Of a DNA stretch of 64,000 bases, positions 1 to 64,000 are shown in pieces. The translations under genes were made by a program, and so were the position numbers. Positions within the stretch are counted from its first letter, which is position 1; every line of letters starts with the position of its first letter. Under the pieces are notes generated by a model that was not told the DNA's origin, did not search any database, and saw nothing but the letters and a program-made list of their open reading frames with translations. Source of the stretch: Botryllus schlosseri (lineage: Eukaryota); NCBI GenBank assembly GCA_051294905.1, contig CM119372.1:6758001-6822000 (forward strand), read 5' to 3'.

Positions 1-114
1 CATCACTACGACCACTGAAACTTCAGTTGCATTTGTTGGAATACGCCACATGAACCTTGGCGACCACTGTAAATGCCAGGCCTTAGTTGAAGAAACATGG
101 CAAACGATATTTAC

Positions 115-834
115 TTCCAGTTCTTTAGCAGATAAAGCTGAACAGTAGTGAGTCACATCAGGCGTGGAGCAGGTATTGGATTGCTCTCTGATCTGCCAAC
201 TGTCCATCACATCTGCAACGTCTTCAGTAGGCGTGTCTGTAGGACATACAACACGGGCCGTTACTCACGGGCTTTCATAAAATCATCTATCATAACCTAC
301 CTAATCCGTTCGGTACCATATCATCCAACATGTCGCCGTTGAAGTTACCGCAGAGACCGCAAAGGCTTCCTTGCCATTTCTCGGCGTTGGACACGTGGAT
401 ATAAAAAGAAGACTCTCCGTCCCAAGTGATGTCAAGGCCGAACAACTGCCCGTATAAGACAATGTAGTCGGTGTATGGGATCGTCTCAATATGCACGCCG
501 TTATAGAAACTTGGGATATTGATTCTTAAAGTGAAATTCGCGAGATAACACGGCTTCGACTGCTTGAGGTGAAAACGCAATATTTACTCTTCCTGGTTGA
601 ATGTCGCTTTTCCTTGACTGAGTTCGATCATCATGTCTATGTTCGATATTCTCAAAGTGGCCTTCCCTTCCTCATTGTAGATGAGGCTTATGGAAAACGA
701 GTCTGACTTGCAGTCTCGCACCACGTAGTAATGACAACGTCCGGTCGATGAGTAAAACACGCCATCGAAGGTGTGGTAATGTTCCCCTTTCCAGATAGCG
801 CAAGTGCTGCCTTTGAGTGGCTCGTATCCAATAA
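115..834 (-). CDS. Gene 1 von Willebrand factor type D (VWD) domain exons
   Basis: 588-834 [33 protein letters not shown]...; 301-524 ...[38 protein letters not shown] (VWD signature [10 protein letters not shown]); 115-236 ...[14 protein letters not shown]. The introns are 63 and 64 nt. Confidence 0.92.
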
Positions 835-3800
835 CTAAAACAAAATACAGCGTGACGGGAAGGTGCCTAACGGTTGGTGTGATTAGTGGACGCGGGTGCA
901 TCCAACTGCCATTTATAGCAAGCCCTCCTGCAAGACGTGTACACTGTACAGGTCAGTTCTAAAGTTAATTTTATAGAATGACGTTTTTATTTACTAGAGA
1001 GAACTTCCCATCTCTTCAGGATCAGACGCAATGAACGCAATACATGAATACCACAAGAATGAAATGCGTCTCCAGACGCAAGTAGTTAAGGTATTTTATG
1101 GTGTACGTTGCGCGACTTCGCGTCATCCGACGCACACTAGAACTATAGTTACACAATAATAGGCAAACAGCGCTGGCACTAAAGGTATGATGGATTGCAT
1201 TGGGCGGAAAAGTTATATTACTTAATTCAATAGATTATTGGCTTATACGTCGCCGCCCAGAATGCCAACAAATCACTTTTTACTGCCGCAGAAAACCAGG
1301 TCCGGATGTGGCGCAAGGTCCTTAATAGTTATGATGTTACGGTGAAAACTTTTATGTTTTGTGATGACCATTGAATCAGGTGTTGTTATGTCTGTTCATT
1401 GTATGATTACAAGTCAGATCTTTCAACAGTTTTGAAAATACATCTTCGGTGGGCGTCTGGGCAGTATAATTTGTGACCCGATTCGTATTTTATGAGGTTT
1501 ATGGAGACTGATATTTTTCACCCGCTTCTCCCCACCCATTATGTATATATTCGTCGGTCATAGAGTTCATTCATATTTCGTGTGTTTGTTATTCGACTAG
1601 TTTTCGCACTATTTACTATTTATTCCATTCTGCAATGATTAAGTAACTTACCTTCCGATTCGCCATCTCCTTCGCCCGTCGTTGGTACTTCTAAAATATA
1701 AATTTTAGAAATGATGAGGTTGCCAAGTTTAAGCTACTGGTATAACTGCAGATACCAAGTCTAGAATATTATCGTCATCTTCCATCACACCCGCAATAAT
1801 ATAAACCGGGATTCGAACGATACTATATTATTATATCTTACTACTCGCTGCCGTCATAGTAAACTGAATGCCTTTTTATAGAAATGATCGTCGAGGCTTG
1901 CCTTCCGCTCAAATCATTACTGTATACAACTGTACGTTCAAGTGTACATGCACGGTTAGCATAATATTGATGATAAATTAGAACATTACCTGCACCGCTC
2001 GATTCACCTATACATGAAAAAATTAGGAACACAAATTAGACACGCGATAGGAAAGTATTGCAGCGATAAACTGCACCTTCATCGCCTTTGACGATCTGAT
2101 CTTCTGCAATTTCGATCGCGCATGAAATGGAAAAACGCACCAATTACAGATGATCGCATGTGATAAAATTGGATAGCAAATCACAGCACACGAAAACGCA
2201 ATTCGGGCGCACGCGGACGAAGAAAATGTTTCGAAACAACCAAGATCAAGTCAGATTATAATTATAGATCAAATCGATACAGCATACAAATGTATCAGGT
2301 TATCTAATATATTTCAATAATACAACTTGTCCTTTTCAAGGTAATAATATTTCGGTGTCACCCCATTTCAACGCGAAAGTCATATTACCTTGACCACTAC
2401 CTTCGCTTCCGAACTGGCCTAAAATGGGAATATTGGATGATTTGATGAATGCATAATTATTAACAGTGCATGCTCATGAAATAATTACCTGCGGCGCTAC
2501 CTTCAATGCCAGGTAACAGCGCATCTGAATCCGACAAATAGATTAGAACACGGAATAAATAGGCAGGCAATGAAAATTATATTTGCACAATCAATGAACG
2601 CATAGAAATGAACCAGCGTAAAACAATCAAGTGATTGTAATTGTGGGTCCCGTGAAAGCGAGTTGAATTGAATAATGTCCCGTAACAAAATAATGACATG
2701 ACCTGACCACTCAGATTTATTTGATTATAGTCATCGAGTTATTACTCAAGCCATGGCCTACTTAGTAGGCCATGCTCAAGCATACATAAAATGCTTTAGA
2801 ACTTATGCGACCATCTCGATGAACTGTAGCTTTGGGATTCAAGTCAATGATCCGTGTCGCAGCGTAATATTATGGGTTTGATGTCGCTCGATTACATTAC
2901 ATTGCACAATGCACACGAGCAAGAGCATAACACGGTATATTTTAAGTGAGACTTCCCAAGTTCAACCGAGATATTATAGCTAGGAATTTGCGATTACGCA
3001 GAGTTTGTATCGATTCGAAAACGCGAAGATACTGTTTGCATAGATCGAACACGGGAGAAACACTGTACAATTGAAAAATACGATTAATCAAGAATTAAAG
3101 AGATTACCCTGTGCACTGCCTTCCACTTCGATTTGTGGCAGGCCTGTAAATTAATAAATATGATATGATTCTGAACACCAGGCCTCAAAATGGACAAATG
3201 TATGTACCCTGCGCTGCACTGCCTTCCAATACAATATCTGGCAAGCCTGGAAATGTTCAATTAGTAACACGAGAAATCGTGATAAGAATGAATGAGAAAT
3301 TGCAATGAATACCGTGCGCAGCGCTGCCTTCTATCAGGGATGCGTCTGCGATGAAAATTGATAAAATTCATGCATCAATAAATACAGAGTCTGTTAACGA
3401 GATTATTTTACCCTGTGCGCTGCCTTCCACTTCGATTTGTGGCAGGCCTGTAAATTAATAAACATGATATGATTTAGAACACCAGGTCTCAAAGTGGACA
3501 AATATATGTATGTACCCTGCGCTGCACTGCCTTCCATTTCAATATCTGGCAAGCCTGGAAATGTTCAATTAGTAACACATAAAATTGTGATAAGAATGAA
3601 TGAGAAATTGCAATGAATACCGTGCACAGCGCTGCCTTCTATCAGGGATACGTCTGTGATTGAAATTGATAAATTCATGCATCAATATATGCCGACTTAG
3701 TTAAGGAGATTGTTTTACCCTGAGCACTGCCCTCCAATTCTATTTCCGGCAAGCCTGTAATTGATAGTCTGGTCAGAATGTACGTCGTAAGACGTAGATA

Positions 3801-6800
3801 GATGATTTGACAAACTACTCGATACTACTGTAGGCCCTACTCATAAGGATTAAGTGTGAATGTGGACTGTAGATTTGCATCTGAATCAATGAGTAAGCCG
3901 GCGACTGTGCATAATCTAAGTTTCGTAATGGGCAAGGATCAATTCATATGGGATTCGGATTCAAAGCTTTCGGATTTGGATCTCAGAAGACTTGAACTGA
4001 GAGAAGGATGATATCGACTGTTTTTCGCTACTGTTCTCTCCACGTTAATAACACGATATTTACTGCATTGTTGCGTAACAATTGAGAAAATCGTCGTTCC
4101 CTTTACAGAGAGGAATTTGAATTGAGTGACCTAAGTGTGTATTCAGCACTATATACGCGCACCGATATGTATACTTTGAGATACGAAAATCAAATAAACA
4201 ATAGTTCTGACTTTCAGTAGATGTACAAATCAACCTCATAGCTTATATCAATTGAAGGAATTGATTATGATCATGAATATTCATGAATTACACAATGTCA
4301 TGTTTGGCATGCAAAAGGTTAACAGACGTAATACTGTACAGTGTACAAATACCGTACCGTGGGCGCTTCCTTCGAAAACTGGCAATCCTGGATGAATGAA
4401 AAATTACAAAAACTTATTGCAGTGATATGGCACGAGCATGCGCAACAGAAGATGTATCGGTAAACAAGTCCATGTTACGGTAAATGTTATTTTACTATTT
4501 AAGAGATTCTATAACAGATATACTAAGAAAGTATGTAACCATCTTTGTAGTTGATCGAACAAAATTGATTATGAGAATCGGCAAGGATTTTAGATGTATT
4601 TTGGAGCATATCAGCGTTTAATTCTCGTCGCTTAGATTCTGAAGTTTTGAATCGAAGAGTGCGAAAACGAAGTTTAATATTGTCGATCATTAATAAATAT
4701 GCATATATATCGAAAATACATTATATCCAAATTAGAGCAAGCCAGAATATTTTTTCGATCGCAAAAAGCCAACTCACAGACTACCCGTATAAATATTTAA
4801 ATTATTCACCTTGGGAGCCGATTCCAGCTTCCACGTGGCCTGGAATATTACATAGATGACTAATTAGCAAAGTGGATTACTAAATCCGGAAAGAAAGCGT
4901 GTAAAATTAGGAATTGGCAATCAAATCGATGACAAAAACAGATGTTGAACACGAATTTTAAGAATTACAAATCGCATGCAGGACATATAGGAAAACGCGC
5001 ACTGATTTTCATGAAACTTAGTGACAAACTGGCTTATCACGATTCAAAAATGTACGAGTACACTCAGTGAACTGTTACTTCCACCTGCTCCGCGAACATT
5101 AAACCGTATCGTATGTCACTACAAGACGTCTAAAATAACTATAGTATTCACCAGTGGAACTGCCCTCAATATCGGCGAACTCAGCTCCACCGCTACCATC
5201 CAAACGCGATAAACCTACAATTTTGAGGCGATATTGTGTGTTTCCTACCATATCAAGGTCTATTTACACTGATGAGGAATCAAAACGCACGGGCGAATCA
5301 CCATTAATAATACAGAATATAATACAACAATTTAGTGTGAGGTATGAAGCTGTAATGTGGTGCATATCAATAGGTAATCTCGATCCACACGCACGTTTGA
5401 TACAATATCAATGTAAACACTCCCTTGTGGAAAGATTGATATTTACCAGTCCCGCTACCCTCTGAAATCGCTGCCTCTGCGCTTCCCTCTACAGCCAAAA
5501 CTCCTATTTGTACAATTAAACACTAACATCAAATTCATAATCTTCAACCTAGAATTCACAATATTATTACCAGCACCGCTGCTTTCTAGTACAATCCCTG
5601 AAAATTAATGTGATAGATTGAATGAGGAGCTCGTGGTCGAATTTAAAACGATGAAATTACCTTCGCCGAGGCCCTCTTTTGTATGGCCTGACTTATGAAC
5701 TGAAAGAAAGCCAACGTGAAATATTACGAAAATCATGCAAAATGTGATGAAAAATTATACCTGCAACAATCATGCCAGGCAACGGATACGCTGAAAGCAA
5801 CCAGGATGACGAATTAATAACGCGAAGCAGTGAAATCGGGACAATGGCAAGCACGATAGGTCTATAAATCTTGATGATAGGAAAATATATCTTGGTAAAA
5901 ACCCGCATGTTTGTCCGTGTAAGCTAAACTTTGCAGACCTTGACTGATCTTATTACAGTAATCTATAGTTGCGCAAAATATACCTACTCAACCTAACTTA
6001 ACACACTCCACGGCTGCCGCGGAGCCAATCAAGATCAACGCGATCCTGTCGGGGTATAGTCAAGAGCCATGCAATCACTCACCGGTACAGGTTTTCCTAA
6101 CTCCTTGGTAAATGGTCGTGGTGGAACACCAATACTCCCCATCGATAGATCCATCTTTGGTGCAGTCTTCGTACATTTTCCCGTTGAATTCGAACGGGAA
6201 AACGCATTCTTCAGGCAAAGCTGAACACCGCCGTAAATCTTAGCAATCATTGATTCCTACATGCCTACTACAAAGTCTCACGTATTTCGCACAATTCCCC
6301 CCTGTATCCGTCAGGGCAGGAGCATACGTCCGGAGCGGTGCAAGTGCCGTTGTGTTGACATCCATCGCCGCAAGTAGCTTCATATATGACAGGCATCGTT
6401 AAGTAAGATTGTGACAGGCTAATTAGCGATCATTCACTTACGAGTTTCGCAAATTTCTCCGCCGTATCCAGCAGGACACTTGCATTTGTTCGGACTGGCG
6501 CAAGTACCGCCGTTGAGACATGGCTTGCGGCAAACAGCTGTAAATAGCGATAGCTACCATTACATCTATCTTTGAGGAATGAATTTTACTTTGCTTGTTA
6601 CGGACTTTACGCGGAATCACTACCTATCATATAGAGTTAACAGCTTATAGCTCTCAGGGAATGATGAGAACATGCAATAATGCACAAGTCATGACACGTT
6701 CTATTGACATACGTCCATAAAATTATCCGGTATCGTCCTGTGTAGAATTGTCCAGCTTGGAAAGGTAGCTGCTATTTGAATTCACCGACACCACCGATGA

Positions 6801-7866
6801 ATGGCGTCAGTTTTCACGGCTTAACTTTCTATTCTGAATATTTTGTTGCCATGCTGAAATAGTTTCGTATGCATATCTTGTCATCAAATCTTTGTTTTAC
6901 CTTTAAACTTCGAATCGAGGACGTTTGTATTATAATATAGAATACATAGCTAGTTCTACATCACAACATTGATAATTTCGTATTTTTCACCGTGCCCACT
7001 GCCCAGTTTAGTGCTCGCGGTTTCAAGAATTACACATTGTTAAATAGAGTCGAAATTATAATTCTTGTTGATAAATGGACGTTTAAAAACGGCAATGAGC
7101 GTATAATCTCATTACTCGACTAGACTCATAATAATTAATACTCCATTCAGATTCGAGTACACGAATCGTTGTGCTCAGCCCTAGTTACGACACAGGAGTA
7201 GGTTGGTTGAAATCAAATTTGTGCCTTATGCACCTGACACGCCAGTATTTGACAATGTACCTTACTCAACACCTAGACCACAGTTTCGACATACCTTCTT
7301 CGCACGCATCACCTTTCCAGCCTTCAGAACAACTGCAGGTGTCGGGACCCGTGCATACGCCGTTCACGCACTCGTTGGTACAATGAACTAAGCAAAATAT
7401 TTCATATCAAATAATGATTGGTATTATCTACATTAGGTATCTCACATGCATCGCAGGCAGCACCAGTCCATCCTTCTTCGCAGTTGCACTTGTTCACGTC
7501 GACACACACGCCGTGCTCGGAACAGGCCGGGTTGCACGTTATCGTCTGGGTTTGCGTCTGACTTTGCGTCTGGTGCTGGACTTGATCAGGGACATGCTGC
7601 ATAGAGTCTGGTAGATCCGGGATTTTTCTGAAATAATGAGAGGCGACTTAGTGGATTTCATCTTGTGGGCAGAGAACATATCGCTTACATTACGTTCCGC
7701 TTCGTTCTTTTCGTCTTTTTTAAAGCAGCTTTACACGAAAAGGAATATATAGGTTATAGTCAAGCGTGTCTGTATATCATTAGTCGGATCGGATCTCAGG
7801 ATACTTACAAGTGGAATGGAGTATGGAGATTGCCAAAATGGCAGTAAAAATTAAAGAAAACTTCAT
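115..7866 (-). CDS. Multi-exon secreted ECM/proteoglycan-like protein: signal peptide, furin-like site, 4 EGF, FN2, Gly/Ser/Glu micro-exon array, VWD (3' end probably outside window)
   Basis: Exons (transcription order): 7809-7866, 7689-7728, 7446-7627, 7295-7387, 6442-6537, 6282-6377, 6083-6220, 17 micro-exons 5699->1652, 588-834, 301-524, 115-236. All are GT-AG, and they sum to 1917 nt = 639 codons with no stop. Confidence 0.85.
1652..5699 (-). CDS. Gene 1 array of 17 symmetric (phase 1-1, 3n) micro-exons encoding an acidic Gly/Ser repeat region
   Basis: Exons 5661-5699, 5571-5597, 5447-5503, 5152-5214, 4810-4839, 4358-4387, 3719-3754, 3621-3653, 3516-3554, 3412-3447, 3313-3345, 3208-3246, 3108-3143, 2489-2524, 2389-2418, 1990-2007, 1652-1690 (18-63 nt each). 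Each is flanked by a pyrimidine tract + AG and by G|GT. Example peptides: [33 protein letters not shown]. Confidence 0.85.
3095..3760. repeat. Tandem duplication of a ~305-bp three-exon unit (2 full copies plus a partial third)
   Basis: 3108-3411 and 3412-3718 repeat exon sizes 36/39/33 nt, and the introns align closely by eye. 3719-3754 is an additional 36-nt copy. Confidence 0.9.
6083..6220 (-). CDS. Gene 1 fibronectin type II (FN2) domain exon
   Basis: [45 protein letters not shown] matches the FN2 pattern C.FPF.(Y/F).G..Y..CT..G......WC.TT..Y......C. It is a 138-nt phase 1-1 exon with donor GTGAGT. Confidence 0.92.
6282..6537 (-). CDS. Gene 1 EGF-like domains 3 and 4 (two 96-nt phase 1-1 exons)
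   Basis: 6442-6537 [31 protein letters not shown]; 6282-6377 [31 protein letters not shown]. Splice sites are canonical. The ORF track misses them. Confidence 0.92.
7295..7627 (-). CDS. Gene 1 EGF-like domains 1 and 2, preceded by a Q/T-rich stretch
   Basis: 7446-7627 ...[42 protein letters not shown]; 7295-7387 [30 protein letters not shown]. Both have six-Cys EGF spacing. Confidence 0.92.
7689..7866 (-). CDS. Gene 1 exons 1-2: signal peptide and basic propeptide
   Basis: 7809-7866 encodes [19 protein letters not shown] (donor GTAAGT). 7689-7728 encodes [13 protein letters not shown], and RTKR fits the R-X-K-R furin consensus. The phases (1, then 2) join in frame to exon 7446-7627. Confidence 0.8.
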
Positions 7867-9727
7867 CACGTTCCTAACGCCCTCTTTGCTTTCCGAGTAC
7901 TTGTTGGTGAACCATACACAGAAAAACAATATATGGAGCGACTATCCAGCTGCTCATGAAAATATGAAGATGTTGATAATCCACAATGAAAAGTAATACG
8001 AACGCGCCGTGATGTGGGTCACTACATAAAAGAATACCAAATGCCTTTCGTGGTCGTTAGTTTCACGAGTATATACCTTCCAGAATAATATTACGTTAAT
8101 CTAAATTCGTACATGTATCTCCTCGTTACGATTTAATTTTAAAATTAGCCAATAAAAGGAGCAATCCCCGATATCCTGTTGGGAAACCTACTCAACGAAT
8201 TTGAACACAGCCACCAACCAAACGATTCCGACCCAGCCAACGAGCGGATTTTGGCGTTTGTGACAGTCACTAGTAAAGTAATACGCTATTATTCTCATCG
8301 CAAGACATTATATATTTACTTATAAAGCAAAACTTCGCTACGGAATTTACAGAGCATCTTGTTCAAGCACAATGCCTATATTTGTTTTTCACCGGGAAGC
8401 CGGGATACGCCTAGGTAACGCAAGTTGTATTAATTCGCATAACCTTTCGAGGTCCCAGACTCTTGAAGCATGGCAAGAGTCAATATTGGCTCAATGTGGC
8501 CAACAGAAAAATTGAGAATGATAAAATTCGTCGATTGCTATATCATAAAGCCGACGAGTCAAACTTGGTTGACGCCTTTGTACAACATAATCTCATATTG
8601 CCGGCGATTTCTTTCAAATACATTTTCCTAAAGAAGTAAAACTACGCAAGGGTGTCTCTACGCAAACATGATAATCAACGAACTCACATCTTGACGCTGT
8701 CAGTCCGCATATTTCTTTGCGTCACAAAAATTTGAGAAAGGAGTAGTAGCTTACCTTGATCAAAGAGTATAGACGAATGTTTCCAAACATCGGTGCGATT
8801 TTTTCAGGAAATTACTGGCACAATGAGTGTGTGGCTGACGACAGGTGAACACATTATTGACCAACCATGTACGTACACTAACATCAGTACCTACAAAACG
8901 ACGCAATTGTAGTTTACGAAATGAAAACGATTATTGACAATAAGAATAAGTCTTATCGTAACCTTACAAGACAACAACTCAATAAATGGATTGTTTATCC
9001 GGAATTGTTCATTGGGCATATGGGTACACTCTATGCGTAATACAAATAGTGTTATCGTATGATAGTCGGAAGCCAAGCAACACGAATAGTGCAACTTGCT
9101 CGACTTCGTATTTATTTGTAAGCTTTCCTCGGGAAAAGTGACACCGCACAATACCCACTCCGCAGATCGGAATTGCTCTGTAATGTGCACGCATTATCAT
9201 CAAGTTTCGTAAAACAATTTCTACCTATACTAGGATCAACCTATGTCGCAATTTTTCAAAGTAATGAACCAGATTCTGCATGTGAAGAATTTTGTTCTTT
9301 TCTGCTATCCGCATACTCCTCCAATAACTAAAGTATGTTTTGCTTGATTCGCCGATGTCCAAGACTGCTAAGAGGAGGTGATTACTGAACAGTGACGAAG
9401 CAACTCTACTTCCATTCCAGTCAATTTATTGCTAACAATTTCATACACCACAAGACCGCGATACAAGGATAGATAGGAAGGTGTCGAAACGACTTGGAGT
9501 AGTCTTCGAAATCATTCACTCACCTGGCCTAGGCGATGTAAAAAAAAGAGGCATCCAGACTGAATGAAAAGTAAAGAAGATAGTATAAAAGGACAGATCG
9601 AATTTCTTGTGTAAGATTTTCCTACTCGCACAACTTACTCAAGCAGTTGAGTTTTTGATTACTGTCAGTTTTATGAGAGAAATTGTCATGGAAACCACAG
9701 GAAATAGATTTTTACGCCGCTACCAAT

Positions 9728-10212
9728 TAGGGTTGCATTTAAAACAAACGGTGTTTTAAAACACTTTGTTTGAAGCATGTTTTATACGGTGTTTTGAACA
9801 AATGCGTTTTAAAAAAAAACTGTTTTTTTTTTCTTCAAAGCTTGTCTAATTATGTGGGGTGGCTGTAAGCCTCAAAATCGTCGTCGGTTCAACAGATTTT
9901 GCACGTAGATATTATGTCATTGGTACGAAATGGGTGTTCTGATGATGATCACCGCCTACCGTAAAAGTGCTGTATAACGATCTAGTCCTGCGGTTACAGA
10001 TATTTTTGGTCAGTTTACGACAGTGATCGGAAGCCCTTTTCGTCGAAGGAGCCATATTTACCCAACATTTTTAATTGTCAATGCCAATCCACTTTGACGT
10101 CACGACTAAATATTCGTGACGTCATGGCTAAAAATAAAAACATGTTTTAAACAAGGGCCTTTGTTTTAAACATGTTTGTTTTAAATTGATTTTTGTTTTA
10201 AATGCAAGCCTA
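9728..10212. mobile_element. hAT-type MITE
   Basis: TIRs TAGGGTTGCATTTAAAACAA / TTGTTTTAAATGCAAGCCTA; flanks CTACCAAT / CTCTCAAT (6/8 TSD); subterminal TGTTTTAAA repeats. Confidence 0.7.
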
Positions 10213-11838
10213 CTCTCAATCAACGTTGGTTCGTCAGAAGTTATATGACTGGCTGAAACACAGTTATATGACTGACTAAATCCTGCAGTTGCATTATTGG
10301 ATAGCATCTTCACATACCCGTGTCGATTAATATGACGACATAATCGTCCAATATATTTTTCACGCGACTTTACCAGGATAAAACAAGGAGACGCGATATA
10401 CAAGAAGTACTCAAAAAACGGGTCTAATTTGTCTCTTTTCGAACTGACACGCTTGAACGCATCGATTAGTTTATCTCAAGAAGATTGACACCAATTAAGC
10501 ACACCGTAATGTTTGAGGTCGAAATAGGGACAATGCCCCAATAAAAATGAACAAAAGTAATTCCTCAGGCCGGTGACATATAGTTACTTTGATGACACAA
10601 GAACGTCTCCACTCGTAAGGCTATAGTCGTGACGGCGATTCTTACAAGTCTTTGTGTTACGTTCGAGAATCGTCGGTTACACCAATAGCAACTTACGCAG
10701 AACGTAAGGGTCAACTGTTCAAAAGTTTGTGAACTCGCTTTGACACACACTTTTCAAGATCAATCTACCTCGCAAATTTATGAAGCATCAATCTTCCCCT
10801 AAACGCCCTGATATATTTGACCCACGCCAACAGCAAACATATACCTTCTCACGTAAATTCCAATGAGAGCGTCGCAATACAACATTTGAAGGAAAATAAC
10901 ATATTGTGTAGCTATTAGACTACAGGTGGTTGAGCTGGCTAGCTCCATTTCATCACAACCAGCGAGGCAAATCCATCTGCAAGTGCTATATGTAACTGTC
11001 AAAAATATCGAATGTCACCTAAACAGGGGTTTATGTGAAACATAGCCAACCGGAAGACTTATTTTATCGGTGTGTAGTGAAATGGTGGAAAATAATTATA
11101 TTATCAGTTTGATTATTTCATTTCAACAATGGTTCTTACCATAGAAAACTTGTTCAATGTTCATACACATATATCCTCGTCAAGTATTTCCACTCAATTG
11201 CACCCTTTTAAGTATATATCACTATCGAATTTCAGTGCCTTCGTGAATGACATCGATTTATGTACCAACGGAGCGTAACAAGCGTATCACGTTATTGCGA
11301 CATTTACTGTAGACCGTAAAACGATCTTCTGAAATACCCCATCCATATCCACCTTGCATAATTGGTATTATTTTACTGTACCCACACTATTTTGGTGCTT
11401 ATCGTCTAGTTGGATAATTTGTGCCACGAAAACGATCGCACAGTAATGTTCGTAGGACTCTTGCTTTGAGTAAGCTCTTCGGAGGACTTCCATCCACGCC
11501 ATCTTTCAGCGCCGTTTTCTCTCGCTTCATGCATTCTTCTCTGTGTCGTTTTGCTGCCGACGTCGTGGCGCGCCATACTTTGGATTCCTCTTGTTGCGTC
11601 GTTCTTGAATGCATTGGTTTTTATCGTTTTTCTGGCACCTGGTGTACCGAAAACTACCCTGAAATCTTATCACCAATCACATTTACCTTAATATTTCTAT
11701 AACTGCATTCTACTTGAATAGACAAAAAAAATTCAACAATTTTACTGGCAATAGTTGGCGAAACTACATACCTTAAATTTGTTGATGTTTTTCATTCAGA
11801 TTATATAATGTGTGGCAATGACGAGATGAAGATATGTG

Positions 11839-13123
11839 CAGAGGTGGTCAAAGTAGTCAAGAAAGCTACTTACGTAGAAGTAGAAGTAGCGACGACAAAA
11901 TCTACTAAATTACAAGTACTTCTTCCACAACCAACCTAAAACTACTTAAAGTAGAAGTAGAATTGACTGACTTTAAATCTACTCAAGTAAGTAAGTAGTT
12001 TTGAAAATAGTCTTAATATTCGTTCGGATGGACTGTCAAAAGCTGCAAATTGAGCTATGCTGAAGGTACAGAGAGCTTGATTCGTATTGACGCATCCGAG
12101 AAGGTATCAATTTTCGACAGAATAAGCCTTGTTTCGCATCATGGGATGCAAATTATGGCATTGATAAGAAAATGCGATACTAACCCTTTGTTTACTAGAA
12201 GACCAAGTTTTAGAGAATATCATGGCATGGCGCCCTACCCCATATTATAAGGCCACAAGTTTAGGCAAAGAGCAATACGGAGAAGCTGTATCGGATACGG
12301 TTTCAACACTTAACGCGATTAGTATACGTTAATAACAAATATTGTGTATCGTAAAATTCATATTTAGTGTAGCTTTATTTTCGGAAGATAGGGGCATTAC
12401 CACACTTGCTTTTATGTTTCAACATGTGTAGGCCTATGTTCTGCAGACAAAAGAACTGAAAGGAAGTAATACTTAAAGTATGATACTCGGAATTAAAAGT
12501 GAAATACAAATACCACCTCTAAAAAGCGGAAAATATAGTTCATATCTTTTGTCCATAAAGCTTCAAAGGTGATCTGCTAAATCCGGTGTAACGTTAAAAA
12601 ATCACATTTTCCAGATTAGCAGGACACGTCATGGGCTGCTAGATTACGATATGATAGTTAACTGCTAGATTGCGAAACGGTAGTTTCAGACGTTATGGTG
12701 GGCCATATATACTGCGATGAAATATTTGATATGGGCGACTATGCGGTGTGAGCGGAACCAAGCAATCAGGTACCTAAATTATATTCACTGATACTTTCGT
12801 GAAAACATATTTGTCATTCCATAACTACTGTGCGCGAAGCACAACAAAATGTCTGGGCTTTACTCGACTTTCATAAATATTGAATGTTGGTACTGCGTGA
12901 AAACAGCCCCGACATTCCTCAGGCTATCTTTCGTATTGGGAGATTAAACTACTTCTACTTGACAAACTGAAAATAGCGAAAAGTAAGTAAGCAGATCACA
13001 AAATATTACCAAGTAGAAGTAAAAGTAGAGAAAAACAGGTCTACTTGAGTAAGTACCAGATGTAGAGGAAAAGTACTTGAGTACTTCCAAAAAGTAGAAG
13101 TACTTCGTTACTGACCACCGCTG
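11839..13123. mobile_element. Non-autonomous DNA transposon with AGTAGAAGTA/TACTT subterminal repeats (hAT-like), copy 1
   Basis: Ends CAGAGGTGGTCA / TGACCACCGCTG; flanks GATATGTG / C-CATATGTG (near-TSD). A homologous second copy lies at ~56433-59174. Confidence 0.7.
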
Positions 13124-14077
13124 CCATATGTGATATGTGTCGTTGTTCTTACGGCGACAGAAAAGCCCCCCCCCAAAAAAAAAACAATAAAGAAAGAAAA
13201 AAAGCAAGAAATAGCTTCTAAAAAGGACCGACGAAGAAAGAATAACATCGAGGAAGACATCGGGAATTAGGTCGAGGTATATGCCAATTCAAGAGACTCC
13301 AACTGGTTGGTCGTTGGGCGCCCCCTTATCTGTTAATTACATCTCATTGTGTGTCTTTGTGTCTTGTTTATCGCATTGTACATTGTGTGTATGTCTTTGT
13401 CAGATTATAGAATGTAAACATTTACATTCTATAGTCAGATGATAATATAATCTGACGATTGATTGATGTAAACAGGAAATTTAAGGACGACCACCTCGTA
13501 TCACAAAAGCGCAGCTATCTAGCGCTGACGTGCTGCCTAGATCGACGGGAGCTCACGACTCATTGTGTTTGTATTGCACCTTCGGAACACTAAATAGAAT
13601 AGTGGAAGTCGAAATCCGTGAAGCACCTCGCTTCCAAATGAGAACATCGCTATGAATTCGTATTTGGCAAGCAGGCTTATACTGCGGACTCGTGTCAAAC
13701 TCTTTCCTTGATAATTTGAAGTGCACCACATCATCACCGATTCTTTGACGACTCGTATCGTATCAACGTGTCCTTGTCAAATTGAGGACAATCGACGTTT
13801 CGCGTTCGTCATGTATATCAGAGACTCTGCCTCCAATTACCGAAGAAAGAAGAAATATTCTATCCCGCCAGTAGGCCACACGAGTAGCGTCACGCGGTAA
13901 TGTAATCAGGCTGTATCATCACATGCGATTAACATTGGAATCCTGATGACAACTCGTGACCGAGCGTTTGCTGATATTAAATCTCCTATGAAGTCATACA
14001 CAGTATTCGATTGCGATGCTGGATAGATTAAAATAAACGGCCGATTCCCGTGGGATTGTGAACATACCACAGCGTTC

Positions 14078-14087
14078 CCATATAAAG
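14078..14087 (+). promoter_or_regulatory. TATA-like / CArG-like motif upstream of the muscle Ig/Fn3 gene
   Basis: CCATATAAAG contains TATAAAG and is one mismatch from CC(A/T)6GG. It lies ~200 nt before the first ATG. Support is positional only. Confidence 0.3.
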
Positions 14088-14288
14088 TAATGGTCGCGTC
14101 TCCCGTCTTCTGGATGCGAGGAGATCACATTTACTGACGTTAACTATGATAGAAATTTAGGAATTTCCGGAGCTATAATCTGCTATTATCGTGATATTAT
14201 GAAAAAGTTTTCATCGCTAAACTTTAGATATAGGCCTACTCCACTGTAGCAGGTGAATAACGAGTGCTGGGATTGAGCTGTGCCAGCC

Positions 14289-17200
14289 ATGTCGGATATC
14301 ACTGTGTCAAAAGGTGGTAAAGCTACGTTTTCGTGTGAGCTTCCTGATTCGTCCTATACCGGCAGTTGGAATCAAGTATGTAGTGTGTTTGCCAGTGATA
14401 AGTGCTTATAAATGTATGGAATGTGCATGCATAATATCTTTATATACATCGGTCTAGAACAGTGGCTCTCAACCATAGGGGTCCGCGAAACCTCCAAATT
14501 TGCAAAATGGTTGATACATGTTTTTTTCAATTAGAGAAATCACGAGACAGTTTCGTTAAAACTTCATAACTCACATAAACAGAATGGCAGTCTGAGATGA
14601 AATATTCTACTGTGCAAAGTCATTTTAATTGACAAATTGCCGATAGCCTATTGCTGTTATGAGATGTTTCAGTGGGGTTAGTGAAAAGATTGTTTGCATA
14701 AATCCATTTTCTCCTGTGATGTGCATAACCGCTACTTCAGAATAACTTCAACATGAGCTGCTACATAGAAATGACTATGCGGGACGGTATATGTTCAATA
14801 AAAATCGGTTTCTCAATTTTGGTGTCACTTATGTTGCGATCATATTCAAGTCAAAGGTGTCGTTAGAAGCGATGCGCGTTAAAATTGCATTCGCCACCCC
14901 CTATCGTTGCGGAAACGGATTTAGTTACAGAATTCAATTTGAAATAATAGAAATCTTCCCAGTTTCTACATAAATAGTAGGCTATTATGTTATTTTCAAT
15001 AATGGTCAATTTGTTCCTGTTTATCACTAGTCTACGGTTGATATTTGCACACGGCAGATGACGGCTGCACGATAATAGAACTACATTTAAACTAAAACTT
15101 TGGGGGTTCGCGCGGGTCCGCGGAGACAAAAGGTTAAGAACCACTGGTAGAGAAGATAACTAGATGGCTTCAAGGTCAAGAAAACAGATAAAACCGACAT
15201 GGACAATTAGACAGTTACATTCGTACGAAATTGTGACTGTAAAAATAACAATATCTTTGCATCCGTCAAGAATAGCTTTTATATAGCTAATCGAAACCAT
15301 GCGTTTTTGCTGAAGAAACACGCGAATAAACCAGCGTGAAAGTTTGACTGATCAATGAAACCACTTATTTCATCTAAAATAATGAAAATTCAGATTTTGA
15401 CCGACTAATGACTTTCAATCAGCCAATTTTATTTCTAGTTTATATTATTTATAGTTGAGTGCTACAGTATTGGTGCTCCTCACTTCGGGCATGAAATTTT
15501 CCTAGTAATAATTCACCCATCAATAAACCCACTACTTCTTTTTGCCCGTCATCATATTTTTATTATTGGTTCAATCATCGTAGTCATTGTTTTATTGAGC
15601 GCGGCCCAGGCTCATGTACTAGGCTGGTCATTTCATCATATCGGCCATGTCTCAATGAACGGTTTTAACATGATAACGGTAGCGAAATGCGTTATAATCA
15701 CTCACTAGAATTTTCAGAAAAAGAGGTGTGTGTGTAATTGTGTAATGTGTATTGTGCATGCGCAGTGCATAAAGGGTAACCCGACAGCAATAATGACACC
15801 CATTTCTCTCTCACGCAGACAAAGCATGCACACATGCGCAAACGTTAAATATGTGACATGCGTGACATCGTAATTAGGGATAAAAGTTCACTTGTATTCG
15901 TCGAATTGCCAAATTTTCGACTTGGTCATTGCTAGATAATTTTTAGTCCCAATGTCACAACTCACCACAACCGAGACGTAACGTCAAGTCCTCATCCCAA
16001 TCGACTCTTCTACCTATAAAGGTATATTCAGGGGTTCTTAAACTTTTTTGATCGCGGACCCATCATCATCATTTATTAATTTTTTATCAAATCAATACAC
16101 CACACCACAAGATTGCGATATAATGAAAAGATAGGAGGGTGCCGAAACGATTTGGAGAAGACCTACTCTTTTAATCGGACACCGATCTTGGCCTATAGCA
16201 TGTAAATAAGAGGCATGCACACTAGATTTAAGAAACCATAACATAAAAGGAAGCGACAAAATGAATGCTACATGTCTAGGTAGGCGAGGTCGATATGTCA
16301 GATTGTGGTCCCGTAATCCTGAGGTCTTCAAGTTTGGTGGGCGGTTGCGCGTATCCCCATAGTTTCAGAAGCCGATGACCAAAATAAATTGACATGAAGC
16401 TCGACTGTATTTAGGCTATTACATACCTAAAAAAAGATATTTACTGACTAGACAAGCTAGTCACAGTACCCCTCATGGTGTCATTGGCAAAGGATAATAA
16501 TCTTTGTAGTTTCTTGATGATGCAGTTCAACATTGCCCTTTCACGGACTCCCTAAAACTAGTTCACAGATCCCTAAGGCGTCCGTAGATCCCAGTTTAAA
16601 AAACCCTGTATTTATTATATTGTTGAATGCGTATTCTGCAACAGAATGGAAAACAGCTGGTCGACGATGGATCCAGGATTATAATATCGCACACTGGTTC
16701 GAAGCATTCCCTCGTTATCACTAAAACGGAAGTAACGGATGCCGGAGAGATTTCCTTCGTAACGACGAAAGGCGGAGTTAATGTTCCGTTCAAACTCATT
16801 GTAACCGGTACGGAAATTGTTGACAATCCGTGGTCTAATCAGACATGCATTGAAACTAGGAGTCTTCTCGGGTTCAGACTCGACTTTGGGAAATCATTCA
16901 AACTGCAATAGGTTCTGATACCCACTCGGAAAACATACAATGTAAATTTGCGCTGCATGGTTTAAGGTTTGTTAGGTTCTAGAGGCGCGAAATTGGTCCT
17001 CTCATCTCAGTTTAGAGTTTTCGATTCACGTATTGCGATGTACGGATTGAAAGTCGCTTTGCCAGAGGCCTATACATGGAATACGAAAGGCCCTGGCAGA
17101 AACGATATTAGAAATAATCAATATATTTCAACAAATAACCATGATTGTGGTGCTTTGATTTTGACCTGGCCTAATCTCAACAAACGGTCGTTTTCCCAAA

Positions 17201-20200
17201 TACGGCGTTTCGTCGGCGACAGTTATTTGGTCATCAATTGCGGCAATCTTGGCGCCGAATAAGTGACGGGCAATTCGCTCGCGGTAAATGGCCGGAAGTT
17301 TTCTTGGGTGTTTAATGCCTTCTCCTATCTATATTGTGATGTCTTTTAGAGCCACCAGCGATCGATCCCGTTGAATTCGAGAAATGCGCAAAAGCATTGG
17401 GGGAGTTGAAGACCGGCGGTGATTTGGTTCTGAAAGTTCCATTTAACGGGGCGGCACCTATATCAGCGCAATGGAGCTTCAACGGCAATGCAATAAAGTC
17501 ATCGAGTCGTTGTAAAATTGTAACTACTGCAACCAGCAGCACGCTTTCCATGAGTGGATTTTCCGCAGAAGATTGCGGTACCTACGAGGTAGGTAAAACG
17601 CACTGCACTAGCCAAGATCAATTGACTGTGGGGGTATCCATGGTCAGCGTTTTACGGAATATGCAACACGTTGTGGCAATTACGTAATAAGATTTTAGGA
17701 ACTGATTTGATTCACAGTCAGAAAGCTCTAAAACGGTCTGTCGTGTCCTAGAGCCGATGCGAGAGAGCGATTGGTAGTTTTTAAATGGATGACTTACATG
17801 CATCATAAAAATAAACTTAGATGCTCTGCACTATCTTTAAATAGAGGTCGACCGATATTGATTTTTGCAGGCCGATACAGATTATCGACACGCTCACAAG
17901 GCCGATAACCGATATCATAGGCTGATATTAATATGGAAGGAGCAGATAACCATTTCGTTAAATATATTATATATTAGGCAAGATGGCACTTGTGCATGCC
18001 ACAGAAAGCTGAACAACACACGAGAAAACTGAAATTAAAAAGAATTATTGCTAAATTGCGCACATTCATTGAAATTGAATTGAAATTGGAATTTCGCACA
18101 TGTTTCAATATATAAAAAGTGATATCTTCTTATTGAAGCCAGATTGTTGTGGTGACCCATTTTCGAAGGCTCTAAGACCCAAGATTTGGTCGCGATGCAG
18201 GGGTTCAGAGCAACTGGGATATAGAATACAACGCCACAGCCATGTTCGAGTGGCCTATAATATATCGCTGAACTATAGCGCTGACTGAAGGCATATGCAA
18301 TGCACTATAGAGAAGTCTGGGCTACTGGTGTTGCTCTGCTTTCGGCCTTAGACAGTCAATCATTGGTCAAATCATGATGGCTCTAAAACGTTCTTTTATT
18401 CCAGGTAAAGTTGAGTAACAAATTCGGAGAAACCCAAGCACCTATTGAAGTCTCATTGTCTGATGTGTCAGAAGTGAATTTCGAAACAATAGAGGTACCC
18501 GGGGAAACAATAAAGAAATCCCAAACTATGACCATCAACGAAGAACAAGGTATGACACCCAATACATAGCTATAGGAACTTGAACCGACTTAAAGTTCTT
18601 TCGACGTACATTAATTAAAGTAGCCAAAGGCTTACCACGATTGGTGATTGGTGAACAAATTCCTTGACCCTCCGAATGTAATACACGATGTTAGTTTGGA
18701 GTGAATAAGGGAGAAAATCATAAGGAAGTGCTGCCTCCTTGGGGACAGGAATATTCGGGCTCAGGACATCACAAATATCGAAGGTGTCGGTCAGCAGCAT
18801 GCGGAGTTCGTTTTCGGCCAAATCTTTTGCATGGCCGGTCTGTTATGTCTTTGCACCATTCGCGACTCCTTTTGCGGCGTCTCATGTTGTCCTAAACCTA
18901 ACAGGTTTTTGTATGGCTTGCCATCAATTAGCTCTGTGCCCCTCTCACATCGTGCAACACCAACACCAGATATAAAGTCCCAGCAAAATGTATTCTTCAT
19001 TCAGTCGAAATTGTTGAAGCTCCCGCAAAACCAGGCGGAAACATCAAGTTCGATAATATGTCCGCTAACAAATTCACCATTGGCCTAACGGTAGCAGCGC
19101 CACCGGGAACAACTCATTACGTCGTCGAAAAATGCGAGTCTGGAAAATCCAATTGGGATGAGGCACGTTTGACCACATTATTTTCACATAAATATTATAA
19201 GTGATTAAAGTCTATGTCATCGCAGATAGGACAGTTCGACGCGTCGCTGAAGGCTTTCCAGCTCCCCGAACTACCCGTAGGGAAGAGATGCACCTTCCGC
19301 ATTCGAGCGGCCAATAAATTCGGACTTAGTGATGCTCTCGAGTCGCGAGCCGTAAGCGTGCAACCGCCATCGAATCCCCCAGAGATTGATGCCGCAATAG
19401 TTGAGCAGCTGAAGCAAGAGCAGATTCCAAAAGCTGGGAAGGATTACAAACTGAAAGTAATGGCACATCTGCGAATCGTTGATTACAAAATATTGATTTC
19501 AAATTATGCGACAAATTCTAGATCCCGTACGTCGGTCATCCCTTACCACTGGCTAGTTGGACCAAAGACGGGAAGAAGCTCGCAACAAAAGGCAAGGTAT
19601 CGTCGGAAACTGGAGAGAAAGTGGTGTCCTTCACAGTTGCTGGTGTTGGCGCCGAAGATTCCGGAGAATATGGACTGACACTGAAGAATAAAGCTGGCAG
19701 CGCACAATTAAATTTCAAGTTAACAGTGATTGGTTAGTAGCGTATTGGAATGTAAAACAGTTCGTAGTTGGTCATACGGAATATAAAAAATAACGCAAGC
19801 AATCATCGCATTACAGACACTGCGCCAATAGCATTGTTCTATTTCATCTGAATTAAACGCGCAAGTGTTCATAACGCGATTGGCCAACGACAAAGCTAGG
19901 ATAGAAAATTGTTGACCGGGAAGCGCGATACGAGTCCAGACTGTACGAATAGTACACGTACTCTCTACTCTTTCCATCGCTCGCTATGATGCCATAGAAA
20001 CATATATAGATTACATATACATATACATATATAAACAATGCCGCGTTCTTAAAATTTATCAGCACCAGATGGCCAAACTCATGGTCATCTAAGCACTGGG
20101 AGCCCGGTGGTTTGAAAATGAATACGTCAAAGACGTTGTGTGACAGAATGCGTATATATTTCACCAATAGACCAGTCTAGAGGTCGGAAATTCGCAGTGA

Positions 20201-23200
20201 GAGCGGGTAAATAAATATATATTCATATCGATCAATCGTATTACATTCAAAGAACTGTGTTTCGTACAATTGGTTGTCTGTACCTGTAGCCCATACATGC
20301 CCGTAAAAACGTAGCATACCATACAATATTTCGATGCGTGAGGCTTGGGTCGCGGGTTACCAATAAAACTCAGATTTGGGTCGGGGTCTAAAAAGTTTAA
20401 GAAGCACGGAGTTATAAACATTAACATTGGTTTTACCATTGCTAGATGTTCCATCTCCCCCGCAAGGACCGGTAGAGTTTGACATTGTTACTGGAAGCGA
20501 CGCTTCGTTTTCTTGGAAGGCACCGAAGTCTGACGGAGGAAGACCCTTGACCGGTTACGTCATAGAAAAGAAGGATACCAAATCATCCGCTTGGGAAAAG
20601 GCATTGCAGGTGAGGAATTGATTGGTTAACAGTAATACTAATTATTGTAAACATCCATAGTATGACGCCCGTAACACAAATCAATGAGATTGAGTCAAAG
20701 GAAAACAAATGCTAGACATATGTCACCATGGTATATGCCTTTATATACGAACATTACCCACGTGACGATCATTTTTAAGTCAGTTTCTACAGGTGAAATT
20801 ACCAGAGATGAGCGGATATTTTTAAATCTAAACCCTGTGCCCGATTTCATGTCCAACTCATCACCAAATAAAAATTATAGATGCATTTCTACTGAAGAAA
20901 ATCAGTTTTCTTTCGAACGATGAAACCACATGGGTGCGGGAGCTTCGTGGATGCGCAAAATATAAGCTAACCTTTATAAATCCGATACCGAAAACCGGTA
21001 GAGATAATGCATTTATATGATAAATTTCTGTTCGCCAGGTTGGTCCAGAAGATACGGCCGCAACTGTTGAAGGTCTAACCACGGGACTTAAGTATACTTT
21101 CCGAGTGAAGGCCATAAATCAGGAAGGAGAGAGCAAACCCATTATGTCGGCCCCCGTACTAGCCTCAGGTACGTCGTATATCAATACGTGCTGTTTTGAT
21201 ATTAAAAGTAAAACATATTCGATCCAAAAAAGGACCGCCCGGGCAACCTGGAAAGCTGACTGTAGGAAAGGTAACGGCAAGCACCATTTCTCTAACTTGG
21301 GATAAACCAGCAAATGATGGAGGGTGTCCTGTCACATCTCACGTCATGGAGAAGAGGGAAGATGGCAGGAATTGGGAAAGAGTAATATAATTGCAATCAT
21401 ATAAACATAGACTCTGTCTCATAAACCCGCATCGTCTAATTTTTGCATCAGGTTCCCCATAAATCAGTGAGCGACTTGTCTGCGGAGGTAAAGGACCTTA
21501 GAGAAGATTCCAGCTACGATTTCCGAGTGGCAGCAGTGAATTCTTCTGGCCAAGGACGTTGGGTCGAAACTGCGAAACCAATAATTGCAATGGATGCCCC
21601 AGGTGATTTTCAATTGTTGCCTGAGCTCGTGAGCATCCCATTTCTAATGGTTTGATTTTCATGATTGTAATTATGTTCAGATGCCAGACTGGTTATTATG
21701 TGGTGAGCCGGTGTTATATCCACCGTTAACAGCTCACGGATCTTTAGTTTCCCAACGACTGTCCATTTAGTGTTCCTCAAATTCGAATTATGATATTCAC
21801 ATACTCTACACTGGAAATTGATGAACTTCCATTATCCAAAATCAAACTTGATTTCATATGATTTGTCGAAATAACGATTTGGTTTTACGTAGATCGGCTC
21901 GTTTTGTCCGTCATTATTGCCGAACTATAGTGAGCGATTGCGGAAACGAGTGGCGTATATGTATGTATGTAGGCCTATATATGTATGTATACGCCCCCAA
22001 TGTTCCAGAATTTCGCCGTCGCTTATTCAGGCTAGACTTCTTGAGAACGATTTGCTGACAGGATCAATTCACTGTATTAAGAACCTCCGACCATAGAAGA
22101 TTCACTGAAAGCAACTTTGGCCGAACCCCAGAGTTACAAAGCAGGAGATGACATCACTCTGAAACTGCCGTATTTAGGAAAACCTAAGCCGACAGCCGAA
22201 TGGGCGGCAAATGGAAAAACTATCGAAATTAATGGTACGTTAACATCAACTCAGTGTTGCAATAGTCAGCTTACATTGATTTCATTTTATATTAGATGAC
22301 GATTCAAGCAAATCTTCAACTGTGGAACGTGGTTTAGCAACCTTGGTCTTGCGTGGCGTTCAGCGCAGTGACAGTGGCGCCTACGTTGCGAAACTAACCA
22401 ATAGTGAGGGGGAATGTGAAGCCTCCTTCAACGTTATTGTTAAAGGTATTTTCCTGTCTCTCTCGTTTTGCTCCATTATTCATTTAACCGCCCAGGTGTT
22501 AGATAGACAGTATCGCTTGTATTGTGCAGACGCCCCTGGATCTCCAACTAACATCAAAGTCCTGAAAGCATCTTCCAAACAAATAGTTATTGGCTGGAAA
22601 GAGCCCGAAGATGACGGCGGTACCAAAATCACGCAGTATCTTGTTGAGAGAAAAGAAGATTCCCCAGATGGTGAATGGATTCGGGTTTGTTATTCTGCTT
22701 GTGTTACGGAGTAGATTGGACTAAAATACGTATTGTAAGCGTTGAGGGAATATGAATTACCCAACATGTGATATGAAGAAAGGTGATCTAACTGGGAAAC
22801 GTATACAGCGGTAATATGCAAATGTGAAACCAAATTTTGACGATTAATGGAATTTGAAGTATAGGCCTATCCTACTGATGTCGAAAATAAACTGATTGTA
22901 ACGGAAATATTCAAAATATACGGACAAAATACTCCGTGAATTAGCATTAATTAATTTCTTATTCGTGCAGTACAGAATATACGACAAAACTAAACATTAT
23001 ATGTGGATAAAGAAAATAAAAATAATAATGAACTTCATTAACCAGACGAAATAATACTACTTATCATTTTTTTACTTTACTTTATCATTGCAGGCTGGGA
23101 AGATATTGCCCGGGGAACAACTGCAGTACGCCACCGACCACGTTGATAAAGGGACGTCGTACGTGTTCCGAATTAGTGCCTTTAATCAACTAGGAACTAG

Positions 23201-26200
23201 TGCCTACTTGGAGACGGAACCGGTACTAGCAGACGACAAATACAGTATGACGTGTCAATACTCTCACTAGGCGGATATGGTATTTTTACAAAATTTTGTA
23301 TCAGAACCACCAGGTCAACCCGGCGTGCCAGTGGTTACAGATGTCACTAAAAATTCGTGCGTTCTTAGCTGGTCAACTCCATCTGAAGACGGGGGTAGCA
23401 TGATCAATGGTAGGTATCGAATGCAGTAATGAAGGCACCGATCTTACAGCATTTCACGATCTTTATTTATATTAGGTTATTTAATCGAAATGAAAAAACA
23501 AGGAAGAAGGGCTTGGAATCCTGTGAATGAATACGATTTGACCCTGAAAAACTCAGGATATACCGTGCAGAAACTGCAGGAGGGTTCTGAATACCAATTC
23601 CGTGTGCTGGCACACAACGAGGCGGGGAATGGTCCCCCGAGTCAAGCATCCGGTCGGATAACAGTCAAGGATCCCATCCGTAAGTGCTGGCCGCTATATT
23701 GTATTGTGTCATTGTTCTGGACTGAAGAATAGTGCGGAATGAAACTAAGTGTTCCAGTTTGATCCAATCTTGGTTACGATTATTATACATCATGGCGCCA
23801 TAAATTATGTATCGTCATGTAACTTGTCTCATGCGCCCCCAACCAATGTTTGAATTCGTTCGCTAGTGAGAGAGAGAGAGAGAAAGGGGAAGATTTTTTT
23901 GTAAACCGATGAGGAAAAAACGTGCACACTTGCGGTAAAATCCGATGCTTGATATGTATTGACTGGTACCGATGATATGATCAAGACGATATTCGTGTTA
24001 TCCGGAACCAGAATTATTGATTGTCATATACAAGCAATACATATTGAGCGAATATATACGAAAAATGAACAGGGTATAAGCTTTGACCACTAGCTACTTG
24101 CTCAACAGAATGCGACATGCTTACATTAGGTCAGTCAGGAGATTATTAGATTAAAATGATAGCTCATCCCTTAAACAAGTGTAGACAGACTAATGCGTAG
24201 TCACTAAAGTCAGTCATGCAATGTGAAAGGGTGCTATGTCATCCCCATTTGATTAGAAACATGGGGCGTGATTGAGCTTATTGTGACACCATGCCGTATA
24301 CGTATGATAAGCATGCATTGTGACTTAAGTGTCTTGGGCTGCATTGCTTGCATCTACAACATAACTAAATCTACGAGTCATTTACGCGTCATTGTATTAT
24401 GTTCAGCTCTTCCGCCTCCCGTTACTGGAGTAAAAGTTACCGACATGACTGACTCAACAGCATCTCTTGAATGGGACACTCCCCCTGATCTGGACAAATA
24501 TGCGTTTAACGGTTACGTCGTGGAGAAATGTAGGCAGGGGTCGCCTGATTGGTCAGCATGCAACGATTCCCCAATAAGATCCAGCAAATACAAGGTTTAC
24601 ATAAACAGAGAGATTGATTGTGCTCTTATCAACAAGTTTAACTGTACGCACGATTGTTACATGTAATTACAGATATCTCGTCTTAATGCCGGTGACAAAT
24701 ACAGTTTCCGCGTAAGGACAGTTAACGATGGGGGATTCGGCGATGCAAACGAATTGGAATTTATTGAGGTGAAGCAAATGCAAGGTGAGAATTGATGAAT
24801 GGTTTGCTACCACCTCGTTGTCAATGTTTTCCTTTAGAAAAGCCTAGAGTACATATCGACAAAAGTTTGCAGCAAACCGGAATTGATCTTCACGCTAACA
24901 GCACAGTCCGAATCGTTGCCACCATAACCGTGAGTTGCAAACGTAGGCTACACGATGACATAACGATATGGTTTGACTAAGTTTTATGTGTCACTACTAA
25001 GTGAAAAAGTTTGTCAAGCTTTTATAGCTAATTGGTTCAAGATAGTCATCGGTGGGGTTCGTCACAGGGAAGCGTCTTAAAAGTATTACGTAGGCCTACT
25101 CGTCGTTTTGCTTCATATTTTAGTATCTTAATTAGCGATTTGTTTAAACTGGGAGTCCTTCATTTCATACCACAAGGAATTTTCAGGTGTTCCAATAAAT
25201 TGACATTGATTCCGGTTTATTTTAGAAATTGTGACGAATAGTTGACATGATGTTGTTACACATTCATCATGCGTTTAGTTACACGGTATCATGGACCGGT
25301 GCGAATTATGTTTTAGGGGTAACTTCGACTTCGCTACTAGGGGGAAAATAACAAACTTGATATCAACTTTAGGGAAAACCAACACCAATTATTAGATGGG
25401 TCAAGGATGGCGTGGACCTGGATAGACGATGTACAATAACAACACAAGATGGTGTTTCGCAATTGATCATGCGTAATGTGCGAAAATCCGACTCCGGCAC
25501 CTACTTCGTGACAGCCATGAATTCTAGCGGTTCGGTTGAAATACCAATCAAACTACAAGTGAGAGGTTAGTTGATGTCCTTTCGGCCATCACTCACGCGC
25601 GACAAGTGTACTACAATACTGGTAGGCTACAGCAGTCCACTTTATTATGCATCCTCTCCTATGCAGATACGCCTGATCCTCCAAGCAATATAACCATTGG
25701 CGATTTGACCGAAGATGGCACACTAGAGATAAAATGGAAACCTCCGAAGAACGATGGCGGTCATCCCGTGAAGCATTATTGTCTCCAGGTACCATTATCT
25801 CTGTGGTCTGTTGGCAACCGATATTTCCGTGTCGTTTCCTATGCTTTATATTGTCATACAAAATATTGAAGTGAGAACGCAACCACTGTATTAGTGATAT
25901 CATGCCAGCTTTTTTCAAGATGCGAGACGCGTATTCTCGATCGTTTCAAACGGTCCAAGACAAGATCAAGCAAACCTCTTATGTGGTGAAAAATCTCAGG
26001 CCTGGACAAACCTATTACTTCAGAGTAATAGCCGAAAACGACCTTGGTCGCGGCGAGGGAGACCAATCAAATCTGGTGACGATTATACAAAAAAGAGGTA
26101 TTCCGATGGATAACATTTGATCATGAGCCGACATAGATACTTGCGCATGAAAGATACGGTAACTTATTAATCTCGTTTTTAGAGCCGCTGAAAATAGATA

Positions 26201-27335
26201 AAATGAATTACAAGAAGATGAACATGCAAAAGCCAGCTCAGTTCCAGCTCCCACTCAAACCCATGACAGTTACAGAGCATGGTACGGCAAGATTCACCTG
26301 CGCAGTTGGCGGCGTTCCGGAGCCGGAAATAACCTGGTACAAAGGTACGCTTTACCATCCACCACCATAGAAAATGCATGATGCTTGCAGCAAAAAGTGG
26401 TTATATGCGACCTGCATGAGAACTTCAAGATGAAATTTTGCGACAGGAGGATTACTTCCAATTGTTGGCATCAAAGCATTTGAAGATTTGTCGTGTTTCT
26501 TTTTTTGCACCTCACGTTCTTGAAGTTCGATAATGCCATCCTAGTAGGCTGGGACTGTACGAACAATGTACGATGTACATATCTGCTGCTGCAGTATCAT
26601 AAGCAAATGGTGGACGTATCCGTGTTGCACATTGCGTTTGTTCATGCAAGGAGTTTTGAGATTAATTTCGCAACTTCTGCAACTGCTCAGTAAATAGGCT
26701 ACTGACTTGGGCTTCCGTCTGAACTTCTGCAACTTCGCCATTGCTCCAAACAAGTTTCGGCTGGACGGTGCATGGGCATTCCAAATATATACGCTGATGT
26801 AGGCCTACTACTATTTAGTAGGCCGTATCTTAATGTTTCAGAGGATGTTCTGCTCATGTTTTGTCGGAACCCAGTTGAGACCCATCGATTCAGTATCACG
26901 ATGAAAATCAGATTTTCTCTAGGGCCTTTCAGTCCCAGTACCAACTTGCGGCTCACACCCGGTCCGTTTAGCTTTCGGCATCTCGAATAGAAAAATTCCT
27001 TTGTCTTTTAAAAATATGATGGATGCTGGGCTGAGGCTACCCCGAATGTGTGTGTGTGTGGGGGGGGTAGGGGGTCAATATATGTCGGTTGCGAAAGTAG
27101 TATTCGTAGATACTCTTATCCATACAGCTTATTGTCATTCATAACGGCTGTTATTTTTTCAGATGGATTGAGAATCAAGCCGAATAACAAATACTCCGTG
27201 AAAAATAGTTATGGAGTCTGTACACTCATCGTCCACGGCTGTCGGCCGCGGGATGCCGGGATCTACCAGTGTAGCGCGCAAAATCCTACCGGAAAAGCAT
27301 CTTGCGAAGCGAATCTTTCAGTAAAGAGCGTATAA
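14289..27335 (+). CDS. MyBP-C / IGFN1 / IGSF22-family sarcomeric Ig-Fn3 protein, 25 exons, ~1321 aa (6 Ig + 7 Fn3)
   Basis: Exons 14289-14375, 16645-16807, 17350-17588, 18405-18549, 19005-19162, 19226-19456, 19522-19732, 20446-20609, 21039-21168, 21233-21381, 21452-21602, 22082-22234, 22296-22445, 22530-22684, 23094-23244, 23305-23409, 23476-23679, 24407-24594, 24673-24784, 24838-24929, 25373-25565, 25667-25788, 25920-26097, 26183-26344, 27163-27335 sum to 3966 nt in frame. Motifs include WKAPKSDGGRPLTGYVIEK, YTFRVKAIN and EPPTI..KAG..ITLKLPYLGKPKP. The C-terminal Ig-Fn3-linker-Ig ending GVCTL...DAGIYQCSAQN resembles MyBP-C C8-C10. There is no kinase domain, so this is not titin or twitchin. 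Confidence 0.88.
14460..15146. mobile_element. Charlie-like hAT MITE in intron 1 of the Ig/Fn3 gene
   Basis: TIRs CAGTGGCTCTCAACC / GGTTAAGAACCACTG; flanks GTCTAGAA / GTAGAGAA (6/8). Confidence 0.75.
16029..16375. mobile_element. Degenerate Charlie-like MITE (related copy ~62511-62881)
   Basis: The left end CAGGGGTTCTTAAACTTTTTTGATCGCGGACCC is shared with 62511. The right TIR is degraded and no TSD was found. Confidence 0.45.
17842..17950 (+). mobile_element. Truncated left end of a hAT-like MITE
   Basis: TAGAGGTCGACCGATATT followed by repeated (GG)CCGATA subterminal motifs. No matching right TIR was seen. Confidence 0.4.
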
Positions 27336-27383
27336 GCTCAGTGGTGTCGCAGAATAACCAACTATAGTGTATCCACGTATGGA

Positions 27384-27389
27384 AATAAA
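27384..27389 (+). terminator. Candidate polyadenylation signal of the Ig/Fn3 gene
   Basis: AATAAA 48 nt after the stop codon at 27333-27335. Confidence 0.5.
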
Positions 27390-27597
27390 GCATTTGCACA
27401 TGTATATATAATGAATATATACAGAAATATATCTATGAATATTGAATATCAATGGCGCACCATTCAAGAGACATAGCTACCGAAAGATCCTATGAACGCA
27501 TCAGATTGACATTTTTAACAAAGGCCTATATATTGGTAGAGTGAAATAGAGATCTAGTTTTCCACAAAATACCCACTATACGTATATAGGCTTACAT

Positions 27598-27957
27598 AGG
27601 GTACGTTACCATACGTCCTCTTTTAAGAGAACTTGTCCTCTTTTTTGATTATATTGAAAGTGTCTTTGCAGGACGCCGAAATGCCCTGTTTTTAGAGAAT
27701 TATGGTTAAGATATAGAAAATCAGGGGCCAAGTAACTGTCCGACGGGGTTTTCGGGACTCGAGCCCGAAAAATTACCTTGTCAACCAACGGTAAATTTCA
27801 TAGAAAGCCGGTAATTCGGGATTTGAGCCGGAAAATGATTCTTTTAGTTAACCGACCACGAAGTCAGGAAAAATTTTCAGGATTTCACTCCAGTATTCTA
27901 AGTCCGAAAATTTTTAAGTGTCCTCTTATCAGATTCCCAAAATATGGTAACCTCAGC
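27598..27957. mobile_element. MITE family with AGGGTTACCATA / TATGGTAACC(CT) ends and GTCCTC repeats, copy 1
   Basis: Aligns by eye with 55430-55761 and, inverted, with ~57291-57600. Confidence 0.65.
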
Positions 27958-28247
27958 TTACATGTCTTACGACGCTAGACTGCACCTAATACCTAAATTT
28001 CCAGTTGCAATATCACAGACAGACAGACATTTATTGCTTCGCAAAACATAAAAATTCCACTGGAGGTGACGATATGGCCTATAAGATGTCTAATGCCGTC
28101 AGTAACTCAAAGAGAACAAATAGCGATCATTATATTTGTAAATTTATTTCACGCCGATGATCGGAATTTATAATAACAAGCTTCAATGTAAGCTCAATCC
28201 ACTGAAATAGCACCGCGATACCACAATCAGTTGACTAGCATTAGCAC

Positions 28248-28642
28248 TAGGGCTGGGCAAAATCGAGTAGGCCTACATGAGTGATTCGATTCGGAATCAC
28301 ATATTATGCTTCTTGTCGATTAGCACTCATTATGACGTCACAACAAAATATAATGTGTCAAAGTTCAAATATGTACCTTTTGTGGATGTCATTACATTTA
28401 TGACAATGTTGTGGGAGGTTCATGACTTCGGAAATGTTTTTCCAGCAACGGTCGTAGCATTGTTCTATGTTTCATATGCTGCGATACGGACAATCAAGAT
28501 TTCAAGGCTTTATCAGTGAAAAATAGTATCGAAACCATATTTCTATTTGATAAAATAACTTTCAGTATCGAGGAGCGTATAATTTCAGTGCTCGAAAAAA
28601 TCGTATTTTGCTACTCGACTCGAATCATTGTGCCCAGCCCTA
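28248..28642. mobile_element. hAT MITE family C (TAGGGCTGGGCA TIR), copy 1
   Basis: TAGGGCTGGGCA...TGCCCAGCCCTA; flanks ATTAGCAC / ATTACCAC (7/8, overlapping the last base). Homologous to 44747-45215 and 53292-53819. Confidence 0.85.
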
Positions 28643-29263
28643 TTACCACCACGAGTCTTTGCGCACATCGCGCATAATATATTCACTCAGCAATCTCTGT
28701 GAGAGCGAATTGAACCCACGGCTAAGGAAAATGATTAGATCCATTATAGCCTACGTAACTGCAATTACCACGCTTCGGTTCCATGTTTTGACTAGACGCG
28801 AGGTAGCTCGTCGTTGAGCCTAACGTAACGCTACTGCTTTGGAGCCGAAAATCCAACGTGGAACAGGTGAATAATCACGTCTGGCTGGCGCAAAAACGCG
28901 AAGGGATTGTTTCTTAGTCAGAGACGCTATAGAGTATAGACTTACACCGCAGGTTATCGAAATATTCGAACCCATGTCGAACAAGATTAAATGCTTACAC
29001 ATGCCGCCGCCACCTGTATTTCAACAGACAGTGAACCACACTAATTCCTAGATACAATTGGACAGGATAGGATATAAATCGTTACTCATTTCTACTGTTC
29101 TGTTTTCATTACGCATACAGGTTACATCGAGAGAAACCGCGACTAAATTGATGGCAGAATTCACGAAATCGCATTCCCATGGCAAAAGCCGTCCACCGCG
29201 CCCAGGTTGCGGCAAGAAAATCCACGAGGCATCACAGATTCCGCCGTTACTTCCCTTCAAACC

Positions 29264-32200
29264 TCACACACCTGGTATTTGACTGACGCCTATACCTATG
29301 ATGATGACCAACAACACCGTGCAGCATATAATCACGCAGATCTTTTTCTGTAAAGGAGATGGAAAGGTTCTATAACGGTACAATGCGTCAGCACCTGACC
29401 AAGTGACCAACCACCAAATGTCCATATCGCAGGCAAACAACAAACACGACGACGCATGCGACAAGGAACTTACGCAACAGAATACAACCGCGTCCTAATT
29501 TACACCTTTCTGGGAACATAGGCGTCGTAATCACGTCAACTCTATGAGTGACTAGCGATCGCAAAAGCAGTTCTTGCGAATGCAGCTTGGAAGCCCGGTT
29601 GAAATCTAACCTTAACTCGCAGATATAGTTTAGACAGAAAATAGCAGGAAACGGTGTAATCAAAATGATTAGATTTTCACTCTTACGGAATCGAAACGAC
29701 CGCTTTCGATAGAATAGGAAACATATGATAATGGTGACATCCCTTGAAGAAATATACATACTTGAAACATACACAATACGATTCCAACTACGTACTAAAT
29801 GAATACAAGCAATATCACCGCGAAACTGGTATTGAAAGAATGAAATTGCACCGCACCGGTCCTACAAAGGAACGTGTAGATAATGGTAAGTCGCATACGG
29901 CAAAGAAGATGCAAGCAGTAGAGAAGGCCGGTATTTGCCTAAAAACTTGACGAGCCAAGAACATCATATCACATATAGCCTATCTATATAATAATACTTT
30001 TGGCATTGCAAACATAACAACCCGAAGATACCGGAAAACGAATATATAGTATATATAGAACCTCAGTAGATATACATCTCGCGTGTTAGAGCAATATACC
30101 TTTGATTAGGACAGTGATTAGTGCCACATCAAACCAGGCCGTCTACAAAATTTCCAGAATCAATAGAGACTGAATTAAGACAGCTTATGTTGAGGGTTGG
30201 CCCGAGTCCCGGGGCATTGGATAAGGACAATAAATATACATTAAACACCCGTCCAATCCAACATTTTCGAAAAGGAATGAACAAATAAGGAAAAAAAGGG
30301 AATTAATTTCACTATACTGTATTTGTATGGGTAAAAAATTAATGCTTCTTAAAACAAATCAAATGTTATTGAGACAGACAGCAGCAACTCGGCTCCATAA
30401 CGACCATCGTCATTTTGCAATTGCCACGAATCGTCGCGACGTTCGCATGAAACTTGCTGAAAAAATAAACTCTTACCGTTTAAGCTCTCACACGTGAAAT
30501 AGATGTGCGACTTACCACTGCCTGATCATGTCAACGTGGTGGCCAAAACAATAACAAGCACAGCAACCAAAATGACAACACACACAATGATAATAATTTG
30601 TTTCTGAAAAAGAAAAGATGAAAGTTAGTCGACGAAGTTTACGAACACCCGTAGGCGCATAACATCATTGCACATGACATACAACGGCCACGATTGAAGT
30701 GCAATGCAAGAGAAATGGCTTACAAGAGGCAATGTGGTAAAGTGCAGTTGTTGAAATAATCCGGAAAACCAGCTCGAACCAGCATAGTATTGCAAGTACG
30801 CAACTGGGAGTAAGTAATCTTCATTCAGATGTTTTCTGTAAGCCAACGGTTTTCAACCTTGGGGCCGGTTTTTTTTTTAGTAATCAGATATCCAAATAGG
30901 GCGGAGGTATGGGCGAAGGCTTTTTAGGTAATCAGGTCACCAAATTTAGAGATGGTCTGCGGATACGGAAATTGGGTCGCGACCAAAAAAGATTGGGAAC
31001 AACTTCTGTACACAATGGCGCTCAAAAAGACAGATGTCATTATAGGCGTGACTTTAACTACACATCAACGAGTTACGACTACCTTCAGATGATTACTAAC
31101 ACATATACCACCCCTACCGCTTGAGATATGGCGATCAAGGAGGTGATACAGACATGGGTGACATCAATTCGTTAGACCATCAGGCCGTGACACTCAAATC
31201 TGTTAGTGTGGAGAGGAAAGAAACTAACACTTTTTTAAAAGTGTTTTTCTAGTTTCCAGTGGCTTTTGTTGTGAAGTTCTTGCACTTCCGACATCTACAG
31301 TTGAAGAAAACCTGTTTCGGATTTTGTCAAGTAGCATTACTTTATGAGCAAAATCGTAATAAGGATTGACAAATATCACCTATGAATCATGATTCACGAT
31401 CACATACTATAGCTGGGCCTATTTGGCGATTAGTGCCGTAGGTGCACCATTTAAAATAGAGCAGAGCGGCCTCAATAAGTACCTACACCTTAGCGAGTGC
31501 ATTTTAAACATTCCAGTCATAGTAATAGATGGCAAGTCTCGCTATGAAACGATTACACGAATGTTCCGTTCAACCAGCATCTACGAACTAACTATTTCCG
31601 AACGGACCCGCGATCCAATTAGACTTCGAGAATCGCCATTGCAATTACCATTCACAAACATTGACGGGCTATTATTCACCAGTGCTTGCGATCAGGTCAC
31701 TAACTTCGAGTCAAGCCAAGTAATTTTGAAACTTTTCTGATCAAGTCAGACAGATTTCGAAAGTGACTCGAGTGCAGTGAAGCCATCTTAAATTGACCTA
31801 TTTCAAGTCAATTTCAAATGATGGCTCGGGTCATCCTAACAAGATAGACCGATCTAGTGTAACATTCATTTACGCGTCAAAATCAAATGTAGTCAGCGAT
31901 GGGTGTTAGAGCTTTTCCCGCAATTTCAACAACAACCACATCAAAAGGTCATTACTAATTTCATTATTTGACAAAGACCAAAAATCATACGCAATGAAGA
32001 AATTTAATAGCATACACCATGTCAACATTACACTTAGCTAGAAAGAATCAACGGACTGGTCCTGTCGTGTTAGTGTCATATTCCAAATGCAGAAAGGCTC
32101 ACTCACATGCATTCCAACAAAACATCTCGACGATGATGAAAAATATTTTCATCTTCGCATTGTAAGTACAGCTAAGTAACCCACACAGGATATCTCGGAC

Positions 32201-35200
32201 GGATTCAGCAAACGAGAAATCAAAAAAGACAGAAAGACAGATGACTTTCAGCCATAGGAAAAGATCATGACTTAAGTTTCGTGCAAGATTTGAAATGCAC
32301 AACGGATGCCTTTGCACTCCATTCAAGCATGTCACTTACCTTTTTTAACATTTCCCCCCTTGGCAACCAACACCGACACCAACGCCGATGGCTATTGCCA
32401 AAATTATAATAATAATAACGGCACAGATGATTTGTTTCTGCGGAAAAAACGTTGTGTAAGCACAGATGCCAGATTGCTTCAGCTCACAAAATTCGTAGCT
32501 TGCTTGGCAAACGACTCAATACACCGGCAGTACCCTGATTGATTCCGTCAGTTAAACTACGCATACCCTGCAAGAGCATCATAAAAAGTTTTGCACAAAC
32601 CGATATCACCTTGATCCTTCGCTTTGCTGAACCTACGCAGCTGCGCGTTCCGAACTGACGACAAAATACCTGCGCCAAACCTGACTGAACGACGCTTAAA
32701 TCCAACACACGCACATCGACTCATGCAGGTCGTGACATTGGGTGCCGCACGCTACCAAATCCTAGACACTTATCGACAGGTAACCGGACCTGACTTTGCA
32801 CACGAAGACACTCTGGCGTTCACTGTTTACCCCGCTCACAACAACATACTTTACGAACATCTACCGACGTACACATGCACATCACATCGATCATCTCACC
32901 CGTCTTGCTCTGCTCTGATACTTGACAGCCTTTTTAGTATCCGAAACAGCCCTCTCTACATAGTCAACTGAATGATCCACATTATACTCGATTCTATCGA
33001 TCATTTCGCCCTGTTGGGTTCCGAGTCGTTGCCAAGCAAAGGGGTGTAAAATAATTATAAGTGGTACGTGGGTAGCACGTCAAGCGCCCCCCGCATCCAC
33101 TCTCACCAAAGCACGAACTGGCGCCAAGAAATCGCCAGCCCTTCGATGGGGTTTGCGTAAGGAGCGTAGATTTTGTGTTGACCCAGTCGGAAATGAGCGC
33201 TCAAAATTGTTCATTTTTGGGTGTTACATGCCGCGGGCAGTACCTTTCTCGCCTTGCTTTGATATTTGACGGCCTGATTAGTATTTTCTTTAGCGTCTTC
33301 GACATAATCTGCAGCAATCGAGACATTATGCTCAATGCGATTGATCATTTCCCCCTGCAAAAGAGAAGGCAAGTTTTACGGACTTGATGTGTGATCGTTC
33401 CTGTTACGAACGTGTAAGTGGGATGCACACCAACACAAATTGGACAGCCGTTCATCAGTTCACATAATGATGAATAGTTACCAAAGACGTAAGCCTACTC
33501 AAAAATCAAATAGAAAATAATCCAGACCGATGGGTGCATAAAACATGATGTTCTGACTTTGACAAATGTTCAAGCGGATTGAAAGGGAGTAGGTCCGTCA
33601 AGTGTGCATGGCATTGCAGGTAAACTTTACAGTAAGGAAGCTGTCTCAGGCCTGAAAAAAATGAGTCTTCGAAACAGTGGGACATGGCAGTGCCATTTTC
33701 AAAATTCCGGGATTTCATCAGTCAAAAATTGGTTCATAGGCCTGAAGGGATGCAGTCTTTTGACAATGTGAAATGAATTGGAATCTTTCAAAACCCAGCC
33801 TTCACAGAAAAGTATTCTATGCTTCGCTAATTTGAATTTCACAAACAATTTGATTTGATGTTTGCAGGGACTTGGACACGTTTGTCGGGAGGTAGCTGTA
33901 CTGCAGCGACAAGAGAAAATGTAATTGTGGTGAATTTGATCTAGTGCAGGGATTCTTCAACTTTTTTGCTCCGTGACCCCGTTTTAGAAGTCAAATTTCT
34001 ACACGACCCCTGCCTACATGCATGTGAATGATAGATTGCCAATTGTCCTATTAATAGGAAACGATTTATAAAATAACAGAGGTCGTCAAACAAGATGGGG
34101 GCATTTGATGAATCATTCGATTCAATCAGAAGTCATGGACTTCAGTGACGTAAATATGGCTTGCCCAAAAAATGACACAAACTTAACCCGGCTATCTAAT
34201 AGGCAAACTGTCATTGCAATGTTGGAAGTAGCTTGCCAGATCTGACACCGACATTTCAATCCTGCCAGTATACTATTCATCCAAGCACTGGATTGGCGAC
34301 GGATAATGCTTCACAACGAATATTTATTTCATCAGTTCATTCGAGGCCGTGACCCACAGTTTGAGAAGCCCTGATCAAGTGCATGAAGTATGTCAAAATT
34401 ATATTAGTAGCTTGTTTTTCAATCACATTACAACAGACAACCTGCTTATATTATGGCAGTATTAGTATGTAAATGCGATATTGGTGACACAACAATGAAT
34501 CTTATATATGCTACTGTATCAATAGAATTACAATGCAAGGATGATCTCGTGAGAATGATGCAGAGTGATTCATTTACACCAACATTTAAACATACCTACA
34601 CAAGTATAAAACAACAAATGACCGACATGTATGTTGCAACTAAACGTCGTTTCGCCATGCCTTCATTAGTGCACACATTTACTGGAATTCCAATTGCCAG
34701 AATGGTTACGAGAAAAATTTCGGATACAAATGTCGTGCGGTTGTCCACTTTTTATGTTTAAGAATGCTACAACAGGAAACAGTGTCTCAATGTGCTGTAT
34801 TCACAATCACACCGCCTTAGAAAATCCGATTGATTCTACAAACATGCACACTGTGTCGACTAAGGACGACACGTACACTGCACAAGTACATTTATTATTC
34901 ACCTGGGTCAACATCCGCATTGATAAATAGCAGCAGTCAACTCGAGCAGCGATAATAACAAAATAAAAGACGTAGATAAATTAGAGTTGGACGATTACTG
35001 GATTCAAATTTGCCTTTCGAAAGGTTCATCCGATTATAGTCAGGGCAAAATTAGTTATTGATTCGTCATGAAATAACGGTTGTTACGAGTATGCCGCGCT
35101 CCCAGTGCAAACAAACGATAGAAATTGATAAGTTTTGACTTCACCCCAATACTGAGCTAGTATACATGTTTCACTCGCGTATTCGAGCAGTGGCTCTCAA

Positions 35201-38200
35201 CCTTTTTACAGATGCTGCCCGAATTTCGAATTCGAAAATGTGCCGTGAATCACTGTTAAACCAAGAAAATCAGCAGGCCTAGATGGGAAGTTGATTACTA
35301 GGGCGATTTTTTACCTTAGAAAGAGAAGATTTTGAACTAAAAAATCACCTCGTGTATGTAAATTAGGTGTTTTCCCACATAATGTTAGAATTGTAGGCTA
35401 CTACTTATCTTCATTTCTGGTTGGAACTGTCTGTCCTTACGAAGTAGTTTGGCTTGAACAAACTTATTTGACTCAAAAACTGACAAATTTTCACATGAAA
35501 AAACTTAATTTTAACAAAATCTGGACCTATGAAGCATTCGAGTAGTTACATCAAGCATTATGGTAGAAATAATCAAAATTTGATAGAACAGAGTAGAGAG
35601 TGTCTGTCCTTACTAAGTAGCTTGCCAAGAAAGGAGAAAGAACGTTCAACAGCAGCAGTTGTTGGCTGGCAACAATTTTTCATCACGCGCTTCTTGATAT
35701 AAGAACCAATGCCCACGCAGTCTTGCTTCAGTTAGGATATTGCGGTATGTTCAGCATAACACTATCTCAACCTATTTGTTTCATTTGGCCGTTTATGATT
35801 CACAATGAGTCTACAACGGTAGGCCTATAAAGTAGGCTAAAAGCTGTAAGATGTCAAATGATAAGTCCACCAACAGTTCAAACATTTACGATGCGAGCAT
35901 AATGCAGGTGGCAAAAGAATTTTTACTTTGTGAACAATTTTGACAAAATTTTGACTTATTTTGACTTGTCAAAAAAATCGCCCTATCGGTTACTAAAAAA
36001 GGTCAGCGCCTTCGCTACTCCTACAAAAGGCAAATGACCCGCAGGTTGAAACCACTGCATTCAAGTAGCACGTCTAGCGGCATTTAGTCCCCGGGTGAAA
36101 TACAGAGAGGCATAAGGCAAGGTTACTACTAGGGATGGTGTGAACGTGAGGTTCACGTTCGCGTTCTGTGTGTGAACCTCGGAAATTTAGAGGTTCGCGT
36201 TCACAACAGAACCTTGGTAGGTTCTGCACTGTGAACCTTTTTCATATATTACAATTTTCACTTCATTACAACATCGTTGGTTCAAATTCATTGCATTTCA
36301 ACTGCAGGCCACTCTATGCATGGCGCTATAGGCATAAAAAATCAACACTAAACGAGCATGTACCTTGACAATCTCAAAAGTTTTACTTGCTTTGTTGCAA
36401 AAGTTTGCCCGAAATATCCAACTTTCCGTTTGTAAATATTTATGGACTCTCTGAGCTTGACCCACAATCACAAAACATCACGATCGAAACAAGCTACGTC
36501 GGCCTAGTCAGCGAATGATGCTTATTCAACTAATCAATCTAGCAGTCGTATGGGGTCAATCTTGACTTCATATGCTTACTGGATCATTAAAACAAAATCG
36601 GTGCGATTGAGGTGTTGGCTACTGCTGTATAACTTGTTAATGGGGTAATATCGGTAGCAAGTGACAAAAATTAACTACGTCCCTTCCTTCCGTTATATTC
36701 CCTGGTAAGACCTCGTCAAAATTGTTGGCAAAGCGACTGAAGATATTGATTTTATGAGATTATTATATCATTTGATAGCTCCAGTTGATACATTTGGCGA
36801 CGTTTAAAACGTCAATATGTATTTCAGCATTGTGACGTAATGCTGCCCGAATAGTCGCTAGGTATCGTGTACATTAATATAGGCTATCATTTCATTGAAG
36901 GGTAGGTTGGAATTAGCAATATGACGTCCCGTGACGTCATGAGGTTCACGTTCGTGTTCACACAGAACCTTTCAAAAAGGTTCGCGTTCACACGAACCTG
37001 AACCTTTTAGAGGTTCACACCATCCCTAGTTACTACCCTGTGAGGAACTTAAAACAGCTTTGGCGAGGATGGCTAGATAATCATTATCCGCAATGGGTCT
37101 GAAATCACACACATGGGCTTGCTTAAAATTCGAGATTTAGTTTCGAAACAAATCACATAACAAGACAGCACTGTATTGGGACGACTATGGGTAGCATACT
37201 GCGTGATTTGTGAATACAGTCAATACAGATGCAAATATTGCTTATATAAAGGATTAGCCAATAAGACTAAACAATTCAAGATTTATATTTAATATCATCG
37301 TGGAACTTTGCCTGGATAAGGCTGGGACAGGATGCATCTGTGTTGGGGAGACATACCTGCGATTTCTATCATATTTTGTAATCTAGATAAATACGTACCT
37401 GTTGTTCAACCAACATTGCCATATCCATGAACATGTCGTGGAGCTCTCGAATGCTATTTTCTAATTTGATGATGTCATTATGGCGTGCTTCTATATCGTT
37501 TAGTGCTTGTTTCGTTTGCTTAGTGTCCATTATGATCTGATGAAATAAACACAGGGGTATAAAAATTGATGGCCATAAATGCAGCATGTAAAATCAGACA
37601 ATTGAAGAGGCATATGGCACACATATGCAGAGTACATTTATGGGTATACAACATCCTCTTGAAGACTGCAAAAAACTAGGATACTAATGTAACAGAGCTT
37701 ATCCGTGAGTCAACACTTTACAGTGATAACGTGCAACAGAACGCAGATCTACTGTAGCCAACACATCTGGTGCCAAGAAAATAAATATGAATTTAATAGC
37801 AGTAATAGTATCTAGTATGTATGTGCCTACCTACTATTATGATTTGGGGATTTGTAGTGCTTGCACAAGCACACACACAGCGTAAAATCACTATGAGACC
37901 TAAGTGGATATTCCAAAAACAAACCTTGGCAACTGGGAATGTCGTTATTTGTAAGGCTGTGGTAAAATCACTAGGTATGGAAAGTCAAACTAACTGACAG
38001 GAACAACAGCATAATTATCATATCGAAATTCACAAATTATTATTATGTAGTGAACGGAACAGAAACATGAGAAGTCGAAAAATCAATTTGTATGCAAGTC
38101 ATTGCATATGAGTCCTGAAAACGGCTTTATGTGCGCTGTGGTTTCTAGCAACCAACGTAAATCCACAGCAACGTTTAGATATCCGACATTACCATCGGAA

Positions 38201-41200
38201 GAACATTGACTCAGGGCTTCCATGTCTTATTCACGCCTACTTCCTGATATCTTGATAATAGGCTACACTATCACAATATACCCATATAAGCAGGCCTGAT
38301 ACAATACAGGGTTACATCAAATCCATTTGGCAAGAGGAAAGAAAACAATACAATTTGTTTCATAGAGCTTCATATTCGTAAATTACAGTACCTTGTTCAT
38401 TCAATGTAAATGGAATGAGGGTAAAATTCTTTGCTTATTACGAAGAAATTAAATTTGACAAGTTATTATCGACAGTTGGTCCATCGAGCCAAATCTGTTC
38501 TATCATATAGTAATAGGCCACATGTCCCCACTAAGCAAGTAATCCCTTGGATATCTAGCACAGTGTGATACGATAATGATTCCACGATCATGCTTTACGC
38601 ATGCCTAGTTAGCGCAATACCTAGTTCAATATATGTGAGTATTCATATAACTGCATACAGTATCTTATTTTCATGTGCCAGTTCACAAGCATACAAGTAC
38701 ACGAGAACCTACCCCTCCAGTGAAAATTCCCGGATTATTGTCTTTATTTGTTTCGAGCATAGTTTCAATTTCATTGTCGGTGACTTGCTTCCCCGTGATC
38801 TCCAATTGCCGTTGGATTCTGGACTTGCAACGTTCCCGGTAGTCGTTTTGCGTCGTGTTGTACTCCGTCATTACTTCGATGAACATCCGCGACAATGTCG
38901 AGTGCTGCGAAAGACAGTTACAGAGACTCCGGTGAAATCAAACCCTGGATTTCCCACGCAGACACAGTAGACCTCAGAGAACCTCACTATTGAAAGTAGA
39001 TTATTTTCAGTCTCAGTTCCCGTAATGGAGACTTTAAACCAGGGTCGTAATGACTCCAGTCAGGATTTTTGGTGACTCGACTTGACTCGAGTCATTTTTT
39101 TAATTGCGTAAAATGATTCGACTCGACTCAAGTCAATTTGTGTATGGCTCGAACCAAGTCATATGACTCGAGACTATGACGGCCAAGACAAACATTTCAT
39201 TGTAACTTCGAAGAATAGTAAAGTGACCACGTTACCGGAATTTCGTCTGTCAGTCCTGACACTTGGAAAATAGGGCAAGAAACTGTTAGGACTGAGGAAA
39301 ATTAAGATATTATGAATGCGAGCCATTCTATATCACTCGAGCAGAGTTGGAAAAAGTGGGTTGAACCAGATTGAACTCAAGACTCAACAGTGGACATAAT
39401 GACTTGGACTCGGACTCGAGTCACAACACTACGACTCGGACTCGATCCTTTATTCACTGACTTGGACTTGACTCGTTGGCGAATTGAAAATGAATCGATT
39501 TGACTCGAGTCAAAACTATAAAAGTGAGATTGACTTGCGACTCGGAACCTTGTGACTTGGTTACAACCCTGCTTTCAACACTATTTTACGTGTAAAACAC
39601 AGATACCGTGTATATTGATTCAAGCTGCTCAATTCAATTCAATATTCTTTGCAAAAGATTGGACCTATAGGCTACAATGAATTCTGTGCCGCCCTTTTGG
39701 GAGAACGAATCACTACCGTACTTTACTGGGTATATGGACTTGGATATTAGAATACCGAATCATTCAGGAATTTGATCAGGAGCTTGAAGGAGCAGCATTA
39801 TATTTCCAAAACAGGACTTTGAGTACTAGCGAACTGTAAGACGTAGCGTTGATTTAGCTGCTGTAATTAACTGCCAGTGCAGATTGGACACTGGACGGTG
39901 ATGCGTAGCGATATGAGAATATTGGGTCGATGAAAGTCATACTCAAATCGAAAAGGCAACTGATTGGCATTGTGGAAATTGCTCTTGCCACTTGCGATCG
40001 CAATAATAAAATGCATTCATTTGTGATATCTGTGGCATGCAGACATAGCTGAGTACAGCATTTGCATAAAACAATCCGAGTCTGTACATGCAATTTCTAG
40101 AATTTTGTGGCATTACCCACAAATGGAAACCCCATAAAACCACAGATTGGGAATAATGTTTGTGTACATAACAACTCTAATGTTGGATACAAGCGTTGAA
40201 AAAACTAAAATAATGACAACTCAATATAAAATCATATACCTTCACTCCTCCTTAACCTTGAACGTATTTTCACAACAAACACTATGTTTACGGAAGACGC
40301 AAACAAACTAGGCGCTTTATCAGTTTAAGCAGCTTTTCTGTATGGGAATGTATTTTACTACCACAGTAGCAATCAGTTTTCCATAGTTGCTACTGGTCGT
40401 TCTATTTTTCATTTGAACATCTTAAAAGTTCTTGAATCTACCATTGTATATTAAATAAAGCTGGAACAGCTGATCATCTGCAGGAACATCTCTACACTCT
40501 GGGAGTACTTCGTTAGCGCTGTCAATCGGCTATGCGTTGTTACATGCCGTTGACCAGTCTTGACAACATAACTATTTTCATATCTCGAATTTGCTTAACC
40601 ACCATTACTGAAGTTTGCTCCTGATTAGAATCAGTCTAAAAGCTTCAGAGTGGAATAAATGTGGCATTACGAACTTGAACATATTGTTTGTTGTGATATT
40701 GGAAGTTTTGTACTTAGGCCTGCAGAAGCCTATTTTAATGTATTACTACAATTAAAACATACCTGGGTTCTCTTTATCCGCAAATCTGCGGGTGAGGATG
40801 TGGAGTTCTCATCTAACGACGCATCAATATTTTTCAACTTGTTTCGAACTTTATTTGCATTCGTCTTGATCTGTGCCATCAAGTTCTCTAATTCTTCTTT
40901 GGTCCCTATGATTGAATTAACAAAGGTTTAAGAAATGTTAAATAAATAGTGTCAAGACGAATACTTCAAATTGCAGCATAGCAACAATTCTCAGATGGAG
41001 AATTGCAATCCATGAGAATCGTAGGAAAAGGTAAGAACAGTAGGCTATATTTTAACAATTTTTAATCCATACAATTCCCAATGTATTCGTTTCGAATTTT
41101 ACAATACAAAGACTAAAAAATAAAATATGTTTTATTCTTGATTGTGTATAGCGTTGAGCACTGAACGCTGACACCCAATCTGAGAAAAAATAGAAATATA

Positions 41201-44200
41201 TATAAACAAATTGTCATATGTTTACACATCAAGATACTTATTGATGTTCGAAAATTTCCTATATGTCACTCAGTCACTGTGAAAGAGAACGCAGCACAGT
41301 ATTCTCACCGCATGGGAACAGATGGCCTCGGCAATTGCATTGCTGATGACGTTGTGATTGTAATATCTGGTGCCTAAGCAATCAGCCCAGCAAAACGCTG
41401 TCACTATAATATGGCCTTAATGAAGTGATATGCTTATGCTTACACAACTGTAACGCAACCAGCACAATATTTATCAAAGCAGCAGAGCCTTGTTCAAATA
41501 TTTGCTATATGGGTGGGTGGATGGATGGATCACCCAACCACTGAAAGCTTAATGTTACCTAGGATATAATGGAACGAATCATATCACAATACCGTAAAGA
41601 CGACCATTTTCCCCACTGTTGATGTGCTTGTAATATTGATATTTATGATGAATTTTTATTGGTCAACTATTATGAAATCGAATTACTTTTCATTGGTATA
41701 TATTATGTTACAATACATTTAATAATGTGCATAGGAGTATACTTTTAATGAACCACCATCAACAAAACCATGCATCTTGTAACTAGTGGCAGTAATACAG
41801 AAGAATGTTATTAAAAACTGTGTACACCCCATCAAAAAGCTACACCCACAGGGTCACATCGACAATATTTCATCCATCGATTTAAATCACCTGTTAATTC
41901 TGCTGAGACAACAGAACACTAATATACATGTCGGTAGTTAAACTGGACAACATCAATCAAGACACTAGCATTGGCAGACTGACATCAAAGATGAGTAGGT
42001 AGATTAGTAAACATTCCCAAGGAATGCTTATTGTTGATGGAGTAAAAACGGACACCGTTACAACGCATTTTGTACGAGAAAACATTAGAAATAGATGATA
42101 GTGAATACATTTCCGTGTGTAAATGTGCGAACATGAAATTTTCATTCATGTCAGCTCCAAATATTGACCTGCAGTAACTTGCGAAGCTGCCAAATCAATT
42201 GTAACCATCCGCCCAACATCATCAGCAAATTCATCAATTAAAACAATGCATTGATGAGAATGCTGTGATGTCACTTTCACAGAGCGCATAGTGGCTAAAT
42301 TTAGCTCGATTTATGAATAGAACGGGGTGAAATCGAGTACCGTGCCTGATAGATTCGCTTCCAAGTCGAGTATCATAGTATCATAATATTATAACAGTAA
42401 GAATGACTTTAAATTTCATTTATATAGGATCTTGCGGCGTAAGTAAAATAATACCAGTTTCAAAAATTATTTTGTAACTATTGATCACGATTAGGTCATC
42501 ACTAGGGCGATTTTTTTGACATGTCAAAAAAGTCAAAATTTTGTCAAAATTGTAGCGTTACTGTTTACAAAGTCAAAATCTTATAATTTCGGTGGTATCG
42601 TAGACCTCTGTACTGTCGGTGAACTTATCATTTGACATTTTACAGCATGTAGCCTACTTTATAATAGGTCTACCATTGTAGATGGCCCACTGTCTGTTCA
42701 TTGTGAATCATAAACTGTCAAATGAAACAAATAGGTTGACATGGTGTTTCGTTGAACGTACCGCAATATCCTAACTCAGGGGTTCTCAACCTGGGGGGCG
42801 TGAAACATCTGAAGGGGGGCGCGAAGAAGCGGTCACCTGAAAAAATATTTCGCCCTCTGCGCGATTTACCTCCAAGGCACGCATGTTTCTCTCTATATAG
42901 ACCCAATTTCATATTTTTTATTCTCTCATAAACATTCATAACCTTCCATACCAACAAACAATCTGTTGAGGTTGCTAGCATCCCAGTGGGATTTCGTGAT
43001 ATGACGATAAGGGGGGCACGAAATTTTTCACCATCAAAAAGGGGGGCGTGTCTAAAAAAAAGGTTGAGAACCACTGTCCTAACTGAAACAAGACTGCATG
43101 GGCATTGGTTCTTATATAAAGAAGTACATGATGAAAAATTGTGATGTAGACAACATTGTCAGAATGGTGTGTTACCAGCAGTGTACACACAACTTCATTG
43201 TCTCCAACAACTGCTGCTGTTGAACGTTCTTTCTCCATTTTTGGCAAGCTACTTAGTAAGGGCAGACACTTTCTACCCGAGAATGTAGGAGAGTATATTT
43301 CATTGAACTACAAATAATTTTAATTGTTTCTGCGCGATGTAACTACTGGAATTCTTCATAGGTCCAGATTTCGATAAAATAAAGTTTGTTTCATGTAAAT
43401 ATAGGTCAAATTTTGAGTCAAAAATTTTTTGTCATACCGAACTACTTCGTGAGAACAGACAGTTTAAACCAGAAATGAAGATAAGTAGTACAATTCAAAC
43501 ATAATGTGTTAAAACACCTAATTTACATACATGAGGGCAAAATTTTGTCAAAATCAAGTTTTTAGAAGTCAAAAAATGTCAAAATTCTGATTTATTTTGA
43601 GCCTAACCTTATATTTTTTAGGTAAAAAAAATCGCCCTAGTCTTATGGTAAAATGTATTGGATGCCGCGATAAGACGTATTGTGGACAGTGGTTTTATGT
43701 AGATGTTGAAGGATATATATATATAGTTAACAAAATGCTTTTAGTGTCGAGAGGGAATAAATTAGTTACTGCAAACAATCAACTCAACTACTCCACTCAA
43801 TACACGAATCGCCGAGCCCAGCTTTACTAACGAGAATGTGAGGATGTGCGATGGTGTGAGTAATAATGCAACGTTCCGAAAGAACGCGAAGAGGTCACAG
43901 TAATGACAGTCGGATGCGCTTAAACTTAATACTTTATTTTATCCTGTGCGCCATATCCCACAAGTAGCTTTCATAGCCGCGCGATGATGAGAGTGATGTG
44001 ACCGGAATGGGACTTCGTGTTTTTATAGTTCTGCCGAAGCGCGCGTCACTCGCACCAGCGATTCTATTTCCGTCGATTACGTAATCGGACCAGAGTTGTC
44101 GCTGGTGGATCTCGGCGTTAATGAATAATTGACGAATAATACGAAAAATCCATCAGTGCGCCCGCGTTTTCTCCCGACACCTTGCTTAACCTCGCGCTGC

Positions 44201-47200
44201 AGGTCGATATTTCTCAGCGAAGGCTACTAGAGCGGAGACATTTCAAATATCAGCAACCGACCGGAATCCGTAAGCGACAGCGGCGGCCGTTCCGGCAGCG
44301 ATGCATAAATTTCTGCGGTCACCCGTTCCGTTTCGGTAATCACCTATCAATCAGGCCCAGCTAAACGTTACCGTGTTCAAGTTCCGCACGCCCTATTTAG
44401 AGCCTCCGTTCTAACGGAGCCGGGCCAGGTATGGCTTCAAAACTGAGCGCAGCGGTCACTATAACCACAGATATATCGCGATTATTACATTATGTAAACC
44501 GTACAGTGAAATTACCGCCTTCCCTATCGATGGATGAGCGTTAGTGAGCGTAAATCAGCTGCGATTGCGATAATTGCGACATAGCGAATATGAACAACCG
44601 CGTTGCGCTGCGCACTCGAAGTACAGCGGCGCTGGCCTTCTCCGCAAACACAGGCATACGGCACAAAGACATCGGTACAAACGGATTGCCCTACGTTGAT
44701 TAATCCGAACTCACGCGATCGATAGAGTACACAATACACATACGGGTAGGGCTGGGCACAATGATTCGAGTGGAGTAGCAAAAGATTATTTTTCTGAGTA
44801 CTGAAATTATACGCCGCTCGCTACAGAAAGTTATTTTATCAACGAGAGTTATGGTTTCAATACTATTTTCCACTGTGGAAGCCTTGAAAACGTGATTTGC
44901 CCTATCGCAGCATACGCAACATGTTGTACAAAGTTACGACTGTAACTGGAAAGACATTTTTGAAGTCATGATCCTCCCACGACATAGTCACAAAGTGCAA
45001 TGAAATAGATAGGGTCGAAAAAATACCAAAGTATCTTTAATGTGATGGATACCATACATTATATTCTTTGTGGTGGCATAAAAGGTACACATTTGAACTT
45101 TGACATATTACATTCTGTTATGACGTCATAATGAGTGATACTCGAATACTCGACTTGAAGCATAATACGTGATTCAGCATCGGATCACTCAGGTACTCGA
45201 TTTTGCCCAGCCCTACGGCCTACGCCATACATACATTTACATCTGTCAGAGCTTAGGTCTGCACCGTTGTGCCCGTAGCATAGACAAACGGATTTACTCC
45301 GAGTTATGTAACACTTGATACGCTTCTAATTTCGCGGCTCGCGTACAAATTGATCGAAGTCGTGAGCGTACAAAATCGAATGCACGGTTCATCGGGCGAG
45401 GTAATCGTGTGGGATATTGATCGTGCAAAAGTCTACTAAAATTCCTCAGAAGTCGGCACTGGGCAGAGAACCAAACAAAAATGTAATTTAGAGATACATT
45501 TCTAGTGGCGACGAAGATCGGGGATAAACCATGTCACGGGGTGAACGCGCTGGTGCCAAAAATGTCCGTTCGTTAACGGTGCATCTGAACGCCCGCGACC
45601 GTGGCAGACGGGTTGAAATCAAAACGATTAGGCCTACAGCCTTCATCACAAGAACGAATCTTGATCAATGATTGAGAGACATCGACCTCCGCGCGCGTTC
45701 GTTATTGGAAATCTCATTCGCCGCCCGATTTCATTTCTAATCTGAAATTGCGGCAGATTGCAATCCGAATGAAGTTGAGAAATCGATACAATATCTCTCT
45801 GCCTTGATAATATGTAGATGATGCGGAGTAGCAATGTTGCAATAGTGTCAGGGATTGTCTCAGGTCTGGAAACTATCCCAGCGTTTAAATTGTGAAAACT
45901 ATTTCGATACCATGCATGGTCGCCGCGCACATATAAGAATCGTGTTCATTTGCAGCAATAACATAATAGAAGGCGGTTCAGTTAATCGATTTTGGCGGCC
46001 CAAGAACACTAACTAATCTTCAAGACGAAATCAACACTTTCTAATTTTTTTCTACTAGTACTCGCTGAATGAATTCGCTGGAAAAACAGTTTTCGTCTTC
46101 ATGTATAAATTTTTGGCCGATCATGGAACACTTCTGATGTGTTTATAAGCGGGGGCAACTATACCTTTTTTAAAGACCGGTACGTCCAAAACACGCGTTC
46201 ACGTTCATACCTTATTGACAAAAAGATACCAAGTACTCGGTCAGGAAACATTGAGTAGGCTACATATGCCGATATATGCGATTCATTTCGAATCGAGTAT
46301 AAAACTTACAGTCGAGGCTAGTGTACGAGTAACGAGTAAGTTATGACGTCATAAGAATAAGACAGGAGTTCCAATGTGCATTCTGTGATCACTACCGATA
46401 TTTTTTTTACACTTCAAAAAACGTCAAAATTAGGTCAAAATTGTAGCGTTAAGTCAAAAATAAATCAAAATTGTTTACAAAGTTGAACTTTTCTGCAACC
46501 TGCATTTCGTTTGTATCGTAGATGTTGGTGAACTTATCATTTGACATTTTACAGCTTCTGGCCTACTTTATAGGCCTACCGTTGTAGACGACCTATGTCC
46601 GCTCATTGTGAATCATAAACATTCAAATGAAACAAATAGGTTGACATGGTGTTATGCTAAACGTACCGAAATATCTCAACTGAAGCAAGACAGCATGGGC
46701 ATTGCATGGTTCTTATATCAAAAAGCGCATGATTAAAAATTGTGATGTAGACACCATTGCCAGAACGAAGCCACACGGTTTGTCACCAGCAGTGTACGCA
46801 CAACTTCAGTGTTGTCAGACAACAACTGCTGCTGTCGAACGTTCTTTCTCCATTCTTGGCAAGCTACTTAGCAAGGACAGACACTTTCTACCCGAGAATG
46901 TAGGAAACTATCTTTCGTTGTACAATAAAAAATTTCAATTATTTCTACCATAATGCGTAATACTACTACTGGAATTCTTGATAGGGACAGATTTCATTAA
47001 AATAAAGTTCTTTCATGTAATTTGTCAGTTTTTGAGGCAAAAAAAGTTGTATTTTTCAGGCCCAACTACTTCGTAAGGACTGAAGACAGTTCCAACCAGA
47101 AATGAAGATAAGTAGGCTAGTACAATTCTAACATTATGTGGGAAAACACCTAATTTGCATACGTTAGGTCAAATTTTTACGGACAAAAAATTTCAAAATT

Positions 47201-50200
47201 TAGATTTGTTTGGTCAAAATCTTCCGTTTTTAGGTTAAAAAAAATTGCCCTAGTGATCACCAATAACTAATATTGCCAGTTACATTCGATCAAAAATGAA
47301 TTAAAATTCGTCAACACTAACTATGGCATAGAAACCTGTGACATTACTGCATGTCGATAGCTACTCCACAGAAATGCCATTTGCACGACTGCACGAGCAC
47401 TGAGCATGTGTAGCTTTGCTGTACTGTACAATTGCACATGTATTCAATGACATAAGAAAATCGAGCTTTTGAGGTGGGGTGGTGAGAAGTTAACAACGAA
47501 ACAAATATTCTCATTGATAAAACGCCCCTAGTGACAAGGGGTCTACAATTTTGGTACTCAACAACATCAACTCTTGACTACCCGCCTCAAATCACAAAAA
47601 ATAATTCTTGATTCGGAATTGACTACCACTTATTCAATTCGTTATGCCCAGCCCTACTAACTATGAATGTTGGAATCCTATGGTGACCCTGCCCCGACAA
47701 GGCGCGTTCCCTTGGTTAATATGTTCTCGAGGAAAGTCAAGAATTCACTACGGGTGTGAGCAAACTCCACAGGAGAGTGGCGTAAATGATGCCAGCGTTA
47801 TCAGGTTAATCCTGATATAGTAGTGACATCATTGCCTTGAAGTTCAAGTGATAATATAGAGGTAGGACAGGTCTGATTGCACATCCATCAAAGCAATACG
47901 TAGAGTGATTTTTGTCAAAAACCAATAAAGGCTTTTGGGTGCAAAGCATTATATCATTGTACATTCATTTTGATATTTTGTAGCCTGCAGTGCAGTGAAA
48001 ATATTTCATGAAATATACTGGACTTTGAGTGGTCTCTAAAATACTTCCAAGATGACAATCAGGTTATCCGGGGAAAGATATAAACTTTATAATACCAAAT
48101 TTTTAGCAACAGAATACAGCAGTAGTCCTTGCATTTGTATAGTTACACCGAAACCAGCTTTCAGTTCAGTTACCCAATAGGCTGCTGAATAATTAGTTTT
48201 GTAGGATGCCAAACATTGACAATCATATCTGTGACTTATGAGTAACCACAAGTAAGTTGATCAATATCAGTCAAGCCATCTATGACTGCTAAAGATTATA
48301 TTCATAAGTCTTTGATGGCTCATGGGGATGATGACTGGATTAACATCAGAAGCCACTAAACTTGGCTAGCATATTCCAGGAGTGCACATATTCCAGGAGT
48401 GCACACTATTCTTTTACTATTCAGCATGATTAAAATGTTGGGTAGAATGAGTATCACAGTGACTTGACCAAAACTGCCAGTGCCTTGTGTACAGGTGTAC
48501 ATATGGAGCTGCTTGAAATACAACCGAGAACTACCAGTACCGTTGAAAACACACTCCACTGATACTCTATCCTTAGCGCAGGTAGCCAGCCATGAAAAAT
48601 TGATGACAATGATAGATAGACTTGCCATTGCCATACATCAAAGTGGCAGGAAGTATTGCAACATCAAAACACACATTGATGTGGCTCTCAGACAGTGTGA
48701 CTTTGAAATCTGTACCGAAGAAATCTATAGGACTACGGTATACTTACGGTCATCTGCTTGTGGAGCAGAGAGGATTTCGCTATGCTTTCGTTTTACATCT
48801 TTGACACACGCTTCTATCTTGTCAATATAACCTTTGATTTCCTCCACCTTCAGTTGATCAAAAATATATTAGTAAGTCCAACAAATATTCAAATTCAAGT
48901 TCATGTTAAGAGAGCGATGACCTGTTTGGCGTTTAATTGCATAAGATAAGAAATACAATCTGGATATCAACGTAACGACGGAGAGATTAATGTAAAATAT
49001 CAAAGTTAGATGCACAAAATCAAAATGAGCAGTTCCTAAGATGAAATCGCGTTTCACAAACTGTATCTACTATTCTTCATTAACAGTGGCGATCATCAGT
49101 CATCCAACACCCAAGACTCGTATTTTACCACTAGTGACATAAAGTCTATGAAGCAGGTACCACGAAAGTAAGCAAGGAAGAAAAATGAACATTCATCGAA
49201 TATCTTGAAATGCAGTAATCGGATAATAATGCAACAAATCATGAATCGATGGTATGACACTACCATTTCACTAGAGCAGCGGTTCTTAACCAGGGGTCCA
49301 CGGACTATCAAATCAGGGGTACGAAATGCAGTGTGGAATTATACGCTGTTGCAGGACCAAAATTATTTTGCAAAGTAGATTATTATCGAGCGATTTCTTC
49401 AACTCGAAAATTTTAATTTCATTTCAAGACAGGTAGGCCTATTGCCTTCAATCTGGGTACCTCCGAAAAAAAGAATAGTATCGGTAGTCTAATAATTGGC
49501 TGTAGGGGTGCTTTAGTCCAGGGGTAGGAAACCTGCTGCGTGACTGCGTGACTAACAGAGACATGTAAATTGGGAACGAGAAACATTTCATGACAGCTCA
49601 AGGGTTACAAGCATTAAAGGTTAGGAAACACTGCACTAGAGGGAAGAAACACTTTCCCCATTAATAAAATTCATCAACTGGGAGTAAACAGTCATACTGA
49701 CCTGTGCAAAAAAATCATCGAGCTCATTCCGCTCCATGGCAATTGTAGTGGCTTCATCCTCGTTGTCATCTTCACCGCTGATGGAGGCTTGCTGCCATGC
49801 AAAAATAAAATGGATAAATCCATCAATTCTATCAAAACATAAAAATCTAGTCCTAGTAGCAAAAGGTGATCAATGCAGTGACAAATATGACTGTTAGGAA
49901 ATGCAGCGAGAAAACGCTACAAACTTGGGTGTGGACTTATATCAAGTAGAGGTTGGTTGTGTCAGTGAAAAGTAACCTGGGCACAAAACTAATAATGATG
50001 AAATGGGATGAATGCCACATACAAAGTTGCCTATAATGCAAACATTTTCTATTCTTCAGTTTCGAATACCGATTCATTCCAATTCCAACACTCACACGTG
50101 AATGTTTTAGATTCTTCAGGATTAGGCTACTGAATGTTCATGCCATTTTTCAACAATATATAATATAACTGTGTGAGCTGTAAAGCTTATGCTACTGCGA

Positions 50201-51175
50201 TACATCATGTAGTGCTAAAACATGATACAAAAATGTTATTGCCAGCAATTTGATGCTTGAATTACAAAATCAATCAATAGAAGATGAATTACAGAAAAAA
50301 ATTTGCATAATTTATTGATGCCAAAACTTCAAAGCCTATCAATATTGCATGATCCCACGAACAATGTATGTGTGTATTTTGTGTAACTGAATCCAACCGG
50401 TAATCCTAATACTTACACATATCTTGTGTTTTATCACAGCTACTACCTTAAAATGTTTACGAATTTACGAACACCCCAGACAGGACCCATAGGCTATACC
50501 ATTACTCCTAAAAGGAGTCTGTCATATGAAACGACAAACCAATCCTGGCAGACATAGGACAGCATCGAACATGGCAGAAAGGATGTGCTGTAAGAGCATT
50601 TGGATTCAGATATTGACAGTAATTTCCTTTCTAGTAGGCCCAGACATTACAAAATCAATTGAGATTTAATAAGCTATTTGTCCTACTCATACTTGGAATC
50701 CTCTGTAAATGTAAAAATCTTTTTGAAACGCTTCACAAAGTTCTAATATCTAGTACAGCACAACTGATTGAAAAAGGTTATCAAAAGTACAATCACAATG
50801 AACATTAGGAATGGGTACAACAAAGCAGTCTAGGATATATTTTTGAAGAGATTGAAAACCTACTAAGACTCTCATCAGAAACTACAATTAGGTTGATTAG
50901 AACCAGGGTGCCTGGTGAATCCCATATGGGTGTATTCAGACGTCCAACCACGACAACATCCTCAACAAACAGTCAAACACATGTTGTCACGGTATAGACC
51001 TGGCTAGTTTTCACAGCCAGTAACATGACAAAATAGGCTATGTACCCTACACATAAAAATTGTATCACTTGTCAAAGGTCGTCGTTGACATTTTGTTACC
51101 ATGGCTGTGTAAAGCTGGCTGTGACAGTTTATGTTGATTACTCACTTGCTTGAGCTCGCTAAATCGATCTCTCAT
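29264..51175 (-). CDS. STX1: Syntaxin-1 (plasma-membrane Qa-SNARE)
   Basis: Exons: 51146-51175 ([10 protein letters not shown]), 49702-49791 (..ELDDFFAQ), 48748-48847 ([26 protein letters not shown]), 40763-40905 ([18 protein letters not shown]), 38713-38904 ([30 protein letters not shown]..), 37399-37536 ([35 protein letters not shown]), 33244-33354 ([21 protein letters not shown]), and terminal 29264-29347 ([27 protein letters not shown]). Total 295 aa, in frame. Confidence 0.95.
30516..30603 (-). CDS. STX1: Syntaxin alternative TM exon B
   Basis: Acceptor CTTTTCTTTTTCAG, phase 0, encoding [25 protein letters not shown] (stop 30526-30528). Donor GTAAGT follows 10 nt after the stop. Confidence 0.85.
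32340..32437 (-). CDS. STX1: Syntaxin alternative TM exon A
   Basis: Acceptor TTTTTTCCGCAG, phase 0, encoding [30 protein letters not shown] (stop 32345-32347). Donor GTAAGT follows 5 nt after the stop. Confidence 0.85.
33947..34373. mobile_element. Charlie-like hAT MITE
   Basis: CAGGGATTCTTCAAC / TTTGAGAAGCCCTG; TSD ATCTAGTG / ATCAAGTG (7/8). Confidence 0.75.
35188..36057. mobile_element. Charlie-like MITE interrupted by a family B element
   Basis: CAGTGGCTCTCAACC / GGTTGAAACCACTG; flanks TATTCGAG / CATTCAAG (6/8). It contains 35299-35985. Confidence 0.7.
35299..35985 (-). mobile_element. hAT family B (TAGGGCGATTTTTT TIR) deletion derivative, copy 1 (inverted)
   Basis: TIRs TAGGGCGATTTTTT / AAAAAAATCGCCCTA; flanks TTGATTAC / TCGGTTAC (6/8). 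The interior is the reverse complement of 46393-47252. Confidence 0.85.
36130..37028. mobile_element. hAT MITE family E
   Basis: Perfect 16-bp TIR TAGGGATGGTGTGAAC, perfect 8-bp TSD GTTACTAC, and subterminal GAACC/GTTCAC repeats. Confidence 0.92.
39040..39571. mobile_element. hAT MITE family D (GACTCGAGTC-rich), copy 1
   Basis: CAGGGTCGTAA / TTACAACCCTG; TSD CTTTAAAC / CTTTCAAC (7/8). It is an inverted homolog of 58147-58801. Confidence 0.88.
42503..43639 (+). mobile_element. hAT family B copy 2, containing a nested Charlie MITE
   Basis: TAGGGCGATTTTTT / AAAAAAATCGCCCTA; internal transposase remnant (..[27 protein letters not shown]..); left flank GTCATCAC. Confidence 0.85.
42777..43076. 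mobile_element. Charlie-like MITE nested in family B copy 2
   Basis: CAGGGGTTCTCAACC / GGTTGAGAACCACTG with perfect 8-bp TSD TCCTAACT. Confidence 0.92.
44747..45215. mobile_element. hAT MITE family C, copy 2 (inverted)
   Basis: TAGGGCTGGGCA...TGCCCAGCCCTA. The interior is the reverse complement of 53292-53819. The TSD is not clean. Confidence 0.85.
46393..47252 (+). mobile_element. hAT family B copy 3
   Basis: Perfect palindromic 8-bp TSD GTGATCAC on both sides; right TIR AAAAAAATTGCCCTA; degenerate left TIR. Confidence 0.88.
46702..46953 (+). pseudogene. Remnant of the hAT transposase C-terminal (dimerization) region
   Basis: ORF ..[38 protein letters not shown].. carries the hAT C-terminal S/T-x-x-x-ERSFS motif. 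It lies inside TIR-bounded element 46393-47252 and has no catalytic core. Confidence 0.75.
49277..49633. mobile_element. Charlie-like hAT MITE
   Basis: CAGCGGTTCTTAACC / GGTTAGGAAACACTG; perfect TSD CACTAGAG. Confidence 0.88.
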
Positions 51176-52147
51176 CCTGTTGATCGGTAGTGCAGTTACC
51201 CACTCTGGAAACTAGCTGCAGTGCCAATCAGCTAATGGCAGCTGAATTCAATGCACGCTTCAGTTAATCGAGTTCATGTAACACAGCTAGCTAAATGAAC
51301 CTGAATAAAAGAGTAACAAAGACCTGTACCACACTATACTTTGGTAGATGTAGCAATTTTTATTCCCAAGACCTTGCACAGTTCAGTTTCTGTAAAGCCC
51401 TGAAGACCTACAACCCAACAAATATTATGTGACATAATGGCCATGAATCATTAATGAAAGGACTATTCCTTGGTATAGATGTGACTTTCACAGTTGGCTA
51501 TCGATAATATTGATTAAAAAGAGGGCAAAAAATTAGGAAGTCGATACAATCTTATTAGGGGAGAGAAAATATCTTCTCTTGTGAAGATTTGCTTTTACTG
51601 TTGTTGTCATAATATCCGTTGGTGCCACCGCACTCATTATGTAGCCGAAGTCATGAAATGGAATAGCTTAATCAACATGACATGTTCAAATCATCTTGGA
51701 TTGTATGATAGTACGTTGGCCACTCCGGCATGAATGAACTTGACTAATAATAAAAAATCCATAGGCATACATTGAAAACCATAAAATGAAATAACACTAA
51801 AGCAAATAGCTAGCTAACACCACAGATGTGGGAGAAAAGAAATCCTGACAGACTTGTCCACGAGTTTGCTGCTTGATAATACCTTGCACAATTCCAAGCT
51901 AAGACTAACAAATGTGGTACAAAAGATTTCTAAGAATCAGTTTTATACTAACGTACATTGTCGCCTCTCTGCAGTGCCCTTGTTAACGTTTTTCAAGCTG
52001 CAGACAAAGATTTTACCCAAGTTCAATATCCATATCAGTATCAGCATTCACTAACAATTTCATCAATTCAAAACACAAGATTGTGATAGGAAGAGTCGAA
52101 GAGACCTCTAGTGGTAAATTAATCAGACACCTACCTTGGCCTAAAAA

Positions 52148-52525
52148 CAGGGTTCTCAACCTTAACCCAAAAATCTTTTTGGGTGGTTGTGTGGACCCCC
52201 GAATCCACAATATTTTGGAAGCTTGTGGCTAAAAAATAATGGTCATCACTCTATCGAGACCCTCCTCACGGTCTGATTACCGGTTAGAGTTCAATAATTA
52301 GTGTTTGTAGTCATCTTATATTCCATGCGACTATCGTGACCTGCGGTAAGCGCTGGAAATAAGATAAAAACAAGGAATTAAGATGAGCCAAAAATATGGA
52401 AGGAACTTCTGAACAAAGGCACTGTAGTTTATTCGTTGTAGTTTCAACATTTGCCTTTTACGGGCCCCTAAAAACTAGCCTGTGAACCCACAAGGAGTCC
52501 ATGGACTTCAGGTTAGGAAACCTTG
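52148..52525. mobile_element. Degenerate Charlie-like MITE
   Basis: CAGGGTTCTCAACC / GGTTAGGAAACCTTG; no TSD match. Confidence 0.5.
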
Positions 52526-53291
52526 GTCTGGAAGACATAAATAAGACACATATGGAGATGCATCGACATTCAAGACGTAGGCTATCAATCGCAATTAATG
52601 ATAACAAAATCACTGAAACGGTCAGCAAGTTCAGCTCATTAACGAGATTGACATATAACAGTATAACAAAATTTGTGATAGTCCATGAAGAGACAATTTC
52701 ACGAACCCTACAGGCCTAGTCATCAATGTTATCACACTGTAATGAAGGTATACGGATTTTCAACATACATTCACATTTCGATGAATAGCACTTACTAGGT
52801 CCACAAAAATATTAGCCTACTTCCCAAGTATTTGTGTTATGAATGATTTGATTTAGAATGAAATTCAGCTACGGACGCTCAAGTGAGCCTATGCTGCACC
52901 TCGAATTAGTCGACTTTAAGGATCCTAAACAGTTCATTCATTCTTACTCAACTAAACAATCAACTACTAAACACATCGCAACAATCCTTATGCACTATAA
53001 TGGACTAACGGACCAAAGAGCTAACATATGCCTATCGCATAATGTTAGCACTTTTATTTCGGTACGAAACAGCACCATGCTCCCAAAATGTCACTCCTTC
53101 ACCTGTGCCTCGGTTTAGGCTGATTCTTAGTACCGGACTCAATCTAACGCTCCCGATTAATCCACAGAATAATACTATCCAATTATCGATATTGATCGAC
53201 ATATCGTGATAGACACAAAGATGTCTTGAACTTCTGCCTCGATGGACTATCTGAATGGGGCCGAGATCGGTACATGAATGTGCATTACAGT

Positions 53292-53819
53292 TAGGGCTGG
53301 GCAAAATCGAGTACCTGAGTGATTCGATTCTTAATCACGTAAAATGCTTCGAGTCGAGTCGAGTAATCGAGTATCACTCATTATGACGTCATAGCAGAAT
53401 ATTATTTGTCAAAGTTCAAATATGTACCTTTTAAGCGACCACATAGAATATAATGCCTGTTATCCATCATATTAAGGATACTTTGCTATTTGTTCGACCA
53501 TACCGATTTCATTGCATTTGGTGACAATATTGTGGGATGATCATGACGTCGGAAATGTGCTATTTCCAGTAATGTTCGTAGCTTTGTACTTCATGTTTCG
53601 CATGCTGCGATACGGCCAATCAAGGTTTCAAGGCTTCAACAGTGAAATTAGCATAAACTCGTTGATCGTTGATAAACTCCTCATTGATAAATCAACTTTA
53701 AGTGGCGAGGAGCGTATAATTTCAGTACTCGAAAAAACCGACTTTTACTACTCGACTCGAATCATTAAAATTAATACTCGATTCAGATTCGAGTACTCGA
53801 ATCATTGTGCCCAGCCCTA
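53292..53819. mobile_element. hAT MITE family C, copy 3
   Basis: Perfect TIR TAGGGCTGGGCA and perfect TSD ATTACAGT. Confidence 0.92.
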
Positions 53820-54560
53820 ATTACAGTTAGTGGATGAAATGCCTAAAACAAGGGTGCTCATAAGGTCTCTTTGAGCATATCTGACCGGTAGACTTTTGGT
53901 AGATTGACGACATACTATCAGCAATCCATAAAATTTACAACTGGTACTTCAGTTCATTCCATCAAGAAATACAAGGCAGATCATGAAATTAGGCAACTTC
54001 AGCCCAATTTATACAGGATACACCATATATTTTAGTCAACATGCTTCCTACGATCAAGTTATGGCAGCAGCGAATCAAGGTAGATGGCACATACTTCCCC
54101 GTTTGAATAGTTCAGATGCAGAAAATTAGTGGGCACTTCCGTAGTTAAACCAAACGTAAGCTTACAAGCTTTTGTGTCCAGTTCACATTAGTGAACACGA
54201 CATAACAATCATGTCAATCTTCGGCTGAAGTGTTTATACCAACAAAACAGCTGCATGCAATGTTTGAATACCTCATTGTGACTTCTGAGAATAATGTGCC
54301 CTACTACATGTATAGAAATGTAGCATGATTTATCTTATAGGTAAGTGGTTACCCAAGTATAAGTCGCAATTCTAACTCATGTTGCCTAATCAGGCTTTTT
54401 CGGTTTTTATGAATATTGCAGGCCTATCTGCCAATATAACAATACTCGTACTCGGTAATGTATACCCTGTTTTGAATCAGTGTCCTGTGCTCACACTACG
54501 TTTCATTTTTTAATCATTTTTTATTAAATTCCTTCTACTTGGAAAATCATCGCTGCTCAC

Positions 54561-55250
54561 CTGATGTATCAGGCAAAAAGGCCAGCGATTCCAATCAGGA
54601 TGTATTCTCAAGAAAATTCCTGAAACCCAGTTTGCGTTAAAATTCAGTACCGTGATAATTTGATCAGTAAAGCTACTACAACCATTCAATACAACAGTTA
54701 CGATAAGTTGCTACCGTGATATCGCATGACGCATGGCATAGCCGTCTTCATACAGACTATGGTAAAATCAGTAGAAATATTCTAATGCACTGCTGAGTGC
54801 AGACTGCTTCAAATGAAACATGGTGCAAAAGATATCGCGGGAGACATAGCAAATGAAATAAATATATAAGCACATGTTCATATTGACGGGTATATACGCT
54901 TTATGGCAAATCTTCTACTCTATACACATACGAGCGTACGGGTCAGGTAACGACAACAAAGCTATACGGTAGCCTCCTTTCTCAACTATTTCGGGAGCCC
55001 TGCCCTGCTGAATGTTCTGCTTCGGCGGTTATTTGGTTATTCAAGAAATTCTTGTCGGATATGAGCGTATTCGCTAGTATCGAAATAACTATCAAATAAA
55101 ATCTCTAAAATACCTTATAAAATTTGTCCGAAAAATCTGTCTGCACCGATACCGCATAATCACTGGATAATCTCGCCACACATTACGTTAGAGAAATCCT
55201 GCTATTATTCTACGTTGTGAGCAATTTTAAAATCCGGATCTACTCCGACT
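54561..55250 (-). promoter_or_regulatory. Candidate non-coding first exon / promoter region of syntaxin
   Basis: The syntaxin ATG is preceded by an acceptor (CAG|G ATG at 51176-51178), so it needs an upstream exon or trans-splicing. A strong donor CAG|GTGAGC lies at 54559-54561, and CpG density rises at ~54900-55250. Confidence 0.35.
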
Positions 55251-55429
55251 CCAAAGCGGAGAAGATGAAAGCAGTATAGAAAGTCACTGAAGTAGAAGTA
55301 GAAGTAAACTCAGAGATTGCCTCTCAGATACGAGTTAAGTAGTAAAGTAAATTCATCTTTGAATCAGTGTGTATCTGGAGCTGTAGATAGAATAAACAAT
55401 TCAAAAATTTTACAGACTCTATTTTATCA

Positions 55430-55761
55430 TAGGGTTACCATACGACCTCCTATAGGAGGATTTGTCCTACTTTTTCAGGTTTTTGAAAATGTCCTCATAG
55501 GACGCCTAAATGTCCTCCTTTTTGAGATTTTGTCCTCTTTTTTGAGAATTTTTGTTAAATATAGTGCAGATTCGATACAGTAAATAAGCACTGAAGAAAC
55601 GCTCCGGAGGCTATTTCGGGAGCTGAGCCAGAAAGTTGACCATTTTTGAGTCAGCCGACCACGAAGTGGTAAAAAATTTACCATTTTTTGAAGATTATCC
55701 TCCGGGATTCTAAGTTTGAAAATTTTGAAAAAGTGTCCTACTTCAAAATATGGTAACCCTG
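55430..55761. mobile_element. MITE with AGGGTTACCATA ends, copy 2
   Basis: TAGGGTTACCATA / TATGGTAACCCTG; homologous to 27598-27957. Confidence 0.75.
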
Positions 55762-55893
55762 TGTTATGGTGGGTAGTAAAGATACATTGACATTTACTTA
55801 TTCCGATAAAATATAGGTGATAAACGTAATGCATGCCTTCAACTTCAACATCAACATCAATCCAAGAAGCTCTTTAAAAAAGAAATACAAAAC

Positions 55894-55895
<2 letters not shown>

Positions 55896-55930
<35 letters not shown>
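55896..55930. repeat. (GA)n microsatellite
   Basis: Uninterrupted GA dinucleotide run of ~35 nt. Confidence 0.95.
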
Positions 55931-55933
<3 letters not shown>

Positions 55934-56586
55934 GAGTATGGTGAGAGAATCTTTATTTTCATCCAACAGAAATACATAACAAACAGACAGCCATTATGGT
56001 GATGCAGGATATATAGCTCAGTGATATATACGCATGCACAAGCACAAGCACATGCACACTGCAAGTATTCTGCATCAGATATAAATGATGGATATCACCT
56101 TGGAAGTCAACTAGTCTAACCACACCCGCATCAAACAGGTACACTTGTCTCTATGCACAGTCTGAATAATATATTTAATGCGATTCGAGCTAAAAGCTCA
56201 AAGGTAGGTCAGTTAGAGGGCCTAAAAATGCTCCAAAGTACTATAAAAGTCACTCAACTATGAGTGGCATTGAGTTCTATGACCTATCGAATGTCTGCGG
56301 TCGCTGTTTAACCGTAGACTGTCGCCCGAGAGCGATCAGTATCCACTATCCATCTGCGCCATAGATGATGGAGATCAGTATCAGTATCATAAAATAGGGA
56401 GGCTTGCAGACTGGATGGAAAGAAATAAGAATATGCGGTCAAATTAGTCAAAAAAGTTTCTCAAGTAGACGTAGGAGTAGCGACGCAAAAATGTACTCAA
56501 GCACAACCACTACTGGAAATGGTGTTTTAAAAGCAGCCGAAAACTACTTCAAGCAAAAGTAGAATTGAATGGCTTTACATCTATAC

Positions 56587-57188
56587 CAGGGGCGGGCAAC
56601 TTCTCCAGGCGGCGGGTGGCGACGACTGAATCTAAGACCTTCCGGTCCCCCGTTGTCTCCCAATCCATACCAATTTACATGTTGTGTTTGTTCGTGAGAT
56701 GAATAAATGCATACTGACTGACTGACTGACTGACTGACTGGACGGATATGGGAAAATGAAGTACTTGGCGGGCCGGATTACTGAATTGATACATTAAGCG
56801 CGTATTTATTCACCTATACAAGGATTAATCGTAATTATTGTGAACTTCAAGTATAAAGCATAGAGACTAAAACAGTATTCAATGAATTTATTAACGTAAT
56901 GTAGCCTACTTCAGTAGCTGTTGAAGTCAATGAGATATCTGTGGTCGATCAAAGTTAGGATTGGCAAGTTCTTTGAACTCTGGATTTGTGCCAGGCACAA
57001 AGAAAACAAATAACCATATAAAGAATAACCTACACAGTCACTATAATTTGGCATAGTAAAGCAGTGGAGAATTGCGGCACTGTGACCGAGGGCCTTATTA
57101 TCATGTAAGACCGGAAACTGTCCGCGGGACGTTCAAAATCCCTTCGCGGGCCAGCTCTGGCCCGCGGGCTGTATGTTGCCTGCCCCTG
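56587..57188. mobile_element. Charlie-like hAT MITE (nested) with internal (ACTG)7
   Basis: CAGGGGCGGGCAAC / GTTGCCTGCCCCTG; perfect TSD ATCTATAC; (ACTG)7 at 56713-56740. Confidence 0.92.
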
Positions 57189-57290
57189 ATCTATACTCAA
57201 GTAGTTGTGGACAGCAGTCAAATATACGCTCTCATGCACTGTCGAAAGCTGGAAACTGAGCTGTGCAGGAGGTGCAAATAGCTGGGTTGC

Positions 57291-57600
57291 TTAGGGATAC
57301 CATATTTTGGAAATGTGGAAAGAGGACACTTGTCAAAAAAATTTCCGACTCACAATTCTGGAGTAAAATCCGGAAAAATGCTCAATTTTCCCCGACTTTG
57401 TGGTTGGTTGACTAAAAAAAGTCAACTTTCCGGCTCAGCTACCGAAATAGCCGCCGGAGAGTTGCTTCAGTGCTGATTTCCTGTAGCTCACTCGAGTTTT
57501 ACCCTATATCCAAACAAAATTCTCAAAAAAGAGGCGATTCGGGCGTCCTCCGAGGACACTTTTAAAAAAGTCAAAAAAGACGACAAATCCTCCTGTTTGT
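57291..57600. mobile_element. MITE with AGGGTTACCATA ends, copy 3 (inverted, degenerate end)
   Basis: TAGGGATACCATATTTTGG... is the reverse-complement homolog of 55430-55761. Confidence 0.65.
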
Positions 57601-57614
57601 TTGTTCTTGATATA

Positions 57615-57826
57615 TTAATGGTGTTCGTCGACTACGGCACGGCACGACACGGCCCACTTTCAGACTTTTTGTAAGAAACTGCTTACGTGGATGAGGTGGC
57701 AAGGAGGAGCATAGATAAACCTCCGACGTTTAGGTATAGTAATTCTGAAGTCGACCTCGGTCGGACTGGAACCCGCAAGCCATTGGTGTTGCAGCTGCGG
57801 ATTATACCACTGCGCTATTTCGCTAC
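57615..57826 (-). mobile_element. tRNA-derived SINE-like element
   Basis: The minus strand has an A box TAGCGCAGTGGT and a B box GGGTTCCAGTCC at tRNA-like spacing, followed by a non-tRNA body. There is no clean acceptor stem. Confidence 0.55.
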
Positions 57827-58146
57827 GACAAATCCTGTAAAAGAGGAGGTATGGTAACCGTCAAGTTGCTACGCCCGAGCACTCGAGCAGGTGTCCATTT
57901 TACACTGCATGTGAATTCGACCGCATCATGCGACGCAAATAATGAGAATTTTTCGATGGGACTGCGGTTATTCACTTGCTTTCTCCTGCGCCCAACAATT
58001 GTCATGTAATTGTCAATCAAACCTGTATTATAATGCTCGTAGGGACGAAGTGCAATACGAAGAAGTTGTATATTGAATACTGCACGTCGTGTGGTATTAT
58101 CGGTACATTAATTATAATACATATGTCGTGCAAATACCATTTACAT

Positions 58147-58801
58147 CAGGGTTTTAACCAAGTCACAAGGCTCCGAGTCACAAGTCAATCTCACTTGTAT
58201 AGTTTTGACTCGAGTCAAGTCGAGTCATTTCAGTTCACCACCGAGTCAAGTCCGAGTCCAAGTCAGCGAGCAGAGTGCCGAGTCCGAGTCATGAAATTAT
58301 GACTCGAGTCCGAGTCCAAGTCATTGTGTTGACTGCTCAAGTGCTCAGTTTCGAGTTGAAGACTTGGTAAACCCATTTTTTATAACTCTGTTGGGTGATA
58401 TCGAATGGTTCGCATTTACAATATACCAATTTTTCTTACTTTTAGCAGTTTATGGTCGCATTGTCAAGTACTAGTACCAACAGACGAAATCCCAATAGTG
58501 TGTTGGCTTCGGAATAACAATGAAATGTCGGTCTTGGCCGTCTGAGTCTCGAGTCAATGACTTGGTTCGAGTCATGCGCAATGACTCGAGTCCAAGTCGA
58601 GTCAATACACAGAATGGCTCGACTCGAGTCAAGTCGAGTCATTTCCGTATTTTGAATAAATGACTCGAGTCCAAGTCGAGTCAATACACAGAATGACTCG
58701 ACTCGAGTCGAGTCATTTCCGTATTTTGAATAAATGACTCGAGTCAAGTCGAGTCATCGGAAAATCGTGACTCGAGTCGGACTCGAGTCATTACAACCCT
58801 G
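58147..58801. mobile_element. hAT MITE family D, copy 2
   Basis: CAGGGTTTTAA / TTACAACCCTG; perfect TSD ATTTACAT; many GACTCGAGTC palindromes; an internal tandem duplication at ~58580-58750. Confidence 0.92.
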
Positions 58802-60812
58802 ATTTACATTGTATTTTACTTCCGGAAAATAGAGGCGACTTTCGTGGGCACATATTTTTAGTCCCTATTGATTTCGCGCGAATCACGACGGAAACTCTGG
58901 ACTTAACTCAAGTTTTGTGAAAATTAAATTCTTGTTGGTTCTCCGTGAAAGCAGCCCCTAAATTTATCTGCCTCAGCCTTTCTCTCTCTCTCTCTCTCTC
59001 ATTAATATTTCTACTTGACAAACAGTGAATATCGAAAACTAAGTAAGTAAATCATAAAATATTACGAACTAGAAGTAGCGGAAATTCAGATTAACTTGAG
59101 AAAGTACTGCAAGTAGAAAGAAACTACTTGATTACTTCGATAAAGCAGAAGTACTTCGTTACTGACCACCTCTGGAAATAAGGGATGACATAAAACGTGT
59201 GTTTAAAATGAATGGCGCATGTGTCGATAGGCGGTGTTGATATGTCGGATCGAGGTCCTGTAATCTTGATATAGAGCCGGGTTTTTCGCGGCTAAACGTC
59301 GGATATTTTCGGAAAATGCTTCAGGCTTTGAAAAAGAGTAGACCATTCTTCGGATGTCATATAAATTGCAACTTTTCCAATACCGTGAGAGTCTCTAACT
59401 GAGATATATAGACAGTTAGACACATTAAGGAATAACGCTTTTGATGACGGGGATCTGGAGTTAATAAATTCGGGAAATTTCTATCTCGTAACCACTTTCG
59501 GATACCATTGGAATTTAATGTTGAAAACATTGAAACCGGATCGAATAGGTATACATAGCAATAATTTCTGTAGGATCGTATTCTCAAAATGCCAAATCCA
59601 GTCACCCTTAGTTGCCATGCCATTAGCGATAGCCTGTGGCTAATGGTTATTATATCCTTACAAATTCGGTTCATCGCATTTACTGACGGTGACTCCAAAT
59701 TGGAGTCGGCCGAAAACCTCAAAGTAGCGTGGGATTATATATTCTTTGATGACATATTATCAAATCGAACTATCAAAAACGACATAGTTTTTCAATATGT
59801 TCCGCGTGGCCAACCTCAAATGCTACTGTGACTCTGTTCGGTCGGGCCCACTCACAACAGAGTAGTCCTACTATAGATGTCAACGAGGATTAAACTATAG
59901 TATTTTTTGTGAATTGAAGTCCAGTCCTACTGAATTCCACCCATAAGAACTACAACACCGTCACATTACTCAGATCGTTCAATGACGTTTCTCGGCCAGT
60001 ATTGTGCACCTGGTCCTATAGCTGGCTTACGTTAATATTATCGAGTATCCTCTGTCTCCGAGATATTTTTCAGATCATCCTACCCGTTAGCTGTTTGTTG
60101 TAATAGTTAAAATGAAGGTTATTTGCTTCCCTGCATGAGTGCGACTTCGGAGCATTGTTCTGTGAAATCATTAAAATTCCTCAAAGTCAAGTTTTCTGTT
60201 ATCTCATTGTGACGTCATCGATCTGTTTTCGTCACAATATTTTGGAAATGATTTCGCTCCTCCACGATTACCCTCCTGGCAATGAATATGATGTCTCAAA
60301 CGCTCGATGTGACCCTGATGTATCAGTCCTGTGTTACTTCGTGAATATGGATCGCGGCACAAAACTTCAACGCGTAAATGGGTACGGATGAACGGCTATC
60401 GCTACCTAACAGTAACAACGTCCCTGATGTCCATCATATAGTTAGAAACTCAAACGATACACGGTCACCATATTTCATTCCTTTAAAACCGTGATAAACA
60501 ATAGGAACATAAACAAAGCGATACAAGCAGCAAATTAAAATATTCAATTAAAAATTGTCATGCTAGGCATAAGTACTGGGAATTTCATTCCGTTCAAGCC
60601 AACGGTCGTAGTCAACGAGCACTGCTGCGTTTCTAGCCTGCGAATATATCACGTCCGCCATGGCTTTCTAAAAAATGTCGGACTATTACAGTCCGTCCGG
60701 TTAACATGCCTGCGTCCGATTACTGTAACAATGAAGGATGATATATACTGCACGGTGCGCACCCTCCACCCCTCGGCTATCAAGTGGCACAAACATTCAT
60801 CGACACTTTACG

Positions 60813-60904
60813 TCAATAACCGTCTCTGCTCAACATTTGCGTGAATATCAAAGGCATTGCACCATCCGGAACTTCGGTTTTGAGCAAATCCACGCGTCCG
60901 GCTC
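60813..60904 (-). CDS. RAR: Retinoic acid receptor terminal coding exon (H11-H12/AF-2)
   Basis: Acceptor TGTTTTCTTCAG, encoding (G)AGRVDLLKTEVPDGAMPLIFTQMLSRDGY*. It aligns to RARA [24 protein letters not shown]. The intron 60905-61058 is 154 nt. Confidence 0.88.
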
Positions 60905-61058
60905 CTGAAGAAAACAGTGTCAAGCGTTATCCATTAGGTGATGACAAATAATCATTTATTGTAATGGCTTAGAGATTGCTATCACGCTCCAACGCCGGCA
61001 AGGATATTCAGTAAGTGAAAGTCGAGAGGGTCATTAGACATTAACCAATCCCGCATAC

Positions 61059-61217
61059 CTTCAATGCTGATGCTTCGAAGATCCGTGATTTTCATCAGCA
61101 TTTTTGCGAACATCTGAGGTTGTTTCGGTCTGTTGTGGCGTGTGTAGACTCGCAACGCTTCCAGTAAAGGTTCTTGTAAACGCTCCACTTTCTCCGGCTC
61201 TTCCAAACCAGGGCGAT
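61059..61217 (-). CDS. RAR: Retinoic acid receptor ligand-binding domain, penultimate exon (H9-H11)
   Basis: 159-nt phase 1-1 exon [53 protein letters not shown](G). It resembles human [58 protein letters not shown] with the same boundaries as recalled for that exon. Earlier exons were not found in 61218-64000. Confidence 0.92.
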
Positions 61218-61669
61218 CTAAAGAGCAACGTAACAAGTCGAAGATGCTATCTTTCTTCACGATCACGTTATACGTCATAAATGAGTATTCCATATGAAAT
61301 CACACATGTACCGTCTATGAAGCATTACTATTGTTCTTTAACGTATCAGATATATCAGCGCCTGACGCAGCCCCATGGTGAAGATAATAGTTGCTATTCG
61401 TAAGACTTATAAATCGAAGCCACATCCAAAAATGTTAATTGCTCATACCCTACGCAGTGGCCTATGAAGGGCTTACGAAGTTCGCAAAACCTAGATTTGG
61501 ATTCGGGCAAGTTTTGAATAAATTCATGTCGCTTCTCAATGAATGCGTCTTGGATATCTAGAATCTGACAATCCTCATTTTAACATAACACTTCGCGATC
61601 AGTGAAACCATTTTGGTACGTGGTGCTACTAAGACGAGCTACTAAAAATATCGTGGGTTTGTCCTAGGT

Positions 61670-61790
61670 CACACAAGCGTGCGACACTTGAGCATGAGGT
61701 TAAAGTTAAGGTTCATTTTTGGGGTTATGGTTAGTTCTAAGGTTGTAAAGTCACATGCTCAACTGTCGTTTTCCATTGTGTCGCAATCTT
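61670..61790 (-). repeat. Partial inverted copy of the (TAACCC)-containing element at 63083-63985
   Basis: Shares GCGACAC..GAGCATG, GGTTA-type repeats and CTGTCGTTTTC.ATTGTGTCGC with the reverse complement of 63710-63950. Confidence 0.6.
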
Positions 61791-63082
61791 ACATGCCAGG
61801 CAACCTTCGTCAAACCCCTGCATAGAAATACGGCATATTTCGATTCCAAGCATCAAGTCAGTTCAGCAATAGACAATCATTAAATCGATGGCCCATCTCT
61901 ACCCTTTCGGAATAAAGCTAATAAATCACTGCTAGCCATGGATCGACGACAGATGAAAGCGAGATCGGGCCACAGATCAAGGGGAGAATTGAATGATAAC
62001 GCACAAAGGAGTTTCGCTAACAAACAGTAATGGCCAACATGACGCGAACGCGCGACGCGTTACTTTATTGACCGGCGCACAATATTACAATCCCATCAAT
62101 GTATCTTACTGCGACAATATGTAAAACGGGATGGAAGTGTAATATCACAAATGCGGCATTGCGGCTTGGGTGATGTGAATACGGCTATAGGTCGAACAGT
62201 ATTGATACGATCGTTGATAATACATGATGGATGCGGGAACGGTTATCTTGCGAAATGACAGATTTTCGTCGTCGATTACGTATGGTACAGCCGTCATATT
62301 TGCGAAGGCGTCGTTGCTTTCTAACTGATCTTTGTTATCGCACATTATGAGAATTCCTTCGAAAGTTCACGACTTTCCGCCGCTTGTCAAATCGGAAGAG
62401 TACATGTAATTGACTCTATTTCGTGTCTTGAGTTTGTGGTACGACAGAACGCTGCTCTGTCTAGTTGAAGCGTTACGGTAGCTAATGCGAGTTCGGTACC
62501 CCCGTTCGTGCACGGATTCTTAAACTTTTTTGGTCGCGGAGCCCGTCAAATTTCATGGGCGTTAGTGTGCACCCCCACAATTTCACAAGCTGGTGATTAG
62601 AAAAAGGTGTCTACTCTGTGACCAATCTCGAAATTTAGGCTATTGGCGTCTAAAAAGCTACCTGATAACTGATAAAAATGGCAATGGCACCAAGCTCAAC
62701 TTTATATAGGCTATTCCATGCCTGAAACAACTTAACTTAGAACTAGACAAGTTTTAATCACTCACGCCGTCATTCCCGACGGGTAATCTGATTTTGTAGT
62801 TACCGGTACTTGAAGTTCAACATTCCGCTTTCATATATACCCAAATAAACTAGTTCGCAGAACCCAGTTTGAGAACCATTACGACAGTGCTTTTCCGGAG
62901 CTGGTTAACTGCTTTAGGACGTCTATGGTACAAAGTGAAACAGTGAACGCAACGCCTTTGAGCAAAACGGTAAGCAACGCTAGCTTAAAACTTTATCGAA
63001 ACTCAATCATATCACCGGCACACGACACGGCATTTTTCTGATATGGTGATCGAGTGTAGAAGATGATGAGGATATTGCAAAT

Positions 63083-63985
63083 GGTTGCCCGACATTAGGG
63101 CTGTTCAAAAATAACTTATTTTTCTGGATTCCAGTCGTTCAGTTTTCAAATTGTCAGGTTACCCTAAAAAACGTTGCACACCGAATTTGGTTCAATTCTA
63201 ACAAGTATAGGGCTCCGCGGATCCAATTAAAATTTTTAATTGAAACAGGAGAATTAAAAAAAAAATTTAAATTTTTCTGTCAACCCCATGAAATTGTTGA
63301 GCTGTCTTAAGAGACGATGCAAAACAAATTTGACTCAATTCCAACTAGTAGAAGTGGAGTTATTAAAGTTTTTCGTTGATAATCCTCGGATTATACACCA
63401 ATCAAGGATAATCCGAGAAATATCAACGAAAAACTCCAATAACTCCGCTTCTACAAGTTGGAATTGAGTCAAATTTGTTTTGCATCGTCTTTGCAGCCAG
63501 CTCAACAATTTCATGGGGTTGACAGAAAAATTTAAAATATTTTTTTTTAATTTTCCTGTTTAAATTAAAAATTTTAATTGGATCCGCGGAGCCCTATACT
63601 TGTTAGAATTGAACCAAATTTGGTGTGCAGCGTTTTTTTTAGGGTAACCTGACAATTTCGGCTGGAATCTAGGAAAAAAAAGTTATTTTTGAACAGCCCT
63701 ACCCGACATATGAGCATGCGACACAATAGAAAACGACAGTTCAGCAAGGAACACATCAGCATGCGTCACTTCAACATGTGACTGTATAACCCAAAAACTT
63801 ACCCTAACCAGAAACATAGCCCTGAAATTAACCCTTAGATATATCCTAACCCTAACCCAATCATAAAGCCTAACCCTAACCCAACCATAAACTCAGCCCT
63901 AACCCGTAATTTAACCCACATGCTCATGTGTCGCATGCCAAATTGTCGCATGCTGTAATGTCGCATGCTCATATGTCCACGGACC
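63083..63985. mobile_element. MITE with 19-bp subterminal inverted repeats and internal TAACCC repeats; host of the foldback element
   Basis: After removing the insertion, GACATATGAGCATGCGACA / TGTCGCATGCTCATATGTC. Termini are GG..CC with AT on both flanks. Confidence 0.6.
63096..63701. mobile_element. Foldback hAT-type MITE (almost entirely palindromic)
   Basis: Two ~295-bp inverted arms (TAGGGCTGTTCAAAAATAACTT... / ...AAGTTATTTTTGAACAGCCCTA) around a ~10-nt centre near 63400; perfect TSD CCCGACAT. Confidence 0.93.
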
Positions 63986-64000
63986 ATTGCAAATGTACGA

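What the first reader, a model, noticed from the sequence alone, without database searches (positions are those of the whole stretch)
1652..5699. Array of 17 frame-preserving micro-exons encoding E/D-G-S-(A/G) motifs: putative splice-tunable proteoglycan module
Seen: 17 exons of 18-63 nt, all multiples of 3, all phase 1-1, lying between the FN2 and VWD exons and invisible to the ORF track. Together they encode 207 aa with 14 (E/D)GS motifs (mostly EGSA, also EGSG, DGSG, EGSS) and 6 Ser-Gly dipeptides. Established: xylosyltransferases prime GAG chains on Ser in acidic G-S-G-type contexts, and a G-S-A site is GAG-modified in chicken collagen IX alpha2. Symmetric micro-exon arrays are best known from schistosome MEG genes. 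Inference: roughly one exon encodes one potential GAG site, so any subset can be skipped in frame, giving a combinatorial dial on glycosylation and spacer length of a secreted matrix protein. I know of no described chordate gene built this way, but could not search.
Basis: partly seen in the sequence, partly recalled or inferred. Interest (0 to 1): 0.88.

Follow-up and report, generated by a model that had tools for sequence, protein, structure and literature searches.

The report
Optional micro-exon array, acidic Ser-Gly linker
Nineteen tiny in-frame exons in a secreted matrix-protein gene are really spliced into mRNA, and eighteen of them are skipped together in roughly half to two thirds of transcripts, swapping a 13-residue linker for a 226-residue acidic one that may carry sugar chains; elastin and chicken Muc13 are already known to be built this way.

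Summary
On the minus strand, between an FN2 exon (6220-6083) and a VWD exon (834-588), lie 19 exons of 18-63 nt. All are multiples of 3, phase 1-1, with AG/GT sites. One more lies at 5790-5761. Together they encode 226 residues with 14 (E/D)GS(A/G/S) motifs and 6 Ser-Gly.

Assembled RNA contigs from two samples show GT..AG junctions for almost the whole chain. They also show a direct FN2-to-1690 junction that removes 18 exons at once. Inclusion is about 0.33 and 0.45 in the two samples. So the exons are real and alternative splicing is real, but it was seen only as an all-or-none block, not exon by exon.

A 308-bp three-exon unit is tandemly duplicated.

The E-G-S-A core fits what human xylosyltransferase 1 accepts. 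However, nearly all proven GAG sites have Gly after the Ser, so proteoglycan status stays an inference.

The architecture is not unprecedented in chordates. Tropoelastin is entirely phase 1:1 with 60-100-nt introns, and chicken and zebrafish Muc13 have one exon per glycosylated repeat. I rate this a new variant of a known kind, of moderate interest. Unchecked scan notes list other micro-exon arrays in this genome.

The parts
6083..6220 (-). FN2 exon, phase 1-1. Its donor (GTGAGT) pairs either with acceptor 5790 or with acceptor 1690.
   Evidence: Pfam PF00040 E=2e-15; joints 5790->6083 and 1690->6083
5761..5790 (-).
   Evidence: model; joints 5790->6083 and 5699->5761 in X1 and X2
5661..5699 (-). 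Micro-exon 2 (39 nt), carries K-S-G-H
5571..5597 (-). Micro-exon 3 (27 nt), carries E-S-S-G-A
5447..5503 (-). Micro-exon 4 (57 nt), carries EGSA and EGSG
5152..5214 (-). Micro-exon 5 (63 nt), carries DGSG and EGSS. The variant at 5174 is synonymous.
4810..4839 (-). Micro-exon 6 (30 nt), carries I-G-S-Q
4358..4387 (-). Micro-exon 7 (30 nt), carries EGSA
3719..3754 (-). Micro-exon 8 (36 nt), carries EGSA; older partial copy of the repeat unit
3621..3653 (-). Micro-exon 9 (33 nt), carries EGSA
3516..3554 (-). Micro-exon 10 (39 nt), carries EGSA
   Evidence: loose ends at 3620 and 3515
3412..3447 (-). Micro-exon 11 (36 nt), carries EGSA
   Evidence: loose end at 3515. The junction to 3345 was not among the joints displayed.
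3313..3345 (-). Micro-exon 12 (33 nt), carries EGSA
   Evidence: loose ends at 3312 and 3247
3208..3246 (-). Micro-exon 13 (39 nt), carries EGSA
   Evidence: joint 3142->3207
3108..3143 (-). Micro-exon 14 (36 nt), carries EGSA
   Evidence: The junction to 2524 was not among the joints displayed.
2489..2524 (-). Micro-exon 15 (36 nt), carries EGSA
   Evidence: Canonical sites; its junctions were not among the joints displayed (4 joints were not shown).
2389..2418 (-). Micro-exon 16 (30 nt), carries EGSG
   Evidence: joint 2103->2389
2077..2103 (-).
   Evidence: joints 2103->2389 and 1692->2074
1990..2007 (-). Micro-exon 18 (18 nt), carries E-S-S-G-A
   Evidence: 13 of its letters stand between the two sides of joint 1692->2074 (table 5c)
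1652..1690 (-). Micro-exon 19 (39 nt), acidic; present in both isoforms
   Evidence: joints 834->1652, 1690->6083 and 1692->2074
588..834 (-). First VWD exon; the domain continues in the exon starting at 524 (about 302-524)
   Evidence: Pfam PF00094; joints 524->588 and 834->1652
3104..3760 (.). Tandem duplication: a 308-bp unit of three micro-exons plus three 64-68-nt introns, 2.2 copies
   Evidence: TRF 89% matches; families D1-D3; the two full copies are about 94-97% identical in exons and 87-94% in introns
1691..6082 (-). The 4392-nt stretch removed as one intron in the short isoform; it holds micro-exons 1-18
   Evidence: joint 1690->6083 with CT..AC ends, depth 8.0 (X1) and 29.3 (X2)

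Best explanation
This is an optional linker module of a secreted multidomain matrix protein: signal peptide, RTKR site, four EGF domains, FN2, the linker, then VWD and at least 3.5 kb more mRNA. The linker is encoded by 19 phase 1-1 micro-exons that grew by tandem duplication of one- to three-exon units. The FN2 donor splices either to the nearest micro-exon, so that all 19 are chained through mostly 61-70-nt introns, or directly to the last micro-exon. The protein therefore carries either a 226-residue linker or a 13-residue one. The long linker is low-complexity and strongly acidic (41 D/E against 4 K/R). It repeats a unit of the form G-L-P-x-I-E-h-E-G-S-A-(A)-Q. The E-G-S-A/G core is kept even in the old, diverged copies. 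I read this core as most likely a xylosyltransferase acceptor site, so the long isoform would be a part-time proteoglycan, or at least O-xylosylated, and the short isoform would not. Shown here: the exons, frame, junctions, two isoforms and duplication. Inferred: secretion, disorder and glycanation. Sub-confidences: exons real 0.97; block-level alternative splicing 0.85; Ser modification by xylose or GAG about 0.4.
For: One open frame runs through 19 canonical AG/GT exons. The motif-bearing exons are confined to this region and strand, with 0 elsewhere and 0.04 in shuffles. GT..AG joints for nearly every junction appear in two RNA samples, plus the direct joint 1690->6083. In X2 the depths of the two branches (29.3 + 14.1-14.4) add up to about the flanking depth (37-49), as expected for two isoforms of one gene. 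Inclusion is about 0.33 and 0.45. The skip keeps the frame. The tandem duplication is shown. Both exonic variants seen in the RNA contigs are synonymous, while about 23 variants lie in introns. In 13 motif contexts, G is at -1 in all 13, E/D at -2 in all 13, A or G at +1 in all 13, P at -7 in 5 and E at -4 in 4. XT1 requires G or A at +1, works equally well with either, and prefers acidic residues upstream (PMC5992326). CS sites are SG or SA in disordered acidic regions, and P at -7/-6 with D/E at -4/-3 are enriched in highly sulfated sites (PMC10424144).
Against: There is no biochemical evidence of any modification. Ten of 14 motifs have Ala at +1. PMC5992326 notes that all but one known GAG site has Gly there and suggests a later step may need Gly. 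The C. elegans motif is E/D-G/A-S-G, and motif-based prediction is called ambiguous (PMC8418075). The RNA evidence comes from assembled contigs of two samples of one study. The tool marks the skip joint as 'between: not known'; I infer it is direct from the roughly 30-nt sides and the additive depths. Two raw-read RNA runs gave almost no reads. Conservation of the array in other species could not be tested.
Confidence: 0.55

Rival explanations
1. One reading: each micro-exon is an independently skippable cassette, so splicing sets the number of GAG chains and the spacer length combinatorially.
For: Every exon is phase 1-1, so any subset is frame-compatible. About ten exons carry exactly one motif each. 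Alternative splicing does occur at this locus. Contigs break inside the duplicated part, so skipping of a repeat unit there would be invisible.
Against: Among the displayed joints, only consecutive junctions and the single 18-exon skip appear. In X2 one contig depth (14.4) runs from FN2 through seven micro-exon junctions, and in X1 one depth (6.51) runs through the first five, with no branching. Phase symmetry is general for extracellular modules and does not by itself imply regulated skipping (PMC3632108).
Confidence: 0.12
2. The array is an unmodified polyanionic, disordered spacer. It would act as an entropic or electrostatic bristle, or a low-affinity cation binder, that sets the distance between the EGF/FN2 head and the VWD assemblies. 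On this reading the G-S-A motif is a by-product of the duplicated unit.
For: Composition is G 19%, E 14%, S 12%, A 11%, with net charge about -37. The duplicates are too recent to show selection on the motif by themselves. Ala at +1 is rare in proven GAG sites (PMC5992326).
Against: The E-G-S-A/G core persists in old copies whose flanks have diverged, for example the motifs in exons 5503-5447, 4387-4358 and 2524-2489. That is what a modification or recognition site would look like. The context matches xylosyltransferase preferences (PMC5992326, PMC10424144).
Confidence: 0.3
3. The micro-exons are prediction artefacts or splicing noise, and the true mRNA joins FN2 to the VWD region.
For: The skip form is the more abundant branch in both samples.
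Against: The included branch has a third to nearly half of the depth in two samples, with canonical junctions along the whole chain. The frame stays open through 678 nt. Both exonic variants are synonymous.
Confidence: 0.03

Closest known systems
Tropoelastin (ELN) gene architecture
   Same: [quoted passage not shown] Exons are small and repetitive and encode a low-complexity matrix segment. Replicated regions have introns of only 60-100 nt. Cassette-like alternative splicing keeps the frame (PMC12554196). Here all 19 exons are phase 1-1, 11 of the 18 introns within the array are 61-70 nt, and junction codons are mostly Gly.
   Different: There is no sequence relation. This linker is acidic and Ser/Ala-containing, not hydrophobic PG-rich with Lys cross-linking exons. 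It is one module inside an EGF-FN2-VWD protein. Splicing was seen only as an all-or-none block.
Chicken and zebrafish Muc13 PTS domain (one exon per glycosylated repeat)
   Same: A glycosylation-type repeat domain of a chordate protein is split so that each exon encodes one repeat unit. Those authors already proposed that splicing could set domain length within an individual (PMC1552070).
   Different: Muc13 repeats are Pro/Thr/Ser mucin-type. Here S+T is 14% and P 4%, and the motif is of xylosyltransferase type. Here spliced RNA shows an actual alternative event.
Versican V0-V3 (and other alternatively spliced GAG-bearing domains)
   Same: Alternative splicing includes or removes whole GAG-attachment regions and so changes the number of chains per core protein (PMC4859157, Fig. 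4 legend).
   Different: Versican uses two giant exons (GAG-alpha and GAG-beta), not micro-exons. No lectican domains are seen in the window. GAG attachment is proven there and only inferred here.
Schistosome micro-exon genes (MEGs)
   Same: Runs of symmetric micro-exons in secreted proteins, with exon skipping generating variants (from established knowledge; not re-read here).
   Different: In MEGs the micro-exons make up most of a small secreted protein. Here the array is an internal linker of a large multidomain protein, the exons are 18-63 nt, and no exon-by-exon variation was seen.
General rule: symmetric exons, disorder, tandem duplication
   Same: Genes of disordered proteins tend to be built from symmetric exons that arise by internal tandem duplication, and alternatively spliced symmetric exons encode the most disordered regions (PMC3632108).
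   Different: That is a statistical rule for human genes. This is a particularly dense case, with 19 exons in 4.1 kb.

Membership tests
Symmetric tandem mini/micro-exon array encoding a repetitive matrix segment (elastin / Muc13 type of gene architecture) | All exons are multiples of 3 and share one phase | tested here: met
   19 of 19 are phase 1-1, 18-63 nt
Symmetric tandem mini/micro-exon array encoding a repetitive matrix segment (elastin / Muc13 type of gene architecture) | Exons related by internal tandem duplication | tested here: met
   308-bp three-exon unit in 2.2 copies; the same peptide unit recurs in older copies
Symmetric tandem mini/micro-exon array encoding a repetitive matrix segment (elastin / Muc13 type of gene architecture) | Exons are spliced into mRNA as predicted | tested here: met
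   GT..AG joints or loose ends for 16 of 19 junctions within and bordering the array, in RNA contigs of two samples
Symmetric tandem mini/micro-exon array encoding a repetitive matrix segment (elastin / Muc13 type of gene architecture) | Cassette-like skipping of individual exons | tested here: inconclusive
   Only an 18-exon block skip was seen. Contigs cannot exclude rare or repeat-internal events.
Proteoglycan core protein (GAG attachment domain) | Acceptor Ser followed by Gly or Ala | tested here: met
   13 of 14 motifs: 10 Ala and 3 Gly; EGSS fails. Rule from PMC5992326.
Proteoglycan core protein (GAG attachment domain) | Acidic residues at -2 to -4 in a disordered, low-complexity region of a secreted protein | tested here: met
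   E/D at -2 in 13 of 13, E at -4 in 4 of 13, net charge about -37, signal-peptide-like N-terminus. Disorder is inferred from composition only.
Proteoglycan core protein (GAG attachment domain) | Match to the strict experimentally derived invertebrate motif E/D-G/A-S-G | tested here: not met
   Only 3 of 14 motifs (EGSG twice, DGSG once) match; the rest have Ala or Ser at +1 (motif from PMC8418075)
Proteoglycan core protein (GAG attachment domain) | Xyl-Gal-Gal-GlcA linkage and a GAG chain demonstrated on the Ser | not testable with these tools
   Needs glycoproteomics or lyase digestion
Schistosome-type micro-exon gene (MEG) | Most of the coding sequence of a small secreted protein consists of micro-exons | tested here: not met
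   The array is an internal module between FN2 and VWD. One contig carries at least 3.5 kb more mRNA downstream.
Gel-forming mucin PTS domain | Pro/Thr/Ser-rich repeat region | tested here: not met
   S 12%, T 2%, P 4%; G, E and A dominate. A VWD domain is present downstream.
Lectican (aggrecan/versican) | Link-module G1 domain and C-type lectin G3 domain flanking the GAG region | tested here: not met
   The flanks here are EGF x4 + FN2 and VWD. The part of the gene beyond the window start could not be read.

The most novel reading that the evidence does not exclude
The long isoform is a true proteoglycan whose chains sit one per micro-exon, and exon choice, together with copy-number changes of the 308-bp unit between individuals, sets how many chains a VWD-type polymer-forming protein carries. 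That would be an exon-quantised, independently evolved counterpart of the lectican CS domain.
Probability: 0.12. Interest if true: 0.75.

Novelty: new variant of a known kind. Interest (0 to 1): 0.45.

Why it matters
If the Ser sites are glycanated, this gene would give a direct way to study how glycan load on a matrix protein is set at the RNA level. It has an on/off switch between a bare 13-residue linker and a 226-residue arm with up to 13 acceptor sites, and the arm is built from units that can be duplicated or lost one exon at a time. It would also add many Ser-Ala sites to a list of proven GAG sites that is dominated by Ser-Gly. That bears on the open question raised in PMC5992326 of why Ala-compatible xylosyltransferase sites are so rarely seen as GAG sites. 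If the sites are not glycanated, this remains a clean, RNA-supported example of micro-exon arrays that ORF-based annotation misses.

Tried and rejected
1. Cross-species conservation could not be tested. HMMER with the VWD exon against 1.84 billion representatives gave FCGBP-like multi-VWD proteins and one 90-aa ortholog fragment, P0004, at 79% identity. Its two contigs are 566 and 624 bp, hold only the VWD exon, and share its phase-1 acceptor. The word-indexed search returned only P0004 again.

2. The spliced 226-residue peptide has no single reference in the window, so I did not send it to the database, family or structure tools.

3. Raw-read RNA runs gave 2 reads (X19) and 0 reads (X23), so there are no read-level junction counts.

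4. I looked for long-range inverted repeats that might loop out the array. Only two short pairs of 16-17 nt were found, and neither bridges the FN2 intron and the 1690 acceptor.

5. I looked for the same kind of motif-bearing exon elsewhere in the window and found none.

6. I looked for a published description of micro-exon genes in amphioxus or Ciona and found none. I did not establish the organism. That the scan's notes cover 19 sequence pieces is only a hint.

7. I did not see the sequence.
Full report
WHAT IS THERE

The gene lies on the minus strand. Reading splice sites by hand and checking the frame by script gives this order:
- a signal-peptide exon (7866-7809)
- a 40-nt exon encoding R-T-K-R (7728-7689)
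- four EGF exons (7627-7446, 7387-7295, 6537-6442, 6377-6282)
- an FN2 exon (6220-6083)
- 19 micro-exons
- a VWD domain split over 834-588 and the next exon, which starts at 524

Pfam confirms FN2 (E=2e-15), VWD (9e-13 and 3e-11) and EGF.

The 19 micro-exons are 18-63 nt long. All are multiples of three and all are phase 1-1, with AG acceptors and GT donors. Eleven of the 18 introns within the array are only 61-70 nt. The exons have 56% G+C against 39% for the region.

Another exon (5790-5761) lies just outside the range.

The conceptual peptide is 226 residues. It has 41 acidic and 4 basic residues.

IS IT MORE THAN CHANCE

A mechanical scan looked for AG-[open phase-1 exon of 18-63 nt encoding the motif]-GT. 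It returns 37 overlapping candidates. All are on the minus strand between 1600 and 5800. None occurs elsewhere in the 64 kb on either strand, and shuffles of the region average 0.04.

ARE THE EXONS USED

I laid two assembled RNA data sets (X1 and X2, two samples of one study) and two raw-read RNA runs on 500-6300. The raw-read runs gave 2 and 0 reads and say nothing.

The contigs show joints with CT..AC ends, which is GT..AG on the gene's strand, at the predicted positions. In gene order these are:
- FN2->5790, 5761->5699, 5661->5597, 5571->5503, 5447->5214
- 5152->4839, 4810->4387, 4358->3754, 3719->3653
- 3208->3143, 2389->2103
- 2077->(18-nt exon 2007-1990, whose letters stand between the two sides)->1690
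- 1652->834, and 588->524

Loose ends cover 3621->3554, 3516->3447 and 3313->3246. Three junctions (3412->3345, 3108->2524, 2489->2418) were not among the joints displayed; four joints were not shown.

Low-depth contigs also cover several introns. These reflect unspliced RNA or DNA in the libraries.

ALTERNATIVE SPLICING

Both samples also hold a joint from the FN2 donor (6083) directly to the acceptor of the last micro-exon (1690). It skips 4392 nt and 18 micro-exons.
- Depths are 29.3 (skip) against 14.1-14.4 (inclusion) in X2, and 8.0 against 6.5 in X1. Inclusion is therefore about 0.33 and 0.45.
- The tool marks this joint 'between: not known'. I take it as direct for two reasons. Its shorter side is 29 nt, which is what a k=31 assembly graph gives for a junction-specific branch. 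And in X2 the two branch depths sum to about the depth of the flanking contigs (37.2 upstream, 48.6 downstream).
- The skip keeps the frame, leaving 13 residues between FN2 and VWD.

Because it coexists with the full chain, it instead shows a two-state switch.

I saw no exon-by-exon skipping. In X2 one contig depth runs through seven consecutive micro-exon junctions, and in X1 through five. Contigs drop rare variants and break in the duplicated part, so this is weak evidence against the combinatorial model, not a refutation.

HOW THE ARRAY AROSE

Tandem Repeats Finder reports a 308-bp unit in 2.2 copies at 3104-3760 (families D1-D3). Each unit holds three micro-exons (33, 39 and 36 nt) and three introns of 64-68 nt.
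- The two full copies are 94-97% identical in exons and 87-94% in introns. That is too recent to show differential constraint.
- Four of the five exonic differences change flanking residues (V/A, E/V, M/L), the fifth is synonymous, and none changes the E-G-S-A core.
- Older copies elsewhere in the array keep the same core while their flanks have diverged.
- The only two exonic variants in the RNA contigs (5174 and 782) are synonymous, while about 23 variants fall in introns. This suggests purifying selection, but the covered lengths are not known exactly.

WHAT THE PEPTIDE LOOKS LIKE TO THE GAG MACHINERY

I tabulated the 13 motif contexts that have A or G after the Ser.
- G is at -1 in all 13 and E/D at -2 in all 13.
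- +1 is Ala in 10 and Gly in 3.
- Pro is at -7 in 5 and Glu at -4 in 4.

The structural study of human XT1 shows that a constriction forces Gly or Ala at +1, that the enzyme works equally well with either, and that acidic residues upstream are favoured (PMC5992326). Site-specific glycoproteomics describes SG or SA sites in disordered acidic regions. It finds D/E at -4/-3 and Pro at -7/-6 enriched at highly sulfated sites (PMC10424144). So the motif is a credible acceptor.

Three points argue against it:
- PMC5992326 points out that all but one known GAG site has Gly at +1, and suggests a later step may require it.
- The C. elegans motif is E/D-G/A-S-G.
- The authors who report that motif warn that motifs alone cannot identify proteoglycans (PMC8418075).

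The composition is not mucin-like: S+T 14% and P 4%. I put glycanation at about 0.4.

COMPARISON WITH WHAT IS KNOWN

Two exist.
- Tropoelastin has phase 1:1 borders throughout, introns of 60-100 nt in its replicated regions, and cassette-like alternative splicing (PMC12554196).
- Chicken and zebrafish Muc13 have a PTS domain in which each exon encodes one repeat. Those authors proposed that splicing could set the length of the glycosylated domain within an individual (PMC1552070).

More generally, genes for disordered proteins tend to be built from symmetric exons that arise by tandem duplication, and alternatively spliced symmetric exons encode the most disordered parts (PMC3632108). Switching GAG-bearing regions by splicing is classical in versican V0-V3 (PMC4859157).

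What is new here is the combination. A xylosyltransferase-type motif is quantised one per micro-exon, inside an EGF-FN2-VWD protein, with RNA evidence for an on/off block. I therefore class it as a new variant of a known kind.

Unchecked notes of this scan list other micro-exon arrays in the same genome, which suggests the architecture is common there.

LIMITS

- The organism was not identified.
- The part of the gene beyond the window start could not be read. One contig carries at least 3.5 kb more mRNA downstream.
- The array could not be compared across species.
- The spliced peptide could not be sent to the database or structure tools, because it has no single reference.

VERDICT

The exons and the alternative splicing are real. 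The splicing seen is a block switch, not a dial. Proteoglycan status is plausible but unproven, and the architectural novelty was overstated. Interest: 0.45.

Noticed in passing
window 6073, 5739, 4980, 4313, 3681, 3374, 1952 (minus strand): TGCATG, the Rbfox-type element, occurs 7 times in the 5.2 kb between FN2 and VWD against 2.8 expected from window density (Poisson p about 0.02). One copy lies 10 nt after the FN2 donor, and two lie in the duplicated introns. RBFOX and PTBP1 regulate micro-exons in human brain (PMC4317164, title only). This is a lead, not a finding.
   Followed up: partly
window 7689-7728 (minus strand): A 40-nt exon right after the signal-peptide exon encodes K-R-T-K-R, a furin-type site, which would leave only a very short propeptide. 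I did not check it against RNA, because it lies outside the stretch I laid.
   Followed up: no
window 1719 (intron): A 14-nt deletion relative to the window in one RNA-library contig of X1, and about 23 single-base differences in introns in X1 and X2. These point to ordinary polymorphism and to unspliced RNA or DNA in these libraries.
   Followed up: no
L001 1-624 and L002 1-566: Two short contigs from ENA metagenome assemblies carry the VWD exon of a related species (79% identical protein, same phase-1 acceptor). So DNA of a relative of this animal is present in those metagenome samples.
   Followed up: partly
window 14000-20000 (+ strand): ORFs here look like Ig and FN3 modules of a large muscle- or adhesion-type protein on the opposite strand. 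They are unrelated to the finding.
   Followed up: no

What the first reader, a model, noticed from the sequence alone, without database searches (positions are those of the whole stretch)
29264..33354. Syntaxin-1 with three stacked alternative transmembrane exons, two built as stop-containing cassettes
Seen: after ...KARK, three phase-0 exons offer [57 protein letters not shown], and [29 protein letters not shown] and B each have a GTAAGT donor 5 or 10 nt past the stop, so downstream TM exons can become 3' UTR. Established: alternative C-termini occur in vertebrate STX2/STX3 and C. elegans unc-64. In STX1A the KARRKK polybasic patch binds PIP2 and the TM CC pair is palmitoylated. Inference: only C keeps the full basic patch and the CC pair. 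A adds a luminal Cys pair. One gene may thus cover roles split among vertebrate STX1/2/3.
Basis: partly seen in the sequence, partly recalled or inferred. Interest (0 to 1): 0.7.

Follow-up and report, generated by a model that had tools for sequence, protein, structure and literature searches.

The report
Sea-squirt syntaxin gene with modular tail
A sea-squirt syntaxin-1-type gene really carries three alternative membrane-anchor exons, plus an overlooked pair of alternative SNARE exons. Worm, fish and mammal syntaxin genes are already known to be built this way, so it is a solid but unsurprising new example.

Summary
On the minus strand, three phase-0 exons at 32437, 30603 and 29347 each encode a basic start, a hydrophobic anchor and a stop. 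They are the only such exons in the 64-kb window, and 30 shuffled windows gave none.

RNA reads show anchor B joined to the exon ending at 33244 (30 junction reads in one bulk run). B is the main form.

The GTAAGT after B's stop is a real donor. It removes a 59-base intron in the 3' UTR (30515-30457) and does not splice to anchor C. A processed retrocopy elsewhere in the genome preserves both junctions.

Use of C is suggested: one assembled RNA piece stops at C's acceptor, and there is a distal poly(A) peak. Use of A has only about ten single-cell reads behind it.

It matches the vertebrate syntaxin-1 exon at 35 of 37 residues. Joined to C it would give RARRKK plus a Cys-Cys pair. That pairing is inferred, not shown.

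Two of three other tunicate-like genomes keep the twin exons. None shows three anchors.

Worm unc-64 and vertebrate STX2 and STX3 are the documented precedents. Fish stx1a and arthropod gene models show the same twin exons. I class this as a new member of a known kind.

The parts
51146..51175 (-). exon 1: start codon and N-peptide ([10 protein letters not shown])
   Evidence: sequence and GTGAGT donor; 5' UTR and exon 1 are also present in the retrocopy
49702..49791 (-). exon 2
48748..48847 (-). exon 3 (Habc helix A), ends in phase 1
40763..40905 (-). exon 4
   Evidence: weak Pfam Syntaxin hit, below the curated cut-off
38713..38904 (-). exon 5 (Syntaxin domain)
   Evidence: Pfam PF00804, E 1.3e-16; 764 relatives
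37399..37536 (-). exon 6: N-terminal half of the SNARE motif, ends ...VEQQ (zero-layer Gln)
   Evidence: unique in the genome
33244..33354 (-). exon 7a: C-terminal half of the SNARE motif, ends KARK; the form seen in bulk RNA
   Evidence: Pfam SNARE, E 6e-11; junction 33244->30603 with 30 reads in X23, 1 read in X21 and one X1 contig
32900..33010 (-). exon 7b: twin of 7a with the same length and phase; ends RARR; syntaxin-1 type
   Evidence: AG acceptor and GTGAGA donor; Pfam SNARE, E 3.9e-14; 35/37 identical to the vertebrate STX1 exon; about 3 single-cell reads
32874..32879 (-). UGCAUG (Rbfox-type motif) 21 bases downstream of the 7b donor; a second copy at 32727-32722
   Evidence: window density is 0.53 per kb; the regulatory role is inferred
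32340..32437 (-). anchor exon A (stop at 32347-32345), followed by GTAAGT at 32339-32334
   Evidence: sense single-cell reads at depth 2-2.6 only between 32427 and 32034
32003..32008 (-). ATTAAA, candidate poly(A) signal for an A-terminated transcript
   Evidence: the read cluster stops just upstream of it
30516..30603 (-). anchor exon B (stop at 30528-30526), an internal exon
   Evidence: junctions 33244->30603 and 30516->30456; both are preserved in the retrocopy
30457..30515 (-). 59-base GT..AG intron in the 3' UTR of the B transcript
   Evidence: 21 reads in X23, plus 10 reads of a one-base variant, 1 read in X21 and contigs in X1 and X3; absent from the retrocopy
29712..30456 (-). 3' UTR exon of the B transcript
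   Evidence: X23 depth falls from about 25 to about 1 below roughly 29670; retrocopy homology ends at 29712
29264..29347 (-). anchor exon C (KKI..IICC type) with stop
   Evidence: X3 contig 29139-29348 stops at the acceptor and X3 has no cover over 29349-29599
28030..29263 (-). 3' UTR after C, down to the AATAAA signals at 28148 and 28035
   Evidence: X3 contigs 28607-29348; single-cell 3' peak at 28094-28290, depth 16.8; signals

Best explanation
This is the only canonical plasma-membrane syntaxin gene (syntaxin-1/2/3 type) found in a sea-squirt genome. Its 3' end is modular. After the exon that ends at the zero-layer glutamine, the transcript takes one of two alternative 111-base exons for the C-terminal half of the SNARE motif (7a or 7b). 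It then takes one of three alternative anchor exons (A, B or C).

Shown: 7a joined to B is the main mRNA in the runs examined. B is an internal exon whose stop is followed by a donor. That donor removes a 59-base intron and joins a dedicated 3' UTR exon ending near 29712.

Inferred from conservation: 7b is functional and is the syntaxin-1-type neuronal version.

Inferred from a contig boundary and a distal poly(A) peak: C is a real terminal exon used at lower level. Some B transcripts also read through C as a long 3' UTR.

Inferred from sequence logic only: 7b pairs with C and gives the RARRKK patch plus Cys-Cys site that syntaxin-1A needs for palmitoylation.

A is probably a rare terminal exon with its own short 3' UTR. 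This is the weakest part.
For: Gene model and family.

The three anchor exons are not chance.

7a->B junction: 30 reads in X23, 1 in X21 and an X1 contig. 59-base UTR intron: 21 reads (plus 10 of a one-base variant) in X23, 1 in X21, and contigs in X1 and X3.

An independent fossil: a processed retrocopy on another contig of the genome carries exon 1, exon 2, 7a, B and the UTR with the 59-base intron already removed. Its homology stops at 29712. Reads do not carry the retrocopy-specific bases, so they come from the parent gene.

7b: correct splice sites, 35/37 identical to vertebrate STX1, while 7a is 24/37. The a/b twins stand in the same order in two other tunicate-like genomes.

C: the X3 contig ends at 29348 with no X3 cover over the 250 bases upstream. 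A distal single-cell 3' peak sits at 28094-28290, next to AATAAA. The one listed variant inside C (29311) is synonymous.

A: single-cell reads are confined to 32427-32034, between the acceptor and an ATTAAA.

A donor 7-21 bases past the anchor stop is present in all three other tunicate-like loci.

Only one canonical gene in the genome.
Against: No junction read to A or C, or from 7b, was listed. Bulk run X23 has depth 0 over A and over 7b, and only about 1 over C, no higher than the intron upstream of it. Only about 6% of X23 and 3% of X21 were read, and two joints were not displayed.

The X1 contig runs unspliced from 30456 to 28613, through C. At least part of the signal over C is therefore read-through.

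Three other tunicate-like loci show one anchor exon each within 3-9 kb, so A and C are not conserved at that depth.

Protein searches with the A and C reading frames found nothing, though these were limited to proteins of 31-133 residues.

The 7b-C pairing has no direct evidence. The few 7b reads in 3'-biased data would fit an A-terminated transcript equally well.
Confidence: 0.62

Rival explanations
1. Only 7a-B is a working mRNA. A and C, and perhaps 7b, are unused relics of old exon duplications. Signal over C is only read-through past B's poly(A) site.
For: There are no listed junctions to A or C. X23 depth over C equals the depth over the intron upstream of it. An X1 contig is continuous through C. 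A and C have no counterpart in three other tunicate-like loci.
Against: Open frames, acceptors and stops are all intact, although A, B and C share little DNA similarity, which suggests old duplications. The X3 contig ends at C's acceptor with a 250-base gap upstream. 7b is 35/37 identical to vertebrate STX1, which is not expected of an unused exon. This genome has no other canonical syntaxin-1 gene to supply a neuronal form.
Confidence: 0.17
2. One reading: A and B are stop-containing cassettes, and their donors splice to the next anchor exon, so downstream anchor exons become 3' UTR.
For: Both exons have GTAAGT just past the stop. In human STX3 the anchor exon 10 is also an internal, skippable exon followed by exon 11 (bioRxiv 10.1101/162958).
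Against: For B, every supported use of the donor goes to 30456, 59 bases away, not to 29347. The retrocopy shows the same junction. For A, no spliced read was seen. Splicing A to B would leave A's stop more than 55 bases upstream of the last junction, which by the usual rule for nonsense-mediated decay should destabilise the mRNA (inference).
Confidence: 0.06
3. 7a/7b and A/B/C combine freely, giving up to six isoforms, rather than in fixed pairs such as 7b-C.
For: All junctions are phase 0, so every combination is in frame. Fish stx1a gene models in the database show mixed combinations.
Against: Only 7a-B was observed. Vertebrate STX3A and STX3B differ as whole blocks from layer 0 to the anchor (PMC9183232).
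Confidence: 0.25

Closest known systems
C. elegans unc-64 (syntaxin-1 orthologue), alternative last exons 8a/8b
   Same: One syntaxin-1 gene has alternative exons that encode different C-terminal hydrophobic anchors. One is neuronal and one non-neuronal, under CELF/UNC-75 control, and the isoforms are not interchangeable (PMC4946901).
   Different: The worm varies only the anchor. No alternative SNARE half is described in that paper. Here there are twin SNARE exons as well, and tissue use is not yet known.
Vertebrate STX3A / STX3B
   Same: The isoforms are identical up to layer 0 of the SNARE motif and then differ in the C-terminal SNARE half, the juxtamembrane patch and the anchor. STX3B has TMD cysteines and STX3A has none (PMC9183232). 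The switch point here is the same (after ...VEQQ). The human STX3 anchor exon is internal and is followed by a further exon (10.1101/162958).
   Different: Vertebrates also have separate STX1A, STX1B and STX2 genes. This genome has one canonical gene with three anchors instead of two.
Vertebrate STX2 (epimorphin) isoforms
   Same: Two isoforms differ in the membrane anchor, with a CELF2 site in the intron upstream of the alternative exons (PMC4946901).
   Different: No twin SNARE exon is described for STX2 in that paper.
Fish stx1a and arthropod Syntaxin-1A gene models
   Same: Database models contain two tandem copies of the same 37-residue SNARE-half exon, or list many isoforms. Fish examples are Puntigrus, Sinocyclocheilus, Anguilla and Prochilodus. 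Arthropod examples are Armadillidium, Penaeus, Frankliniella and Macrobrachium. In fish the non-canonical copy comes first, as here.
   Different: These are automatic annotations, not studied isoforms. Whether the duplications are one ancient event or several was not resolved.

Membership tests
Plasma-membrane syntaxin (syntaxin-1/2/3 type, Qa SNARE) | Habc / Syntaxin N-terminal domain | tested here: met
   Pfam PF00804 on exon 5, 61 bits against a cut-off of 26.7
Plasma-membrane syntaxin (syntaxin-1/2/3 type, Qa SNARE) | SNARE motif with zero-layer glutamine | tested here: met
   Exon 6 ends ...VEQQ and is followed by GEMI.... Pfam PF05739 scores 42.6 bits on 7a and 52.8 bits on 7b
Plasma-membrane syntaxin (syntaxin-1/2/3 type, Qa SNARE) | C-terminal tail anchor preceded by basic residues | tested here: met
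   Three alternative anchors
Plasma-membrane syntaxin (syntaxin-1/2/3 type, Qa SNARE) | High identity to syntaxin-1 over the full length | tested here: met
   58-61% identity for the 7a-B form and 62-67% for the 7b-C form against vertebrate syntaxin-1A
Alternative anchor exons as in unc-64, STX2 and STX3 | Several same-phase anchor exons, each with its own stop | tested here: met
Alternative anchor exons as in unc-64, STX2 and STX3 | Each anchor exon is seen spliced in RNA | tested here: inconclusive
   B: yes, 30 reads. C: only a contig boundary and a distal 3' peak. A: about ten single-cell reads and no junction
Alternative anchor exons as in unc-64, STX2 and STX3 | Tissue-specific choice (neuronal versus other) | not testable with these tools
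   Run identities are coded and the single read-laying run was used
Mutually exclusive twin SNARE-half exons (STX3A/3B type) | Two homologous exons of equal length and phase directly after layer 0 | tested here: met
   Both are 111 bases and phase 0-0, 23/37 identical to each other, and both hit Pfam SNARE
Mutually exclusive twin SNARE-half exons (STX3A/3B type) | Both exons are used, never together | tested here: inconclusive
   7a->B reads skip 7b. Use of 7b rests on conservation and about 3 reads
   B's donor joins 30456, 59 bases away. The donor behind A's stop could not be tested

The most novel reading that the evidence does not exclude
By coordinated exon choice, one sea-squirt gene makes two kinds of syntaxin. 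One is a syntaxin-1-like neuronal form (7b + C, with an RARRKK patch and a palmitoylatable Cys-Cys). The other kind is general STX2/3-like forms (7a + B or A). If so, the division of labour later fixed in the separate vertebrate STX1, STX2 and STX3 genes existed first as splicing in a single gene. Skipping B into its UTR exon could add a soluble form like human Stx3S.
Probability: 0.33. Interest if true: 0.55.

Novelty: new member of a known kind. Interest (0 to 1): 0.38.

Why it matters
Tunicates are the closest living relatives of vertebrates. This genome has one canonical plasma-membrane syntaxin where vertebrates have STX1A, STX1B, STX2 and STX3. A single gene offering both a near-perfect syntaxin-1 SNARE half and a divergent one, with a choice of anchors, gives a simple system for two questions. 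The first is which C-terminal features make a syntaxin neuronal: the basic patch, the anchor cysteines or the SNARE half. The second is whether splicing-based specialisation came before gene duplication. The principle is already established in worms and mammals, so this extends known biology and does not change it.

Tried and rejected
1. Protein searches with the genomic reading frames around C and A, to catch short spliced fragments: no candidates. These searches see only proteins of about 31-133 residues, so the blanks say nothing about full-length isoforms.

2. A profile search seeded with window exons plus two fish syntaxins, meant to reach tunicate full-length proteins: the best 120 hits were all vertebrate or arthropod.

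3. A search with the assembled full-length isoforms was left out.

4. Contigs for the closest exon-5 relatives (P0003, P0005, P0008) were under 1 kb and useless for exon order.

5. Searching the genome for other copies of A or C, hoping for retrocopies that fossilise their junctions: only the window itself matched.

6. Long-range RNA pairing that could enforce exclusive choice: only weak inverted repeats, 15-25 bases at 71-87%. Not pursued.

7. I asked whether the junction reads come from the retrocopy. This was rejected because retrocopy-specific bases are not among the read variants.

8. Paper searches for tunicate syntaxin splicing found nothing specific.

9. The Curtis 2008 STX3B paper is not held in the library.
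Full report
**What is in the sequence**

The stretch lies at the 3' end of a minus-strand gene. The gene's exons run from 51175 down to about 28000. Exons 1-6 plus the exon 33354-33244 and any of the three anchor exons give an uninterrupted protein of 293-298 residues.

The protein has the parts expected of a plasma-membrane syntaxin:
- an N-peptide;
- a Syntaxin domain (Pfam PF00804, 61 bits);
- a SNARE motif (PF05739);
- 58-65% identity to vertebrate syntaxin-1A.

I did not test that name. The closest relatives I could fetch share a three-residue insertion in exon 5 with this gene.

**Checking the observation**

Each exon follows a pyrimidine tract and an AG, and each starts in phase 0. GTAAGT stands 5 bases past A's stop and 10 bases past B's stop.

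A mechanical scan of both strands of the whole window for anchor-type exons returns these three and nothing else. Thirty shuffled windows returned none.

Between 33244 and anchor A lies a second 111-base exon, 33010-32900. It has an AG acceptor, a GTGAGA donor and the same phase. It encodes the same part of the SNARE motif as 33354-33244. I call the two exons 7a and 7b.

7b matches the vertebrate syntaxin-1 exon at 35 of 37 residues, and one fish copy at 36 of 37. 7a matches at only 24 of 37. 7b ends in RARR. Joined to C (KKI..IICC) it would recreate the syntaxin-1A juxtamembrane patch and Cys pair.

In mouse neurons, palmitoylation of C271/C272 depends on that basic patch (PMC9183232). With 7a the patch would read KARKKK.

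**RNA evidence**

One read-laying run was available, on four runs.

*Anchor B.*
- In bulk RNA run X23, of which about 6% was read, 30 reads join 33244 to 30603. One single-cell read and one X1 contig show the same junction.
- 21 X23 reads join 30516 to 30456, a 59-base GT..AG intron. Ten more carry a one-base variant. One X21 read and contigs in X1 and X3 agree.
- B is therefore the main anchor in these runs. Its GTAAGT is a real donor, and it feeds a dedicated 3' UTR exon, not anchor C.
- X23 depth stays at 19-32 (both mate directions summed) from B's exon to about 29670, then drops to about 1.

*Anchor C.*
- X23 gives only about 1-fold cover, no higher than over the intron upstream.
- X1 has a contig that runs unspliced from 30456 to 28613. 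Some B transcripts therefore read through C as a long UTR.
- In X3, a contig covers 29139-29348 and stops one base from C's acceptor. X3 has no cover over the 250 bases upstream. Depth over C and its UTR equals that over B's UTR.
- A contig end within a base of the acceptor is unlikely by chance, roughly 1-2% by my estimate. It fits a branch point of spliced forms.
- The 3'-biased single-cell run has a separate sense peak at 28094-28290, next to AATAAA at 28148 and 28035. Its depth is about 14% of B's peak.
- Together these suggest, but do not prove, that C is used.

*Anchor A.*
- X23 depth over A is 0.
- The single-cell run has roughly ten sense reads. They are confined to 32427-32034, between A's acceptor and an ATTAAA at 32008.
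- This is the pattern expected of a rare terminal exon with a short UTR, but no junction was seen.

*Exon 7b.* About three single-cell reads fall on it, against about eleven on 7a and almost none in the flanking introns.

*A further single-cell peak at 29420-29560.* It stops before C. It is best explained as priming on the A-run at the start of C in unspliced RNA (inference).

**A genomic fossil**

Another contig of the same genome holds a processed copy of the mRNA. It contains:
- the 5' UTR, exon 1, exon 2 and the first 17 bases of exon 3;
- then the last 3 bases of exon 6, followed by 7a and B;
- then B's UTR with the 59-base intron already removed.

Homology ends at window position 29712. 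This independently confirms the 7a-B junction, the UTR intron and the poly(A) region of the B mRNA.

Bases specific to this copy do not appear among the read variants. The reads therefore come from the parent gene.

**Conservation**

The genome has one canonical gene of this type. Exon 6 matches only here, apart from a divergent intronless syntaxin. A and C have no other copy in the genome.

Three long contigs from other tunicate-like genomes carry the orthologous gene.

| Locus | Twin SNARE exons | Anchor exons found | Range searched past the anchor | Donor after the stop |
|---|---|---|---|---|
| L010/L015 | a-type then b-type, about 100 bases apart | one | 3 kb | 7 bases |
| L011 | a-type then b-type, about 100 bases apart | one | 6.6 kb | 21 bases |
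| L012/L013/L016 | a-type only | one; its last 11 residues are identical to B | 8.8 kb | 13 bases |

From this I conclude:
- The twin SNARE exons are older than these lineages.
- B-type anchors with a 3' UTR intron are the conserved state.
- A and C are either lineage-specific additions or were lost elsewhere.

Tandem twin exons also show up in fish stx1a and arthropod Syntaxin-1A gene models.

**How it most likely works**

After the shared N-terminal two thirds, the spliceosome picks 7a or 7b, then one anchor exon, each of which brings its own poly(A) site.
- Shown: 7a + B is the main product.
- Likely: 7b is the neuronal syntaxin-1 version. The grounds are extreme conservation, the lack of any other gene for that job, a weak pyrimidine tract typical of regulated exons, and UGCAUG motifs 21 and 173 bases downstream of its donor.
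- Plausible but untested: 7b pairs with C.
- Also untested: A, as a third, rare ending.

**Comparison with what is known**
- Worm unc-64 makes neuronal and non-neuronal syntaxin by alternative anchor exons under CELF control (PMC4946901).
- Mammalian STX2 does the same (PMC4946901).
- STX3A and STX3B differ from layer 0 through the anchor, the same switch point as here (PMC9183232).
- The human STX3 anchor exon is internal and skippable (10.1101/162958).

I found no paper on tunicate syntaxin splicing.

**Verdict**

The finding is real and tidy, but it is a new member of a known kind. It is still unproven.

Noticed in passing
L002:1123-1746 (minus strand; G000 contig C5 near 11.905 Mb): A processed retrocopy of the 7a-B mRNA lacks most of exons 3-6 but keeps an open 108-residue frame: N-peptide, half a SNARE motif and anchor B (Pfam SNARE, 43.8 bits). 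Six single-cell reads carry a flank resembling its 3' side, so it may be transcribed.
   Followed up: partly
L004:1354-2445 (minus strand; G000 contig C6 near 27.058 Mb): An intronless, divergent syntaxin of 363 residues with Syntaxin and SNARE domains. Its SNARE half resembles 7a more than 7b, so it may be an old retrogene of a 7a-type transcript.
   Followed up: partly
window 28488-28684: A short, very high-copy repeat inside the presumed 3' UTR of C. Contig word depth is in the thousands in X1, with many loose ends and 'goes back' joints at 28618-28629.
   Followed up: no
window 30456-30352: If B were skipped (33244 joined to 30456), the frame would run on for 35 hydrophilic residues to a stop. 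That would be a possible soluble isoform like human Stx3S. No such junction was listed.
   Followed up: no
window 29700-30460: All reads and contigs differ from the reference at 30414 and 30212, and the retrocopy agrees with the reads. Eight X23 reads carry an 18-base insertion near 30225 that the retrocopy also has. The assembled haplotype looks derived at these sites, and the region is highly polymorphic.
   Followed up: partly
L015:11790-13640: In a related species, the intron between exon 6 and the twin SNARE exons holds a 616-residue open frame with transposase-derived domains (DUF4371, ZBED5/FAM200-like).
   Followed up: no
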